Shown one piece after another: positions 1 through 64,000 of a DNA stretch of 64,000 nt (position 1 is the first letter of the stretch; every line of letters starts with the position of its first letter). The stretch is from positions 149,978,001 to 150,042,000 of the forward strand of contig NC_042997.1 of assembly GCF_006345805.1 (NCBI RefSeq), in the 5' to 3' direction. The stretch is from Octopus sinensis (taxonomy: Eukaryota). The position numbers and the translations under genes are program-made. The notes beneath the pieces are model-generated. The model saw only the letters and a list, made by a program, of their open reading frames with translations. It was not told the origin of the DNA and did not search any database.

Positions 1-1704
1 GATTGTTCAATTACCAGGCAATGTCGAAGCCTATTCTTAAAATAAAGGGTGTACATATTACTTTTAGCAAACGTTTTAACGAGGCAAGTTCGCGGGTTAC
101 TCAAAACGAATTTTACCAGTATAACTGCCGCTACGAATAAGAATATTGTTCATTAAAAAAAAAGAATATTAATAACTATTTCTTCGGTAGCATTTAATAA
201 CAATTTCATTAGATTCTAGAGTGTTGGTTTGTGCTATAAGGTTGTTTCCAAGAACATAAACAAATCTGTTCATCCTCGAGTATTATTACCTTAAGACATT
301 CAGGGATAATTATTCTGCACAGTCATCTAAATTTCAGCTGACGTCGTAAGACGTAAGTATATATGCGTAGACGGTTCTGTTCAGTCGCAAAATTTGCAAC
401 TGCCCTTAACCTTGGTTCATCCATTGATGTTTTTTGATGTTGTTCTTGTTGGGAATACTGTTTTTCTTGTTCATTCCAGCTTAGACATGTTTGAACAAAC
501 ATACGATCGAATGTATTCCAATCATAAACATACCGTCATATTATTTTCCGAAATACTGTATCTAGGAGTATCTAGGACCACAGTAGCTAATATGCTATTC
601 ATGTTTGCTTTTGTAAATGGATTTATGAGTTACGAGACATTTCAATACTATTTCTAGCAGATTAACTTTAATAAGAGTAACCACGTGCGTGTTTCCTCAT
701 TCACCTGTCTGTTGTAGCTTCTCCTGTTGCTTTTGCTTCAAAATCTACTTTTACTGCTATCTCTACCTCTGTGCTGCTTCTATCTCTATATATGACGTCG
801 TTCACACAATTGTTGTTGTTGCTTACTACACCTGAATGCAACTTACTGACCATTTTACTGTTCGTAAACTTCTTATCAAATATGGAAATACAGTCGCCAT
901 TGGTTATATTATTTTTATTGCTGTTCTTACTATTTAAGTCATTGTTGATATTCTTTGTACCACTGCGTTTAAAATCACAGGAACAGTTATTATGCCTTTA
1001 CATTCGATGCCTTTACGTTAGATATCGACATATTCCTTTATACCAGCAGCGACGATAAAATATTTTTTTCTCTCACCAATCAGGCAGTCCAATATAACGT
1101 AAATTCTTATTAAAGATCTTTTCATCTCTTTTCGCTGACAAATCTTCCCTGTAAGAGTTGACACAATACAGAGCAAACATTCACAATAAAAGAAAACCCT
1201 CCTATACTTGGATTTTGCTCTCTACAAAATCAAATTAGACTTGAACTTGGAGTATACATTTTAATTTATAAATAATGATTTTACTGCGTCTGTGATAATT
1301 GCAATTCCCAAGTTCTCGTAAATATTACGTCTTCCTTGAAATAGAATCATAATAATTGTCTCTCGTAGAGGCACATTGACAGAAATTTGGTGAGAAGATT
1401 GCAACTTCTATCGACTATAGTGCTTTCTCTATCCAAGAAAGATCGGAGGGAAATTTAACTTCGACGAGATTTGGACACAAAATATAAATGAATCGAACCG
1501 AATACCACAATGTTTATTTTTTTCTTTTTTGGTTGAGCCTCTATTTTTACGTTAAGTATGATAAAATAAACTGCATCTATATTTATATCATGAAATTTAG
1601 GAGTACCACTATTACAAACGATACAATGAGTACCAAAACTTGAAATACACTTCAGTAGTACTGCCAACATCCAGTCAATAAAATAGTTAACAGAACAATG
1701 GAGT

Positions 1705-1930
1705 TTATTTTTGTGTGTGTTTTTGTACCAGTGTTTGTCCTCCCCATCACGACTTGACAACCAGCGTTGGTGTATTTACATCTCGTAATCTTAGAGGTTC
1801 GGCAAAAGAGAGCAATATATTAAGTACCAGACTTTAAAATGATAAGTAGTGGGGTCAAGCCATTCAATTAAAATCCTTCAAGGCGGTGCTCCAGCATGGT
1901 CACAGTCAAGTGGCCAAAACAAATAAAAAT
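1705..1930 (+). mobile_element. SINE family A, 3' half
   Basis: Matches the 3' half of the copies at 28095 and 51445 (cttgacaacc...ggttcggcaaaagag...aaggcggtgctccagcatggtcacagtc). Confidence 0.8.
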
Positions 1931-1944
1931 GACATACATATAAT

Positions 1945-2262
1945 AGCCGTAGGCGTGGCTGTGTCGTAAGAAGCTTCCTTCCCAACCATATGATTCTGAG
2001 TTCAGTCCTAAGGCGTAACAACTTGGGCAAGTGTCTTCCACTATAGCCTCCAGCCGACCAAAGCTCCCCCAACATTGCTTGACAGCCGATGTTGATGTGT
2101 TTGCGTCCCTGTAATGTAGCGGTTCGGCAAAAGACACCGAGAAAATATGTACTAGGCTTACAAAGAATAGGTCATGGGGACAATTTGTTCCATTACAGGC
2201 GGTGCTACAGCGTTGCTTCAGTTAGATGACTGAAACAAGAAAAAAAAATAAAAGAATAAAAG
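1945..2262 (+). mobile_element. SINE family A (tRNA head, CORE-like block), internally deleted
   Basis: Head ggcgtggctgtgtcgtaag, B-box-like gagttcagtcc, block cttgggcaagtgtctt, then direct junction to the 3' half and an A-rich tail. Confidence 0.85.
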
Positions 2263-2289
2263 AATATATATGTATGTATATATATATAT

Positions 2290-2754
2290 AAACCCCAAAA
2301 AGAACAACAACAACACGGGGACGTGGTACATGTAAAGTATTAGCAGACGCTCAGTGAAGGAAAGGAAGATGGTTTAACTTTTCGAGCAACGCTCTTCTTT
2401 GGAAACAGGGGAAAGTCCGCTAGAAAGGAAGACGGAGGACCCCAGCCTTTTAACTGACTTTGGGCTACCTAATTCGTGGAATTCTTTCTACCATTGGATT
2501 ACATTAACTTGTTCCTTCAGAATACGCCATTACTGCACCTTGATTGTGAATCATATATATGTTTTTGTTTTTATGTTTTTATGTTTCTCATTGTGGTCAA
2601 CGTTTTTTGATGCCCTGTACCCATATATGCATATGTATACACATATATGCATATGTATACACATATATATAGGTATTTACATATATGTATGTATATATGC
2701 ATATATTTATATATTATTTATATCACACACACACACACACACACACGCATATAT

Positions 2755-2817
<63 letters not shown>

Positions 2818-3260
2818 TGTACAGGTATCTAGAAGACCCAAGAGTGTCGGATAACGCTAAGTAAGTGCTCTAAGTGCTCTTATAATATATAACGGGAAGC
2901 TTTATGAAATAAACAAAAGACGAAGGCAGGTGGAATACAAACAAACAATTGTATTAGTATGGCACTGAGGAATATAAATAAAACAAGTCGTTTACGTTTC
3001 GAGACTACGCTCTTCAACAGAAAGATACACAGAAAAGAAACACGGAGAGAAACAAGGAGAGAAACAAATGCGTGCAAAAGCTAGCGAATCAACATATATA
3101 TGCATATATGGGTACAGTACGTCACCATCAGTAAGTAACATGAAATACGAAAACAAATGGGTTAAATACGCAAACAACGGGAGAAACAAATGGAAAACTG
3201 GACAAGTAACACAAAGAACGACCCTTCATCAATTTTCGACTGTCTCTCTTCTCTTCGTAT
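2290..3260. mobile_element. Cluster of probable Penelope-like terminal remnants in opposing orientation
   Basis: Inverted pair ctgtacccatatatgcatat (~2616) / atatgcatatatgggtacag (~3098). Degenerate minus-strand minimal hammerheads near 2375-2410 and 2990-3025 (ttgaagagcgtagtctcgaaacgta). The same end motif recurs at ~57655. Confidence 0.45.
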
Positions 3261-3279
3261 ATACATACACACACATATG

Positions 3280-3310
<31 letters not shown>

Positions 3311-3399
3311 ATATATATATTCATATATACATACATATAGACATACATAAATATATACGCATATATACACACGCATACATATATATACATATACATACG

Positions 3400-3446
<47 letters not shown>

Positions 3447-3581
3447 TCAAACATACATATCTACATATATAGAAGTGTACCTGTGTCTGTATGCATGTAT
3501 GTGTATGTGTTTCTGTGTGTTGTGTGCACACATAGAAGTCATTACTCACACGAGGACAAAAACTTTGTGCACATAACTTAT

Positions 3582-3688
<107 letters not shown>

Positions 3689-4560
3689 CACCCGTACTCA
3701 CAAGAATAACAGATTAAAAAAAGCCTAAATTTTTGGTGGTGATGCTGATGATGATGATTATGATGAAGATTGAGGAGAGGGTTGTGAAGGAGAGGTCGAT
3801 AGGAGGAGAGAAAAATGAACTTGGTTATCAGTCATCGACCTTTTCACTTCGAGTGGCACGTGACCGAAGCTTTTCCTCCACCTTCTTATCCTACTCACCA
3901 CTTACAGCTGCGTCAGGTCTTCAATACTACTTATGAGCTGCTGCTGTCACGTTGTATACACATGCAGACCAGACATGTGTGTGAATGTGTGTGTGTGTGT
4001 TGTGTGTGGTGTGTGTGTGTGTGTGTGTAAGTGAGTGAGTGAGTAAAAGAATGTGTAAGTATGTATGTATGTATGTATATATGTATGTATGTATGAAGTA
4101 AAGGCAGGTCACGAACTGGTCCAAATGGTTTTCTCTTTTGTCTATGTATTTATTCATTTGTTTATAATAAATGTTCAACGTTGTCTCAACGATCATCATC
4201 AGCTACCTTCTCCTAGTTCTCTTTTTTTTTTCTTTTTCAAGAGTAGTTTATATAGCCCCGGAATGGATGATGACTAGCTGACATTGAATCGGCTGTTTGT
4301 GTGGATTGATGGATGAAGCGAGAACGGCGTGGCCATAGATGAAGGATGAGGGTCTGCTGAAAGGATCAGTAATGTTTTTTCTTTGTTGAGTTCAATTCAG
4401 TACAAAGTACACGTTTTGAATTTCAGAGTATATATTTATTTAATGATTGCTGATATCTGGCACGCGGTCAGGCATTTTGTAAGAGCATGTGTCGTTGATT
4501 GAATTACTGCTCTCGACAAGATTTACAAGTAATAATGTCCATATAAGTAAGAACTTATCA

Positions 4561-4720
4561 TTTATCTTTTACTTGTTTCGACCATTGGACTGCTGCGATG
4601 CTGGGGTACAGTTTGGAAGCGTTTAGTCGAACAAATTGCCCCCAATGACTAGGTTATTAATTCTATTCCTTCTTTTATCTGCCTTTTGCCAAGCCATTAA
4701 GGGGATATACACTAACCAGC
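4561..4720 (-). mobile_element. SINE family A, degraded 3' part
   Basis: Reverse-complement similarity to the family A tail (ttttacttgtttc...ttagtcgaacaaat). Confidence 0.6.
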
Positions 4721-4769
4721 ATCAATTTTCAAAACAGACAAAACCACACACACATTTACACACACATAT

Positions 4770-4822
<53 letters not shown>

Positions 4823-5375
4823 ACACATCTATAGCACATGATAACAATGTTTCATTATATTAAAATTTTGATTAGGACTTTGATTTTATTGCATAGTTAA
4901 GGAAAAAAAGGGACGGGCCGAAGAAGCAGAATATTATTATAGATAACTGTTTTAATATTTTCACTCCTCTCTCTAGGTAATTTGTGCTGTTGAGGTTCTC
5001 GAGAAGTTTGAACCCATGGTTTGGCGGGTACTTTTGTTTAAACCTAGGAAACACCTGATCGAGAAAATGTGCAGTCATACGTTTCTAATAAATATTGGTT
5101 CTGATATTTATTCAGGCAAATACCGAATGAGCCTTTCATTTTATAAGACCGCCTGTTTACATTCTGAAGACGTTTGGCTGGTATATCTAGCATGGTGGGA
5201 GTTCTGTAGAGTTCACCATTGTAGGCTAGTACTTTGTTTATTGAACGTGGATTGTTGAGAAATAAAGTTTACGTTGAGATTTCATATCAGAAGGCAAGAA
5301 ACTAGGACAGTTTCACAAGAAATTTCATTCGGTGATCTAACGACTCTGCCAATTTAAAGTCTATTATGTGTTTTA

Positions 5376-5490
5376 GGCGCAGGCATGATTATGTGGCTAA
5401 GAAGCTCGTTTTGCCGTCACAAGGTGTCGGGTTCAGTGCCGCTGTGCGGCACCTTGGGCAAACCCGTTCTCCTACAGCCTCGAGCCGACG
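5376..5490 (+). mobile_element. SINE family A head
   Basis: ggcgcaggcatg...gggttcagtgccgctgtgcggcaccttgggcaaa. Confidence 0.75.
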
Positions 5491-6154
5491 CGCACACATA
5501 CATACTCATACGTAAGTATGCAAGAGTGTGTACGTATGTGTGCGCGCGTGTGTGTGCGTATATGTGTGTGCGCCGGTGCATGTTCGTGTGTTTGTGTCTG
5601 TGTGTGTGTACGTGCACGAATACGTGTGTGCATGTGTGTGTGTTTGCATGTTCATAGGTCCCATTAGTATTAATTAGATTCTAAAATAAAACAAAACAGA
5701 CCAGAGAGTGAACCAAGTGAATTAACTAATGTTATTGGTCCGAAAGCAATGACTTATAGACAAGCTTGGAAATCTTTGCTGGTAGTTTTTAAAAGCGGAT
5801 TAGAGATGTACGAAATTAATTACTACAAAGTAGTTACTTTCTTAAATTACCTTTAACGGCCATTCCACTATCATAGTTTAGTCTTATTTGCACATGTGTA
5901 TTTTTAAATTAGCTATGATTTCGCATATCAGTGCCAGTGTGATTAATTTTTAAAATATGAATATAGCCGATATAATATGCAAATTATGTATATAGAGCAT
6001 GAATATGAGTAAAAATTATGAATATACCTGATATAATGAAATAATGAAATATCATAGACATATGATATTTTCGAAAACAAAACCGCACACACACACACAC
6101 ACACACACACGCGCGCGCACACATACACACACACATTTATAGCACATGATAACT

Positions 6155-6297
6155 ACCCTTGGGTACGAGCCGACCAACTCGGCGCCGGCCCGTAACTCGT
6201 TTGCAGAGGATTCGCACCGGCGTCGATCCCGGGACAGTACGGCTACCTGCATGGCCACAGCTTTCGGGCTGAAACATTTTTAAGGATTTAAGGATTA
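6155..6297 (+). mobile_element. GC-rich 3' end of a retroposon with the shared stem-loop and an (AAGGATTT) tail
   Basis: Ends in gcatggccacagctttcgggctgaaac followed by a short tandem tail; same motif as the LINE 3' end at 62888-62926. Confidence 0.6.
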
Positions 6298-6392
6298 TAT
6301 GATTTAGACGGCGGAGGAATTTGAACGTGAACTCATGATTACTAATTTAGTATGTTTACTTTGGTGCATATTTTATTCATATTTTACTACAT

Positions 6393-6566
6393 AAGGTAGT
6401 GAGCTGGGCAAAATGCTTAGTGGCATTCGTCTGTCTTTATGTTCTGAGTTCAAATTCCGCCTTTCATCATTACTGGGTCGATAAAATAAGTACTACCTGA
6501 GATATGGAGTTGATGTAATCGACATTTCCCCTCCCTGAATTTGCTGGCATTGTGCCAAAATTTGAA
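6393..6566 (+). mobile_element. SINE family B (tRNA head, Meta-like domain)
   Basis: gagctgg...ttctgagttcaaattccgcctttcatc...gggtcgataaaataagtac...tgtgccaaaatttga. Confidence 0.8.
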
Positions 6567-9455
6567 GCGAATATGATACTGCGGATATAGATATATTAAT
6601 CACTTTTGTGCTTCGTCACACGAGAAGAGCTTCTCATTCATGATGAATATATGTTCATAACACACTCGATTAATTAGAACATGAGATTCTAGGATAACTG
6701 AAGTTTCTCTAAGGCAATGTCTCATCAACCAGCAGAAATCCCAGGACAAATGAATCTATCAAGAAGTGACACACTTGTTTATAATTTCAATGATCAGTTT
6801 GTTCGCTGATCCGTGGTGATATTTGCCATTCGATAATAAATCGTTAGATGCAAAAGGTTATATATTTATTTCAGGAGGGCTCGCAATCTTGTTTATCCAA
6901 ATAGACAAATACAGGTGCATCAAATAGTATACAATATAAGTTCTTGATTTATTAGAATGTTCAAGTTATTTAATTTCATCCTTTAATGGCTGAGATTAGC
7001 CATTAAAGGTTGAAATTAAATAACCAAATGAGAATTAAGACCGAGTCCACTTGAGAAGGGAAGGTAATTTCAAGATTCAAGTTTATCCCGATACGACACT
7101 AAAGAAAAAAACACTCTTATTGTCTGGAAATCAGAGAATAGTCATTGGTGTGGTTTACTGGCTCAAAGGTGGCATTGGCATGACAGTTGCTCGGCAATAA
7201 CTCCAATAGCCAAGGAACTGAGACTTATACAAATATGAGTAAAACATATTTATGGTCGAGGGAATTTGTATAATTTTAGCAAGAATGAGCTAAGTGGAAT
7301 AGCTGAAAGTTGCCAGTGGCACGTATTTGAACAACATAGACAAATACATGTATATTAAATAACATGCGATATAAATTCGTGATTCACTAAAATCACCCCA
7401 GCCTCTAGATGCATCATAATAACCAAATGGCATTTAATACCGGCTCAACTTGAGAAGGGAGATAACCTCAAATCCAAAGGCTTCTCCAATATCCAAGGCT
7501 TCACGAGATAACCTCAAGATCCAAGGCTTCTCCAAAGTTGAAATGACATTATGGGAAAGGACAGACTTATCGCTTACTGATAAGGGGTGAGTTGTGGACA
7601 TGTGTTTCTGGATCAACAAGTGTCATCTTCTGGTATATCAGAGTGGTAAGAATGTCGGATCAAATGGGTTTATATATATACATCCCGGTTCTTTACATCT
7701 GGATTCAGATATCACTGAGGACAACTTTTGACAACATTGCCTTTCATCACTAAAATAAACCAAAGTGTCTGTCTATGGAAGTAAACTGACAGAATTGTTA
7801 AAGCTTTGAACAAAATTTTTAAGTTGTTTTGCTAGGGCTCTTTACGTTCTCATTTTTGCTGCATCGATACAAGTACGAAATCCTATCAGACCTAGTCTAT
7901 CCGTTGGATAATATCGGCGACTTGGAAAGGAGAGCCCTGCTAAAATCGTAACTTGATATTCCATTCAACGGGGGAAAAAAAAACCCAGGATCATTCACGC
8001 GCATTCACACCAGAGAGAAAAACTCCAGGTGCAGAAAGATATCAACTTTTGAACTTAGAAATGCATTCCTGTACATGGTTCGTTCTTATTTTATTGATTT
8101 TGAACAACATAAACAAAAAGAGATCAATAGATAAATAATGCTTCTACATTCCTCGTTCCTGCTTTTGGTCTGCTTCCAGCTACTACAGTATGCTATCTTC
8201 CACAAGGCCTTATACTTTTAAAACAGTGGAGTATGGTATTTTGTTCTTGTGCATATATCTGTACATATTTATATATGTTACGTATGCGTGAGAATTTTTT
8301 CATCTACGTATGTGTATTTACTACTACTAGTCATCTTTCTAAATGGAAAGAGATTCCTGGATGCTTTAATAATTGTAGTTCCTAATTCATCGTTCAACAT
8401 GGCTGAAGCTTCGAGTTACTACCTGCCTTCTTCACTCTAGCTCTTGCCTTTCTCATCCTTCGATCACCACGCATCCTATCCATACCTCCTATCACACCCC
8501 CTCTCTCTTTCCATCTCCCTCTGTGTCTCTATCTTGTCTCTTTTCTCTCTCCCTCCCCTCCCATCTCCCCCTTTTCATCTCCCCCTTCTCTCTCAATCAG
8601 ATTGCTGACAAGATCCAAAAATGTTAGATTGTTGACGTCTCACATCAACAGTTATTCTTATTAGGTTTATATCTTTCTTGAAAGAACTAGGAATGAGAAA
8701 CTAAACAATCCCCTTGAATTAAGTATGTTCAGTCAATTACTGTTTCTCAGGTATTCGATTATCATGTAAAACATAATTAACAATTAGTTGTATAAAATCC
8801 GTAGAAATTAACAAGCAATATGAAATAATAAAACTGCAACACAATGGAATCAAAGTAAACTTTAAACTTGACCTATGTTTAAAGTATTCACAAGAGGACG
8901 TGTGTAGGTTTATAGGTTATTTTATAGTTACAAGCCACATCAGCTAATATCAGCTCTTACTTGCTATGTTAACGCTTAATTCGTATTAATAGTGTACAAT
9001 ATTAGTATAAGATCACATACGATAACGAGTCCATTGAATGACCTTTCAGTATGTTAACGATATTTATCTTTATCGATCCTAGAGTCACAAAAGATAACGT
9101 CTCCTTTAACACTATTTGAAATTAGAACGTGTGGGGACGAGACAATGCAAAAAGACATTTTGTCTGGCATTAACTCTATAGGAAAACAATTACTTCCGAC
9201 AAAGACACAAAGACCAGATCAAAAATATTTGAGGGCAGGGTTACACCAGTAAATCTGGCTGGAAAAGTGCATGACAAGATTGCACTCAGAATGCAGCGAG
9301 CAAGAAATATACTGCAAGTATTTTGTCATGTTTTAATGATTCTGCTAATTTGTCACTCTTACGAAAATAATTGTTTCTGATTTAGGCACAAGGCCAAGTT
9401 TTTAGAGCTCAGAAGGTTTTAAAGATATGGTGTTATTTGATTGCACCGAGCCCTT

Positions 9456-9680
9456 TACGGGGGTGAGGGTGCTGAAAAGTACCTGGTTTTAAAGGTATCG
9501 CAAAAGGCCTAGTGAAGGCCCAACCTTCCGAGTTCATTTACAGAGCTCAGAAAAACTGACGGACTGCTGCAATGATTGTGTGAACCTGAGAGGGCAATAT
9601 GTTGGATAAGATCATGATAAACTGATCCTTCTATTTTTTTCTTTTACGCAAAGCCAGGAACTTTACAGCACTTCTTTGTA
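9456..9680 (+). mobile_element. Internally deleted mariner derivative (MITE)
   Basis: Imperfect TIRs gtgctgaaaagtacctggtttt / aaagccaggaactttacagcac, TA flanks, and a transposase C-terminal remnant CVNLRGQYVG*. Confidence 0.7.
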
Positions 9681-11555
9681 AATTGATTGGTAATTAAACT
9701 TTATCGCACCCAGTAGGGTGAAAGGGAAAGTTAATCTCAGTGAGAATTGAACTCAAAACGTAGAAAACCGAGAAAATTATCACAAAGCATTTGTTTACAA
9801 TTTATAATGGTTCTGTTAATCAACCACCCTTATATTTATAATAATAAGGATTTAGTCTTAGTCACAACAGCTGGAGAAGCATTTGAATCGAGTCCCACTA
9901 GTTATTCTCTGCTTCATAGTTTATCTGGAAAGGTGAACAATCTAGCTCACACTTGCTGGGTTTGAACTCACAATTTAATATAATTTGACTAAATACTGGT
10001 GATTTGTTTTGAAGCTTTCTATAGTTTGTACTACCTACTGCTCTTTACCTATAAAAATAATGAGTTCTAACTTTGGCACAATGCAACATATTTGAGAAGG
10101 CGCTATTGTCCTTAATATTTCCATATTTTAGTGACTGAGGAGGGATGAAAGATTCAGATGACCCCGGTGAGAATTAAACACAGAAGTGCATAAAGGAAGA
10201 GTAACTAAATACAGTAAGACATTTGATATGGCACTTAACTGTTTCTATTACCCTCCACAGTACCCTATATTTATAATAACTTTACGCTGTGAACGGATGC
10301 AGTAGTTATAAGTACATAAAGGAACAACTTGATGCTGCCATTAATTTTAATTGAAATTTCTACAGTTCCGCCTTCTGACATAGAGTTCATATGATTTTTT
10401 TCTTTTCTTTTTTATTGTTAATCTTAAGAAAAGAAAGACCGAAATAATTTTGTCCTTTACAGAAACTGCAATTAAAATTGTCTCAAATGTCACATTTGAC
10501 ATATGTTGGACGTGACCATATGACATTCTCCCTTATTTCAATTACCAAGCATCAGATGTTACCTCAATTTACTTTTTCGGTAATGATAATAGACAAGGCT
10601 TTTTAAAGGCAGAGGACAAAATTCTTTTAAGTTCAATTCCTAAAGAGTTTAGTTTTGCCCTTCATCTCTGGGATCATTAAATAAGGACTAGAATTCAATG
10701 AAATAACTACAACTTAATTCTAGAACGTGGACGTGTACCTATGAGAAGACTTTATTTAATAAGCGTTATACGGCAGTATTGATGAACGATAATCACAATT
10801 TGTATTCCTTTTTTTGTCCGGCGTTGAAAACACGGCGAAGTCACAATCTCCTTCAGTCCTTTTGAAATCTGTAAAACAAATATCCTTCAAGTGCAGGACA
10901 TGATATCATACGAATATTTTCACACCATTCCCCATTTACAAAGAAGAAGAAAACAGTTACATTTACTTAGTAACTATAACAGGTGATGCGAAGATGCTTT
11001 AAAGTGGACGAAGCAGAAAGTACCCACAACATTCCTATCAAGTCAGAACTGCATCAGCTTCTCTATCACTTGAAATGGAATGAGAGTGGAATAAAAATTG
11101 GTAAAACCTAGTTCAGTAAGTTTCAAATTTCTTGAAATGCAAGTGAAAATAAGGCGATTTAATAAACTAAACTGACAGTCTCATTTGACTGAAAGAGCGC
11201 AGGGGTGTTATGTCAGATAACGCACTCGAAACGGAGATTTTCGTGGTTTTTTGAGTACGTTGATATTCCTAAGTCTATCAAGTTATTCAATTTTATTAGA
11301 TATTTTATTATATATATATTTTACTTATGCGTGTGTTTCTGAACGCATGGACATGAAGTACCCGATACCCATGGATACGACGAACTGCACTGTTATCATC
11401 CCAGGAATACGGACAAGGATCTTAAGAAACCTGTGATTTGAGGAAACACGTGTAGCGATGCATTAAAATATTAATAAATTCCATCCAAGGATTATTATTG
11501 TTATTACTATATATGTGAATGTATATATATATATATATATATATATAGCAAAAAC

Positions 11556-11615
11556 TTCTAGCAAAACTGTCTGATGAACGGCAACGAGAAACTCAGAGTA
11601 ACAGATTTTGTTGAA
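11556..11615 (+). ncRNA. Type I hammerhead ribozyme motif (Penelope-type minimal)
   Basis: Stem I aaaactgt/acag(a)tttt; CTGATGA 11571-77; short stem II cg-gcaa-cg; GAAA; stem III actc-a-gagt; GTA cleavage triplet 11598-11600. Confidence 0.75.
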
Positions 11616-11616
11616 T

Positions 11617-11650
<34 letters not shown>

Positions 11651-11653
11651 ATA

Positions 11654-11712
<59 letters not shown>

Positions 11713-11869
11713 TACATATATATATATTATATATATATATATATATACATATATGTATATATTTACATATATATATAGTGTGTTTGGGTATGTGTGTGTT
11801 TGTGTGTGTTTGTATGTGCTTGTGATCTTGGTTATTTACGAGCCAGGATCTTCTTCAGATCTGATCGGT

Positions 11870-11910
<41 letters not shown>

Positions 11911-11912
<2 letters not shown>

Positions 11913-11976
11913 CTGAGCTGATGAAGGAAAAGTGGCGTTTTACCCACAAATCCAGAAACAGACTGTCCTCAGGTAT
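11911..11976 (+). ncRNA. Type I hammerhead ribozyme motif
   Basis: Stem I atctgag/ctcaggt; CTGATGA 11918-24; stem II gga..gtgg/ccac..tcc; GAAA 11955-58; stem III acag-a-ctgt; GTC triplet 11965-67. Confidence 0.8.
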
Positions 11977-14025
11977 CGTATATGGATGTGATCTTTCATT
12001 GTTTTTCCCTTATACCTATGTGAGTTATTTTCTGAGTATGCATTGTCTGGAGACTTTTATTTGCAGTTGAAGAAATAGCCAAATTTTTGGCTGCTATTTC
12101 TGAAAAGTTCGGTGTGTGGTAAAGTGAATTTTTTTACTTTACCATATTTTTATAAATTATATATATATATATATATATATACCCACTAAGTACACGTGCA
12201 CTCCCCAGCAGATTACTTTTCACATACTGGCTAAGTACAACTGCTATAAACAAAAGTTATTTTTGTCTTTTTTTTATTGACAGCATCTAAAATGAGACAT
12301 TATATGACACACCTTTACTGGTCATAAGACTAAAACTACTGAACCATATGAAGGTGAGGATAATAAGACAAAGAGCCGCCCAGTGTCGTTGAATTAGCTG
12401 TCAAACCTTTAGAAAGCACTCTCTTATCTGTTTGTTCTTTTTTTCTTTTTTTTTTTTCTAAAATAGAAATAGAAAGATATAATTTTTCTATAACGCTAAG
12501 TTTATTGTGTCTGAAAAACAAAAATCGGGATTGCCACGACTTATTTTTATAAACAAAATAGTAATAAAAATATATGTTATCCCCTGTTTAAGTGTACATA
12601 AGAGTAGATGTCGTGGATGTCATTATGTGTTTTCTACGTATTTTTGTGTATATACGTGTTTGTATTTTACTTTACGTACATTGATATGGTTGGTTTTTCA
12701 CATCGCAGGCCACATATCAATGTTTTGTAGGCGTGTTCTCTATAACAAACTGCCAATGTTGCAAGTTTCTCAATAACAGTAGCACAATAATAGAGCTGTA
12801 AGAATAGAAACCACCACCCAAAAACAGAATTATAGAAAACTACAAATAAAAGGAAGACCAGGGAATGATAATTGATAGTTACTAGCTGATGGATCACTCG
12901 GTGTGGCAGAGTTGTTATGACACGTTTCCCAAAGATGCCTTCCCGATCTGTGCAGCTGCCAATATGTTAAACATGTGCGTAATTGTGCGCGTCTGTATGT
13001 GACGTCTGTGTACTGTGTAATGGTCTTTCTTCCTTGTTTCTCTCTCTCTCTCATACTCTTTCTCACTTTCTCTCTCCCGATATATATATATATACATATA
13101 TGTACAGTCCACAGATGAGATCCGGAATTTCTCTGTATAAAAGATACTTAGTAGTGCTCAAAAGATTCAAACTTAAACTCCAATGTCGTTACAGGGCGTC
13201 GATTCCGCAAGGTAAACAATGGTTGTAAGAAGGATCAAATTGAGCGGATAATTGTTTATATAAACTCTGTGTGTGCGTGCGCGTGTGTGTATGTATGTAC
13301 GTATACAGGGCTACAGAAGCTGTATTGACATATAATACTTACAACAATTCAATGTGGGAGGGCTTCGACCCGTTGAGCAAGACTGCTAGAAATGTCACCC
13401 AATACCATTTCAGAGCTCAACCATACCACCTTGGAATATGAACGATATAACTAAATGATGCCTGAAATAAATTACATACAATATACATGTATGTGTTTGT
13501 GTTTCAGTGTGCGCTTTCGTGTGTCTGTATACGCGCGCGCAAAATGGTTCTCCTCATAGCTCTATACGACCGGAGTTGAACTATGATCAGGTCACGTCAA
13601 GCATGGGTGCATGTGCGTTTGAATTGGATCGCTGCACCAACTATTTGTCGCTAATTGCTCGGATCGTCCTGAGCAACCCACCGAACACTATAACAGTCAG
13701 TCTCCACCCCGTCTCCATAAGATACTCCCTTGTCCAACACGAGCTTTCACCCAAGCCGAATCCTCAGAGAAGAAAGCACGACACGTAGTGTCCAACTAGG
13801 AATATTGATCAATAGAATCAAAGAGTCACAGCTCACGCTCCTGAATCATACATGTAACAGGAGTATAGTATTTGGTTCAATACAAAATCTGACCAATGGT
13901 AACCTATAATCGTGTAAAGCGTCAGGGTTCCAACGGAGTTTAGGCGGTACCATATGTATAGCTTCTACCGGCTTTCATTCACACGTATTAGTCAACTCGC
14001 GTATGGTGCGATTTAAGTAATATAT

Positions 14026-14067
<42 letters not shown>

Positions 14068-14262
14068 CACACACACGCATATAAGGCTAGTAGAGCTAGC
14101 GGTTAGAATAACCGTCTAAGGGATAAGAATATCCGTTTTACTACCAGTGTAAATCGCCTATGTTAACCCTGGGCATACGTATGCAAGCATATTATGCTCA
14201 TACGATACAGCCAATAACAAAGATAAACAAGAGTTTAGCAGGAATCAAATTTAAATTAAGCT

Positions 14263-14437
14263 GAAAATGGAGAAATCTTGATCAACAATTGACTATCATC
14301 AATTATTATTTTTTAATACAATATACAATATACAATATACATTTTATTACATACAATATACATATATATGTATATTGTATTAAAAAAATTATAATCGATG
14401 GTAGTCACTTGTTGTTGATCAATATTTCTCCATTTTC
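14263..14437. repeat. ~65-bp imperfect inverted repeat (fold-back)
   Basis: gaaaatggagaaatcttgatcaacaa...taatacaatatac is mirrored by gtatattgtatta...ttgttgatcaatatttctccattttc. Confidence 0.9.
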
Positions 14438-14486
14438 TCCTTAATTAGAATATATATACACACACACACACACACATATATATATA

Positions 14487-14538
<52 letters not shown>

Positions 14539-15436
14539 TATATGCATAGATTTGTATGTAAAGCAAGATCTGTGCAGAGTTTCATACACACATGTTAATA
14601 CACTCATGTATACACATAAGTAAAAAATATATATATACTGTTGAAACACTCCTGTCACAACCTGGGACCTTGAAGACTGCTTTAATGCAAGAAAGTATAC
14701 TAGTCCTTAATATTTGATATTCAATATTTCATCTATCCAATAAGACAATCAATACTTCATTTCATTTTACTATATATACTATTTATACTATATATTCTAT
14801 ATTCTACTTTAATACTATAAAGAATATAAATAAAACATATAAAACAGACAGTTGGAATTCCTTTGAATATATATATTCACCAAAACAGAAAGAACAGAAC
14901 AGAGAGAACAAAGGTCGATGAATATAGTGTAAGTTCAACATTTTAGATATGCTTGATTATCGCAACGTTTTGCACAATCGGCTTTCTTCAGACAGAAAAA
15001 GTGAAGCAATAGTTCTTGGTGGAAGAAAATTAACAATTTTAGAAATTATAAAATTATATAGATTGATAAATCATAATTAGAATATCAATTAGTGGAATTG
15101 GATCATTAATCTTTCAATGATATGTAACGATGAACGAACTACACATCAACGAGAAAAGTTCTCGGCGATCGAAATTAGTACACCGAATTCTAAACAAGCC
15201 TTATCATTTTCATTGTCAGGAATGTTGTAAAGAAATTTTAGCCAGTTGGAAATTTGTCACAAAATAAGCTATTGTTTAGTTGTATCCTGGGAGGGTCATT
15301 ATACCAACGAACAACTAAGATTAAGCAAATTCTGTTTCAACAAATAAATTCACATGAAGTATGTTACAAACTGAATAGGAAAAAAAAATCGAAATAAACT
15401 ATTATTCACCAGTAGCTTTTTAAAATGCTTTCAGAA

Positions 15437-15498
<62 letters not shown>

Positions 15499-15760
15499 TA
15501 ATAATAAATCACCTATATTGTTGCTAACACTACATAATTCTCGCTTGTTACTGTTAAACAAATACGCAAAATATTTCTAAAACTGTGTATTTGTTTTCCT
15601 AATATGATGTAGGTTTAAAAGATTCGAGAAACAAGAAATCACCGCATTCGTTTCACGCCATGTGGCTTGTGGTTACTTTAATTAGTCGTATTGTTATTTG
15701 TGTACCATTCAGTATAGTTGATAATGAATAAAATATTATACATATGCATGCATACATACA

Positions 15761-15862
<102 letters not shown>

Positions 15863-16579
15863 TATATACATATATATACATATATATATATATGCATACT
15901 TATACAAATACACGCACACCTATATGTATATATTCATATGTACATACGTACATATATATGTACTTCTATATACATACATACATACATACACACGCCTACA
16001 CACACGTACACACACACACATATATATTAATATTTATTTTTATGTCTAGTTCTAATAAAAATAATGTAACATTTAACTGGAGAATTACTCAATACTGTTA
16101 ATGCTTTTTGATACAGAATATCAGAATATGATTATTAAACTTTTACAAGAGGATCAACAATGATTTCGAAGCTTCGATCTTATATATATATGTGTGTGTG
16201 TGTGTGTGTTTTGCGTGTGTGTATGCGTGTTTGTGTGCTTGCGCGTGTGTTTGTGTGTGTGTGTTGTTTCGATCTCTTATGTCGAACCGCAAAATTACTG
16301 AGACGTTCACACAATAACTCCGGTTTTGAAGCAGTGGGGGTGGATTGCAAACATCAACACAAAGCGATGAACACGTAGATATATACATACGTATATACGG
16401 AGTGCTTCTTTCAGATGAACAAGTAGAAGGGTTTCTGTCTTACTCAGAACTGGCTGGTAACTTCATCTAAAACCAAATGCTGAAGTTGAAACTATTACAT
16501 CGTGGAAGACTATATTTAAAGTTACATACAAACTTCTGCAGTTCTTTGTCGTCTTTTACATAAATAATAGTAACGACTA

Positions 16580-17185
16580 ACTATGAAGTGTCGAAATGTA
16601 ATTTGTCGAAATGTGACTGCTAATAATTGACACAAACCCACCGCATTATTTTGTTGCTTTCTAAGGCGGCGAGCTGGCAGAAATGTTAGCACGCCAGGCG
16701 AAATGCTTAGTAGTATTTCGTCTGTCTTTACGTTCTGAGTTCAAATTCCGCCGAGGTCGACTTTGCTTTCCATTCATTCGGGATCGATAAATTAATTACC
16801 AATTGTGTACTGAGGTCGATCTAATCGACTGCCCCTCCCCCCTAAAAAAAATTCGGGCTGTGTGCCTAGAGTAGAAAAGAATATTAAACACTGATTATGG
16901 AAGTGTCGAAATGTAATTTTGAACTTGTGACACCTAATAATAAACACAAACCAACCGCATTACTTTATTGTTTTCTAAGGCAGCGAGCTGGCAGAAACGT
17001 TAGCACGCCGTGTAAAATGATTTGCGTTATTTCGTCTGTCTTTACGTTCTGAGTTCAAATTCCGCCTAGGTCGACTCGCCTTTCATCTTTTCTGGGTAGA
17101 TTCCAGTTACGTACTGGGGGCGATCTACTCGACTGGTTCCCTCCCCCAAAATTTCGGGCCTTGTGCCTAGAGTAGAAAATATTAT
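16580..17185 (+). mobile_element. Two SINE family B copies (16664-16882, 16978-17182) in a tandem duplication
   Basis: Both carry ggc(g/a)gcgagctggcagaaa...gagttcaaattcc...tgtgcctagagtagaaaa, and both are preceded by the same flank (gaagtgtcgaaatgtaattt...cacaaacc..ccgcatta). Confidence 0.9.
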
Positions 17186-17564
17186 TTGTTTTCTATCATT
17201 GTACTAAGGTTAGAATCAAAATCTTGATTTCTTCAGTTCGCTGAAAGTCACATATACACTTGAGTATGGATGGATTGCACAATCGCTGGATGATAAAAAA
17301 AATGCTCTTTGGTATTTAGTGATGAGCTGACTACCAACGACAAGATTAGCTTTTCTCTTACTTAGTCATAAGTCAAAAGGTATTGGGATGGGATTTGCCT
17401 TATCTATCGAGTATTGGTCTTGCCCTGGCAGTAAGATCTATGGAATGTTTTTTTTCTGGCTCTCTCCAACCAAGGAGATTGACGTGATCAAGTAATCTTG
17501 ATTTAAGTGATTTCAAATTCCGCCGTACGTAATTCTTTGCACATATTTTATTCTTTTATTCTAT

Positions 17565-17803
17565 TTTCTTTTACTAGTTTCACCCATTTGACTGCGGCCA
17601 TGATGCATCACCGCCTTTAGTCGAACAAACAGACCCCAGGAGTTGTTCTTTATAAGCCTAGTACTTATGCTATCGGGTTCTTATACCTAACTGCTAAGTT
17701 ACGGGGACATAAACACGCCAACATTTGGTTGTCAAACGATGGTAGGAGTGCAAACATAGACATACAAACACACACACACATACTCACACACTCATATATG
17801 TGT

Positions 17804-17857
<54 letters not shown>

Positions 17858-18015
17858 ATACGATGGACTTCTTTCAGTTTCCGTCTACCAAATCCACTCA
17901 CAAGGATTTGGTCGGCCCGAGTTTATAGCAGAAGACACTTGTTTAATGTGGCATGCAGTGAGACTGAACCCAGAACCATGTGGTTGGTAAGCAAACTACT
18001 TACCACATAGCCATT
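17565..18015 (-). mobile_element. SINE family A, near full length, internal (TG)n
   Basis: Reverse complement of head, CORE-like block, microsatellite and tail. Confidence 0.9.
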
Positions 18016-18339
18016 GCAGTAATAAACACTATTATTTCGTACGACTTTGCCTTTCATCCTTTCGAGGTCGATAAAATAAATACCATTGAAGAACTAGGTT
18101 CAATCTAATTAATTTATCCTGTACTCTGATAGTGCTGGTATTGTGCAAACATTTAAAACCTTGGGCAGTATTATTGCATGAATTTCTTTTAGCCATTTCA
18201 ATTTGATGTCGTCTCTTCCACATATACGTTTCGTATACACAATAAAAATAGTTGATGCAGCTGCTTATGCTTGGGTTTCTAACAGTTCAGCATACTTCGC
18301 TTTTATCAATCAGGAAAATTTCGGTATTGGGCCTCATAA

Positions 18340-18705
18340 TATTCTTTTCTACTCTAGGCACAAGGTCCGAAATTTTTGGGCAAAGGGCCAGTCAGTTAGA
18401 TTAACCTCAGTACGCAACTAGTTCCGAATTTATCGACCGCGAAATGATGAAAGGCAAAGTCGACTCCTGGCGCAATTTGAACTCCGAACGTAAAGACAAA
18501 CGAAATACCTATTTCTTTACTGACCACAAGGCGCTAAACACAGAGGGGACAAACAAGGACAGACAAGGATTACATCAACCGCAGTGCGTAACTAGTACTT
18601 AATTTATCGACCCCGAAAGGATGAAAGGCAAAGTCGACCTCGGCAGACGAAATACCGCTAAGCATTTCAACTGGCATGCTAACGTTTCTGCCATCTCGCC
18701 GCCTC
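18340..18705 (-). mobile_element. SINE family B, dimeric form
   Basis: Two Meta-like blocks (atcgacc..gaaa.gatgaaaggcaaagtcgac) joined by the alternative tail at cgaaatacc/tatttctttact. Confidence 0.85.
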
Positions 18706-18769
18706 ATAATATTGTCGGTGAGAACAGGCGGTTTTTATTGGATGCATGATTAATAACATTGCTTTGTGA

Positions 18770-18972
18770 GTAAAATCAACAGAAAATTGGATCTCATCCA
18801 TTCAAGAATTCCGGATGAATCTACATCGCGCAAGTAATGCAGAATAGGCCTGCAGCATCAAACTTCCTCAATCACCAAATATCACATATTAGACGAGGTT
18901 TCAAGTACTGAAACCTAACGGTGGTGCACAGGCGTGACCACAGCTCTCGAGCTGAAACTAGTAAAGAAAATG
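18770..18972 (+). mobile_element. 5'-truncated 3' end of a CR1/L2-group LINE related to the 57761-62944 element
   Basis: aaaattggatctc..ccggatgaatctac..gcagcatcaaact..caccaaat..ccacagctctcgagctgaaactag parallels 62735-62929. Confidence 0.75.
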
Positions 18973-19329
18973 AAAACGTCTGTTCAGAATAAGCGTTGGG
19001 CAAGACAGCTTGATCCAGCTCTATGCTTCTGGTTTCAAATTCCATGTTTTTTGACAGGAAGCACACTTCAAAAATCAGCTTATGGCTGTAAGCTTTTAAT
19101 ATCAAACGAAACGTTGTTCGTTTGCAGAAACAACTGGTGCGTTATCACATGCACCAATGCAAATAATTGAATCTGTACTACAAGCGAATCAAGATTTAAG
19201 ACAGAAACATATTCACATGTATATACCTTGGGCTATTTTTTATTTATTTATTTTTTGTACATATAACTGAGAATGCGTTTGCCGAGAACGTATTAATGTA
19301 TACGTATATACATACAAACAATTGCTTCG

Positions 19330-19541
19330 AAACCTCCAGCTTCTATACCAAGATTATAAATTCACCTTATAAACCAGTAATAATTGGAGCACTTGGATTT
19401 TTGTGTGAATGTCAAAGTGACAATCTGAATAAGCTACAGATTTCAGAAAAAGAAATCAACCAACTAACTCCCGCAATACGGATGCAATCTGTAAGTGGAA
19501 AAGTAAGTATATGCAAGACTTTTATGAAATTTGAAATGTAA
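19330..19541 (+). mobile_element. C-terminal remnant of an RLE-type non-LTR retrotransposon
   Basis: Translation PVIIGALG...MQSVSGKVSICKTFMK matches the C-terminal pattern of restriction-like endonuclease elements. Confidence 0.55.
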
Positions 19542-19840
19542 CATTGATTTTGTTACCTACATTCAGAAGATTGAGCTTTGTATCTTTGCTAGAAACCAGC
19601 TTCTTCAGAGAGAGAATTTGAATAATTGAAAACAGAAGATATACAAACATATACACATGTGTGTATGTGTGTGCTTTCTGGCCCACATAAGAACAAACAA
19701 AATATATACATACATGCACACACACAGATACACACGGACACACACACACACATACATATATATGCATATATATACGCATATCCATACACAAAAGACAGTC
19801 ATTGGGAAAGATATGTGGTTTCCGGCACAAATACAAGCAA

Positions 19841-19886
<46 letters not shown>

Positions 19887-20237
19887 ATATGACGTCAATT
19901 TCTATTACTGCAAGCAATCGTATATCATCTTTCCATTTGGCTCCACTATGTTTATGTTTAAATGATTTCATATTTTCATTTACTTCCATACTTGTGTGTG
20001 TATATATATATGTATTCCATAAAACTACATATGAGTGTGTGTGTCCGCATTAGTGCATTTATCTATGTGCATGTATATATTGTAAGTGTGTATTTAAGTA
20101 CGTACAGAAAGGGACTGAATGAGAGATATGTGTATATGTGCTTGTTTGTGTATGTGTAAATTATGCGAGTGTGTGTCTGTTCGTGTTTGTGCGTGTGAGT
20201 GTATACGAGTGTGTGTGTGTGTGAGAGAGAGAGAGAA

Positions 20238-20288
<51 letters not shown>

Positions 20289-20367
20289 ATGGAACAGAGA
20301 GGATTGCGCTAGTCATCTTTTGTGTATGAAAGTATTGAACAAAATGTACATAGATCATTGTTTCAGA

Positions 20368-20432
<65 letters not shown>

Positions 20433-21383
20433 CAAATATCTTCAAGCAAGTTTTTTTTGTAAATTTACAAACACTTCGCATCACATGAACTTTTCACGCA
20501 TAAACCAACAGCCAATCTTATAGAGATTTAAATAGAGGGCAGAGTTTGCAGTAAAATCAATAGGCGGTCAAAACTTACATACTCTTATCACGCCAAGAAC
20601 ATCTTATTTAATTAACACTTTACCAACGAATCGCAGTAGCAGAAAGATCGAGGTGCTATTTGCTATCATAATCCAAGGGTTGTATGTTAGCTCTTCCGCA
20701 CACTTGCTCTTACAAGATTTTCTTTCGATTTTATATGTGTTTTTAATCATACACATTCGTTGGAATAGTCACACACTTACACAATATTTATACCTACTAA
20801 GTCACACGCACGCGTAAATATACACTCACACATATATGATTGTGTTTACATATATCTATATACGTATGTATGTGTGTGTATTAATATATATATATATAGG
20901 TGACTCAGGTGACTCGTGTGACTAGAGTTTCGCTCATTGCTGATATTATATAATTTTACTGCGGAATGATATAAATGTATATACTCTGAAATATTGTGTG
21001 CTATTTTCCGTTTGTTCACGAAATCCTATACATAGTGTCGTGGAGAGGTTAAACAGTTCTCATGGTAATAGTGAGATCCCAGATTGGATTTCACTGCATG
21101 ACAACTTGGTAGATATGGTCTACTACATTCCCGAGCTAGCTTAAGCCTTATTAATTAAACTGCAGACGTGAAATATCTGAGAGGGCATTGAATGAACTGT
21201 AGCTATCATACAAGTGGCAGACCTTGTTATACACCCTTCTTACTGACAGTGACACTTGATTACATTACGTTTGCAAGTGACAATGGAATGCCGAGTGAAT
21301 CATAGCATAACTAAAAAGATAGCTCATCCAGTTGGTAGAAAACCTAGAATACTAAGCTCTGAAACATATTAAGGCCGAATTTC

Positions 21384-21493
21384 TCTTACTCCATTCCGTA
21401 ACTCTTGTACGTACGTATGTATGTATGTATGTATGTATGTATGTATGTATGTATGTATGTATGTATGTATGTATGTTTGTATGTATGTATATA

Positions 21494-21528
<35 letters not shown>

Positions 21529-21555
21529 GTGGGTGTGTGTATATATATATATTAT

Positions 21556-21602
<47 letters not shown>

Positions 21603-22610
21603 TATATATACATACATACGTACAAGAGTTACGGAATGGAGTAAGAAATATATATGTAGGATCTGTTCAGTTTGGCGCACAGATTTTTTTATTAATTTTT
21701 TTAAACTAAACAGCTTGAAACTTGGTGTACTGGTGGAATTTCTCACACAGAACTCGTTTTACTTTGAACATTTTCATAAAATTTCGTACTTTAGAAGTTA
21801 TTTCGTGTTAAAGTTGTCGTATTTAGGTAATTTTAGCATATCATCGGCGTGTATTCAGTTGAAGACAACTACTGCTGTTTGTGATAGTAATCGAAGAGGA
21901 GCAACTTCCGGGTCATCTCTAGTAAATGTCACCACTCTGTTCTATTGGTATGTCGAGCGAAGACGATGCCACCATTATCCTTTCTTCCTTTCTCGTCAGC
22001 ACCCTGCATTCCTTACTCTTTCCCTCCCTACTGGCAGGCAATCACTGGCAAACAGAGAGTGAACTTGTTACTGCCACTACACTTACCGTATTTTCCGGTG
22101 AATAAGCCGCTATTTTTTATCAGGAAAATTTAGAGTGTAGCTTACGGCTACAGTATATTTGGTGCCTGGAAGAAAACGAAGCATATTTGTTTTGTTTTAA
22201 CTTCATGTTTTGATAATGTGATTTTGAATCTAATAAAGACTTTTACATCGACGAAATGTGTTTGCTGTTGATTATAGAAAGATAAATTCATGACAATAAC
22301 AATACATTTCTTAGTCGTAAAATAAGGCGTTGTGAAACTACATACACGTCAACAGCAAAAAAATCTAGCTATGGACCCGTAGCTCTATATGTTTACTGGT
22401 TACTCTCACGCGAGAAGCAAAAAAGAAAAAAAGGTGTGTAATATGCAAAACAAGCAGTTGAAAAATAAAATAGAACAGAGTAGTTACATTTAGTGGAGAT
22501 GACCCGGAAGTTGCTTCTCTTCGGTTACTATCGCAAAGAACAGTAGCTTTTTTCAACTGAACACAGGTCGATTGGCTAAAATTATCCAAATATGACAACT
22601 TTAACACGAG
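21384..22610. repeat. Two sets of inverted repeats, probably MITE/fold-back fragments
   Basis: Perfect ~30-bp IR 21384-21413 / 21618-21647 around a microsatellite; diverged ~145-bp IR 21802-21947 / 22468-22610. Confidence 0.8.
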
Positions 22611-22856
22611 GGTGATCTGGATTAGGCATAGGATGTATACATCAACTAAGTCGGAGACCTGTGCAGTGTCAGAAGATTTCATCGCCATATCAAAGGCGCC
22701 GGTTGTATCAGCTCTGCACCCGAGTCTACCATTAAAATCTATCAATGTACCCCTAGCCACAAGGATTATATCAATCTCACTACCTGGATCTTACCATGAA
22801 ATAAGGTTTCGATACTGCGTTTAACATTTATTTTCTTAACCTTAATTTGTAACCTC

Positions 22857-22904
<48 letters not shown>

Positions 22905-23539
22905 ATGTATGTATGTATGTATGTATGTATGTATGTATGTATGTATGTATGTATGTGCATATGATACATACATATAAGGTTTACGGCAGCTATTTGGGAA
23001 TTAAACTTTCAAGAAGTATAAGTGGCTCACACTTTAACTAGATATCCTCTCGTTTTTGCCACCCCCAATATAGAAGCCTCTAATCTAATACAGACAATGA
23101 AAAAGCATGCCCTTCTCGTCGGTTAACCCCCCACCACGCTGATTCAGAGATTGCGACTTGGTAGATAAATTGTCGTTCGAATAATCTGTTAGAAAATTCA
23201 GAATTTCTTATTCTGAAGAGAACATGGTACAATTCAACATGAAGTAGTTTATCATTTAATGTGCAGAATGTCACTCGCGATATATTTACTTGCAATTAAA
23301 TCGACTTCAATATATCTGCGAATGGTTCATAATGTGTATTCAGGTCAATATGGTCAAACATCTCATTTCTCTCAAACCGTTCAACCAAGCACACATACTC
23401 ATGCTCGAACGCAAACACATACATAAACAAATTCACACAAATATATAAGGAAAACAGCGTACAAACCTCTGCGTGTTCAATCAACCAACTAGAAATAGCA
23501 GTTCAATCGTACACATTGGATAATGATTTTCTGTATATA

Positions 23540-25400
23540 CCTGCTCTCACTGAACGACTTGAAGGCTGCAGACTAATAACAACAAATGCGTGGAGAAGAA
23601 CTAATGGTGCTGCAGCAGGAGGGGTAGGATTAATAATTAACGAGTTGGTAGAGAATGCGTTGGCCGAAGTAATACCAGTAAATGACAGAATAATCACAGC
23701 CATGTTCAATAGTAACCCATCTACCACAGTAGTTATTAACTGTGTACCCACAGTAGGAAGCATAGATGCAAAGGAGCACTACGAATAAACTGACATATGT
23801 CATCAATGAAATACCAAAACACCATGTTACCATAGAATACGGTTATTTTAATGCTCGTTTGGGTGAAGATGTAGTCCGCTACACATTCCATAGGGAGACC
23901 AACAAGAATGGCCAGCTTCTCCTGAATCATGCGGCGGAATATAATCTTCGCATCACTTGCACTCTGTTCAAGAAAAAGAAAGGAAAACAATGGACATTTA
24001 TCTCCGACATGAATAGTAGCAAGTCCCAAATTGATTACATAGTGATTAATAAGAAATGGAAGAATTCTGTACACAATGTAGAAGCATATAACAGATTTAG
24101 TAACTTAGTGGATGACCATCGCTTAGTAATTTAGTGATAGCCAGACTACGTCTTAGTCTACATGCAAGCAAAACTCCTGCAAGAAAATATCCTACTATTG
24201 GTCTACATAGCGAAATACAGAACTTCAACAGCTTTATATGGTTACAGTGCTTAACAGATTAGCTGAACTATCCAACAACAGGGATACTGTTACAGAGCAA
24301 TATGGCAAGCTTGTGCAATCAAATGAAGAAGCGGCAGCAAAACTGATATCGATAAAGAAGAGAATGAAACGGAGAAAGTTATCTGATGAAGCATGCAGTG
24401 TGGTACATGAGGGATTCAGCAAATATAAAAAAGAAACTGCCAACAACGGTACTTAACAAACTTTACAAAGAAATAAATAGGGTCTAAAGCAGGTGCACCA
24501 AGAGATCCAAGAAGAGGAACTGGATGAAATGATCTCCCAGGTCAAAAATGCAGACGCAAAATAGTAAGCACGGAGAAAGCTGAAAGCTGATTAACTCCAT
24601 CGCTGGTCGTAAAGCTGCAAAGCTAGGATGAGAGAATCAAGAAGTGGTACACTCATTTCTACAGCTTAGTTGGGATGTTGACAGTGAAACAGAAAATGAA
24701 GAATTTGCAAAGATACTGGACGGTTTGCAAATCGAAGATGGAGACTTCACAAAACAAGAAATAGAAAGAGCTATAAGTAACATGAAAGGAGGAAAGAAAA
24801 CTGGCCCTCACAACATCCTACCAGAAGTACTAAAAAGATGGGATTTGGATATCATCCTTGAATTTGAAAACAAACTACTAAATGACAATGTGAAGCCAGA
24901 ACAATGGTCTGAGATAGACTTGCAACCTTGCTCAAAACTGGAGACCTATGTGATACTAGGAATTACCGAGGGATCTGTCTGTCAATCATTGTTGCAAATA
25001 TGGTGAAGAAAATGATACTTAACCAAATATAGCCTAAGATAGACAAACAATTGCGACCAAATCAGAATGGATTCAGATCCGGACGGTCAACAATATCTCA
25101 CATTGTAGCACTTAGAAGACTGATAGAGGGAGTTCAGAGACATAAATTGATAAAGGTATGGAGTTCAAAGTTAGCAAGGAAATTGAAAGTGAGGTTGTTT
25201 CTGGCAACAGTGGAGTCTGTTCTATACGGGGCTGAAGCATGGACTAAAGCATTTGGACGGTTGTTATTTGAGGATGCTCGGAATGGCGCTTAATGTTTCC
25301 TGGAAAAATCATACAACAAATGTCGATTTATATCAGGGACTACCAAACGTAACATTGAAGATACAACATAGAAGTATGAGGCTAGCTGGACACTGCATCA
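23540..25400 (+). mobile_element. Decayed RTE-clade LINE (AP endonuclease + partial RT)
   Basis: GGVGLII, DRII, GYFNARLG, QIDYIV, DHRLV (APE); KKTGPHNILPE, RPNQNGFRSGRST (RT); LATVESVLYGAEAW, RLAGHC (RTE C-terminus). Many stops and frameshifts; RT core absent. Confidence 0.9.
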
Positions 25401-27009
25401 TACATACCATCTTCATTGTTTTAAAAATGAGAGTGAATGATTACTGTTAGAATGTTCCAGCTCATAGTTATGATAAGTCATATAGAGTTCAATTGATATT
25501 AAACAATAAATAGCAAACAATTTCTTGATAGTATCAAACATCCAAGACAATTATAATCTGACGCCAGCACTATTCTAACTACCATAGACCCCCAACAATT
25601 CCTTTTGCCACCCACTTATTCAAAAAGTGGACAATACTTCTTTATAACGTACATGTTGATTGGTCTCAGTTCTGTCCTGATTTAGCATACCTATGGTTAA
25701 AGACATCTCGAATATGTTCATCCATCATAATCTCAAATGCAGGGCAATGTAGATCAACATGCATTGTGTATCCTTCACTCATTTAAAGATAATTGAGTTT
25801 GATTTGGTTGGTCCTTCTAACAGAGTGTGTGACCAATACAAGCAGCTTGTCGATATAAGCAGGAGAGTATGTAAGAATCACCTACTTCGTATTTTCTCTA
25901 GAACTCTTCATCTGAGCAAATATTAATATCTCGCTCTGTATAATCAAATTGCTTAGCGATTCGGTATTTTTTTCTTATAATTCCTAACTACTATAATTCA
26001 TTTGCCAGAGAACCATCCAGTGTACTCTATACGATTGCTGTCTCTGCTAGAAAAAATATCCAAATTTACATCAAATCATACAGTACCAACTTGAAAATTT
26101 ATGCAACATTTCCATTCTATGAAAGCTTTCAAGAAGACAACATGACAATTAGAAGAGCGATGAAAAGAAAAACAACGAGTTATATAGTAGTTTTCATTTT
26201 ATTTTTCAATATAATGATAGGTATAGGAAGTGATCAATCTCTTAAGAGCAACGAACATAAAATAAAATATTTCTATGTGGATGTCGCCCCACAAAACCTA
26301 CGTTGGTAACCTATAAAAGACTTGAGCAGAAATAGATGAAAGACGAAATAAAGCAAGTAGAGACTATCTTTGACTACAAGGAATAATATTACAGGTGCAG
26401 TCTAATCAATAAAGTGTCAATTAAGTGTTCAGCTAATGTAAATGTCTTATATAATGTTAACGTTAGAGATGACTATTTGATGTAAAACTTTCGGGAATTT
26501 TATTTTGATTATAGATTTACTCAAAACAGTAGGTGCATTTGGTCACAATTAGTCACTGTAATTTCCACTAGACTGCAGCTTTAAAACTAGAGACAATTAA
26601 TTTCCTCTAGACTGAAGTTTTAACTACAGACTACCTACTGAAAACTACAGATTGTGCAGAGATAATATATAACTTCCCGTTATTTAAGCGTCTTAATTAA
26701 TTCTGAAGAACAGGAGTGATAATAATAACGTTGAGTAAAAATTTGCATACATGTTTCCGATTTAGTCTAGACGCAGATTTTATTTTATTTTATTTTTTTA
26801 ATGCCAAATAATGACGCATTAAACGGTGAATGTTGTAAGAATATAATGTTCTTTGCTGTGACTCTGTATTATCTGGGTGATATTGTGAGTTGTATCTTAT
26901 CGCCATCACTGCCGGTTAGAGTTAAAGAGGAACCGTCGTACCGTACGGTACCTCTTGGTCATTTCTTAAACTGGTGGATCGCATCTCTTTCTATGATTGA
27001 TCAAAGTCT

Positions 27010-27026
27010 TTTTCTTCTTCTGTTTC

Positions 27027-27108
<82 letters not shown>

Positions 27109-27367
27109 GAGAGAGAGAGAGAGAGAAGAGAGACATAGTTTGAGGAGAAGAAGAAGAAGAAGAAGAAGAAGAAGAAGAAGAAGAAGAAGAAGAAGAAGAT
27201 AAGAAGAAGATGAAGAAGAAGATGAAGAAGTAGATGAAGAAGTAGATGAAGAAGTAGATGATGATGATAATGACGACGACGACGACGACGACGATGATGA
27301 TGATGATGATGATGATGAGGAGGAGGAGGAGGGGAGGAGGAGGAGGAGTGGCAGCAGCAGCAGCAGT
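27010..27367. repeat. Compound trinucleotide microsatellite (TTC)n-(GA)n-(GAA)n-(GAT/GAC/GAG/CAG)n
   Basis: Direct reading. Confidence 0.95.
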
Positions 27368-28094
27368 CGATTTTGTTCTGAACTCAATCTGAACTCTTCC
27401 GGATTTTGAACTCAGAGCTCAGAAAGCCAGAACCAATACCGAAAGAAAAACTTCCTTTCGATGCTCTAATGACTCTGCCCAGTTCAACGCTAGCATAAAA
27501 GAGTAATGTTTCGTTAGCTCTGAGTGTCCAGTTCATTTGTTCATATGGGATAACTATTCATGCGATTCGAGGTGGGATAACGGAGGTTGGTTGTACATAA
27601 ATCTAAGCTGTTAAAATCAGAAAACATGTCCCTCAACGTAAGCAGTGTTTCGCTTACAGATCTTAGTGTCTAACTGAAATTTTATTGTGGCTTACAGCAT
27701 TCATATATTGGAGGAGGAGAAAAGAAAGGAAATGCAGATTCAATTGCCCACATTACGTAAAACTATACAATGGCACGGAAGTATATAAAACCAAAAGCGT
27801 TATTGTTTACGTTGCTCATGTTGATTATTTCTAAATCAGCGCTAACTGGATAGACTTGTGAAACAAGTTCCAATTATGACTATAACATTATTTTCTAGGG
27901 ATAGTGAATCTACGACTACTTAGTCCAATGTGTGTGCGTGTTTGCGTGTGTGCGTGTATGTGTGTGTGTTCGTGCGCGTGTATTTTAAGACAACATACTG
28001 AGATCAAATTAATGGAGATTTGATTTCTGTTATTTGCAAATCGAGACAACGTGTAACATGTTATATGTGATTAAAAGATACAAAACATACATTG

Positions 28095-28256
28095 CAAGGA
28101 AAGTGGCTGTGTGGTAAGTAGCTTGCTTATCAACCACATGGCTCCGGGTTCAGTCCCACTGCGTGGCACTTTGGGCAAGTGTCTTCTACTATAGCCTCGG
28201 GCCGACCAAAGCCTTGTGAGTGGATTTGGTAGACGGAAACTGAAAGAAACCCGTCG

Positions 28257-28305
<49 letters not shown>

Positions 28306-28526
28306 GTTTGCGTGTCTGTGTTTGTCCCCACCAACATCGCTGGGCAACCGATGCTGGTGTGTTTACGTCCCCGTAACTTAGTGGTTCGGCAAAAGAGACC
28401 GATAGAATAAGTACTAGGCTTACAAAGAATAAGTCGATTTGCTCGACTAAAGGCGGTGCTCCAGCATGGCCACAGTCAAATGACTGAAGCAAGTAAAAGT
28501 GTAAAAGAGTAAAGAGTAAAGAGTAA
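28095..28526 (+). mobile_element. SINE family A, full length
   Basis: gtggctgtgtggtaag..gggttcagtccc..ttgggcaagtgtctt..(TA)n(TG)n..ggcggtgctccagcatggccacagtcaaatgactgaa, then an (AAAGAGT)n tail. Confidence 0.92.
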
Positions 28527-29332
28527 TATTTGGCCTGAAATAAAGACATAAGATCGTCAAATCAAGCTAGTGGATTAGTGTGATGCATGAACAGACGTGT
28601 TAATTAAAAAATACTGTACGATATTGAAAGAATTGCTAGATATAGCAGCAAAATCCCTCTGAAATCTTTCCATGCGTTCTAAAATTAACGAAAAAAAAAG
28701 AGAAAAGCAATAGAACACATTGTATAATATATTTCTAAATACAGAATATCATATAGAAAAGACAGGAGTGTTATAGCTGAAGGATGTTTGATCATGGGTC
28801 ATTTCCAGCTGTTCTGATCTGAGCCCAAGCAACAAAAATGACAACAACGACGACGACGACAACAGCGCCACCACAACCACCAACACTACCAACATCAACA
28901 ACAACAACAACGACGACGGCAACAATAATAAGAACAACATGAAACATGATAGATAATAAATCCGTCTGATCCATGTCATCACGAAAAGCTGCGCGTTCAA
29001 CCAGTGATCATATTGTTTACGCATACAGTAATATAGATACGGGATTTTGATATGAAGAAGTATTCTTAACATGTTAATCTGGACTGAGTTCGTGTTAGGG
29101 AAATTTGCCGGCAACTGACGTCTAAAAAAATGCTTGCAAAGAATTTTGTTAATCTGACATGACACGTTCAACGTTTTGGGAAAGCAGAATATTAAAAAGA
29201 AATGATAAAAATTCAAGCCTTACGTCAATGTCTCTTGTAGGTCCGCATCACTTAAAACTGAACGATCGCTCTGAATACAAGTGGTAGGATTCGAGAAAGA
29301 AGTACGAATGTGAATCACCTCAACCTACGCAG

Positions 29333-29387
<55 letters not shown>

Positions 29388-31322
29388 ATATATATATGTG
29401 TGTGTTCGTGCGTGTATGCATCTAGGTATGCTTATGCAAGCACACACACACGCACACACATAAATGCAACAAGATATATGTATATGGTTGTGTGTGTATA
29501 CATATCTATATATGTATATATATATATGTATGCATGTATCTCTCTCTATCTATGTATAAATCTATCTATCTATATAGATATATAAAATATACCTTTATAT
29601 ATATATATATATATACATATAAGGATATATGCCCTGTATAAATATACGTGTGTGTAACAGTATTCCTCCCGATTGAATACGCACGAACATACACACACAT
29701 TCACACCCACCCACAAACTTCCACACACACACACACTCCTACACACACACATATACACATACACATACACACACACGTACACACACATAAACACACACAC
29801 ATAACACGCACAAAGAAAAATAAAACAAAATGCAAAATCGGAAATTGATATTTTCTTTATCAAGAAATATTTCCGGAAAATATGCATTTCCGTTAGCAAA
29901 TCTCACTGATAGGAGAATAGCATACACTTGCAACATCTCACTTGTGCAGACAGAAGTGTGGGATGTAGTGGAATAAAACAGACTGAAAAACATCCACCAG
30001 TGAAATCTTTGTAGAAACCACTGTGGCAATGCAAGTACGATGTTGAACTATAGCGACAGTCTTAAAGGGATATACACCATAATCCCCTTGTATTCTATTT
30101 TTGTTTATATATGTATGTATTTATTATCTTACTAACATATATTGTAGAGATAACCGAAGTCAGATGTTTCGGGCTGTTTTATTTCGTTTTTTCTTTTTTT
30201 TTTTTTGTGATTGTATTATGTTTGTTTTGTTTAGTTTTTTAGTTGTTAAGCCGTGGTTTAGGTCGCAAACATTCGTTTGTATGTGTAATTTTTCAATGTT
30301 TTTTTGTTTTTTTTTTCAGGCCAAAAATCTTTGAAATTATTCCCATGATTAATTTTGTGTGCAGGAGAGAGATTGGTGGAGGTGGAGGTGGAGGTTGGGT
30401 TGGGATGAATCAGACAGACATAGTAAGGGAAAGAAAAAGTAAGAAAGAGAGAGGAAGAATAAGTGATGAGCAAATATGCGATAGAGTAAAAAGAGAATGG
30501 AGGGCCTTCTGAACTATTTAAATATTACGTGTATAATGTATCCATGTGTGTGTGTGTGTATGTGTGTGTGTTCGAGTGATGGATATTTAAGTCATAAAAG
30601 GAGAAACTTAGAAATCATTGGCAAAAGAATTATTAGATAAGTCGTGTATTGCGCTCATTATTTAAGCAACTTTTGTTTATATCTATGTACGCATGTATGT
30701 ATATGTATGTAAGTATGTATGTATAATCAGTTATCTGTTAAAGTTATAAGTGTATGTGTGTGCGCACACAAGCACACACATCATCTTACTCCCAACAAAC
30801 TTGTTATCATATCACCGCCCCCACCACCTTAACAACAGTAACTCCAACTACAACCACGGGCGCCAACATTTTCACCACTACCACTACCCTTCAAAACTGA
30901 CTAAACTAAGCCTCCTAACACTCCTCTGTGTCGACTCAACCTGGTTCTGTTGTTGTTGTTCTTGTTATTGCTTTTATTCTTGTTCTTGTAGTTTCACTAC
31001 TAATTCTCTAACAAATCTGCAAATATTCCCCCAAAAGATAATGCCTTATCTCCAACAGCACATTTTAAAAAAGACCAGATTTTTTTCCCGTCCTCTACCC
31101 AGCTTTCCCCTTAACTCCTCTTCATTATAATTATCTTAGATGGTGAATGGCAGAATGTGTTATCCCACCGGAGTTGACTATGCTTTTCATCCATCCGGTC
31201 TCCATGAAATTAATAAGACGAAAGTGAAGTAAAGAGGTTGATTAAAACCTTTATACACCTTCACCAATCTTCTGGCCTTCTGTCAAGATTATAAGCTGTG
31301 ATTCAATATTGTTCTTGTGATA

Positions 31323-31542
31323 AAGGCGGCAAGCCGGCAGAGTCATTTGCATGTCAGGCGAAACACTTGGCGATATTTCACCCGTCTTTACGTTCTGAGT
31401 TCAAATGCCGCCTAGGTCGACATTGCATTTCATCGACTATTCGGGATCGATAAAATAAGTACCCGTTGAGTACTGGGGTAGATGTAATCGACTTATATCC
31501 TCCCTCAAAACTGCTGGCTTTGTATCCCAAAGTGAAACCAAT
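31323..31542 (+). mobile_element. SINE family B
   Basis: aaggcggcaagccggcaga..gagttcaaatgccg..gggatcgataaaataagtacc; a more decayed copy lies at ~31140-31290. Confidence 0.85.
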
Positions 31543-32017
31543 ATTGTTCGAGTGATAAAGTTATTCCTTTTCGTAAATATTTTCAGCCCTTTACAGCATC
31601 TGTTCTAATCTTAGGAAGATGGACTTATCCAGCCAGTTCAGGATTGATCTGATCATCGACTTATTACTGCCGATATATATTCTTCCCGAAAATTTGAAAA
31701 CTTATGCATATACTTGTGATTAAAATTAACCAAGTGGTTTGGAAAAACTACTGGTTAGTATTTAGTTATGCCTCTTTCTTAATTCAAATTGATCGAGTCA
31801 ATATATCTGCCTTTGTTTCAAAAGTACAATTGGTGATTTTTCTATTGTGATTGTCGGAAATAGTAGAATACAAATGATGCCTTTATTTAAATTCTGAGCT
31901 CAAATTCAGTTAAAGTCAACTTTGCATATCTAGCTTTGGACTGCAAGTAGAAAGGAATACAATTGATCGTTCGTTTTTGTTTTATTTTCTTTAATTATAT
32001 TTCTTTACTACTCACAA

Positions 32018-32175
32018 GGGGCTAAACACAGAGGACAAACAAGGACAGACAAACGGATTAAGTCGATTATATCAACCCCAGTGCGTAACTGGTACATAAT
32101 TTATCGACCCCGAAAAGATGAAAGGCAAAGTCGACCTCGGCGGAATTTGAACTCAGAACGTAGCGGCAGACGAAT
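32018..32175 (-). mobile_element. SINE family B with alternative tail
   Basis: tatttctttacta..aaggggctaaacacagag..atcgaccccgaaaagatgaaaggcaaagtcgacctcggcggaatttgaactc. The tail extends left to ~31998. Confidence 0.85.
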
Positions 32176-32934
32176 ATTTTCTTTAATTATTCGAGTATCA
32201 TTCGAAGGGGCTTAAAAATTTGGCTATTTGAATATTGTCAGTTGAAAATCTGTCGACGCCAACAGTTATATAATTAGAACGTATCTACACTTATGTATTG
32301 TCAACTGCGCTATAGTCAATCAAAAGAGGAAGAAGAAAATAAATTATAACATCTGATATCTTGAAGAATTTCCAAAGAAATTCGTACCATGATCATTTCA
32401 TAAACGAAGAAGTCTAAGAAAGAGAATAGTCACAAGATTCCAAGACACAGTTACAAAACGAAGTCAGATTTTGGGGCAGTAAGATCCACAATATGAAAAA
32501 TGATTCGGTTCCACTTAGTCCGTGATCTTCATTCCACTCTCGTTTCTCCTATATTCGTCCACTGAGATGGCATTGAATGATGCTCCAACAGCTCAGACAA
32601 CCATTAAGAAAGTTGCTAACAGAAGGAAAGAGAAGACGACGAATACCATCGACCACATGGCATCGAACTTTTCATGAAGTCTTGAAGGCTATTGTCAAGA
32701 GACACTGGAAAATATAGAATATGTAACAAATCGAGAATACTGAGTGTGGACTGGCAATCGTGTGGAGTGTATTGTGATTGATGTATTGCTATTGATTTAG
32801 ACGACTCTACAACTACTTCGAAATCTGTAGTTTCGTGGCAATAACAGTAACCATTACTAATATTAAATTTTGCCTGAGACAGGCGTGTCGAGTGAAGCTC
32901 TATCAATTTTGGCAAGAAATATATTTATTTCTAA

Positions 32935-33625
<691 letters not shown>

Positions 33626-33889
33626 AAAGTGCAGGCCACGTGGATCCTGATGAGGAACAACTTAAACAAAGACATAGTTACTGCCTTGACATATTTTTAT
33701 GCAGCACAGAATTTTGTCAGTGAACAGGTCGCGGTCTCAAAGCGACGAAAATATTTTGGCAAATTAAATTTAAATGTTGAAGTGAATCTAACGCTTTTTG
33801 TGTGTTTCTTGAATGGCTTATAAACACCTTCCACGCTGCAAATGTTTTCATATTTATATCATTCTATATATAAAGTAAAATGTTTTAAC

Positions 33890-35137
33890 CAAGCAGCTAA
33901 AGTATGAAATCTGTAGAAAAGAAGAAAAGTTTGCTAATGTTTTATAGATATAGTTTTATTTATCACAGTATGCACCAATGTTGTCAATATACATTTGCCA
34001 TTTCAGCAGTAGTTTGCCACGACCAAAACTATGAAAGTCTGGCAATTTAGCCAATAAAATCGTCGAAGGCCTGGTTTACAGCATCGTCGGAATTAGGTTT
34101 TTTTCCTATCAAAATGTTTGGAAGAAATGGTAGTCAGTGGGAGCAAGATCAGGTGAATATGGTGGATGATGAAGAACTTTCAACTCCAACTCCTGTAGTT
34201 TCGTCAATGTCATTTTTTGCGATGTGTGGTCTGGCGTTGTGTTGCAATAAAATAGGAGTGGGCTAATCTAGGCTGTTCTTTTGTAAGTTTTTACATCATT
34301 TGGTCCAGTTGGCTGCAGTATACTTCGATTGTGATTGATGAACAAGGTTTAATGAAATCATAATGGATCACACCTTCGCCAGACCACCAAACACTCACTA
34401 TCAGCTTCTTTTGATGAACTTTGCTTTTTGGATTGTGTTTTGGTGGCTCGTTTTGGCTAACCATTGTGCTGCTCATTTACAGTTGTTGTATTAGATCCAT
34501 TTCTCGCCACATGTTGCAATTCGAATCAGAAATTATTCATTTTTGTGACAAGAAAGTAGCATAATGCAGCCTTCCAAACGTTGCTGTTTCTGATTTTCAT
34601 TTAATTCTAGTGGAACCCACTTATCCAAATTTTCACTTTACCGATTTGAACTAGGTGAATCAATACTGTTTGCTTGCTAACCCCAAACAACAACGTTAAT
34701 TCACGGACACTATGAGATGGATCTGACTCGACGGTGGCCTTCAGTTCATCATTATCCACCTTTGTTTCTGGTCGAACGGGTTGCTCATTTGTGAGGTCAA
34801 AGTTATCAGAACGAAATTTTGCAAACCAATTTGATACTGTCTGCTGTGTAATAACATTAAATGAAATACTCCATTAACATTCGAGCTGTCTGTGATGCTG
34901 TATTTCCAAGAAAGAACTCATATTTCGAAGCTGTATGAATTTCCAACTTATCCATCTCTAAACAAAAATAGTAAAAAACGATTTAAAAATACTAAAAATG
35001 AGCTAGAATAAAAAATTAGATGTGTCAGCTTTCTAACAAAAAATAAAGTTTGTCAAAATATAATAATGGCGCAAAACAAGCAGCTGTCAAAGTTTACCAT
35101 ATACCTAACTACAAATTTCATACTTGACGACCTAATA
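33890..35137 (-). mobile_element. Mariner DNA transposon, decayed transposase (ATG at 34955)
   Basis: MDKLEI..., WVPLEL, TCGEKWI, KKLIVSVWW..GVIHY, NARPH, HPPYSPDLAPTDYH. TIR ttaggtcgtcaagtatgaaatttgtag plus TA at right; partial TIR aagtatgaaatctgtag at left. Confidence 0.92.
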
Positions 35138-35640
35138 CAAAGGGTTGATGCTTGTGTTTGAACGCTGAGATGAGATGTGATAAATAGTCATTGGAAGGAA
35201 AATGTCCTAGAATTCTAAGGAAATGGTTGTGGGAAATTAGCGATAGTTATTAGATAAAATTGAATCAGTTTGGAACTATTTTATAATAATCGAAGAATTA
35301 GTGACGACAAAGGTACTTGATCAATTTTTAGATACTAAGTACAAGGGTTGCTTTGTTTGTGTTAAAAAACGTTCATTTTCAAACGTGGAGATACGATATC
35401 ATTGGGTACGCCACGCCTTCTGTGATTCTGCAAAGATCTACTCCATACAATGTCTGCTGTTTGCAATTAATAGTCTAGATGGTTAAAGTACAGGATTGTC
35501 TTTGGGGAGAAGGTAAGATTAACGGCAAAAGTAAAGCTCAATAGATCATTGCTGTTTAACCTTGTTCTAAGTGCAGTTTGGTATCATCATCAGTCTAGGG
35601 AATTATTCGCTGTATAATACTAATCAAATGGCATTTGTTC

Positions 35641-35853
35641 TTACTCTTTTACTTGTTTCAGTCATTTGACTGCAGCCATGCTGGAGCACCGCCTTTAGTC
35701 GATCAAATCGACCCCGGGACTTATTCTTTGTAAGCCCAGTACTTATTCTATCAGTCTCTTTTGCCGAACCACTAAGTGACGGGGACGTAAACACACCAGC
35801 ATCGGTTGTCAAGCAATGGTAGGGGGACAAACACAGACACACGCATATATATA

Positions 35854-35908
<55 letters not shown>

Positions 35909-36069
35909 TACGACAGGCTTCTTTCAGTTTCCGTCTACCAAATCCACTCACAAGGCATTGGTTGGCCCGGGGCTATAGCAGAAGACACTTGCCCAAGATG
36001 CCACGCAGTGGGACTGAACCCGCAACCATGTGGTTGGTTAGCAAGCTACTTACCACACAGCCACTCCTG
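35641..36069 (-). mobile_element. SINE family A, full length
   Basis: Reverse complement of the full family A structure with internal (TA)n; a second tail fragment lies at ~36080-36150. Confidence 0.92.
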
Positions 36070-37014
36070 AACATGTATATTTGTTTCATTTAACTGCGAC
36101 CATGCTGGTGCACCGCTTTAAATGGTTTTAGTTGAAGAAATCGACCACAGAATTTATTGTTTAGTGATTTTTGAAAACAGTTAGCTACCCCAATTGCACT
36201 CACGACTTGAAAGCATTTTTGCACTTGATCTTTTACTTCAAGCGTCAGGTATAATGAGAAATATCACATTCCATATGGGACGCAGGTAGCCGATCCGCAC
36301 CAAACTACACGAATAGAAGTTGAAGATAATATGGCGCTCGGAGACATGTTCATACCATCCAATGCTTGTTTCTAAAATAAGGGTCTGTTTAAAGTGAACA
36401 GACTCCAAGGACTAAAATAAAACTGTGCTTGGATCGACCGCAATCAAGAAAAGGTTGAGGGGAAGTCTGTCCTTGGAAGGCTCAGTGGATGTACTGAATA
36501 CGTTTACAACATTTGAGATATATTTCTCTCTGACCACCATAATGTGCACCAGTAAAACAGAAAACAGACATATCAAACTAGGATGAATTCTAGTTTAGTT
36601 TATGTTCAATAAATATGTTATGCTAGTCAGACATGCCTGATGCTAATAGCCACGTCAGAGTAAAGGTCTAGACGTGAATAGGTTGATGATGTGCAAGCAT
36701 GTACTGAATAGGTTCCTTGACAAAGAGTGTGTTTCTTTTAGCTACCCATTCAGATGAAGCGTAGATCCCGAATGGACATTTGGTACCTGGGTATTTGCAA
36801 AGTACTCACAGTTCTTTAAAGGTTGTGCATGAGTATGGTGTAAATTTGGCTATTTGCAACATAGCAGATTAGATGGCTGAAAATATTCTGACCGTGGAAT
36901 GGTAATTTGTGTATCTATAAGAATAATTTGCACAAGCTCTTCCGAAGAATTTCACTTCTTAAACACACACACACACACCACACACACACACACCCACACA
37001 CACACAGATGCAGA

Positions 37015-37040
37015 TACAGACAGATAAATAGATAGACAGG

Positions 37041-37118
<78 letters not shown>

Positions 37119-37353
37119 TATAGATAGATAGATAAATAGATAGATAGATAAATAGATAGATAGATAGATAACTAGGCAGATTGATAGAGACAGATAGACA
37201 GACAGACTGATAGACAGACAAACTGACAAAGGAAGAGACACAGACAAATATACATACATACAGACAGACAAACAGACAAACAGTCAGTCAGTCAGGCAGG
37301 CAGAAAGACAGACAGGCAGAAAGACAGACAGCTAGATAGATAAATATGCAGGC

Positions 37354-37395
<42 letters not shown>

Positions 37396-38369
37396 GTAGA
37401 TAGATAGATAGATAGATACCCTTTGATTATATAAAATATATTGCGACGCTCTCAAATTGGCACAGCTACTGGGAAGCATTGCACACTCCACTGGCATAAA
37501 TGTTTCATTACCCTGATACTTCCATTCGTTAAACGTAAAGGGATTGCTGATTGTATGGAATAATGTCGGCGTTCGTTTAATGTCAATGGGTTGCTCATTT
37601 CGAGAATAATATCAACATGCTACTACTGTCTTCCGAACAACGTATCTAGCAGACCTTCTAGTTCAGAATCGTTAGGCCACCTTTCATCTCAAAAGTAATA
37701 GCAGACAGGGATTCGCATGGGGAAAAAAAAAGACACTCGAAGTAAGCTTAATGACGAGATTTTAACTCATTTAAAAACCTTTATAAGGTGGAGAATAAAT
37801 AGAGCTGTTAGCGTGTTGGAAATAGAATGCTTCGCAGTGTTTGTTCCAATTTTCTGCACTCTGAGTTCAATTCCCGACGAGATTACTTCTGTCTTTCATC
37901 ATTTCCTGGCTGATGGAAAACATCAGACTAGGGCGGTGAATCAACAACAGAATTGTGATAACGTCAAACGGGGAATCTGTTTGGGCTATCTGTCTATCTA
38001 TCTATCTATCTATCATCTATCTATCTATCTATCTATCTAACTATCTATCTATTTGTCCCTTCTGTGTTCAGCCCTGTGTGGCTAATAAAGAAACATATCT
38101 ATCTATCTTCCGATCTATCTTTTTTCATTTCTCTTTTCTTTTGTTCCTTTTCCTTTTCCTTTTCTTTTTTTCTTTTTCTTTTTTTTATTTTTTATTTTCT
38201 TTTTTTTTTGTTCTTTTCTTCCCTTTTACGATCCCTCTTGATCGAAAATCTACGCCACCCTTTTTTTTTTTGCTTCTTTTGTTTTTTGTTTTTTTCATCC
38301 CCCAAAAGAAAAGCTCTACCTTGTAACTTGTCCCATCTGTGTGCAGCCCTGTGTGGCCAATAAAGAAAC

Positions 38370-38447
<78 letters not shown>

Positions 38448-38470
38448 GTCTGTCTGTCTGTCTGACTGTC
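37015..38470. repeat. (GATA/GACA)n tracts facing (TATC)n tracts, with two orphan retroposon tails
   Basis: GATA 37020-37417; TATC 37986-38050 and 38370-38465; ttgtccc.tctgtgt.cagccctgtgtgg..aataaagaaac at ~38053 and ~38328. Confidence 0.85.
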
Positions 38471-38654
38471 TGTCCGTAAGTGTATGTTTGTTTAAGAAAA
38501 ACATTATTCGCAAATACTTGCTGTATGCCCAGTGCGTATTTTAGTCCCTTTAAGTCGTTCATTTAGTAAAAAAACATCGTCGTTGTACACTTTCTAAATT
38601 GTTTTATGCTCTTCTGTAGTCAGCAGTCATTTACAACTCCAACAAAGAAAGACA

Positions 38655-38657
38655 ACA

Positions 38658-38691
<34 letters not shown>

Positions 38692-39595
38692 TTGCTATCA
38701 CAGCTATAAATGCTACTTTCTTTTCTGCAGCTGCTACTGCTGCTGTTACTACGACTGCTCTTCTTCTTCTTCTTCTTCTTCTTCTTCTTCTTCTTCTTCT
38801 TCTTCTATTCCGTCTCCTTCATTCTTTCTTCTATTTTGTCTTCTTCTTCTACTCCTTCCTCTTCTTTCTTCTTCTCCTGTTTCTTCTTCTTCCTCATCTT
38901 CTTCTTCATTCTTTCTTCTATTTTGTTTTCTTCTTCTACGCCTTCCTCTTCTTTCTTCTTCTCCTGTTTCTTCCTCTTCCTCTTCTTTCTTCTTGTACTT
39001 TCTTCTTGTACATCTTCTTTCTTCTTCTTTATCTTCTTCTACTTCTTTTTCTTCTTCTTTTTTTTCTTTTTTTTCCACTGCTGCTGCTGCCGTTGCTGCT
39101 TCCTCTTTTGCTACTACATCTGCTACCCGTGTTGCTGGTTCTTCTGCTACTACTGTTGATATCTGCTGCTGCTGCTGCTCATCATATTTCTCTTCCTACT
39201 GCTTCCGATACTACTACTACTACTACTACTACTACTACAGCAGCTGCCACTGTTGCTGCTATTGTCTTTGCTTTCAAAGCCACTACTACTACTACTACTA
39301 CTACTACTCCTACTGCCACTACCACTGCTGCTCTTCCTGCTTCCTGCTGCTCTAATACTGTTTATTTATTCTGTTGCGCTTCTTCTATGGCTGCTACTGC
39401 TTCTAGTGTTACTGCTTTTGCTGCTACTACGACTGTAGATGCTACTGCTAGCTTCCCCTGCTGCTAGCTTTTCTGCTTCTGCTTCATCTGACGTTGCTAT
39501 CACTACTTCTGTTTCTGCTTCTACTTCTGGTCATGATGTTCCCGCTGCTATTACTACTGTAACTACTGCTTCTAATGTTGCTTATAATAATGATG
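38655..39595. repeat. Mosaic CTT/CTA/CTG low-complexity tract with an internal ~85-bp duplication
   Basis: ttcattctttcttctattttgt...ttctcctgtttcttc occurs at ~38818 and ~38905. Confidence 0.9.
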
Positions 39596-41258
39596 ATTGA
39601 CAGAAAGAGAGAGAGAGAGAGACAAAAGCACAAACAATGAATGGATGGGGGTTGGGTTTAAATTTATTGATCCAAAATATAATCTGTCCTTTTGTTTGCA
39701 CTATAGAGGTAAATATCAAAATTCCAACTTTACCATGATACGAACTGATAACGTAGATTAATAATGTAAGGCAAAAAAAGCTACAGATTTAGTCCTTAAC
39801 CCAACTGTTTCACCCTTATAAAATATTCGACCTAGTTGATATTTAGCACAAGGTCAACCCTCATCAGTCAAACTTATGATTAAATATCATTATAGCTATG
39901 ATCATCACTCATTTTTTGGGGAGATATGTCTAAGATTGCATCGAATAATCAGCTGGAGTAGGCATCCTTCTGGGGTCAAAATGATAATAACGTCGGTTTC
40001 TACGGAACGGTCATGTTGAAATGGCGATAAGCATTACTTCTCAGTATAGTTTCTGCTTTCATCCCTTATAGAAATTTTCTAACTAGCTAATTTGCTTGTT
40101 CTTAAGATTGCATTATTCATAATGTTGTTTCCTGTTTAGAGTTGGTAGAGTGCGAAGATATTTAACTGCTATTTCTCCCAATTCAAGTAGCTTTATACAA
40201 CCTCTACACATCGTAAACAGTATGCTCTGACCAAAATTGTGACCTTGCGGATTACAAATCCTCTATATTTTCCATATACAATCGATTTCAACGGCCATTA
40301 ATTCTCGACTGATAATAATTTTATCGACCAGAGAAAAATCTAAGCAAGGTCGATTTTCGATTTGAATTTAGAGCGTTGTGGACAAAACCAAATAACAACA
40401 TAAAGCAAAACAATAAACTGTATTTTACCTTTTAATAATTGAGATAAATTCACAATTTCAATGATTTAAAATTTCGTAATAATTATTTGTAAATGAAGAC
40501 ACAAGACAACAAATTGTGTTAGCAGAAACGTACTCTTTGCACTGCGTAGAACATGCGTGCGCATGTGTGCACGTTCATGTATACGTGCGTGTGTATGTAT
40601 GTGTGTGTGTATATAAATATATACATATGTATATATATACATATAAATGTATGTATCCATGTGTGTTTGCGTGTGTGTGTATGTGTGTGTATGTGTGTGT
40701 GTATGTGTGTGTGTGTGTGGTGTGTGTGTGTGTGTTGTGTGTGTGTGTGTGTGTGTGTGTGTTGAGTGTGTGCGTGTGTCTGCTTACGTGTTCTTTCCCG
40801 AAAACAGCAGTTCTAGAATTCGTTTATATTGTCTGGCCATTGTCATATATGGTTATAGTCCACCAAGGAAATATTCATCCATATTTTCCAACATATATTT
40901 TAAATTGTATTTCATGAAACATAAGATATTTCTCGATGAATTTATTATGTATCCTAAAATAAAAATAACAATTTTTTGTAATACAGATAAAAAGCCAGAC
41001 GTTTTCCGTGAGTGAAATAACCGATACTTTGCCTCTAGTATTTGACTATTATTTCCTTTTAATGAGTCTGAAGTTGTGAAACACAAAGTTGAGATCTCCG
41101 GGATTTGAACTTAGGATTTGAACTCGGAACTTAGATCGGGACTTAGAACAAAGAACCTGGAGGTTAAACCTCGAGCTCTACAGATTCTGCCCGTTCACCG
41201 CCCTTAATTGATGAGTGAATCACAGATGGACATATAGAACGTGAGAAGGGAGGCTTAC

Positions 41259-41524
41259 ACTGCTACTTTCTTTAACTTTTCCGGCTCTTCTGGGAGAAAC
41301 CTTTCAAATTTCATTTGATTGCACACCTGAATTTTCTCTCTTAAAAGATCAGGTTTGGGTTTTCTTCTCCCTTCCACATTAGGGTACAACCCCGAGCTTA
41401 TTTTGTGATCTAGTGTTGTGATGACGGTGTATATGTCATTAGAAACACCACTTATACACATATCATTAAAGGTCACTTCAGCGTTGACCACCTGTCTATA
41501 CTGTGCCATAAAGGCAGCCTCAAA
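41259..41524 (-). CDS. Candidate coding exon or pseudogene fragment, product unknown
   Basis: Open, non-repetitive frame FEAAFMAQYRQVV...ERFLPEEPEKLKKVA, bounded by ttgacctttag| and |gtaagc. Confidence 0.3.
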
Positions 41525-42452
41525 CTAAAGGTCAACATCAGTACCACCACCTTAAATGGGGATCCTCTAGCTCTTACGTCCTAAGTATTCTGAGATTAAT
41601 ATATAGATATGCATTATGATGCATTAACATAAACTTCTTTCTTTGCCTAGCACTCGGTATTAAACACAGCGCATACAGTGCCTTATGTCTTGTACGTATT
41701 ATATAGTACTCAAATTTATGCAAAGGAGGCATTCAGACACGTTGTAGAAGACACAAAGAAATAACTTGTGGCTTAGCAACGGACAAGGTCACCTTCCTTG
41801 TCTGTCATTCCTGTATGCGAACACCCGGAAGAAATGCACCTGTTTTTGACAGGTAATGCTGTTATCCTTTCTTTGATTCGTCTAAAATATCCATAGATAG
41901 AATTCGCCTATTTCAGGTTACGTTTGCAAAATACTAACCTCATCTTTCATTCTTCATATACATCTATTTGTTAGTGTGTAATCGCCATTTTTGTTTGACT
42001 TTGCAACTTTGTTGCGAATGTTTAAGCCAGTTTTATTAATATATTTGTGAAAATGTTATTTCCCTTCTCCCCTCGATGTGTCTATTCAGAGTGGTTAGCC
42101 CCCTTTCTTGTCTCTCTTTTGTTTCCTTAGACTGCAGAATATTTTTCACAATTGTTTGGTTTGGAGGGAATAATTTGTATTTATCGGTGCTAACACCATA
42201 GAGGCAAGAAGCCCTTCCCTGTAATCCCAGAACAAACAACCGTGTTCAATACTGCTAAGCTAACAAAACTATAATGAAAGACTTATTTGCCCACACACGG
42301 TTGATAAAACAATTGAAACAACTGTCTAACCTCTCGTTACAATTGTTGCATCTGATACGAAACATAAATATACATCCATTTTTTTTAACGAATAATCCAT
42401 CAGCAAATAGAATTCTAAAACAAAGGCACATGTAAAGGGGAGAAGCAAAAGC

Positions 42453-42491
<39 letters not shown>

Positions 42492-42534
42492 AATAATAAT
42501 AGTAATAATAATAGTAGTAATAATAATAATAATA

Positions 42535-42975
42535 ATCCTTTCTACTTTGGACACAAGGCCTGAAACATTTGTGAGGAGGGAGGTAATCCATTAAATCGAC
42601 CCCAATGCTCAACTGGTACTTATTTCATCGACGCCGAAAAGACGGAAAGCAATAGTCGACCTCGGAGGAATTTGAACTCAGAACGTTAGGACTGACTAAG
42701 AGCCGCTAAGCATTTCTCTCGACGTTTTAACGACTCTGTCAGATCATCACTTTAACAATAATAATGATGATGATTTCAAATTTTGGCACAAGGCCAACAA
42801 TTTAGGGGGAGGGGTAAGTCGGTCACATCGGCCCTAGTGTTCAACTGGTACTTATTTTATTGTTCTTGAAAGGATGAAAGGTAAAGTCGCCCTCAATGGA
42901 ATCTGAACCCCGAAGGTAAAGACGGACGAAATGCGGTTAAGCATTTCCCCGGCATGCTAACGTTTATGTCAACTC
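42535..42975 (-). mobile_element. Two SINE family B copies amid (TAA)n/(CAA)n
   Basis: cacaaggcc..ctggtactt..gtcg..ggaat.tgaac.c.gaa..gc.g.taagcattt occurs twice. Confidence 0.85.
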
Positions 42976-43031
<56 letters not shown>

Positions 43032-43043
43032 TAATAATAATAA

Positions 43044-43074
<31 letters not shown>

Positions 43075-43119
43075 AAGAAGAAGAAGAACAAACAACAACA
43101 ACAGCCACATTAATACATG

Positions 43120-43406
43120 GAAACCAAAGAAAAAAGTAAGAAAAATTGGGAAATATCGGGTCTATGCTTGAGCAGTGAAGAGTTTATGGAAAACTAAATC
43201 AACTATTCCTGTGGTAATTAGTGGAATTGGAACAATACCCAAACTGCTGGAGGATATTGGAATTGAGATTGACATCGTCGATCTGCAGAAAAGTGCATTC
43301 GTTTATGCCGCCAGAATCTTCAAAATAATTGTTGAGATTCGAGGAGACTTCTTTCTACCAAATCTCAAGATATTACTGCTAATATAACATGTAACAGTTT
43401 TAATAA
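43120..43406 (+). mobile_element. 3' fragment of an R4/Dong-like RLE retrotransposon
   Basis: KIGKY..KSLWK..IPVVISGIGTIPKLLEDIG..LQKSA..ARIFK; sits downstream of (TAA)n(GAA)n and ends in taataa. Confidence 0.75.
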
Positions 43407-43409
43407 GAA

Positions 43410-43829
43410 CTAGCAGTATCGCCCGGCGTTGCTCTGGTTTGTAAGGGAAATAACTATATAAGCATTTTTAGAGAGTCTCCTTGACAACGCTTTACGACGT
43501 TGATTTCCTTACACTCCCTTCCCCACAGCTTCACGAGGGAGGGAAGACGGGGGAGAAGCAAACAGGTGCAGACGTGACCATGGACGCCAACTCCGCCGCC
43601 ATCGACACACGAAAAATTATGCATTAAAATGGAATAAAAAATTATGTTAAATTATTTTTAAAATCGTAGACTCATCGTAGACGCGCGCTAATACTCAGAC
43701 GGGCTCGATATGAATCACGACTATAAGATACCCGAATTTGGTTAAACTGCACCGTAAAATGTGGGAGTAGTTAGGAATCTAAATCGAAGGGGACAGACAC
43801 TCACACAACTACAGTTTTATATATATAGA
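43410..43829 (-). mobile_element. Non-autonomous Helitron (420 bp)
   Basis: Minus strand starts TC (tctatatatataaaac) and ends CTAG, with a subterminal GC hairpin (ccagagcaacgccggg). Inserted between A and T with no TSD. Confidence 0.85.
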
Positions 43830-43857
43830 TAATGGAATAATAATACTAAAAAGAATA

Positions 43858-44655
43858 TGAGCATAAGGCCAGCAATTTTGAGGGAGATGTGAAATCGATT
43901 TTGTCGATCTAATGCGCAAGTGGTACTTCTTTTACCGACTCCAAAAAGGATCAAAGTCAAAATGGACCTCAGCGGAATGAGAATTCAGAACGTAAAGACG
44001 GACGAACTGCTGTTGAGCATTTTGTCCGATGTGCTAACGATCCTGCCATCTTGCCACCTGGGTTTTAATAATCCTATTAAAGCTCATGGCTTGAAATTTT
44101 TGGGGAGGCGACTAGTCGATTATATCGACCCCAGTGTTTCACTGGTAATAATTTATAGCCCCGGTAAAGATGAAAGGCAAAGTCGACCAAGGAGGGATTT
44201 GAACTCAGAACGTAAAGACGGGCGAAATGTCGCAAAGCATTATCATTTAATAATGATTGTAACGATTTCAAATTTTTCCACAAGGGTAGCCATTTTCGGA
44301 GAGGAGATAAGTCGATTACAGCGACCCCTGTGTTTCACTGTTACTTAATTTATTGAACCTGAAAGGATGAAAGGCAAAATCGATCTTGGTAGAATTTGAA
44401 CACAGAACGTAGCGACAGACGAAATACCTATTTCTTTACTGCCCATAAGGGGCTAAACACAGAGGAGAGAAACAAGAACAGAGAGACGGATTAAGTCGAT
44501 TAAATCGACTCCATTGCGTAACTGGTACTTAAATTTATCGACCCCGAAAGGATGAAAGGCAAAGTCGACCTCGGCGGAATTTGAACTCAGAACGTGACGA
44601 AATTCTGCTAAGCATTTCGCCCGGCGTGCTAACGTTTCTGCCAGCTTGCCGTCTA
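43858..44655 (-). mobile_element. Cluster of 3-4 SINE family B units including a dimer
   Basis: Repeated gatgaaaggcaaa.tcga..gaatttgaac blocks; dimer junction gacgaaatacc/tatttctttact at ~44428. Confidence 0.85.
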
Positions 44656-44753
44656 CGCCTTATTTGATAATGATAATTATAAGACTGTTTTCTTTAGTTG
44701 ACATAATCTCAATAGCTGACGAGACATTATTATCGAAATTATTTCTAGCATAA

Positions 44754-44806
<53 letters not shown>

Positions 44807-45896
44807 CTGGGTGACAAAGAAAATGAGACAAGAAATGCAAACTCTCTACATTGTAACTTAGACAAAGACGTAGATCTGTGGTTGAGAAGTTGTCTGCGTA
44901 AGGGAAAGGTTTTGGGATCTATTCTACTGTGCAGTAACATGGGCAGGGCAGTATATTTTCATGACCGCCTTTAGATGACTAATACGTTGTAGCGGAAACT
45001 TGGTCGATGGAAACTACTTGGAAGCCCGCCGCCATTTATGTGTGTGCGTATCTGTATGTATCATGTTTGTGTATATATATTTTTGTATGTTAGTGTATGT
45101 GTGTGGGTTTATGAACGAAGAATACAATCATCGGAGAGGAAACAGAGAAACAGGTGCATTGCGCACAACGTTCCGTGTTACATGTTATGTATCGAGTTAC
45201 AGGTCCCAGCAACACTATTGTTCTCCACCAGCAACATACCCTAAATATTTAAACAGATAACTAACTATGTAAATAAATAGATTCATAAATACACATTATA
45301 CCAATAAATACGAGTTTCGAATCCTGGCAACGTGCATGTTGCTATTTGTATAAAATTGATGCATTTTAATGCCTGATGTAATACATGTCATGCATTTGGA
45401 ATATAAAGGATGTTTTTTTTAGCATCTTCCTTTTATTAAAGCTTTATTATACTTGTTTTGCTTGTTTTCTGTTAGTTTTTAGTTATATGTTTTAGATTTC
45501 CACCTATAAAGATCGAAATGTCACCTTTATATGTCACAGCTGCAAGATTGTAGATTAAAAGGTCTTCTTAGTCATCATTCAGTACGTGAGCAATCACTGG
45601 AACAATATCACAAACTAATCGCCCGCCCCTTTCTTCTATTCCTCAACTCTCTCTCCCTTTCTCTCCTTTTCTCTCTCTCTCTCTCTCTCTGTGTTTCTCT
45701 ATCTCTCTATCTATCTATCAATCTATCTATCTCACTCGTCGTATCTTGCTCTCACTCTCCTCGGTATATATGCGTATGTATGTACGTGCGTGTGTGCGCC
45801 TATATATATACAGGTGCACACACATACACACACATATGTATATACTGACACACGTATGAAGCAGATACAAACATGTACACGCACATGTACAACTAA

Positions 45897-45965
<69 letters not shown>

Positions 45966-46735
45966 GAAAGAGAGAGAAAGAGAGAAAGGGATAAAGAGCT
46001 AGAGAAAGATATATGTATGTGTGTGTATGTATGAATGCATATAGTTACACAGAGACACATACACAAGCGTATATGTGTATATGTGTGTATGTGTCTGAGA
46101 ATGTGTGTGTATATGTGTGCATATGTGTATGTATGTGTGTGCTTATGCGCGCGTTCGTGTACTGCTCTCTAATGTAACTTTCCTTTTTCAGTATTTGCCG
46201 TCCCCTCGTCACTAAGGTCTCGTATTTTTTTCTTTATTGTCTTTACTTTCTCTAGTTTTCCAGAGTGCTTCATTGTTGGCGTTGAGTCATCATACCATTT
46301 ATCTGTTCTCTAACTCTATCACCAGGATCAGCTGCGTGCGATTCAGGTGTATACAGTATGCTCATACATTATGTCGCATGTGTTTTCTTTGCGTACACTT
46401 GAATGCGCCTATAATTTTTATTGCAAACCGGGCATTATTTTATTTATATGCACGACGTTACATCCAACAAATGATGTCACAATACACACATAAAAAGCCC
46501 CACATAGACAAGCACAAAGACACTCACAAACACTTTCACACACACACACACATGTTCATATACACAAGCATAATTTGTAAATGTACTATTTTCCATGTGT
46601 AAAACTATTCCTAAGAGGTCGAGTTGCATAACTATGTGGTTTTCTTTCCATTTAGTAAGCTTTTTCCACATGGATGTTTTCTTATACAAGGTACGTCTTC
46701 ATATATCATCCTGAGAAAATTTTCTCTTTCTCTTC

Positions 46736-46769
<34 letters not shown>

Positions 46770-47317
46770 GAGTGAGAGAGCAGTTCATGCCATCAAAGTG
46801 ACACTGGGGTAAAATATACGAAGCCCAATATACCCATCATGACTACCCGTCTGATAAAGGTACACCAGGCACATGCATCACAACCATATGTGCGCGACAT
46901 GGTGATCTCATATCAAGATAAACAGCACATGACCTTGCAGGTGGGGCCCAGTTAGAATTTTCTTCAGGTTGAGTAGCCCATCCTGCTCAAACGGTCCCTG
47001 AATAAGGGTTGCTTTAGGATGTTGAACGAAACACCTATGTTTCCAGAGGTGAACCATTCAAACTCCAAAGAATCCCTCTCAACACATGGCCATGATGCTC
47101 CCCCACTACTTCTGTTCGTGATCAGAGATGCACATATCGTCAGCCACTAAGGGACATGCTCAACTGGTTAAGGTCAAACAACTGACAAGCAAATCTGTGG
47201 TATTGAGCAGAATATTTGCTGTAGCCCATCTTTTATACCAAGACAAAACAATGTACATGATAACACTTCCAATCAGTTAAGATCAGAAGCCATGAGAGCC
47301 ACTGCCTGGTACTGCAT
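46770..47317 (-). mobile_element. ~550-bp non-coding element embedded in (TAA)n, copy 1
   Basis: Flanked on both sides by (TTA)n; homologous to 47367-47838, 48751-48922 and, inverted, 50418-50820. Strand inferred from the (AAT)n tail. Confidence 0.85.
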
Positions 47318-47366
47318 TATTATTATTATTATTATTATTATTAATATTATTATTATTATTATTATT

Positions 47367-47838
47367 GAGTGAGAGAGCAGTGCATGTCATCAAAATGAGA
47401 CTGGGGTAAAAATATACGAAGACCAGTATATCCATCATGACGACCCGTCTGATAAAGGTACACCAGACACATGCATCACAACCATGTTTGCGCGACATGG
47501 TGATCTCACATCAAGATAAACAGCGCATGACCTTGAAGGTGGGGCCCAGTTCGAATTTTTTTCTGGTCGCGATGTGGCCCATCTCGCTCAAAAGGTCTCT
47601 CAATAAGGATTATTTCAGGATGTTGAACGAACCACCTATGTTTTCAAAGCTGAATTATCCTAACCTCAAAGAATTCCTCTCCACACACGGCTATGATGCT
47701 CCCTCACTACTTCTGCTTGTGATCAGAGATGCACATATCGTCAGCCACAAAGGAGCATGGTCAACTAAAGTCAAACAACTGACAAGTAAATCTGTGGTAT
47801 TGAGCAAAATATTTGCAGTAGCCCATCTTTTATACCAA
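47367..47838 (-). mobile_element. (TAA)n-embedded element, copy 2, truncated
   Basis: Colinear with 46770-47240; starts at the same (tta)n-gagtgagagagcag junction. Confidence 0.85.
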
Positions 47839-47861
47839 TTATCATTATCATTATTATTTCT

Positions 47862-47979
<118 letters not shown>

Positions 47980-47984
47980 CAGGT

Positions 47985-48750
47985 ATAGTGTAAATAGCAA
48001 AGTACCAGGATCTAGCCATTGAGTTACAGAGACTATGGAAAGTGCGGTCAAAATTTTACAACAAGTAACATATGATGTCAAGAACCCTCCAAAATATTCA
48101 AGTTGTCCCTAAAAGCACTGTTTTCTGGAGTTGTATTAAACTAGGTTTCATGTCTATTTCCTCTATCCATTAGTTCAAATCTTTAGGGATAGTTCCTAAT
48201 GCACCTATAGCCACAGGGATAGATTTTACTCGCCCTTACCATAGTCTCTGTAACGCAATGGCTAGATCCTGCCACTTGGCTATTTTCTCTATACCGCTCA
48301 TATTAACTTTAAGACTATAAAGTAAATTACCTGGTCCTTTTTATTCTCTTTGTCTACTACAACTAAATCGGGTCTTGTGCTTCTATTACTCTGTCCGTCT
48401 GCAACCATAACCATGGCTCACAATTACAGTTGGCTGCAACTAATGGTAAGCAAATGGTTGGTCGATAATTACTAGCTATATTGCTCTTTCTTTTGTCATC
48501 CAATCTGGTATTACTTCTCCATCCAGCCAATCCTGAAGTTATTCCCTCAGTCTCCCATGTAAGCTACTAAATTTCTTTAGCCAGTGCTCTTGAAATATAT
48601 CTGATCCTGGGCCTTTCCTATTCGGCATTTTTCCTCGTTAATACACTAGTTAGTCTTACATCTCGTTGCTTCTCACCGATTATTACTTCCCTTTCTTTCT
48701 TTAACACAGCTACATATCCATGATGATTGACTATTTTGTCTGAAATATTA
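47985..48750 (-). mobile_element. Internally deleted R4/Dong-like retrotransposon (RT N-terminal part + RLE) with an inverted fragment
   Basis: Minus strand: MPNRKGPGSD..HWLKKFSSLH..IPDWMT; QTDRVIE..RPDLVVVDK; EKIAKWQDLAIALQRLW..IPVAIGALGTIPK..LQKTVLLGT. Plus strand 47990-48045: IAKYQDLAIELQRLWKV. Confidence 0.85.
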
Positions 48751-48942
48751 CCACTAAGGGACATGCTCAACTGGTTAAGGTCAAACAACTGACAAGCTAA
48801 TCTATGGTATTGAGCAGAATATTTGCTGTAGCACATATTTTATACCAAGACAAAACAATATACATGATAACACTTCCAATCACTTAAGATCAGAAGCCAC
48901 GAGGGCTATTGCCTGGTACTGCACCAGTACCAGGCAGTGGCT
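48751..48942 (-). mobile_element. (TAA)n element copy 3, terminal ~170 bp with fold-back end
   Basis: Matches 47144-47316; ends gctattgcctggtactg-cac-cagtaccaggcagtggc. Confidence 0.8.
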
Positions 48943-48944
48943 GG

Positions 48945-49142
48945 TGGACGAAATGCTTTGTGTTATTTCGTCCGCTGCTGCGTTCTGAGTTCAAATTCCG
49001 CCGAGGTCGACTTTCCCTTTCATCCTTTCGGGGTCGATAAATTAAGTACCAGTTACGCACTGGGGTCGACGTAATCGACTTAATCTGTTTGTCTGCCCTT
49101 GTTTGTCTCCTCTATGTTCAGCCCCTTGTGGGCAATAAAAAA
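48945..49142 (+). mobile_element. SINE family B with alternative tail
   Basis: gagttcaaattccgccgaggtcgac..cctttcatcctttcggggtcgataaattaagtacc..agccccttgtgggcaataaa. Confidence 0.9.
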
Positions 49143-50149
49143 TTATTATTATTACTATTATTATTGTTGTTGTTGTTGTTGTTGTTGTTGTTATCATTAT
49201 TATTATTATTGTCGACTTATAGCCCGAAATTGCTGGCCAAGTAGCAGCCGTACTCTATTGTCGTTTTGTGATTGTTGTTGTTGTACAAGAAGGGTGAATG
49301 AACGATTGATGGGGGAGTCGGCAGAATGTATGGCAATCTGTATTCTGCAATTTATTTGCTCTTTCTACATTATGAATTAAAATCCTGCAGAGGTGAAATT
49401 TGCCTTCCATTCTTCAGTGGTCAATTAGCACCTGCTAATTATTGTCGCCAATATAATTGACAGTAGCTTTACGCTAAAATACTTTGGCCTTTTTTTCTCT
49501 ATGTTGTTCATAATTGCAATTATTTCTAAAACGGCTATGAGGTCTCCTGGCCTTGCCACTAACTCATTACATTTCAAGTAGCTGAAAGAACCACATGATT
49601 TAAGGAGCAATCATATCTTCCCTTGTTCAATAAAACTGTGATCAGCTTCTTTGACTATCATTTAAACCAGGATTTCCGAAACTATTTCATTCTTTTTTTT
49701 TTTTTTGTCTTTCTATTTGCCCGCTGGCAATATTTTGAACAGAAATTTACCCTAACTCAGTTTTCGTTCAGTAATTAGTTTAAATGTTTGCCAAAGCAAC
49801 TTGCGGGGGAAAAAAACATTTAAAATAATATCCTTAAACAATATTATTTTAAATTCAAATAACAATAACAAGAAAAAGTCCACATAACAATGACGATTAC
49901 ATAATTTACGGCAAAAATTATGATCTGATACCTAAACCAAACACAGTTTTCCGAATTTTACTATTCCATTAGTACAACAATAATTAAGAAGAAATTAAAA
50001 CGGCAAAACAAAAAAAGAGATAAATTATTTGTTTTGCTTTTTCTCCTATTTTTTATATCCAGAATGTACCTACGTCAGAATTTCTTCACAAATTACGATT
50101 TCTTTTTTAAAAATCATAATTCGAAGAGAAATAATATAAATAATATTTT

Positions 50150-50345
50150 CTATTATATACACAAGCCTGAAATTTGGGGACGGGGATAGTCAATTACATC
50201 GACCCCACTACTCAACTGGTACTTTATCAGTCCCGAACGGAAGAAAGGTATAATCGACTTTGGTGGAATTTGAACTCAGAACGCAGACAGACGAAGCATT
50301 TCACCCATTCACCCAGCGTACTAACGGTTCTTTCAGCTCACCCCC

Positions 50346-50347
<2 letters not shown>
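50150..50347 (-). mobile_element. SINE family B, decayed
   Basis: cacaagcctgaaattt..atcgacccc..actggtac..gaatttgaactcagaacg. Confidence 0.75.
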
Positions 50348-50381
<34 letters not shown>

Positions 50382-50388
50382 TAATAAT

Positions 50389-50417
<29 letters not shown>

Positions 50418-50421
<4 letters not shown>

Positions 50422-50820
50422 GCCCTGGTGCAATAGCAAGCACTGGCTCTAGTGACTTCTGCATTTACTTAATTGGAACTCTTAACAGGTATATGTTTTT
50501 CCTTGGTGATAAAGGTTGGATACAGCAAATATTTCACCCAATACCAAAAATTTGCCTATCATTTGCTTGACCATAAAATGTTGAGCATGTCCCTCAGTGG
50601 CTGACGATATGTGCATCTCTGTTCATGAGCAGAAGTAGTCGGGAAGTATCATAGTCACACGTTGAGAGGTATTCTTGGGGGTTTGAATAATTCACCTCTT
50701 GAAACGTGGGTGTTACGTTCACCATCCTTAAACAATATTAAGGGACCTATATAGTGACATGGGCTATTCGACCTGAAAAAAATTTTAACTGTGCCACATC
50801 TTGATATGAGATCACTGTGT
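50418..50820 (+). mobile_element. (TAA)n element copy 4, diverged, opposite orientation
   Basis: Follows (AAT)n; gttgagcatgtccctcagtggctgacgatatgtgcatctctg is the reverse complement of copy 1. Confidence 0.8.
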
Positions 50821-51191
50821 GGAAAACAAGTATATATATATATATATACAACTACAAGTCCATAGGTCAGGAAAAAGATGCACTCCTATATCTGTCAATA
50901 GAGTGGGTATATTATCCGAGCTGTACAGTATGATGGATTCATCACGGCTAATCTTACCAATCGGTTTCGTGCTAGGGATACAACTCTCAACTAAATCCCC
51001 TACCCGGTTCGTTTCATCATCCTTTCACAACAACCCCAACCGGATGTGTCCCTTTACCTCCAACAATAGAGAGCAGTCGCCGTGTTTCTTTCCATATGAA
51101 CTACCTCTGATGAGCGTTAGGTTATATAATCGGATTGTTTCCTAACATTCCGTTGTACTCCTAGCGAGAAGCCGTTTGGAACGATTGATAA

Positions 51192-51293
51192 GAATTGTCG
51201 CTTGCTCAGTTTGATCCTGCAGCGGTGATTGTTGTAGCTTATGACGCTTCAAAATACGGCTTAGGATCAGTAATGCTACATAAATATAAAGAT
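51192..51293 (+). mobile_element. Ty3/Gypsy RNase H N-terminal fragment
   Basis: Translation ELSLAQFDPAAVIVVAYDASKYGLGSVMLHKYKD (DAS..GLG motif). Confidence 0.75.
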
Positions 51294-51444
51294 ACTAGCA
51301 GAGTATTTGGGAATACATCAAATGGAGACAGTTAGTGTCAACCCCGTCCCGTGGTACTATGTATCACACTGTATTAGTGCACGAAACAAAGGTGACATAT
51401 ACAGAAACCACATTATGAAAATATTATATATACATTTGTATGTA

Positions 51445-51860
51445 GGCGCAGGAGTAGCTGTGTGGTAAGTAGCTTGCTTACCAACCACATGGTTTCGGGT
51501 TCAGTCCTACTGCGTGGCACCTTGAGCAAGTGTCTTCTGCTATAGCCCCGGGCCGACCAAAGCCTTGTGAGTGGATTTGGTAGACGGAAACTGAAAGAAG
51601 CCCGTCGTATATATGAATATGTATATATATATATGTGTGTGCGTGTATGTTTGTGTGTCTGTGTTTGTCCCTCTAACATTGCTTGACAACCGATGCTGGT
51701 GTGTTTATGTCCCCGTCACTTAGCGGTTCAGCAAAAGAGACCAATAGAATAAGTACTGGGCTTACAAAGAATAAGTCCTGGGGTCGAGTTGCTCGATTAA
51801 AGGCGGTGCTCCAGCATGGCCGCAGTCAAATGACTGAAACAAGTAACAAAAAAGAGAGAA
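51445..51860 (+). mobile_element. SINE family A, full length
   Basis: ggcgcaggagtagctgtgtgg...ggcggtgctccagcatggccgcagtcaaatgactgaaacaag. Confidence 0.92.
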
Positions 51861-52096
51861 AAAAAAAGCGTATATAGATATATAAATATATTGGGTGTCT
51901 ATAAATTATTTTCACAGCTTCCACAACTTATTGTATCTTTTAAAGAATTTATCCATCAGTCGACTTCTTTCTTGCGATCAACAGTTATTTTCTCTAGCTT
52001 TACATGATACTCACAAACCTAGGTTTCTGGGTAGTTATCCACGTAAATATAAATAGATAGATACACACACACGCACACACACGCACACACACAACA

Positions 52097-52175
<79 letters not shown>

Positions 52176-52181
52176 GGGGAG

Positions 52182-52227
<46 letters not shown>

Positions 52228-52639
52228 CGCCACCACTGTATTCACAGACACACTCTACTCACACGTTGAAAGATTTATAAGTGATTGCATAGACACTTTA
52301 GAGTAAGAGTTTGTTGATGTGAAGCCTTGAAAATAAAAGAAAAAAAAACGAAGAACGTAATTGATTTCCAGCTAATGAATATAACACATTTAGCTAGGTT
52401 TAGCCGTTGCAATAATATTGAGTATTTATTGTGTGGAACATCATTGTGGTCTGTGAATTTTAATAGACACAGTAGTCATACAGGAAGTTGTTATCAATAT
52501 AAAGAAGCCCACTAGATGATATGCAGGTGAGGATAATGGAAGAGTCAAGCACAAATATAGTTGCAGAATGATACATAAAAATCTATAGTGAAACAGCGAC
52601 AGATCCCTTCCATATAAATACCACACACACACCACACAC

Positions 52640-52689
<50 letters not shown>

Positions 52690-52920
52690 TGTTGTATAAT
52701 ATGTGATGTTAACTAATTTGTGAGGTGGGATAAATAAACACTATCTTAGTTACTTGGATACGAAGGACAACATTACCATTTTGTAAGCTCCATTTTGAGG
52801 GACAACATCACCGTTTTGAACTCATAAATTTTTCATATAATTTTAATATGACGTGCATGAGTAAATACTTACAGAGTTTCGTCTGTAACTACCAAACCTG
52901 AGGCAACATTTGTTGGTGCC

Positions 52921-53135
52921 AGGGTGTCGAGCTGGCAGAAATGTTAGCGGCCCGGACGAAATGCTTAGCGATACTTCGTCTGCCTTTACGTTCTGAATTC
53001 AAATTCCTCCGAGGTCGACTTCGCCTTTCATCCTTTCAGGGTCGATAAATTAAGTACCATTGCGTAGTGGGGTGATGTAATCGACTGGCCCCCTCCCTCA
53101 AAATTTCGGGCATTTTGCCTGAGTAGAAAAGAATA
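52921..53135 (+). mobile_element. SINE family B, full length
   Basis: cgagctggcagaaatgttagc...cctttcatcctttcagggtcgataaattaagtacc...gagtagaaaagaatat. Confidence 0.9.
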
Positions 53136-54714
53136 TTTGTTGCTGTCAATATAAGTGCAATTTTTCTCGTCAATATTCTCTGCTTGCTTTTGTTTTAACA
53201 GCATCAATTATTTGTTAGGTAGATTTTCTGTAATGATACGGCAAATCACCTACACAATCACTTTTTTTTTTCGAAACCTACATAATTTAATTTCACTAAT
53301 TATTTTTATTATATGCAAATACGTAATACTTTCAAACCAGTACTTCTTAAACCTTTCAACCCAGCTTTTACTACCCAGTAAAGGTTCTACGTTTGAATTT
53401 TAATTTTCCTTTCTCTGAAAATCTCCATTCAAACTGTGTGCTTTATTTCAATACTGTTGTGCTTATCGGCACAATGCGCCGAGTTTGATATCCGATTTAT
53501 ATACCCAAGAGCCTTCCCGTTTCATGCTTCATATTAGAACGCTTGACTTAATCTAGTGTCTTTTGTTACGTATTGTTCTCACTGTAGACGCAACGAGCTT
53601 TAATGTTTAAACAATGCGGCTGTCTTTTCTTTTTCTTTTCTCCTGTATCAAACTTTTATAAAATCCTGTATTTGATATCAAGTATGATTTTTTAGGGAAC
53701 CTTTCGCAATACTACTTCGGGTCTACTTGATGGATTATTTCTAAATATCTTGAAGTACAGGTAAATCCAGTAGCGATGGTGGTCAACAATCACCCATAAT
53801 TATTATGAAGCAAAAACAGAAGTTTTTGATCCCACAAAACAGCTTTGTTTTGTAGGACAGGTCAGTTTTGTGGGAGCAAAAACTTTTGTTCTATTTCAAT
53901 GCAAGTAAGAATGGAAACAAGAAAACGGAAGGGTGAAGGAATGAGGTGGAAGGGATTAGTGTATGGTTAGTTGGAAGCTTACCCGGCTTATGGGTAAACA
54001 CCACGCTTTGCTCACGCACACCCACACGCATATAAACACATACACACACATGCATCGTTGTGTTGACATAGAACACATGAAGTAGGCAAATATTGCTATT
54101 ATACCAATAGTTTTCAACCATTTTAATATCCGGAACAGATCCAAAACCTTACTCCTATTAGCGGACCGCACGGAAAAATAAACCTAAAAGAGAGCAAAAA
54201 ACAAACAAACAAACATAAAACACATATCAATTAGAGAAAAGCAGTTGAGACGGCCGGAAGGGTGCTTGAGGGCTGATTGCGTCCCTGGGAGTCATACGCG
54301 TCCCTGCTGAGAATTGTTGTATTATATCATTATAAAATTATTGTTGCCAGTTGGCTGTTGAAAAGTCGGTAGATTAGTAGTGGTGATGATCATATTGTTC
54401 TTGTTGTTTGTATTGCTCTAGCTGTTTGTTTTCAAGTCAGTCTCTATTGATCTAAGATCAAAGACATTCAGCGTAAAAATACGCTAGGATACTACATCGC
54501 ATCAGGTTTCTCTTTAACTTAATTTGTTCATATTATTGTTTATTTTGTTCATATTATTGTTAGTGTTGATAGTGGTCAGTAAAAGTTGTTGCGTTCATAA
54601 TTGACTTTAGTTGCATTAATATATATTTTGATGCTAAGGATGATGAAAACTGGTTTGTGTGTGTGTGTGGTGTGGTGTGTGTGTGTGGTGTGGTGTGTGT
54701 GTGTGTGTGTGTGG

Positions 54715-54822
54715 TGTATGGCTGTGTGGTAAGAAGCTTGCTTCCCAGCCATACAGACCCGCGTTCAATCCCACTGTGTGGTACCTTGGTAAAGTGTCTT
54801 ATACTCTGGCCTTGGGCCGACC
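54715..54822 (+). mobile_element. SINE family A head
   Basis: tggctgtgtggtaagaagcttgc..gttcaatccc..accttggtaaagtgtctt..ggccgacc. Confidence 0.8.
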
Positions 54823-54935
54823 AATATCTAACCTATCATCCACTGAAGAAATATTCAATAACCACGCACCATATTACAACGAAGCGCCCGCTGACAATAG
54901 CTTCTTCAAACAAATAAAATACATCTCTAATTCTA
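54823..54935 (+). mobile_element. Penelope-like element ORF fragment (post-RT region)
   Basis: ISNLSSTEEIFNNHAPYYNEA..NSF..QIKY fits the Penelope pattern ISxLSSxxxxFxxxAPxYxxAL. Confidence 0.65.
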
Positions 54936-55135
54936 GGCCCAAGCAACATATATTTGACGCCATGTCACAACGATATGATAACCATCACAATCACAATAGA
55001 CCATATATACACTATGCTAGAACCCCGGGAGAGCCCAGATTAAGACAGCTTAGAGCCCACTAGCACACATATAACATTACGTATGGGTATAGATAAATAA
55101 TGATGCAGGCCTATATAATAATGTATATACACATT

Positions 55136-55233
<98 letters not shown>

Positions 55234-55461
55234 CGTGTGTGCGTGTGTGTATGTGCTTGCGTATATGTGTACGCGCGTGTATAGATATGCACATCTGTCT
55301 TTCTCTCTCTGAACTATCACTTTAGCTAGTACAATGAATAACTACGTTTATTTTTAGAAACCTGATCATTATATCTTATTATTCTTCCCTTCTTTTTTGA
55401 GGTTTACTACTCACTTCACCACACACCCGTACCCTTTTCTTTGCATATCTCCCCACCTTAG

Positions 55462-55630
55462 TACCTATTTCTTTACTGCCCACAAGGGGCTAAACACAGA
55501 GAGGACAAACAAGGACAGACAAGCGCATTAAGTCGATTATATCGACCCCAGTGCGTAACTGGTACTTATTTAATCGAACCCGAAAGGATGAAAGGCAGAG
55601 TCGACCTCGGCGGAATTTGAACTCAGAACT
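55462..55630 (-). mobile_element. SINE family B with alternative tail
   Basis: tacctatttctttactgcccacaaggggctaaacacagag..gtcgacctcggcggaatttgaactcagaac. Confidence 0.9.
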
Positions 55631-55997
55631 GATAGAATTTATTGAAAAACTTTATTACCATTTACTTCGGGACTGGTAACCACTTACGTGAGTTTCCCAG
55701 ACCGTCTACACGTGTGATGAATCATGCTACTGAATTTCTGTTTGGATATGTTGGGGTTCTTAGTTGTACTCATGATTTTGCATCTGCCTTTTCGTGGCTA
55801 TATGTGAGTGCTCCATTCATTTCTAATCGTGTTTCTCGTTGAAGAAGGAAGAACCTTGTGGATTAACCCAGAAATCGGGTCTTATTTATAATTGTTTAGA
55901 TTTTTACCTTCAAAGGTATTTTAATATGGTGGCCACTGATAGAATTGTTTTGAAAAATGTCCATCCTTTATTAGAAGTATATATATATGCAACATAT

Positions 55998-56071
<74 letters not shown>

Positions 56072-56210
56072 TATATATATATTATATATGTAATATAATA
56101 TATGTATGTTATGTATGTATGTAGTATGTATGATGTATGTATGTATGTATATATGTATGTACGTATGTATGTCTGTATATATGTATGTGTATATGAATAA
56201 ATATGTATGC

Positions 56211-56278
<68 letters not shown>

Positions 56279-56679
56279 ATACATACATACATACATATAT
56301 GATATATGCGTATGTGCACGTTTGTGTATATATATATATATATATGTACATATGTAGACAAACGCACACACACATTCACATATTCATGTATGTTTGTATG
56401 TATGTCATTGTCGTTCGCCACTCAAGATAATTGACCTTTAGGAAACAGTACTTAGTTTATTTCTTGTATGACAATGACAGTGCAATTTCTGGAGACAAGA
56501 ACTTTGATGACAGGACAAGCCTTCAGAAATGATTTCACAAGTTCATACATGGGCGTAATATCTTCGCTCATCTTTTGCAAATATGTAAAATTGCCTGAAA
56601 ATTTACGGTAATATACGTCACGTTCGTAGCTGCGTGGGAAAATGGATCACTATGCACTAAATCCACTGACTCACACTCA

Positions 56680-56764
56680 TAAGCAAGCTACTTACCACAC
56701 AGCCACTCTTACGCCTATATATATATATATATATGTGTATATGTAGAGAGAGAGTGAGAGATAC

Positions 56765-56795
<31 letters not shown>

Positions 56796-56824
56796 TGTCC
56801 ATATATATATGTGTATATATGTAC

Positions 56825-56871
<47 letters not shown>

Positions 56872-56973
56872 AGATCAGCAAAAATTAGATTCAAATGAAA
56901 AACCTCTATTAATGGCTGACATTTTAAAGTTGTTGTAATACTAAAACATTTAATAAAAATGATGTAGCGTGAA
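56680..56973. repeat. Left arm of an inverted duplication (partner 63018-63465)
   Basis: Reverse complement shares unique sequence (gatcagcaaaaattagattcaaatgaaa..aacctctattaatggctga), microsatellite order and a SINE head variant. Confidence 0.92.
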
Positions 56974-57914
56974 TATATGAATTTTCGGTAGGGACACTGT
57001 ATCACGTTTAAAACTTTAAAAAACTGCAAATTTGAAATATAAGCTATGTGTTCATGGATAGTTAATGGGCTCGATGCTGTGCTGAAGGAGTACTACCTCC
57101 GTAAATATACAAAACGCCCTTACACATTTATTCTATCGCATCTTAACAGACACGGGAGACGGCAACCACCCAGAAACTCCGGTCTGTGTGTATCACATAA
57201 GGCTAGAGATGGGAGCGATGACCTCTTTCGCAATACTAATCAGTCGTAAACTGTGTCATTGGCCAGCTGGACTGTCCTAAGTACTGAACGAATCCTATAT
57301 CTCTCTTATATCTTCTCTCTTGTTAAAGAAAATATTTCTCCAGCGTTCGCTATTTTATCCTCCTTCTGGTCTAACGAACCTCCATGTTTGATTTCGTTCG
57401 GTTTCCTTTATGTTTTCACTGTCCTGTTTTTCCTCCCAACTTTGACCCTCCATAAATCCTACATTTTTGGACTTTAGGGAGCAACTGTCTTTGAAGACTC
57501 ATATAATTGTTCAATGCTCGAAATGAGGAATAGCTAGACAGCCGACAACTGATGAAGGTTCGTTTTCATGATATTTGTCCAGTTTTCCATTTGTTTCTCT
57601 CCTTTCCGTCGTATTGAATCCATTTGTTTTCGTATTTCATGTTGGTTATTTTTCGTGACGTCCTGTACCAATATATATATTATTTATATTATTATTTGAT
57701 TGAACGCCACGCATCAGTTTCTAAATAAGTATATATATATACTATATATATATATATATAATCCAGACCACATTGTTGGATTAAGTATCAATTTCATCTA
57801 TTTCATATTTTATTATTATTCTATTTTATCTTTCACTTAGGCCCACATCTTAGTTAAAGTTGCGATCGTCATTTGGTTTGTTTACATTTTCAATAACTGT
57901 TCTCGATATAATAA

Positions 57915-58942
57915 TTTTCAGATACTCTATCTTCTAATTAGCCTTAAGATTAAATTAAATACGTTTTAATATTGATACCGTCAAATTAGCCTTAGGATTA
58001 AATTAAATAACGTTTAATATTGTTTAATATTGTTAATAATATTGTTAATTAGCCTTAAGATTAAATTAAATAACGTTTAATATTGTTTTAATATTGTTAA
58101 TAATTTTTCAGATACTCTATCTTCTAATTAGCCTTAAGATTAAATAAATAACGTTTAATATTAATAACGTCTAATTAGCCTTAGGATTAAATTAAATAAC
58201 GTTTAATATTGTTAATAATTATTGTTAATTAGCCTTAGGATTAAATTAAATAACGTTTAATATTGTTTAATATTGTTAATAATTACTGTTAATTAGCCTT
58301 AAGATTAAATTAAATAACGTTTATATTGTTTAATATTGTTAATAATTATTGTTAATTAGCTTAAGATTAATTAAATAACGTTTAATATTGTTTTAATATT
58401 GTTAATAATTCTTCAGATACTCTATCTTCTAATTAGCCTAAGATTAAATTAAATAACGTTTAATATTACCCACACTCTAATATAATATTAACATTGCTAA
58501 TATATTTTCAGATACTATCTCCTGATTAGCCTTAAGATTAAATAACGTTTTTATCCACACTCTAATATAATATTATATTGCTAATATATTTTCAGATACT
58601 CTATCTTCTAATTAGCCTTAAGATTAAATTAAATAACGTTTAATATTAATAACGTCTAATTAGCCTTAAGATTAAATTAAATAACGGTTAATATTGCTTA
58701 ATATGTATATATAATTTTTCAGATACTCTGTTTTCTAAATAGCCTTAAGATTAAATTAAATAACGTTTAATATTACCCACACTCTAATATAATATTAATA
58801 TTGCTAATATATTTTCAGATACTCTATCTCCAAATTAGCCTTAAGATTAAATAACGTTTTTACCCAAATAACGTTTTTACACAAACTTTAATATTGTTAA
58901 TATTTCTTTTTCAAGTACTCTATCTTCTAATTAGCCTTAATA
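57915..58942 (+). repeat. AT-rich modular tandem array, ~15 copies of aattagccttaagattaaattaaataacgttt; probable LINE 5' UTR
   Basis: Cores near 57936, 57984, 58047, 58125, 58172, 58226, 58291, 58353, 58431, 58525, 58610, 58658, 58738, 58833 and 58929. Separated by a few recurring linkers (ttttcagatactctatcttct; aatattgtt runs; cccacactctaatataatat). Confidence 0.9.
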
Positions 58943-59001
58943 TCTTCCTGTCTTCTCTCGAACATAATTAGATAGATAAATGGATAGACGGATTATCCAG
59001 C

Positions 59002-59912
59002 ATGTCCAGAGCATGGAGACGTGACGAGCTGGATTTATTCGTACGAGCATGGGAGTGCGCCGGCGGAGATAGCCCTAGCGAGGTGATTGCGGCTGCGCTG
59101 AAGAGCAGGGGCTACAAGAGGACAGCGGCTCAGATGGAGCGAAAGAGACAGGAATTCGTGCGCTCATATGAGCTTGTACGGTCGCACATTGGCGCACTTG
59201 ATGCCATCTTTGAGAACGAGCGGGGCAAGATGGCAAGAATGGAGACGATGAAAGAAGTCACCCCCACCTGGTGGACGCCCAGGAGGAGGTTTTGAATGAG
59301 AAACCTGCCCGGGAAGTGAACCCAGGTGCAAGTTCTCCAACCGGCAGCAAGGGCCATGGAGACGGAGAACCCAGTGAAGAGGTAGAGGGAGGAAGAAGAA
59401 CTAAAAGAAGGACTGGAAGAGCTAAAGGAAAAGAAAAAGCTCAAGCAGGACCAAGAGAGAGAAACAAACAGGAGTAGAAGTGGAACCGCAAAGGATGGAA
59501 CCAAACAGCGCACAGGGTGTGTATGTTCTACCTGAGAGGTTCCTGCTGGCACGGAAAGGAAGGTGCAGGCTGCCGCTTTGCACATCGGGGACCCTGCCAC
59601 AGAGACACGAGGCAGATGGACAAACCATCAACACAAAGAAAAGGGATGGACTACGCACCACCTGCCCCAAAGCGGAGGTACGCAGATGTTGTGCGCGCCA
59701 CAAACAGCCAACATGATGTTGTCGAAAGAGCAGCTGCTGAGCAACAAACTTTTTTGTGCATGGCACAAAAGATTGTACAGCAGCTGACCTGGCTTCATCA
59801 AGCCCAAGCCCGCAGGTGGGACTACCCACTATATACCAGACCACCACAGCAAACAGACACAGGATGGACACCGCCGGCAACAACGTACACCTCACCTCGA
59901 TACTCCTACTGA
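59002..59912 (+). pseudogene. LINE ORF1: Myb/SANT-like trihelix domain + CCCH zinc finger (~300 aa, disrupted)
   Basis: AWRRDELDLFVRAW..IAAALKSRGYKRTAAQMERK..Y; one frameshift near 59260-59270; in-frame TAG 59475-77; CMFYLRGSCWHGKEGAGCRFAH (C-x7-C-x8-C-x3-H). Confidence 0.75.
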
Positions 59913-62861
59913 ACATCAGAGGACTGCAAACACTCAGTAACAGGACAAAGATCCCGTTCCTGAGAGACTTTGTTGCATGCAATCAAGCCTTATGCATAGC
60001 ACTTACAGAAACGCACCTGAAACCGGACATAGCAGATGCGGAGTTACACATACCAGTATGCTTGTACTACGGACCGACAGGAAAGAAAGGAGTCATGGAG
60101 GTGTTGCTATGTACATCCGTGAGGACCTCACACCCCAGGTCCTCTTGTCATACTCAAACTCGGTGTGTGACACACTAATTGTACATATTAGGCACTTGAT
60201 GTAGTTGTGTGTGCTACATATCGCCCTCCAGATGCCCCAAGCCATGTGGGCAAGTTTGAAGACTGCCTTATAAAAATAGAAGAAATTCTAACCACATTAG
60301 AACAACACATAGGTGTGCTTCTTATGGGAGACTTCAATCTGCCCAATGTCAGATGGCCCGAGGGCCTCTCTCTCCCAGGAATAACAAGATGTGAACGAGG
60401 ACAGGCGAGGTCCCTCCTGAACCTCATCAACACCCTGTACATGGAGCAGGTAATACTCCAACCAACCAGGGCAGGTAACACACTGGATCTCTGCTTCACA
60501 AATGACATGGATCTCATCCATAATGTGAAAGTGACACCGACACTACTCTCGGATTACAACATGATAGAGCTGACCATGTACGGGCCAAAAGAGAGCACGG
60601 ACATGCAGCCTACAAGAAACCCTCAAAATCTTTCCAGCTTGAACTACCATAAGGCAAACTGGAAACAAATTGAGAAAGAGATCCTCAAACAAAACTGGCC
60701 TAAATGTCTCTCCTCGCCAGACATCGACGTGAAACTTCAACAATTCATGTCTGTAATGCAAGCCATATGCTACAAATGTGTCCCAGAGAGAAAGGCCACT
60801 GTACACAAGAACAAAATCCGCAGAGAGAGGAAAACTTTAATGAGACGGCGTACGAAATTTTCAAATCGCCTAAACAAACAGATTGAAAGCAGTGAAAAGT
60901 CCCGCCTAAAAATAAAACTGTTGGAATCGAAAAATGTCTGCAACTCTCCCATGAAAAAGAAAGAGCAGACAAAGAAGCCTGGGCTATAGAAAACATAAAA
61001 TCTAACCCCAGAGCTTTCTACAGGTAGCCAAAGAAACAGCTACAGTGCACTGTAGAATAGGGCCACTCCTCGAAAAGGATGGCACACTTACAGGAAAACC
61101 AATGAGGGTAAGTGAAATACTGAATGAGCAATTCTAGAGTGTTTTCACTCCACCCCTTGGGCATCTCCAAATCACCAATCCAACTGACTTTTTTTACCAC
61201 TGCAGATATAAAATCAGAGGCGGCGACGATAGATTACATCGATATAAAGGAAGAGATGTAACCAAGGCTATAGATGAAATGAAAACAGACTCAGCTACTG
61301 GCCCCGATGGATTCCCGGCAATCCTCCTAAAAGCATGTAAGAGAGTCCTAGCAGCAAGACCACTGCAGTTCCTCTTTCAGAGCTTCCTTGCAGCTGGCAA
61401 ACTTCCAGGAAAACTGAAGGAAGGTAAATATGCCCCATTCATAAAGGCGGTAGCAGAGCGGAAGCCAAGAACTATAGACCTATCTCTCTGACCTCACACA
61501 TCAGCAAGGTCATGGAACGAATAGTCAGAAGGAAGCTGATCACCTTCCTTGAAGAGAATGACTTGCTGCCCGACACCCAACATGTTTCCGACCAGGGAGA
61601 AGCTGTTTAACTCAGCTCCTACAACACTATGACTGGGTGCTGAAACGGCTGCTCAACCACTCAAATGTGGAAGTGATATATCTCGACTTTGCAAAGGCCT
61701 TTGATAAAGTCGATCATGGAATGATATGTCACAAACTGCGTGATCTCAACATAGTTGGAAAACTGGGGAGAATGGCTTCATGACTTTCTGAAGGATAGAA
61801 GTCAGGTGGGTGGTAGTAGCCAATGGGGCCACCTCCATTAACACACAAATAGTGAGCGGTGTTCCGCAGGGCACTGTTCTGGGACCACTACTGTTCATAA
61901 TGGCCCTCTCAGACATGCCCTCAGCCACGCAGAGAGCCACGATCACAAGTTATGCAGATGATACAAAAGCTTCACAGGCAATACAGAACCCTGAGGACAC
62001 TAAACACCTGCAATGTGAGCTGGACGAAATATACAAGTGGGCTGAAAAGAATAGCATGCAGTTCAATGCTGGAAAGTTTCAGCTTTATACTATCAGCATG
62101 CAAAACTGAATGCAATACCCAATGAATACACTGGACCGGAGGGATTGCAATCCCAGAGGCACAATCAGTGCGTGACCTGGGGTATTCACATGAGTGATGA
62201 CGCGACCTTTCATGTACATGTTGCTAAACTGACAATGAAATGTAAACGGCTGGCTGGATGGATTCTTAGAACCTTTAGAACAAGAGAACAAGAAACCATG
62301 ATGGTCCTCTGGAAGACAATTGTCCTAAGCCACTTTGACTATTGCTCTCAGCTATGGTCACCATCCAGTGTCAAGTTGATCACAGAACTTGAGGCGATCC
62401 AACGAAGCTACACAAAGAAGATAGCCTCTATGCAGAATGTAAGCTACTGGAAGACTCAAGAGATTTAAAATTATATTCCCTGGAGCGTAGGCGGGAAGAT
62501 ATGCCATAATATACATCTGGAAGATCCTGGAGGGAAGTGTCCTGAACTTTGGCATCGAGAGTTACGCAAATGCCAGAACTGGGCGCCACTGCGTGGTGCC
62601 TAGGACTCCAAACCTGCCATCAAGATGTAGGACAAGATTCTGTGATAGCCTGGGCTTCCGAGGCCCACAGCTCTTCAATATCCTCCCGAAGAACCTGAGA
62701 GACCAGCATGGGTGGTGGATATACGATGTCTTAAAATGAAGCTGGATCTCTTCCTGTCAGGTGTCCCAGATGAACCAACTTCAAGGCAGGAGGGGCAGAT
62801 GAGGGCAGCTGCATCGAACTCTCTCATGCACCAAATAGCAGTTGCTAGAAAGCCTCCATGA
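59864..62861 (+). pseudogene. LINE ORF2: AP endonuclease + reverse transcriptase (disrupted)
   Basis: LLNIRGL, LTETHL, GGVAMY, YRPP, GDFNLP, TLDL, SDY; ATGPDG, YRPISL, YLDFAKAFDKVDH, GVPQGTVLGPLLF, YADDT. Several frameshifts and stops. Confidence 0.95.
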
Positions 62862-62940
62862 AGTGAAACCAAGTAGCAACACCAAATGGCGGTGCCCCAG
62901 CATGGCCACAGCTCATAAGCTGAAACTAGAATCAATCAAT

Positions 62941-62973
<33 letters not shown>

Positions 62974-63000
62974 CAAAAGAAGCAACCAGAATAACTTCGG

Positions 63001-63093
63001 TAATTTGGTACGATCGTTTCACGCTACATCATTTTATTAAATGTTGTTAGTATTACAACAGCTTTAAAATGTTGGGCAATCATCAGCCATTAA
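63001..63093 (-). ncRNA. Type I hammerhead ribozyme motif with ~60-nt stem II
   Basis: Minus strand: taatgg CTGATGA ttgc-ccaa-catttta-aagc-tgttgt..acaaca-tttaa-taaaatg-atgta-gcgt GAAA cgatcg TA cca-aatta; palindromic stem III acgatcgt. Confidence 0.75.
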
Positions 63094-63125
63094 TAGAGGT
63101 TTTCATTTGAATCTAATTTTTGCTG

Positions 63126-63181
<56 letters not shown>

Positions 63182-63315
63182 CACACACATGTACATATAT
63201 ACACATATATATGGACATGTGTATATGTATATATATTAATATATATATATATTATATATATTATATATATATTATATGTGTGTGTATCTCTCTCTCTCTC
63301 TCTCTACATATACAC

Positions 63316-63800
<485 letters not shown>

Positions 63801-63829
63801 TGTGTAACAGAGAGAGAATGAGATATGTT

Positions 63830-63860
<31 letters not shown>

Positions 63861-63871
63861 TATATAGAAGG

Positions 63872-63922
63872 AGCTTCTACAGGACTAGTACTGTTTCATT
63901 CAAGAGAAATCTTCAGGAAGCT
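63872..63922 (-). ncRNA. Type I hammerhead ribozyme motif
   Basis: Minus strand: agcttc CTGAAGA t-ttc-tctt-gaa-t GAAA cag-tactagtc-ctg TA gaagct; perfect 6-bp stem I. Confidence 0.8.
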
Positions 63923-64000
63923 ATTTAACAAGAATTGTATTAGCATTTATACATTTAGGCAGGTTTAAAGGAGTGGTGGTGGGGGACTTTTTTGGGGGTA

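Follow-up and report, generated by a model that had tools for sequence, protein, structure and literature searches.

The window examined here, a stretch of 64,000 nucleotides of Octopus sinensis DNA, holds a LINE whose first open reading frame (ORF1) appeared to join a Myb/SANT-like domain to a CCCH finger behind an array of short monomers. The locus raises the question of whether this architecture is genuine and, if so, what such a domain would do in a retrotransposon. Of the LINE proteins, ORF1p is understood least; it is viewed as a chaperone that binds RNA, and many ORF1s carry a PHD domain. It was found that the Myb/SANT plus CCCH ORF1 is a real, unusual architecture, present across several octopus LINE families. 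The main reading of its role, to which a probability of about 0.45 is assigned, is that the Myb-like domain likely took the place of a PHD-type finger and would tether the RNA–protein particle to DNA or chromatin, probably favoring AT-rich or (TA)n sites.

Layout of the Window Copy and of Family A

The element lies on the forward strand at 57758–62944 and is a 5′-truncated copy of a LINE family termed A, bounded by (TA)n tracts on both sides; approximately 300 nt of the 5′ end are missing relative to full-length copies. It begins with the array-proximal remnant of a unique 5′UTR leader (57758–57935), which matches the sequence preceding the array in other copies. This is followed by an AT-rich (80%) 5′UTR array (57936–58945) of 14–15 units with a core of ~32–38 nt and alternating spacers. 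ORF1 (59002–59912) starts at the ATG at 59002, encodes 303 amino acids in open copies and is broken here near 59227, 59455 and 59515. Residues 1–72 (59002–59217) form the Myb/SANT-like three-helix domain, assigned through a PF13837 match, AlphaFold2 helices and fold matches. A single CCCH-type finger of the form C-x7-C-x8-C-x3-H (59520–59585) was located by weak Pfam matches and alignment, and sequence comparison revealed a conserved, likely helical C-terminal “SFL” segment (59748–59801). ORF2 (59864–62861, ATG at 59864) encodes an APE endonuclease (PF14529/PF03372) and a reverse transcriptase (RT; PF00078) and is interrupted by many frame breaks caused by indels. The element closes with a short 3′UTR and an (AATC)n tail (62862–62944), in which 62881–62911 resembles the 3′ end of a neighboring SINE-like repeat.

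The N-terminal motif named in the original prediction is present from the ATG (W5-x3-E9, W17, I29-A30, L33, RGYKRT at 36–41, Q44, K48 and Y56), as is the expected finger. The proposed overlap between ORF1 and an APE-RT ORF2 was confirmed and amounts to 49 nt. That ORF1 forms one reading frame holds for sister copies, with 13 of the 30 best family A copies carrying the open 303-aa frame, but not for the window copy, in which the Myb part (a 97-aa ORF) is not in frame with the finger. In the open copies, the order is Myb/SANT-like domain, linker, one CCCH finger and C-terminal helix. The window copy differs from locus L047 by 26 substitutions and ~25 short indels. An unplaced contig (G000:C9773, with L002 and L032) duplicates the window locus and its flanks at ~100% identity and is probably a haplotig of it. 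L002, the version of the window locus on this second contig, shows no substitutions and four single-base indels, and lacks two of the ORF1 frame breaks of the window copy. As the break at 59227 is absent from L002, it and some of the other frame breaks may be assembly errors.

A genome search for family A gave 1367 first-look candidates, and the 40 that were scored matched at 97–100%; the copies are ~98% identical to each other. Monomers stand upstream of ORF1 in all of the best 30 copies, in an identical layout, and all ten loci selected by their array on contig C1 carry family A (four of these are also among the 30 selected by ORF1). The expectation that array, ORF1 and ORF2 travel together is borne out in these copies. 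A local chimera is ruled out by the layout shared among the 30 copies, and the O. vulgaris proteins P0001–P0005 belong to a second family, B. As in APE-type LINEs, an APE endonuclease precedes the RT in ORF2, and the copies are dispersed, with 7 of 21 truncated at the 5′ end and 21 of 21 ending in (AATC)n. A Pfam scan of ORF2 gave no match to RNase H. Family A is a young, abundant APE-RT LINE family; the label CR1 for these LINEs is our assumption from RT motifs, rather than from a tree on named references. Four sets of putative-RNA contigs cover ORF1 with a strong 3′ bias, in data of a kind from which neither strand nor full-length transcripts can be resolved.

Related Families in the Octopus Genome

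The Myb/SANT-like ORF1 occurs in five octopus LINE families, A to E. The named homologs of the family A ORF1 are Octopus vulgaris proteins, and a word-seeded protein search (8000 candidates) returned four homologs, all from that species. Family B, located with P0001, has the domain closest to that of A (49% identity). A genome search with PF13837 gave 150 matches, mostly in repeated groups, and the 20 loci fetched represent families C, D and E. These share the domain at the start of ORF1, CCCH-type fingers, the SFL segment and an ORF2 of the APE-RT kind. In the RT, families A/B and C/D/E are only ~45% identical.

Copies of the different families are found close to each other. At L043, L048 and L125, respectively, an A copy lies beside an antisense D ORF1, an A copy stands behind the 3′ end of another LINE, and a B copy adjoins an antisense A-like piece. 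Such nesting and adjacency offers an opportunity for module exchange.

Identity and Conservation of the ORF1 Domains

The original prediction placed the N-terminus in the trihelix-type PF13837 family and suggested a profile check and a structure prediction. The assignment was borne out, with a match below the cut-off for family A itself. Residues 3–62 of A match PF13837 at 21.3 bits (E 3.6e-4), under the Pfam gathering score of 27 bits, and the family B domain scores 15.2 bits. The isolated domains of C, D and E pass the cut-off at 34.2, 29.7 and 27.7 bits; as whole ORF1s, C passes at 28.8, with D and E falling short at 25.7 and 23.9. A profile match to a host PF13837 domain reached a probability of 91% (E 9.8e-7). 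Since the isolated domains of the relatives exceed the cut-off, the Myb/SANT-like assignment is regarded as firm at the level of sequence comparison.

AlphaFold2 predicts helices at residues 7–19, 26–35 and 42–75 with a pLDDT of 85, alike from the single sequence and from a six-sequence alignment, so that the three-helix Myb-like fold is seen in a predicted model. Foldseek returned no match at E < 0.001 for this model, and its top rows are Myb domains. VIA-align ranked the GARP-Myb domains of ARR1, LUX and PHR2 best (Z 8.2, 7.5 and 7.4; rmsd 1.7 over 57 residues for the first), with GT-1 at Z 6.6, homeodomains interleaved among the ranks, and SANT and chromatin-complex chains also present; a Z of 8 for a small helical model is about the level reached by common arrangements, and homeodomains score alike. 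A search of the domain profile against PDB sequences gave GT-1 as its best match (E 0.26) and very weak matches to R2 Myb regions (E 1.6 and 2.1). Atlas matches for the family A domain are Myb families at 0.85 or less and serve as a lead only.

Eight residues are invariant in the six aligned domain sequences (W5, E9, W17, I29, R40, Q44, H62 and L66), of which H62 and L66 sit on the long third helix (residues 42–75) outside the Myb core. The helix-3 tryptophan of GT-1 aligns to R, K, T, I or L and is therefore replaced in all five families, and the conserved set of core aromatics is incomplete. The net charge of the domain is positive throughout, at +1 to +4. Codon comparisons indicate purifying selection on the domain. 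Between A and B, dN is 0.44 with saturated dS in the Myb part, and 0.92 with a dS of 1.17 in the linker (one pair); between D and E, the Myb part has a dN of 0.35 with saturated dS (again one pair).

Family A has a single CCCH finger, with weak, below-cut-off matches to PF00642 and PF16131, and its relatives have a tandem array of CCCH-type fingers. The SFL segment is common to all octopus families examined and to most of the CCCH-type relatives from metagenomes. No Pfam match was obtained for the domains of ORF1 types I–IV (RRM plus CCHC, L1-type, PHD and esterase), at E up to 10 for A and up to 1 for C, D and E. A homolog search with the CCCH region of family C gave no match, and an Atlas search with its ORF1 gave no usable match.

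Comparison with Known Systems

The nearest known kind is the CR1/L2 lineage of LINEs with a PHD-containing or unclassified ORF1 (types III and V of Khazina and Weichenrieder, PMC4120745). Both have two overlapping ORFs, an APE-RT ORF2, 5′ truncation and a short tandem 3′ tail, together with a modular ORF1 in which N-terminal domains are exchangeable; the closest relatives found here have an N-terminal PHD. The octopus ORF1s differ in bearing a Myb/SANT-like domain and CCCH fingers instead of an RRM, CCHC knuckle, PHD, esterase or L1-type domain. These latter types have been catalogued and exchange of modules between them documented (PMC4120745). The words “Myb”, “SANT”, “CCCH” and “trihelix” do not occur in the main text of that paper, and the claim that this ORF1 type falls outside the usual CR1/L2-group repertoire agrees with its absence from the Jockey-superfamily catalogue given there.

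A Myb-type domain in a non-LTR retrotransposon protein is also found in R2, alongside an N-terminal zinc finger, and recognizes the target DNA (PMC11204384). R2 is a single-ORF element with a restriction-like endonuclease and is targeted strictly to 28S rDNA, whereas the octopus domain is of the PF13837 type and resides on the separate ORF1p of an APE element with dispersed insertions. In domain family and predicted fold, it resembles the Myb-like proteins of PIF/Harbinger transposons (treated in PMC9392472), MSANTD proteins and the plant trihelix factor GT-1. It departs from these in the partner, an APE-RT rather than a DDE transposase, in the loss of the third tryptophan and in the fusion to CCCH. 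None of the 11 genomic matches to PF13359 lies at the window locus, and a DDE transposase partner was not found there.

Octopus RTE and Dong elements have been described in PMC9115989, in the available text of which “Myb” and “CR1” occur zero times. Further context for mollusc LINEs is given in PMC10294476, PMC9068888 and PMC11481361. In the open-access literature, neither titles nor abstracts describing a Myb/SANT ORF1 were found, and the architecture may provisionally be considered uncatalogued.

Relatives from Metagenomes and Origin of the Domain

An ORF2 alignment was used to scan metagenome contigs (29 of 64 parts), yielding 80 loci; upstream ORFs were screened in the 45 with the most upstream DNA. 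A CCCH array is present in six (L163, L169, L174, L175, L177 and L178), five of which have the SFL segment. L163 carries two Pfam PHD fingers (E 8.9e-7), and L174 and L178 show PHD-like Cys/His spacing by eye, with no Pfam match. The ORF1 of L175 starts within half a PHD, and L169 and L177 break off before reaching this part. A complete or near-complete ORF1 N-terminus is available in only three relatives. Among the 45 screened loci, no upstream ORF exceeded 3.6 bits on the Myb profile. In L163, L174 and L178, PHD or PHD-like fingers, tandem CCCH and SFL are combined with a helical segment ahead of each PHD; this scaffold is itself missing from Table 1 of PMC4120745.

The RT tree comprised 34 rows, 5 from octopus and 29 from metagenomes (one of the 30 chosen loci was dropped for a frame error). 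Families A and B group with L169, L175 and L177 at 100% support; L163, L174 and L178 fall outside, and C/D/E further out, being basal in the midpoint-rooted tree. A single clade of all Myb-bearing LINEs is rejected at a cost of 78.6 log units (AU p 1.8e-11, on a quick tree and with the group fixed beforehand by ORF1 content). This rejection points to a module swap. The Myb-like domain probably took over from a PHD-type finger at the N-terminus of ORF1, and the simplest reading of the sequences is a PHD-to-Myb swap, after which a C-like element passed the N-terminal module on to the ancestor of A and B. The suggestion that the domain was captured is consistent with a Myb domain where relatives have a PHD-type finger but needs refining, as two non-sister RT lineages bear it.

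Alternatively, there may have been two captures from host genes of the MSANTD/Harbinger type, or an ancestral Myb domain later replaced by PHD elsewhere; this is a possible if somewhat doubtful history. It would suit the basal branching of C/D/E in the midpoint-rooted tree and the thin sampling of relatives. With a profile of the C/D/E domains, A and B (25.8 and 27.7 bits) do not stand apart from two host PF13837 domains (24.1 and 25.5), which also favors it. Conversely, a profile of A and B prefers family C (41 bits; D/E 14) to five host PF13837 domains (at most 11), and H62 and L66 occur in all five families and are missing from the aligned host domains. Of the host domains, those most similar to the LINE domain belong to two PF13837 genes of the W-x3-E-x2-L-I-x2-W type (L085 and L086, on contig G000:C11304). 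No match to a Harbinger transposase was found on that contig.

Insertion Sites

In APE LINEs, the endonuclease is generally held responsible for target choice. In the family A copies inspected for target-site duplications, most junctions fall within (TA)n. Behind the tail, 16 of 21 A copies and 13 of 17 C/D/E copies, or 29 of 38 pooled, have a run of (TA)4 or longer (3 of the 20 C/D/E loci were dropped, with no 3′ end located). In a control family that we take to be RTE-like, from its C-terminal motifs alone, such a run follows 12 of 30 3′ ends (40%), and it occurs in 266 of 5700 background windows (4.7%). The pooled Myb-bearing LINEs differ from the control at a Fisher p of 0.003, in a comparison where the control copies are more diverged (92–94% vs ~98% identity), tails differ and flank windows are not identical. 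In this genome a (TA)n preference is widespread, and it is more marked in the Myb families. The excess need not stem from ORF1p and may reflect age, tail microhomology or endonuclease preference. Guided integration into AT-rich DNA, as originally proposed, is weakly backed by the frequency of (TA)n after Myb-LINE ends but tempered by the enrichment in the control, and the evidence for domain-guided targeting to (TA)n is suggestive only.

The 5′UTR and Its Monomer Array

The predicted array of some 15 copies of a ~32-bp core upstream of ORF1 is confirmed, with 14 units counted with a strict seed and 15 with a loose one, at an irregular spacing of 47–128 nt. An exact 38-mer of the monomer was counted 602 times genome-wide and its reversed control not once. 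The first 100 matches listed group into 24 clusters, which suggests a rough total of ~150 arrays. An origin of the array as part of a flanking element or as free satellite is ruled out for the ten array-selected loci on C1.

Fourteen of 21 family A copies are 5′-complete, extending ~300 nt further 5′ than the window copy, with UTRs of 1.6–2.1 kb and 14–22 units. In all 14, the first monomer begins 447–485 nt from the element start, about 477 nt inside the 5′UTR. The monomers hence lie on the 5′ side of the element, as had been proposed, but do not form its terminus. In mouse L1, GC-rich monomers of ~200 bp make up the 5′ terminus and serve as promoter. The octopus arrays resemble them in being tandem 5′UTR units that vary in number and are replaced between subfamilies, and differ in their short units (32–42 bp), high AT content (~80% in family A) and internal start.

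Families A and B resemble each other over their first ~150 nt (72%, E 6.5e-15), a conserved stretch that includes the word AAGACGTG, which we take to be downstream-promoter-element-like. On account of this conservation and this word, an internal promoter likely lies in the 5′-terminal region, upstream of the array. Among ten copies of family B, four have 6–22 units of a different, 42-bp monomer and six have none. No long array was found in 20 C, D and E loci, where the most is a two-copy 45-bp repeat in two C copies. The units of A and B1 share a TTAGCCT core in opposite orientation. A common binding motif in the two monomers was rejected, as 41 of 500 shuffles reach the alignment score and 142 of 500 the longest shared word. 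The 42-bp monomer holds TGTTTGTTTA and CAGTTA, putative Forkhead- and Myb-site-like words. A ~500-nt pyrimidine-rich tract precedes ORF1 in the family B 5′UTRs (L123–L132). Judging from this distribution, the Myb-like domain is older than the arrays and independent of them, and the array is best explained as a recent family-specific amplification inside the 5′UTR.

Proposed Function and Its Rivals

If the domain acts as a tether, the CCCH finger would bind the element’s own RNA, the C-terminal helix would oligomerize ORF1p, and the basic third helix would touch DNA with loose specificity. The Myb-like domain, in the slot held by PHD in the relatives, would keep the particle on genomic DNA or chromatin. 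ORF2p could then nick and prime at TA repeats by way of the AT-containing tail, and the array may tune expression through host factors. A PHD-to-Myb swap on one CCCH scaffold suggests that the N-terminal slot engages DNA or chromatin.

The domain could instead be a protein- or RNA-interaction module that binds ORF2p, further ORF1p molecules or a chromatin factor of the host, or that acts as a non-specific nucleic-acid chaperone, with no role at a DNA site. The lost third tryptophan, the low net charge and the long third helix with its invariant H62 and L66 past the Myb core would fit such a module, as would the SANT and chromatin-complex chains among the fold matches; Harbinger Myb-like proteins bind both transposon DNA and transposase (PMC9392472). 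It is nonetheless rather unlikely, given that the invariant R40 and Q44 and the basic start of helix 3 resemble DNA-binding trihelix domains and that the top fold matches are DNA-bound Myb/GARP domains. A bolder version of the tethering reading, in which an uncatalogued ORF1 class arose when a Harbinger/MSANTD-type domain replaced PHD and jumped between two LINE lineages by recombination, with sequence-specific binding that steers (TA)n insertion or reads the 5′UTR, is decidedly improbable as a whole.

The least probable of these explanations is autoregulation, in which ORF1p would bind its own 5′UTR DNA, at the monomers or the 5′-terminal region, and feed back on transcription. Its appeal lies in the constant linkage of array and ORF1 (30/30 ORF1-selected copies and 10/10 array-selected loci on C1, four shared) and in the fact that the most similar Myb domains, those of A and B1, belong to the two families with long arrays and a shared TTAGCCT core. 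The common first ~150 nt of A and B and the binding of Harbinger Myb-like proteins to their own transposon DNA (PMC9392472) add to it. Yet B2 has the same domain but lacks the 42-bp array, long arrays are missing from C, D and E, the array stands away from the 5′ end, and the likeness of the A and B1 monomers is matched by shuffles. Between A and B the arrays were replaced but helix 3 was conserved, leaving a near-identical recognition helix in sister families with different arrays or none. The greater age of the domain likewise counts against autoregulation through the monomers, which retains a low probability in A and B1. Binding to the monomers, which the original prediction had put forward, is thus not supported as the reason for the domain, which selection retains in array-less families. 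The tethering reading is therefore preferred. Should (TA)n targeting be true, it would be a case of an APE-type element directed through ORF1p, and a small foldable domain in five diverged versions offers a handle for direct test.

Neighboring Repeats

A SINE-like repeat, which we take to be similar to described octopus tRNA-SINEs, lies at 63430–63800. Its 3′ end (63748–63778) is 87% identical over 31 nt to the LINE 3′UTR at 62881–62911, and this shared end suggests that families A and B mobilize the SINE. The LINE is flanked by inverted similar stretches (77–86%) at 56677–56975 and 63018–63468, composed of a SINE fragment, (TA)n and an AT-rich repeat of ~130 nt. Either an ancient inverted duplication or the presence of a composite repeat in two copies would account for them. 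Just upstream, 57270–57760 is a separate, older dispersed repeat with 6882 first-look candidates, the best copies of which are 79–85% identical.
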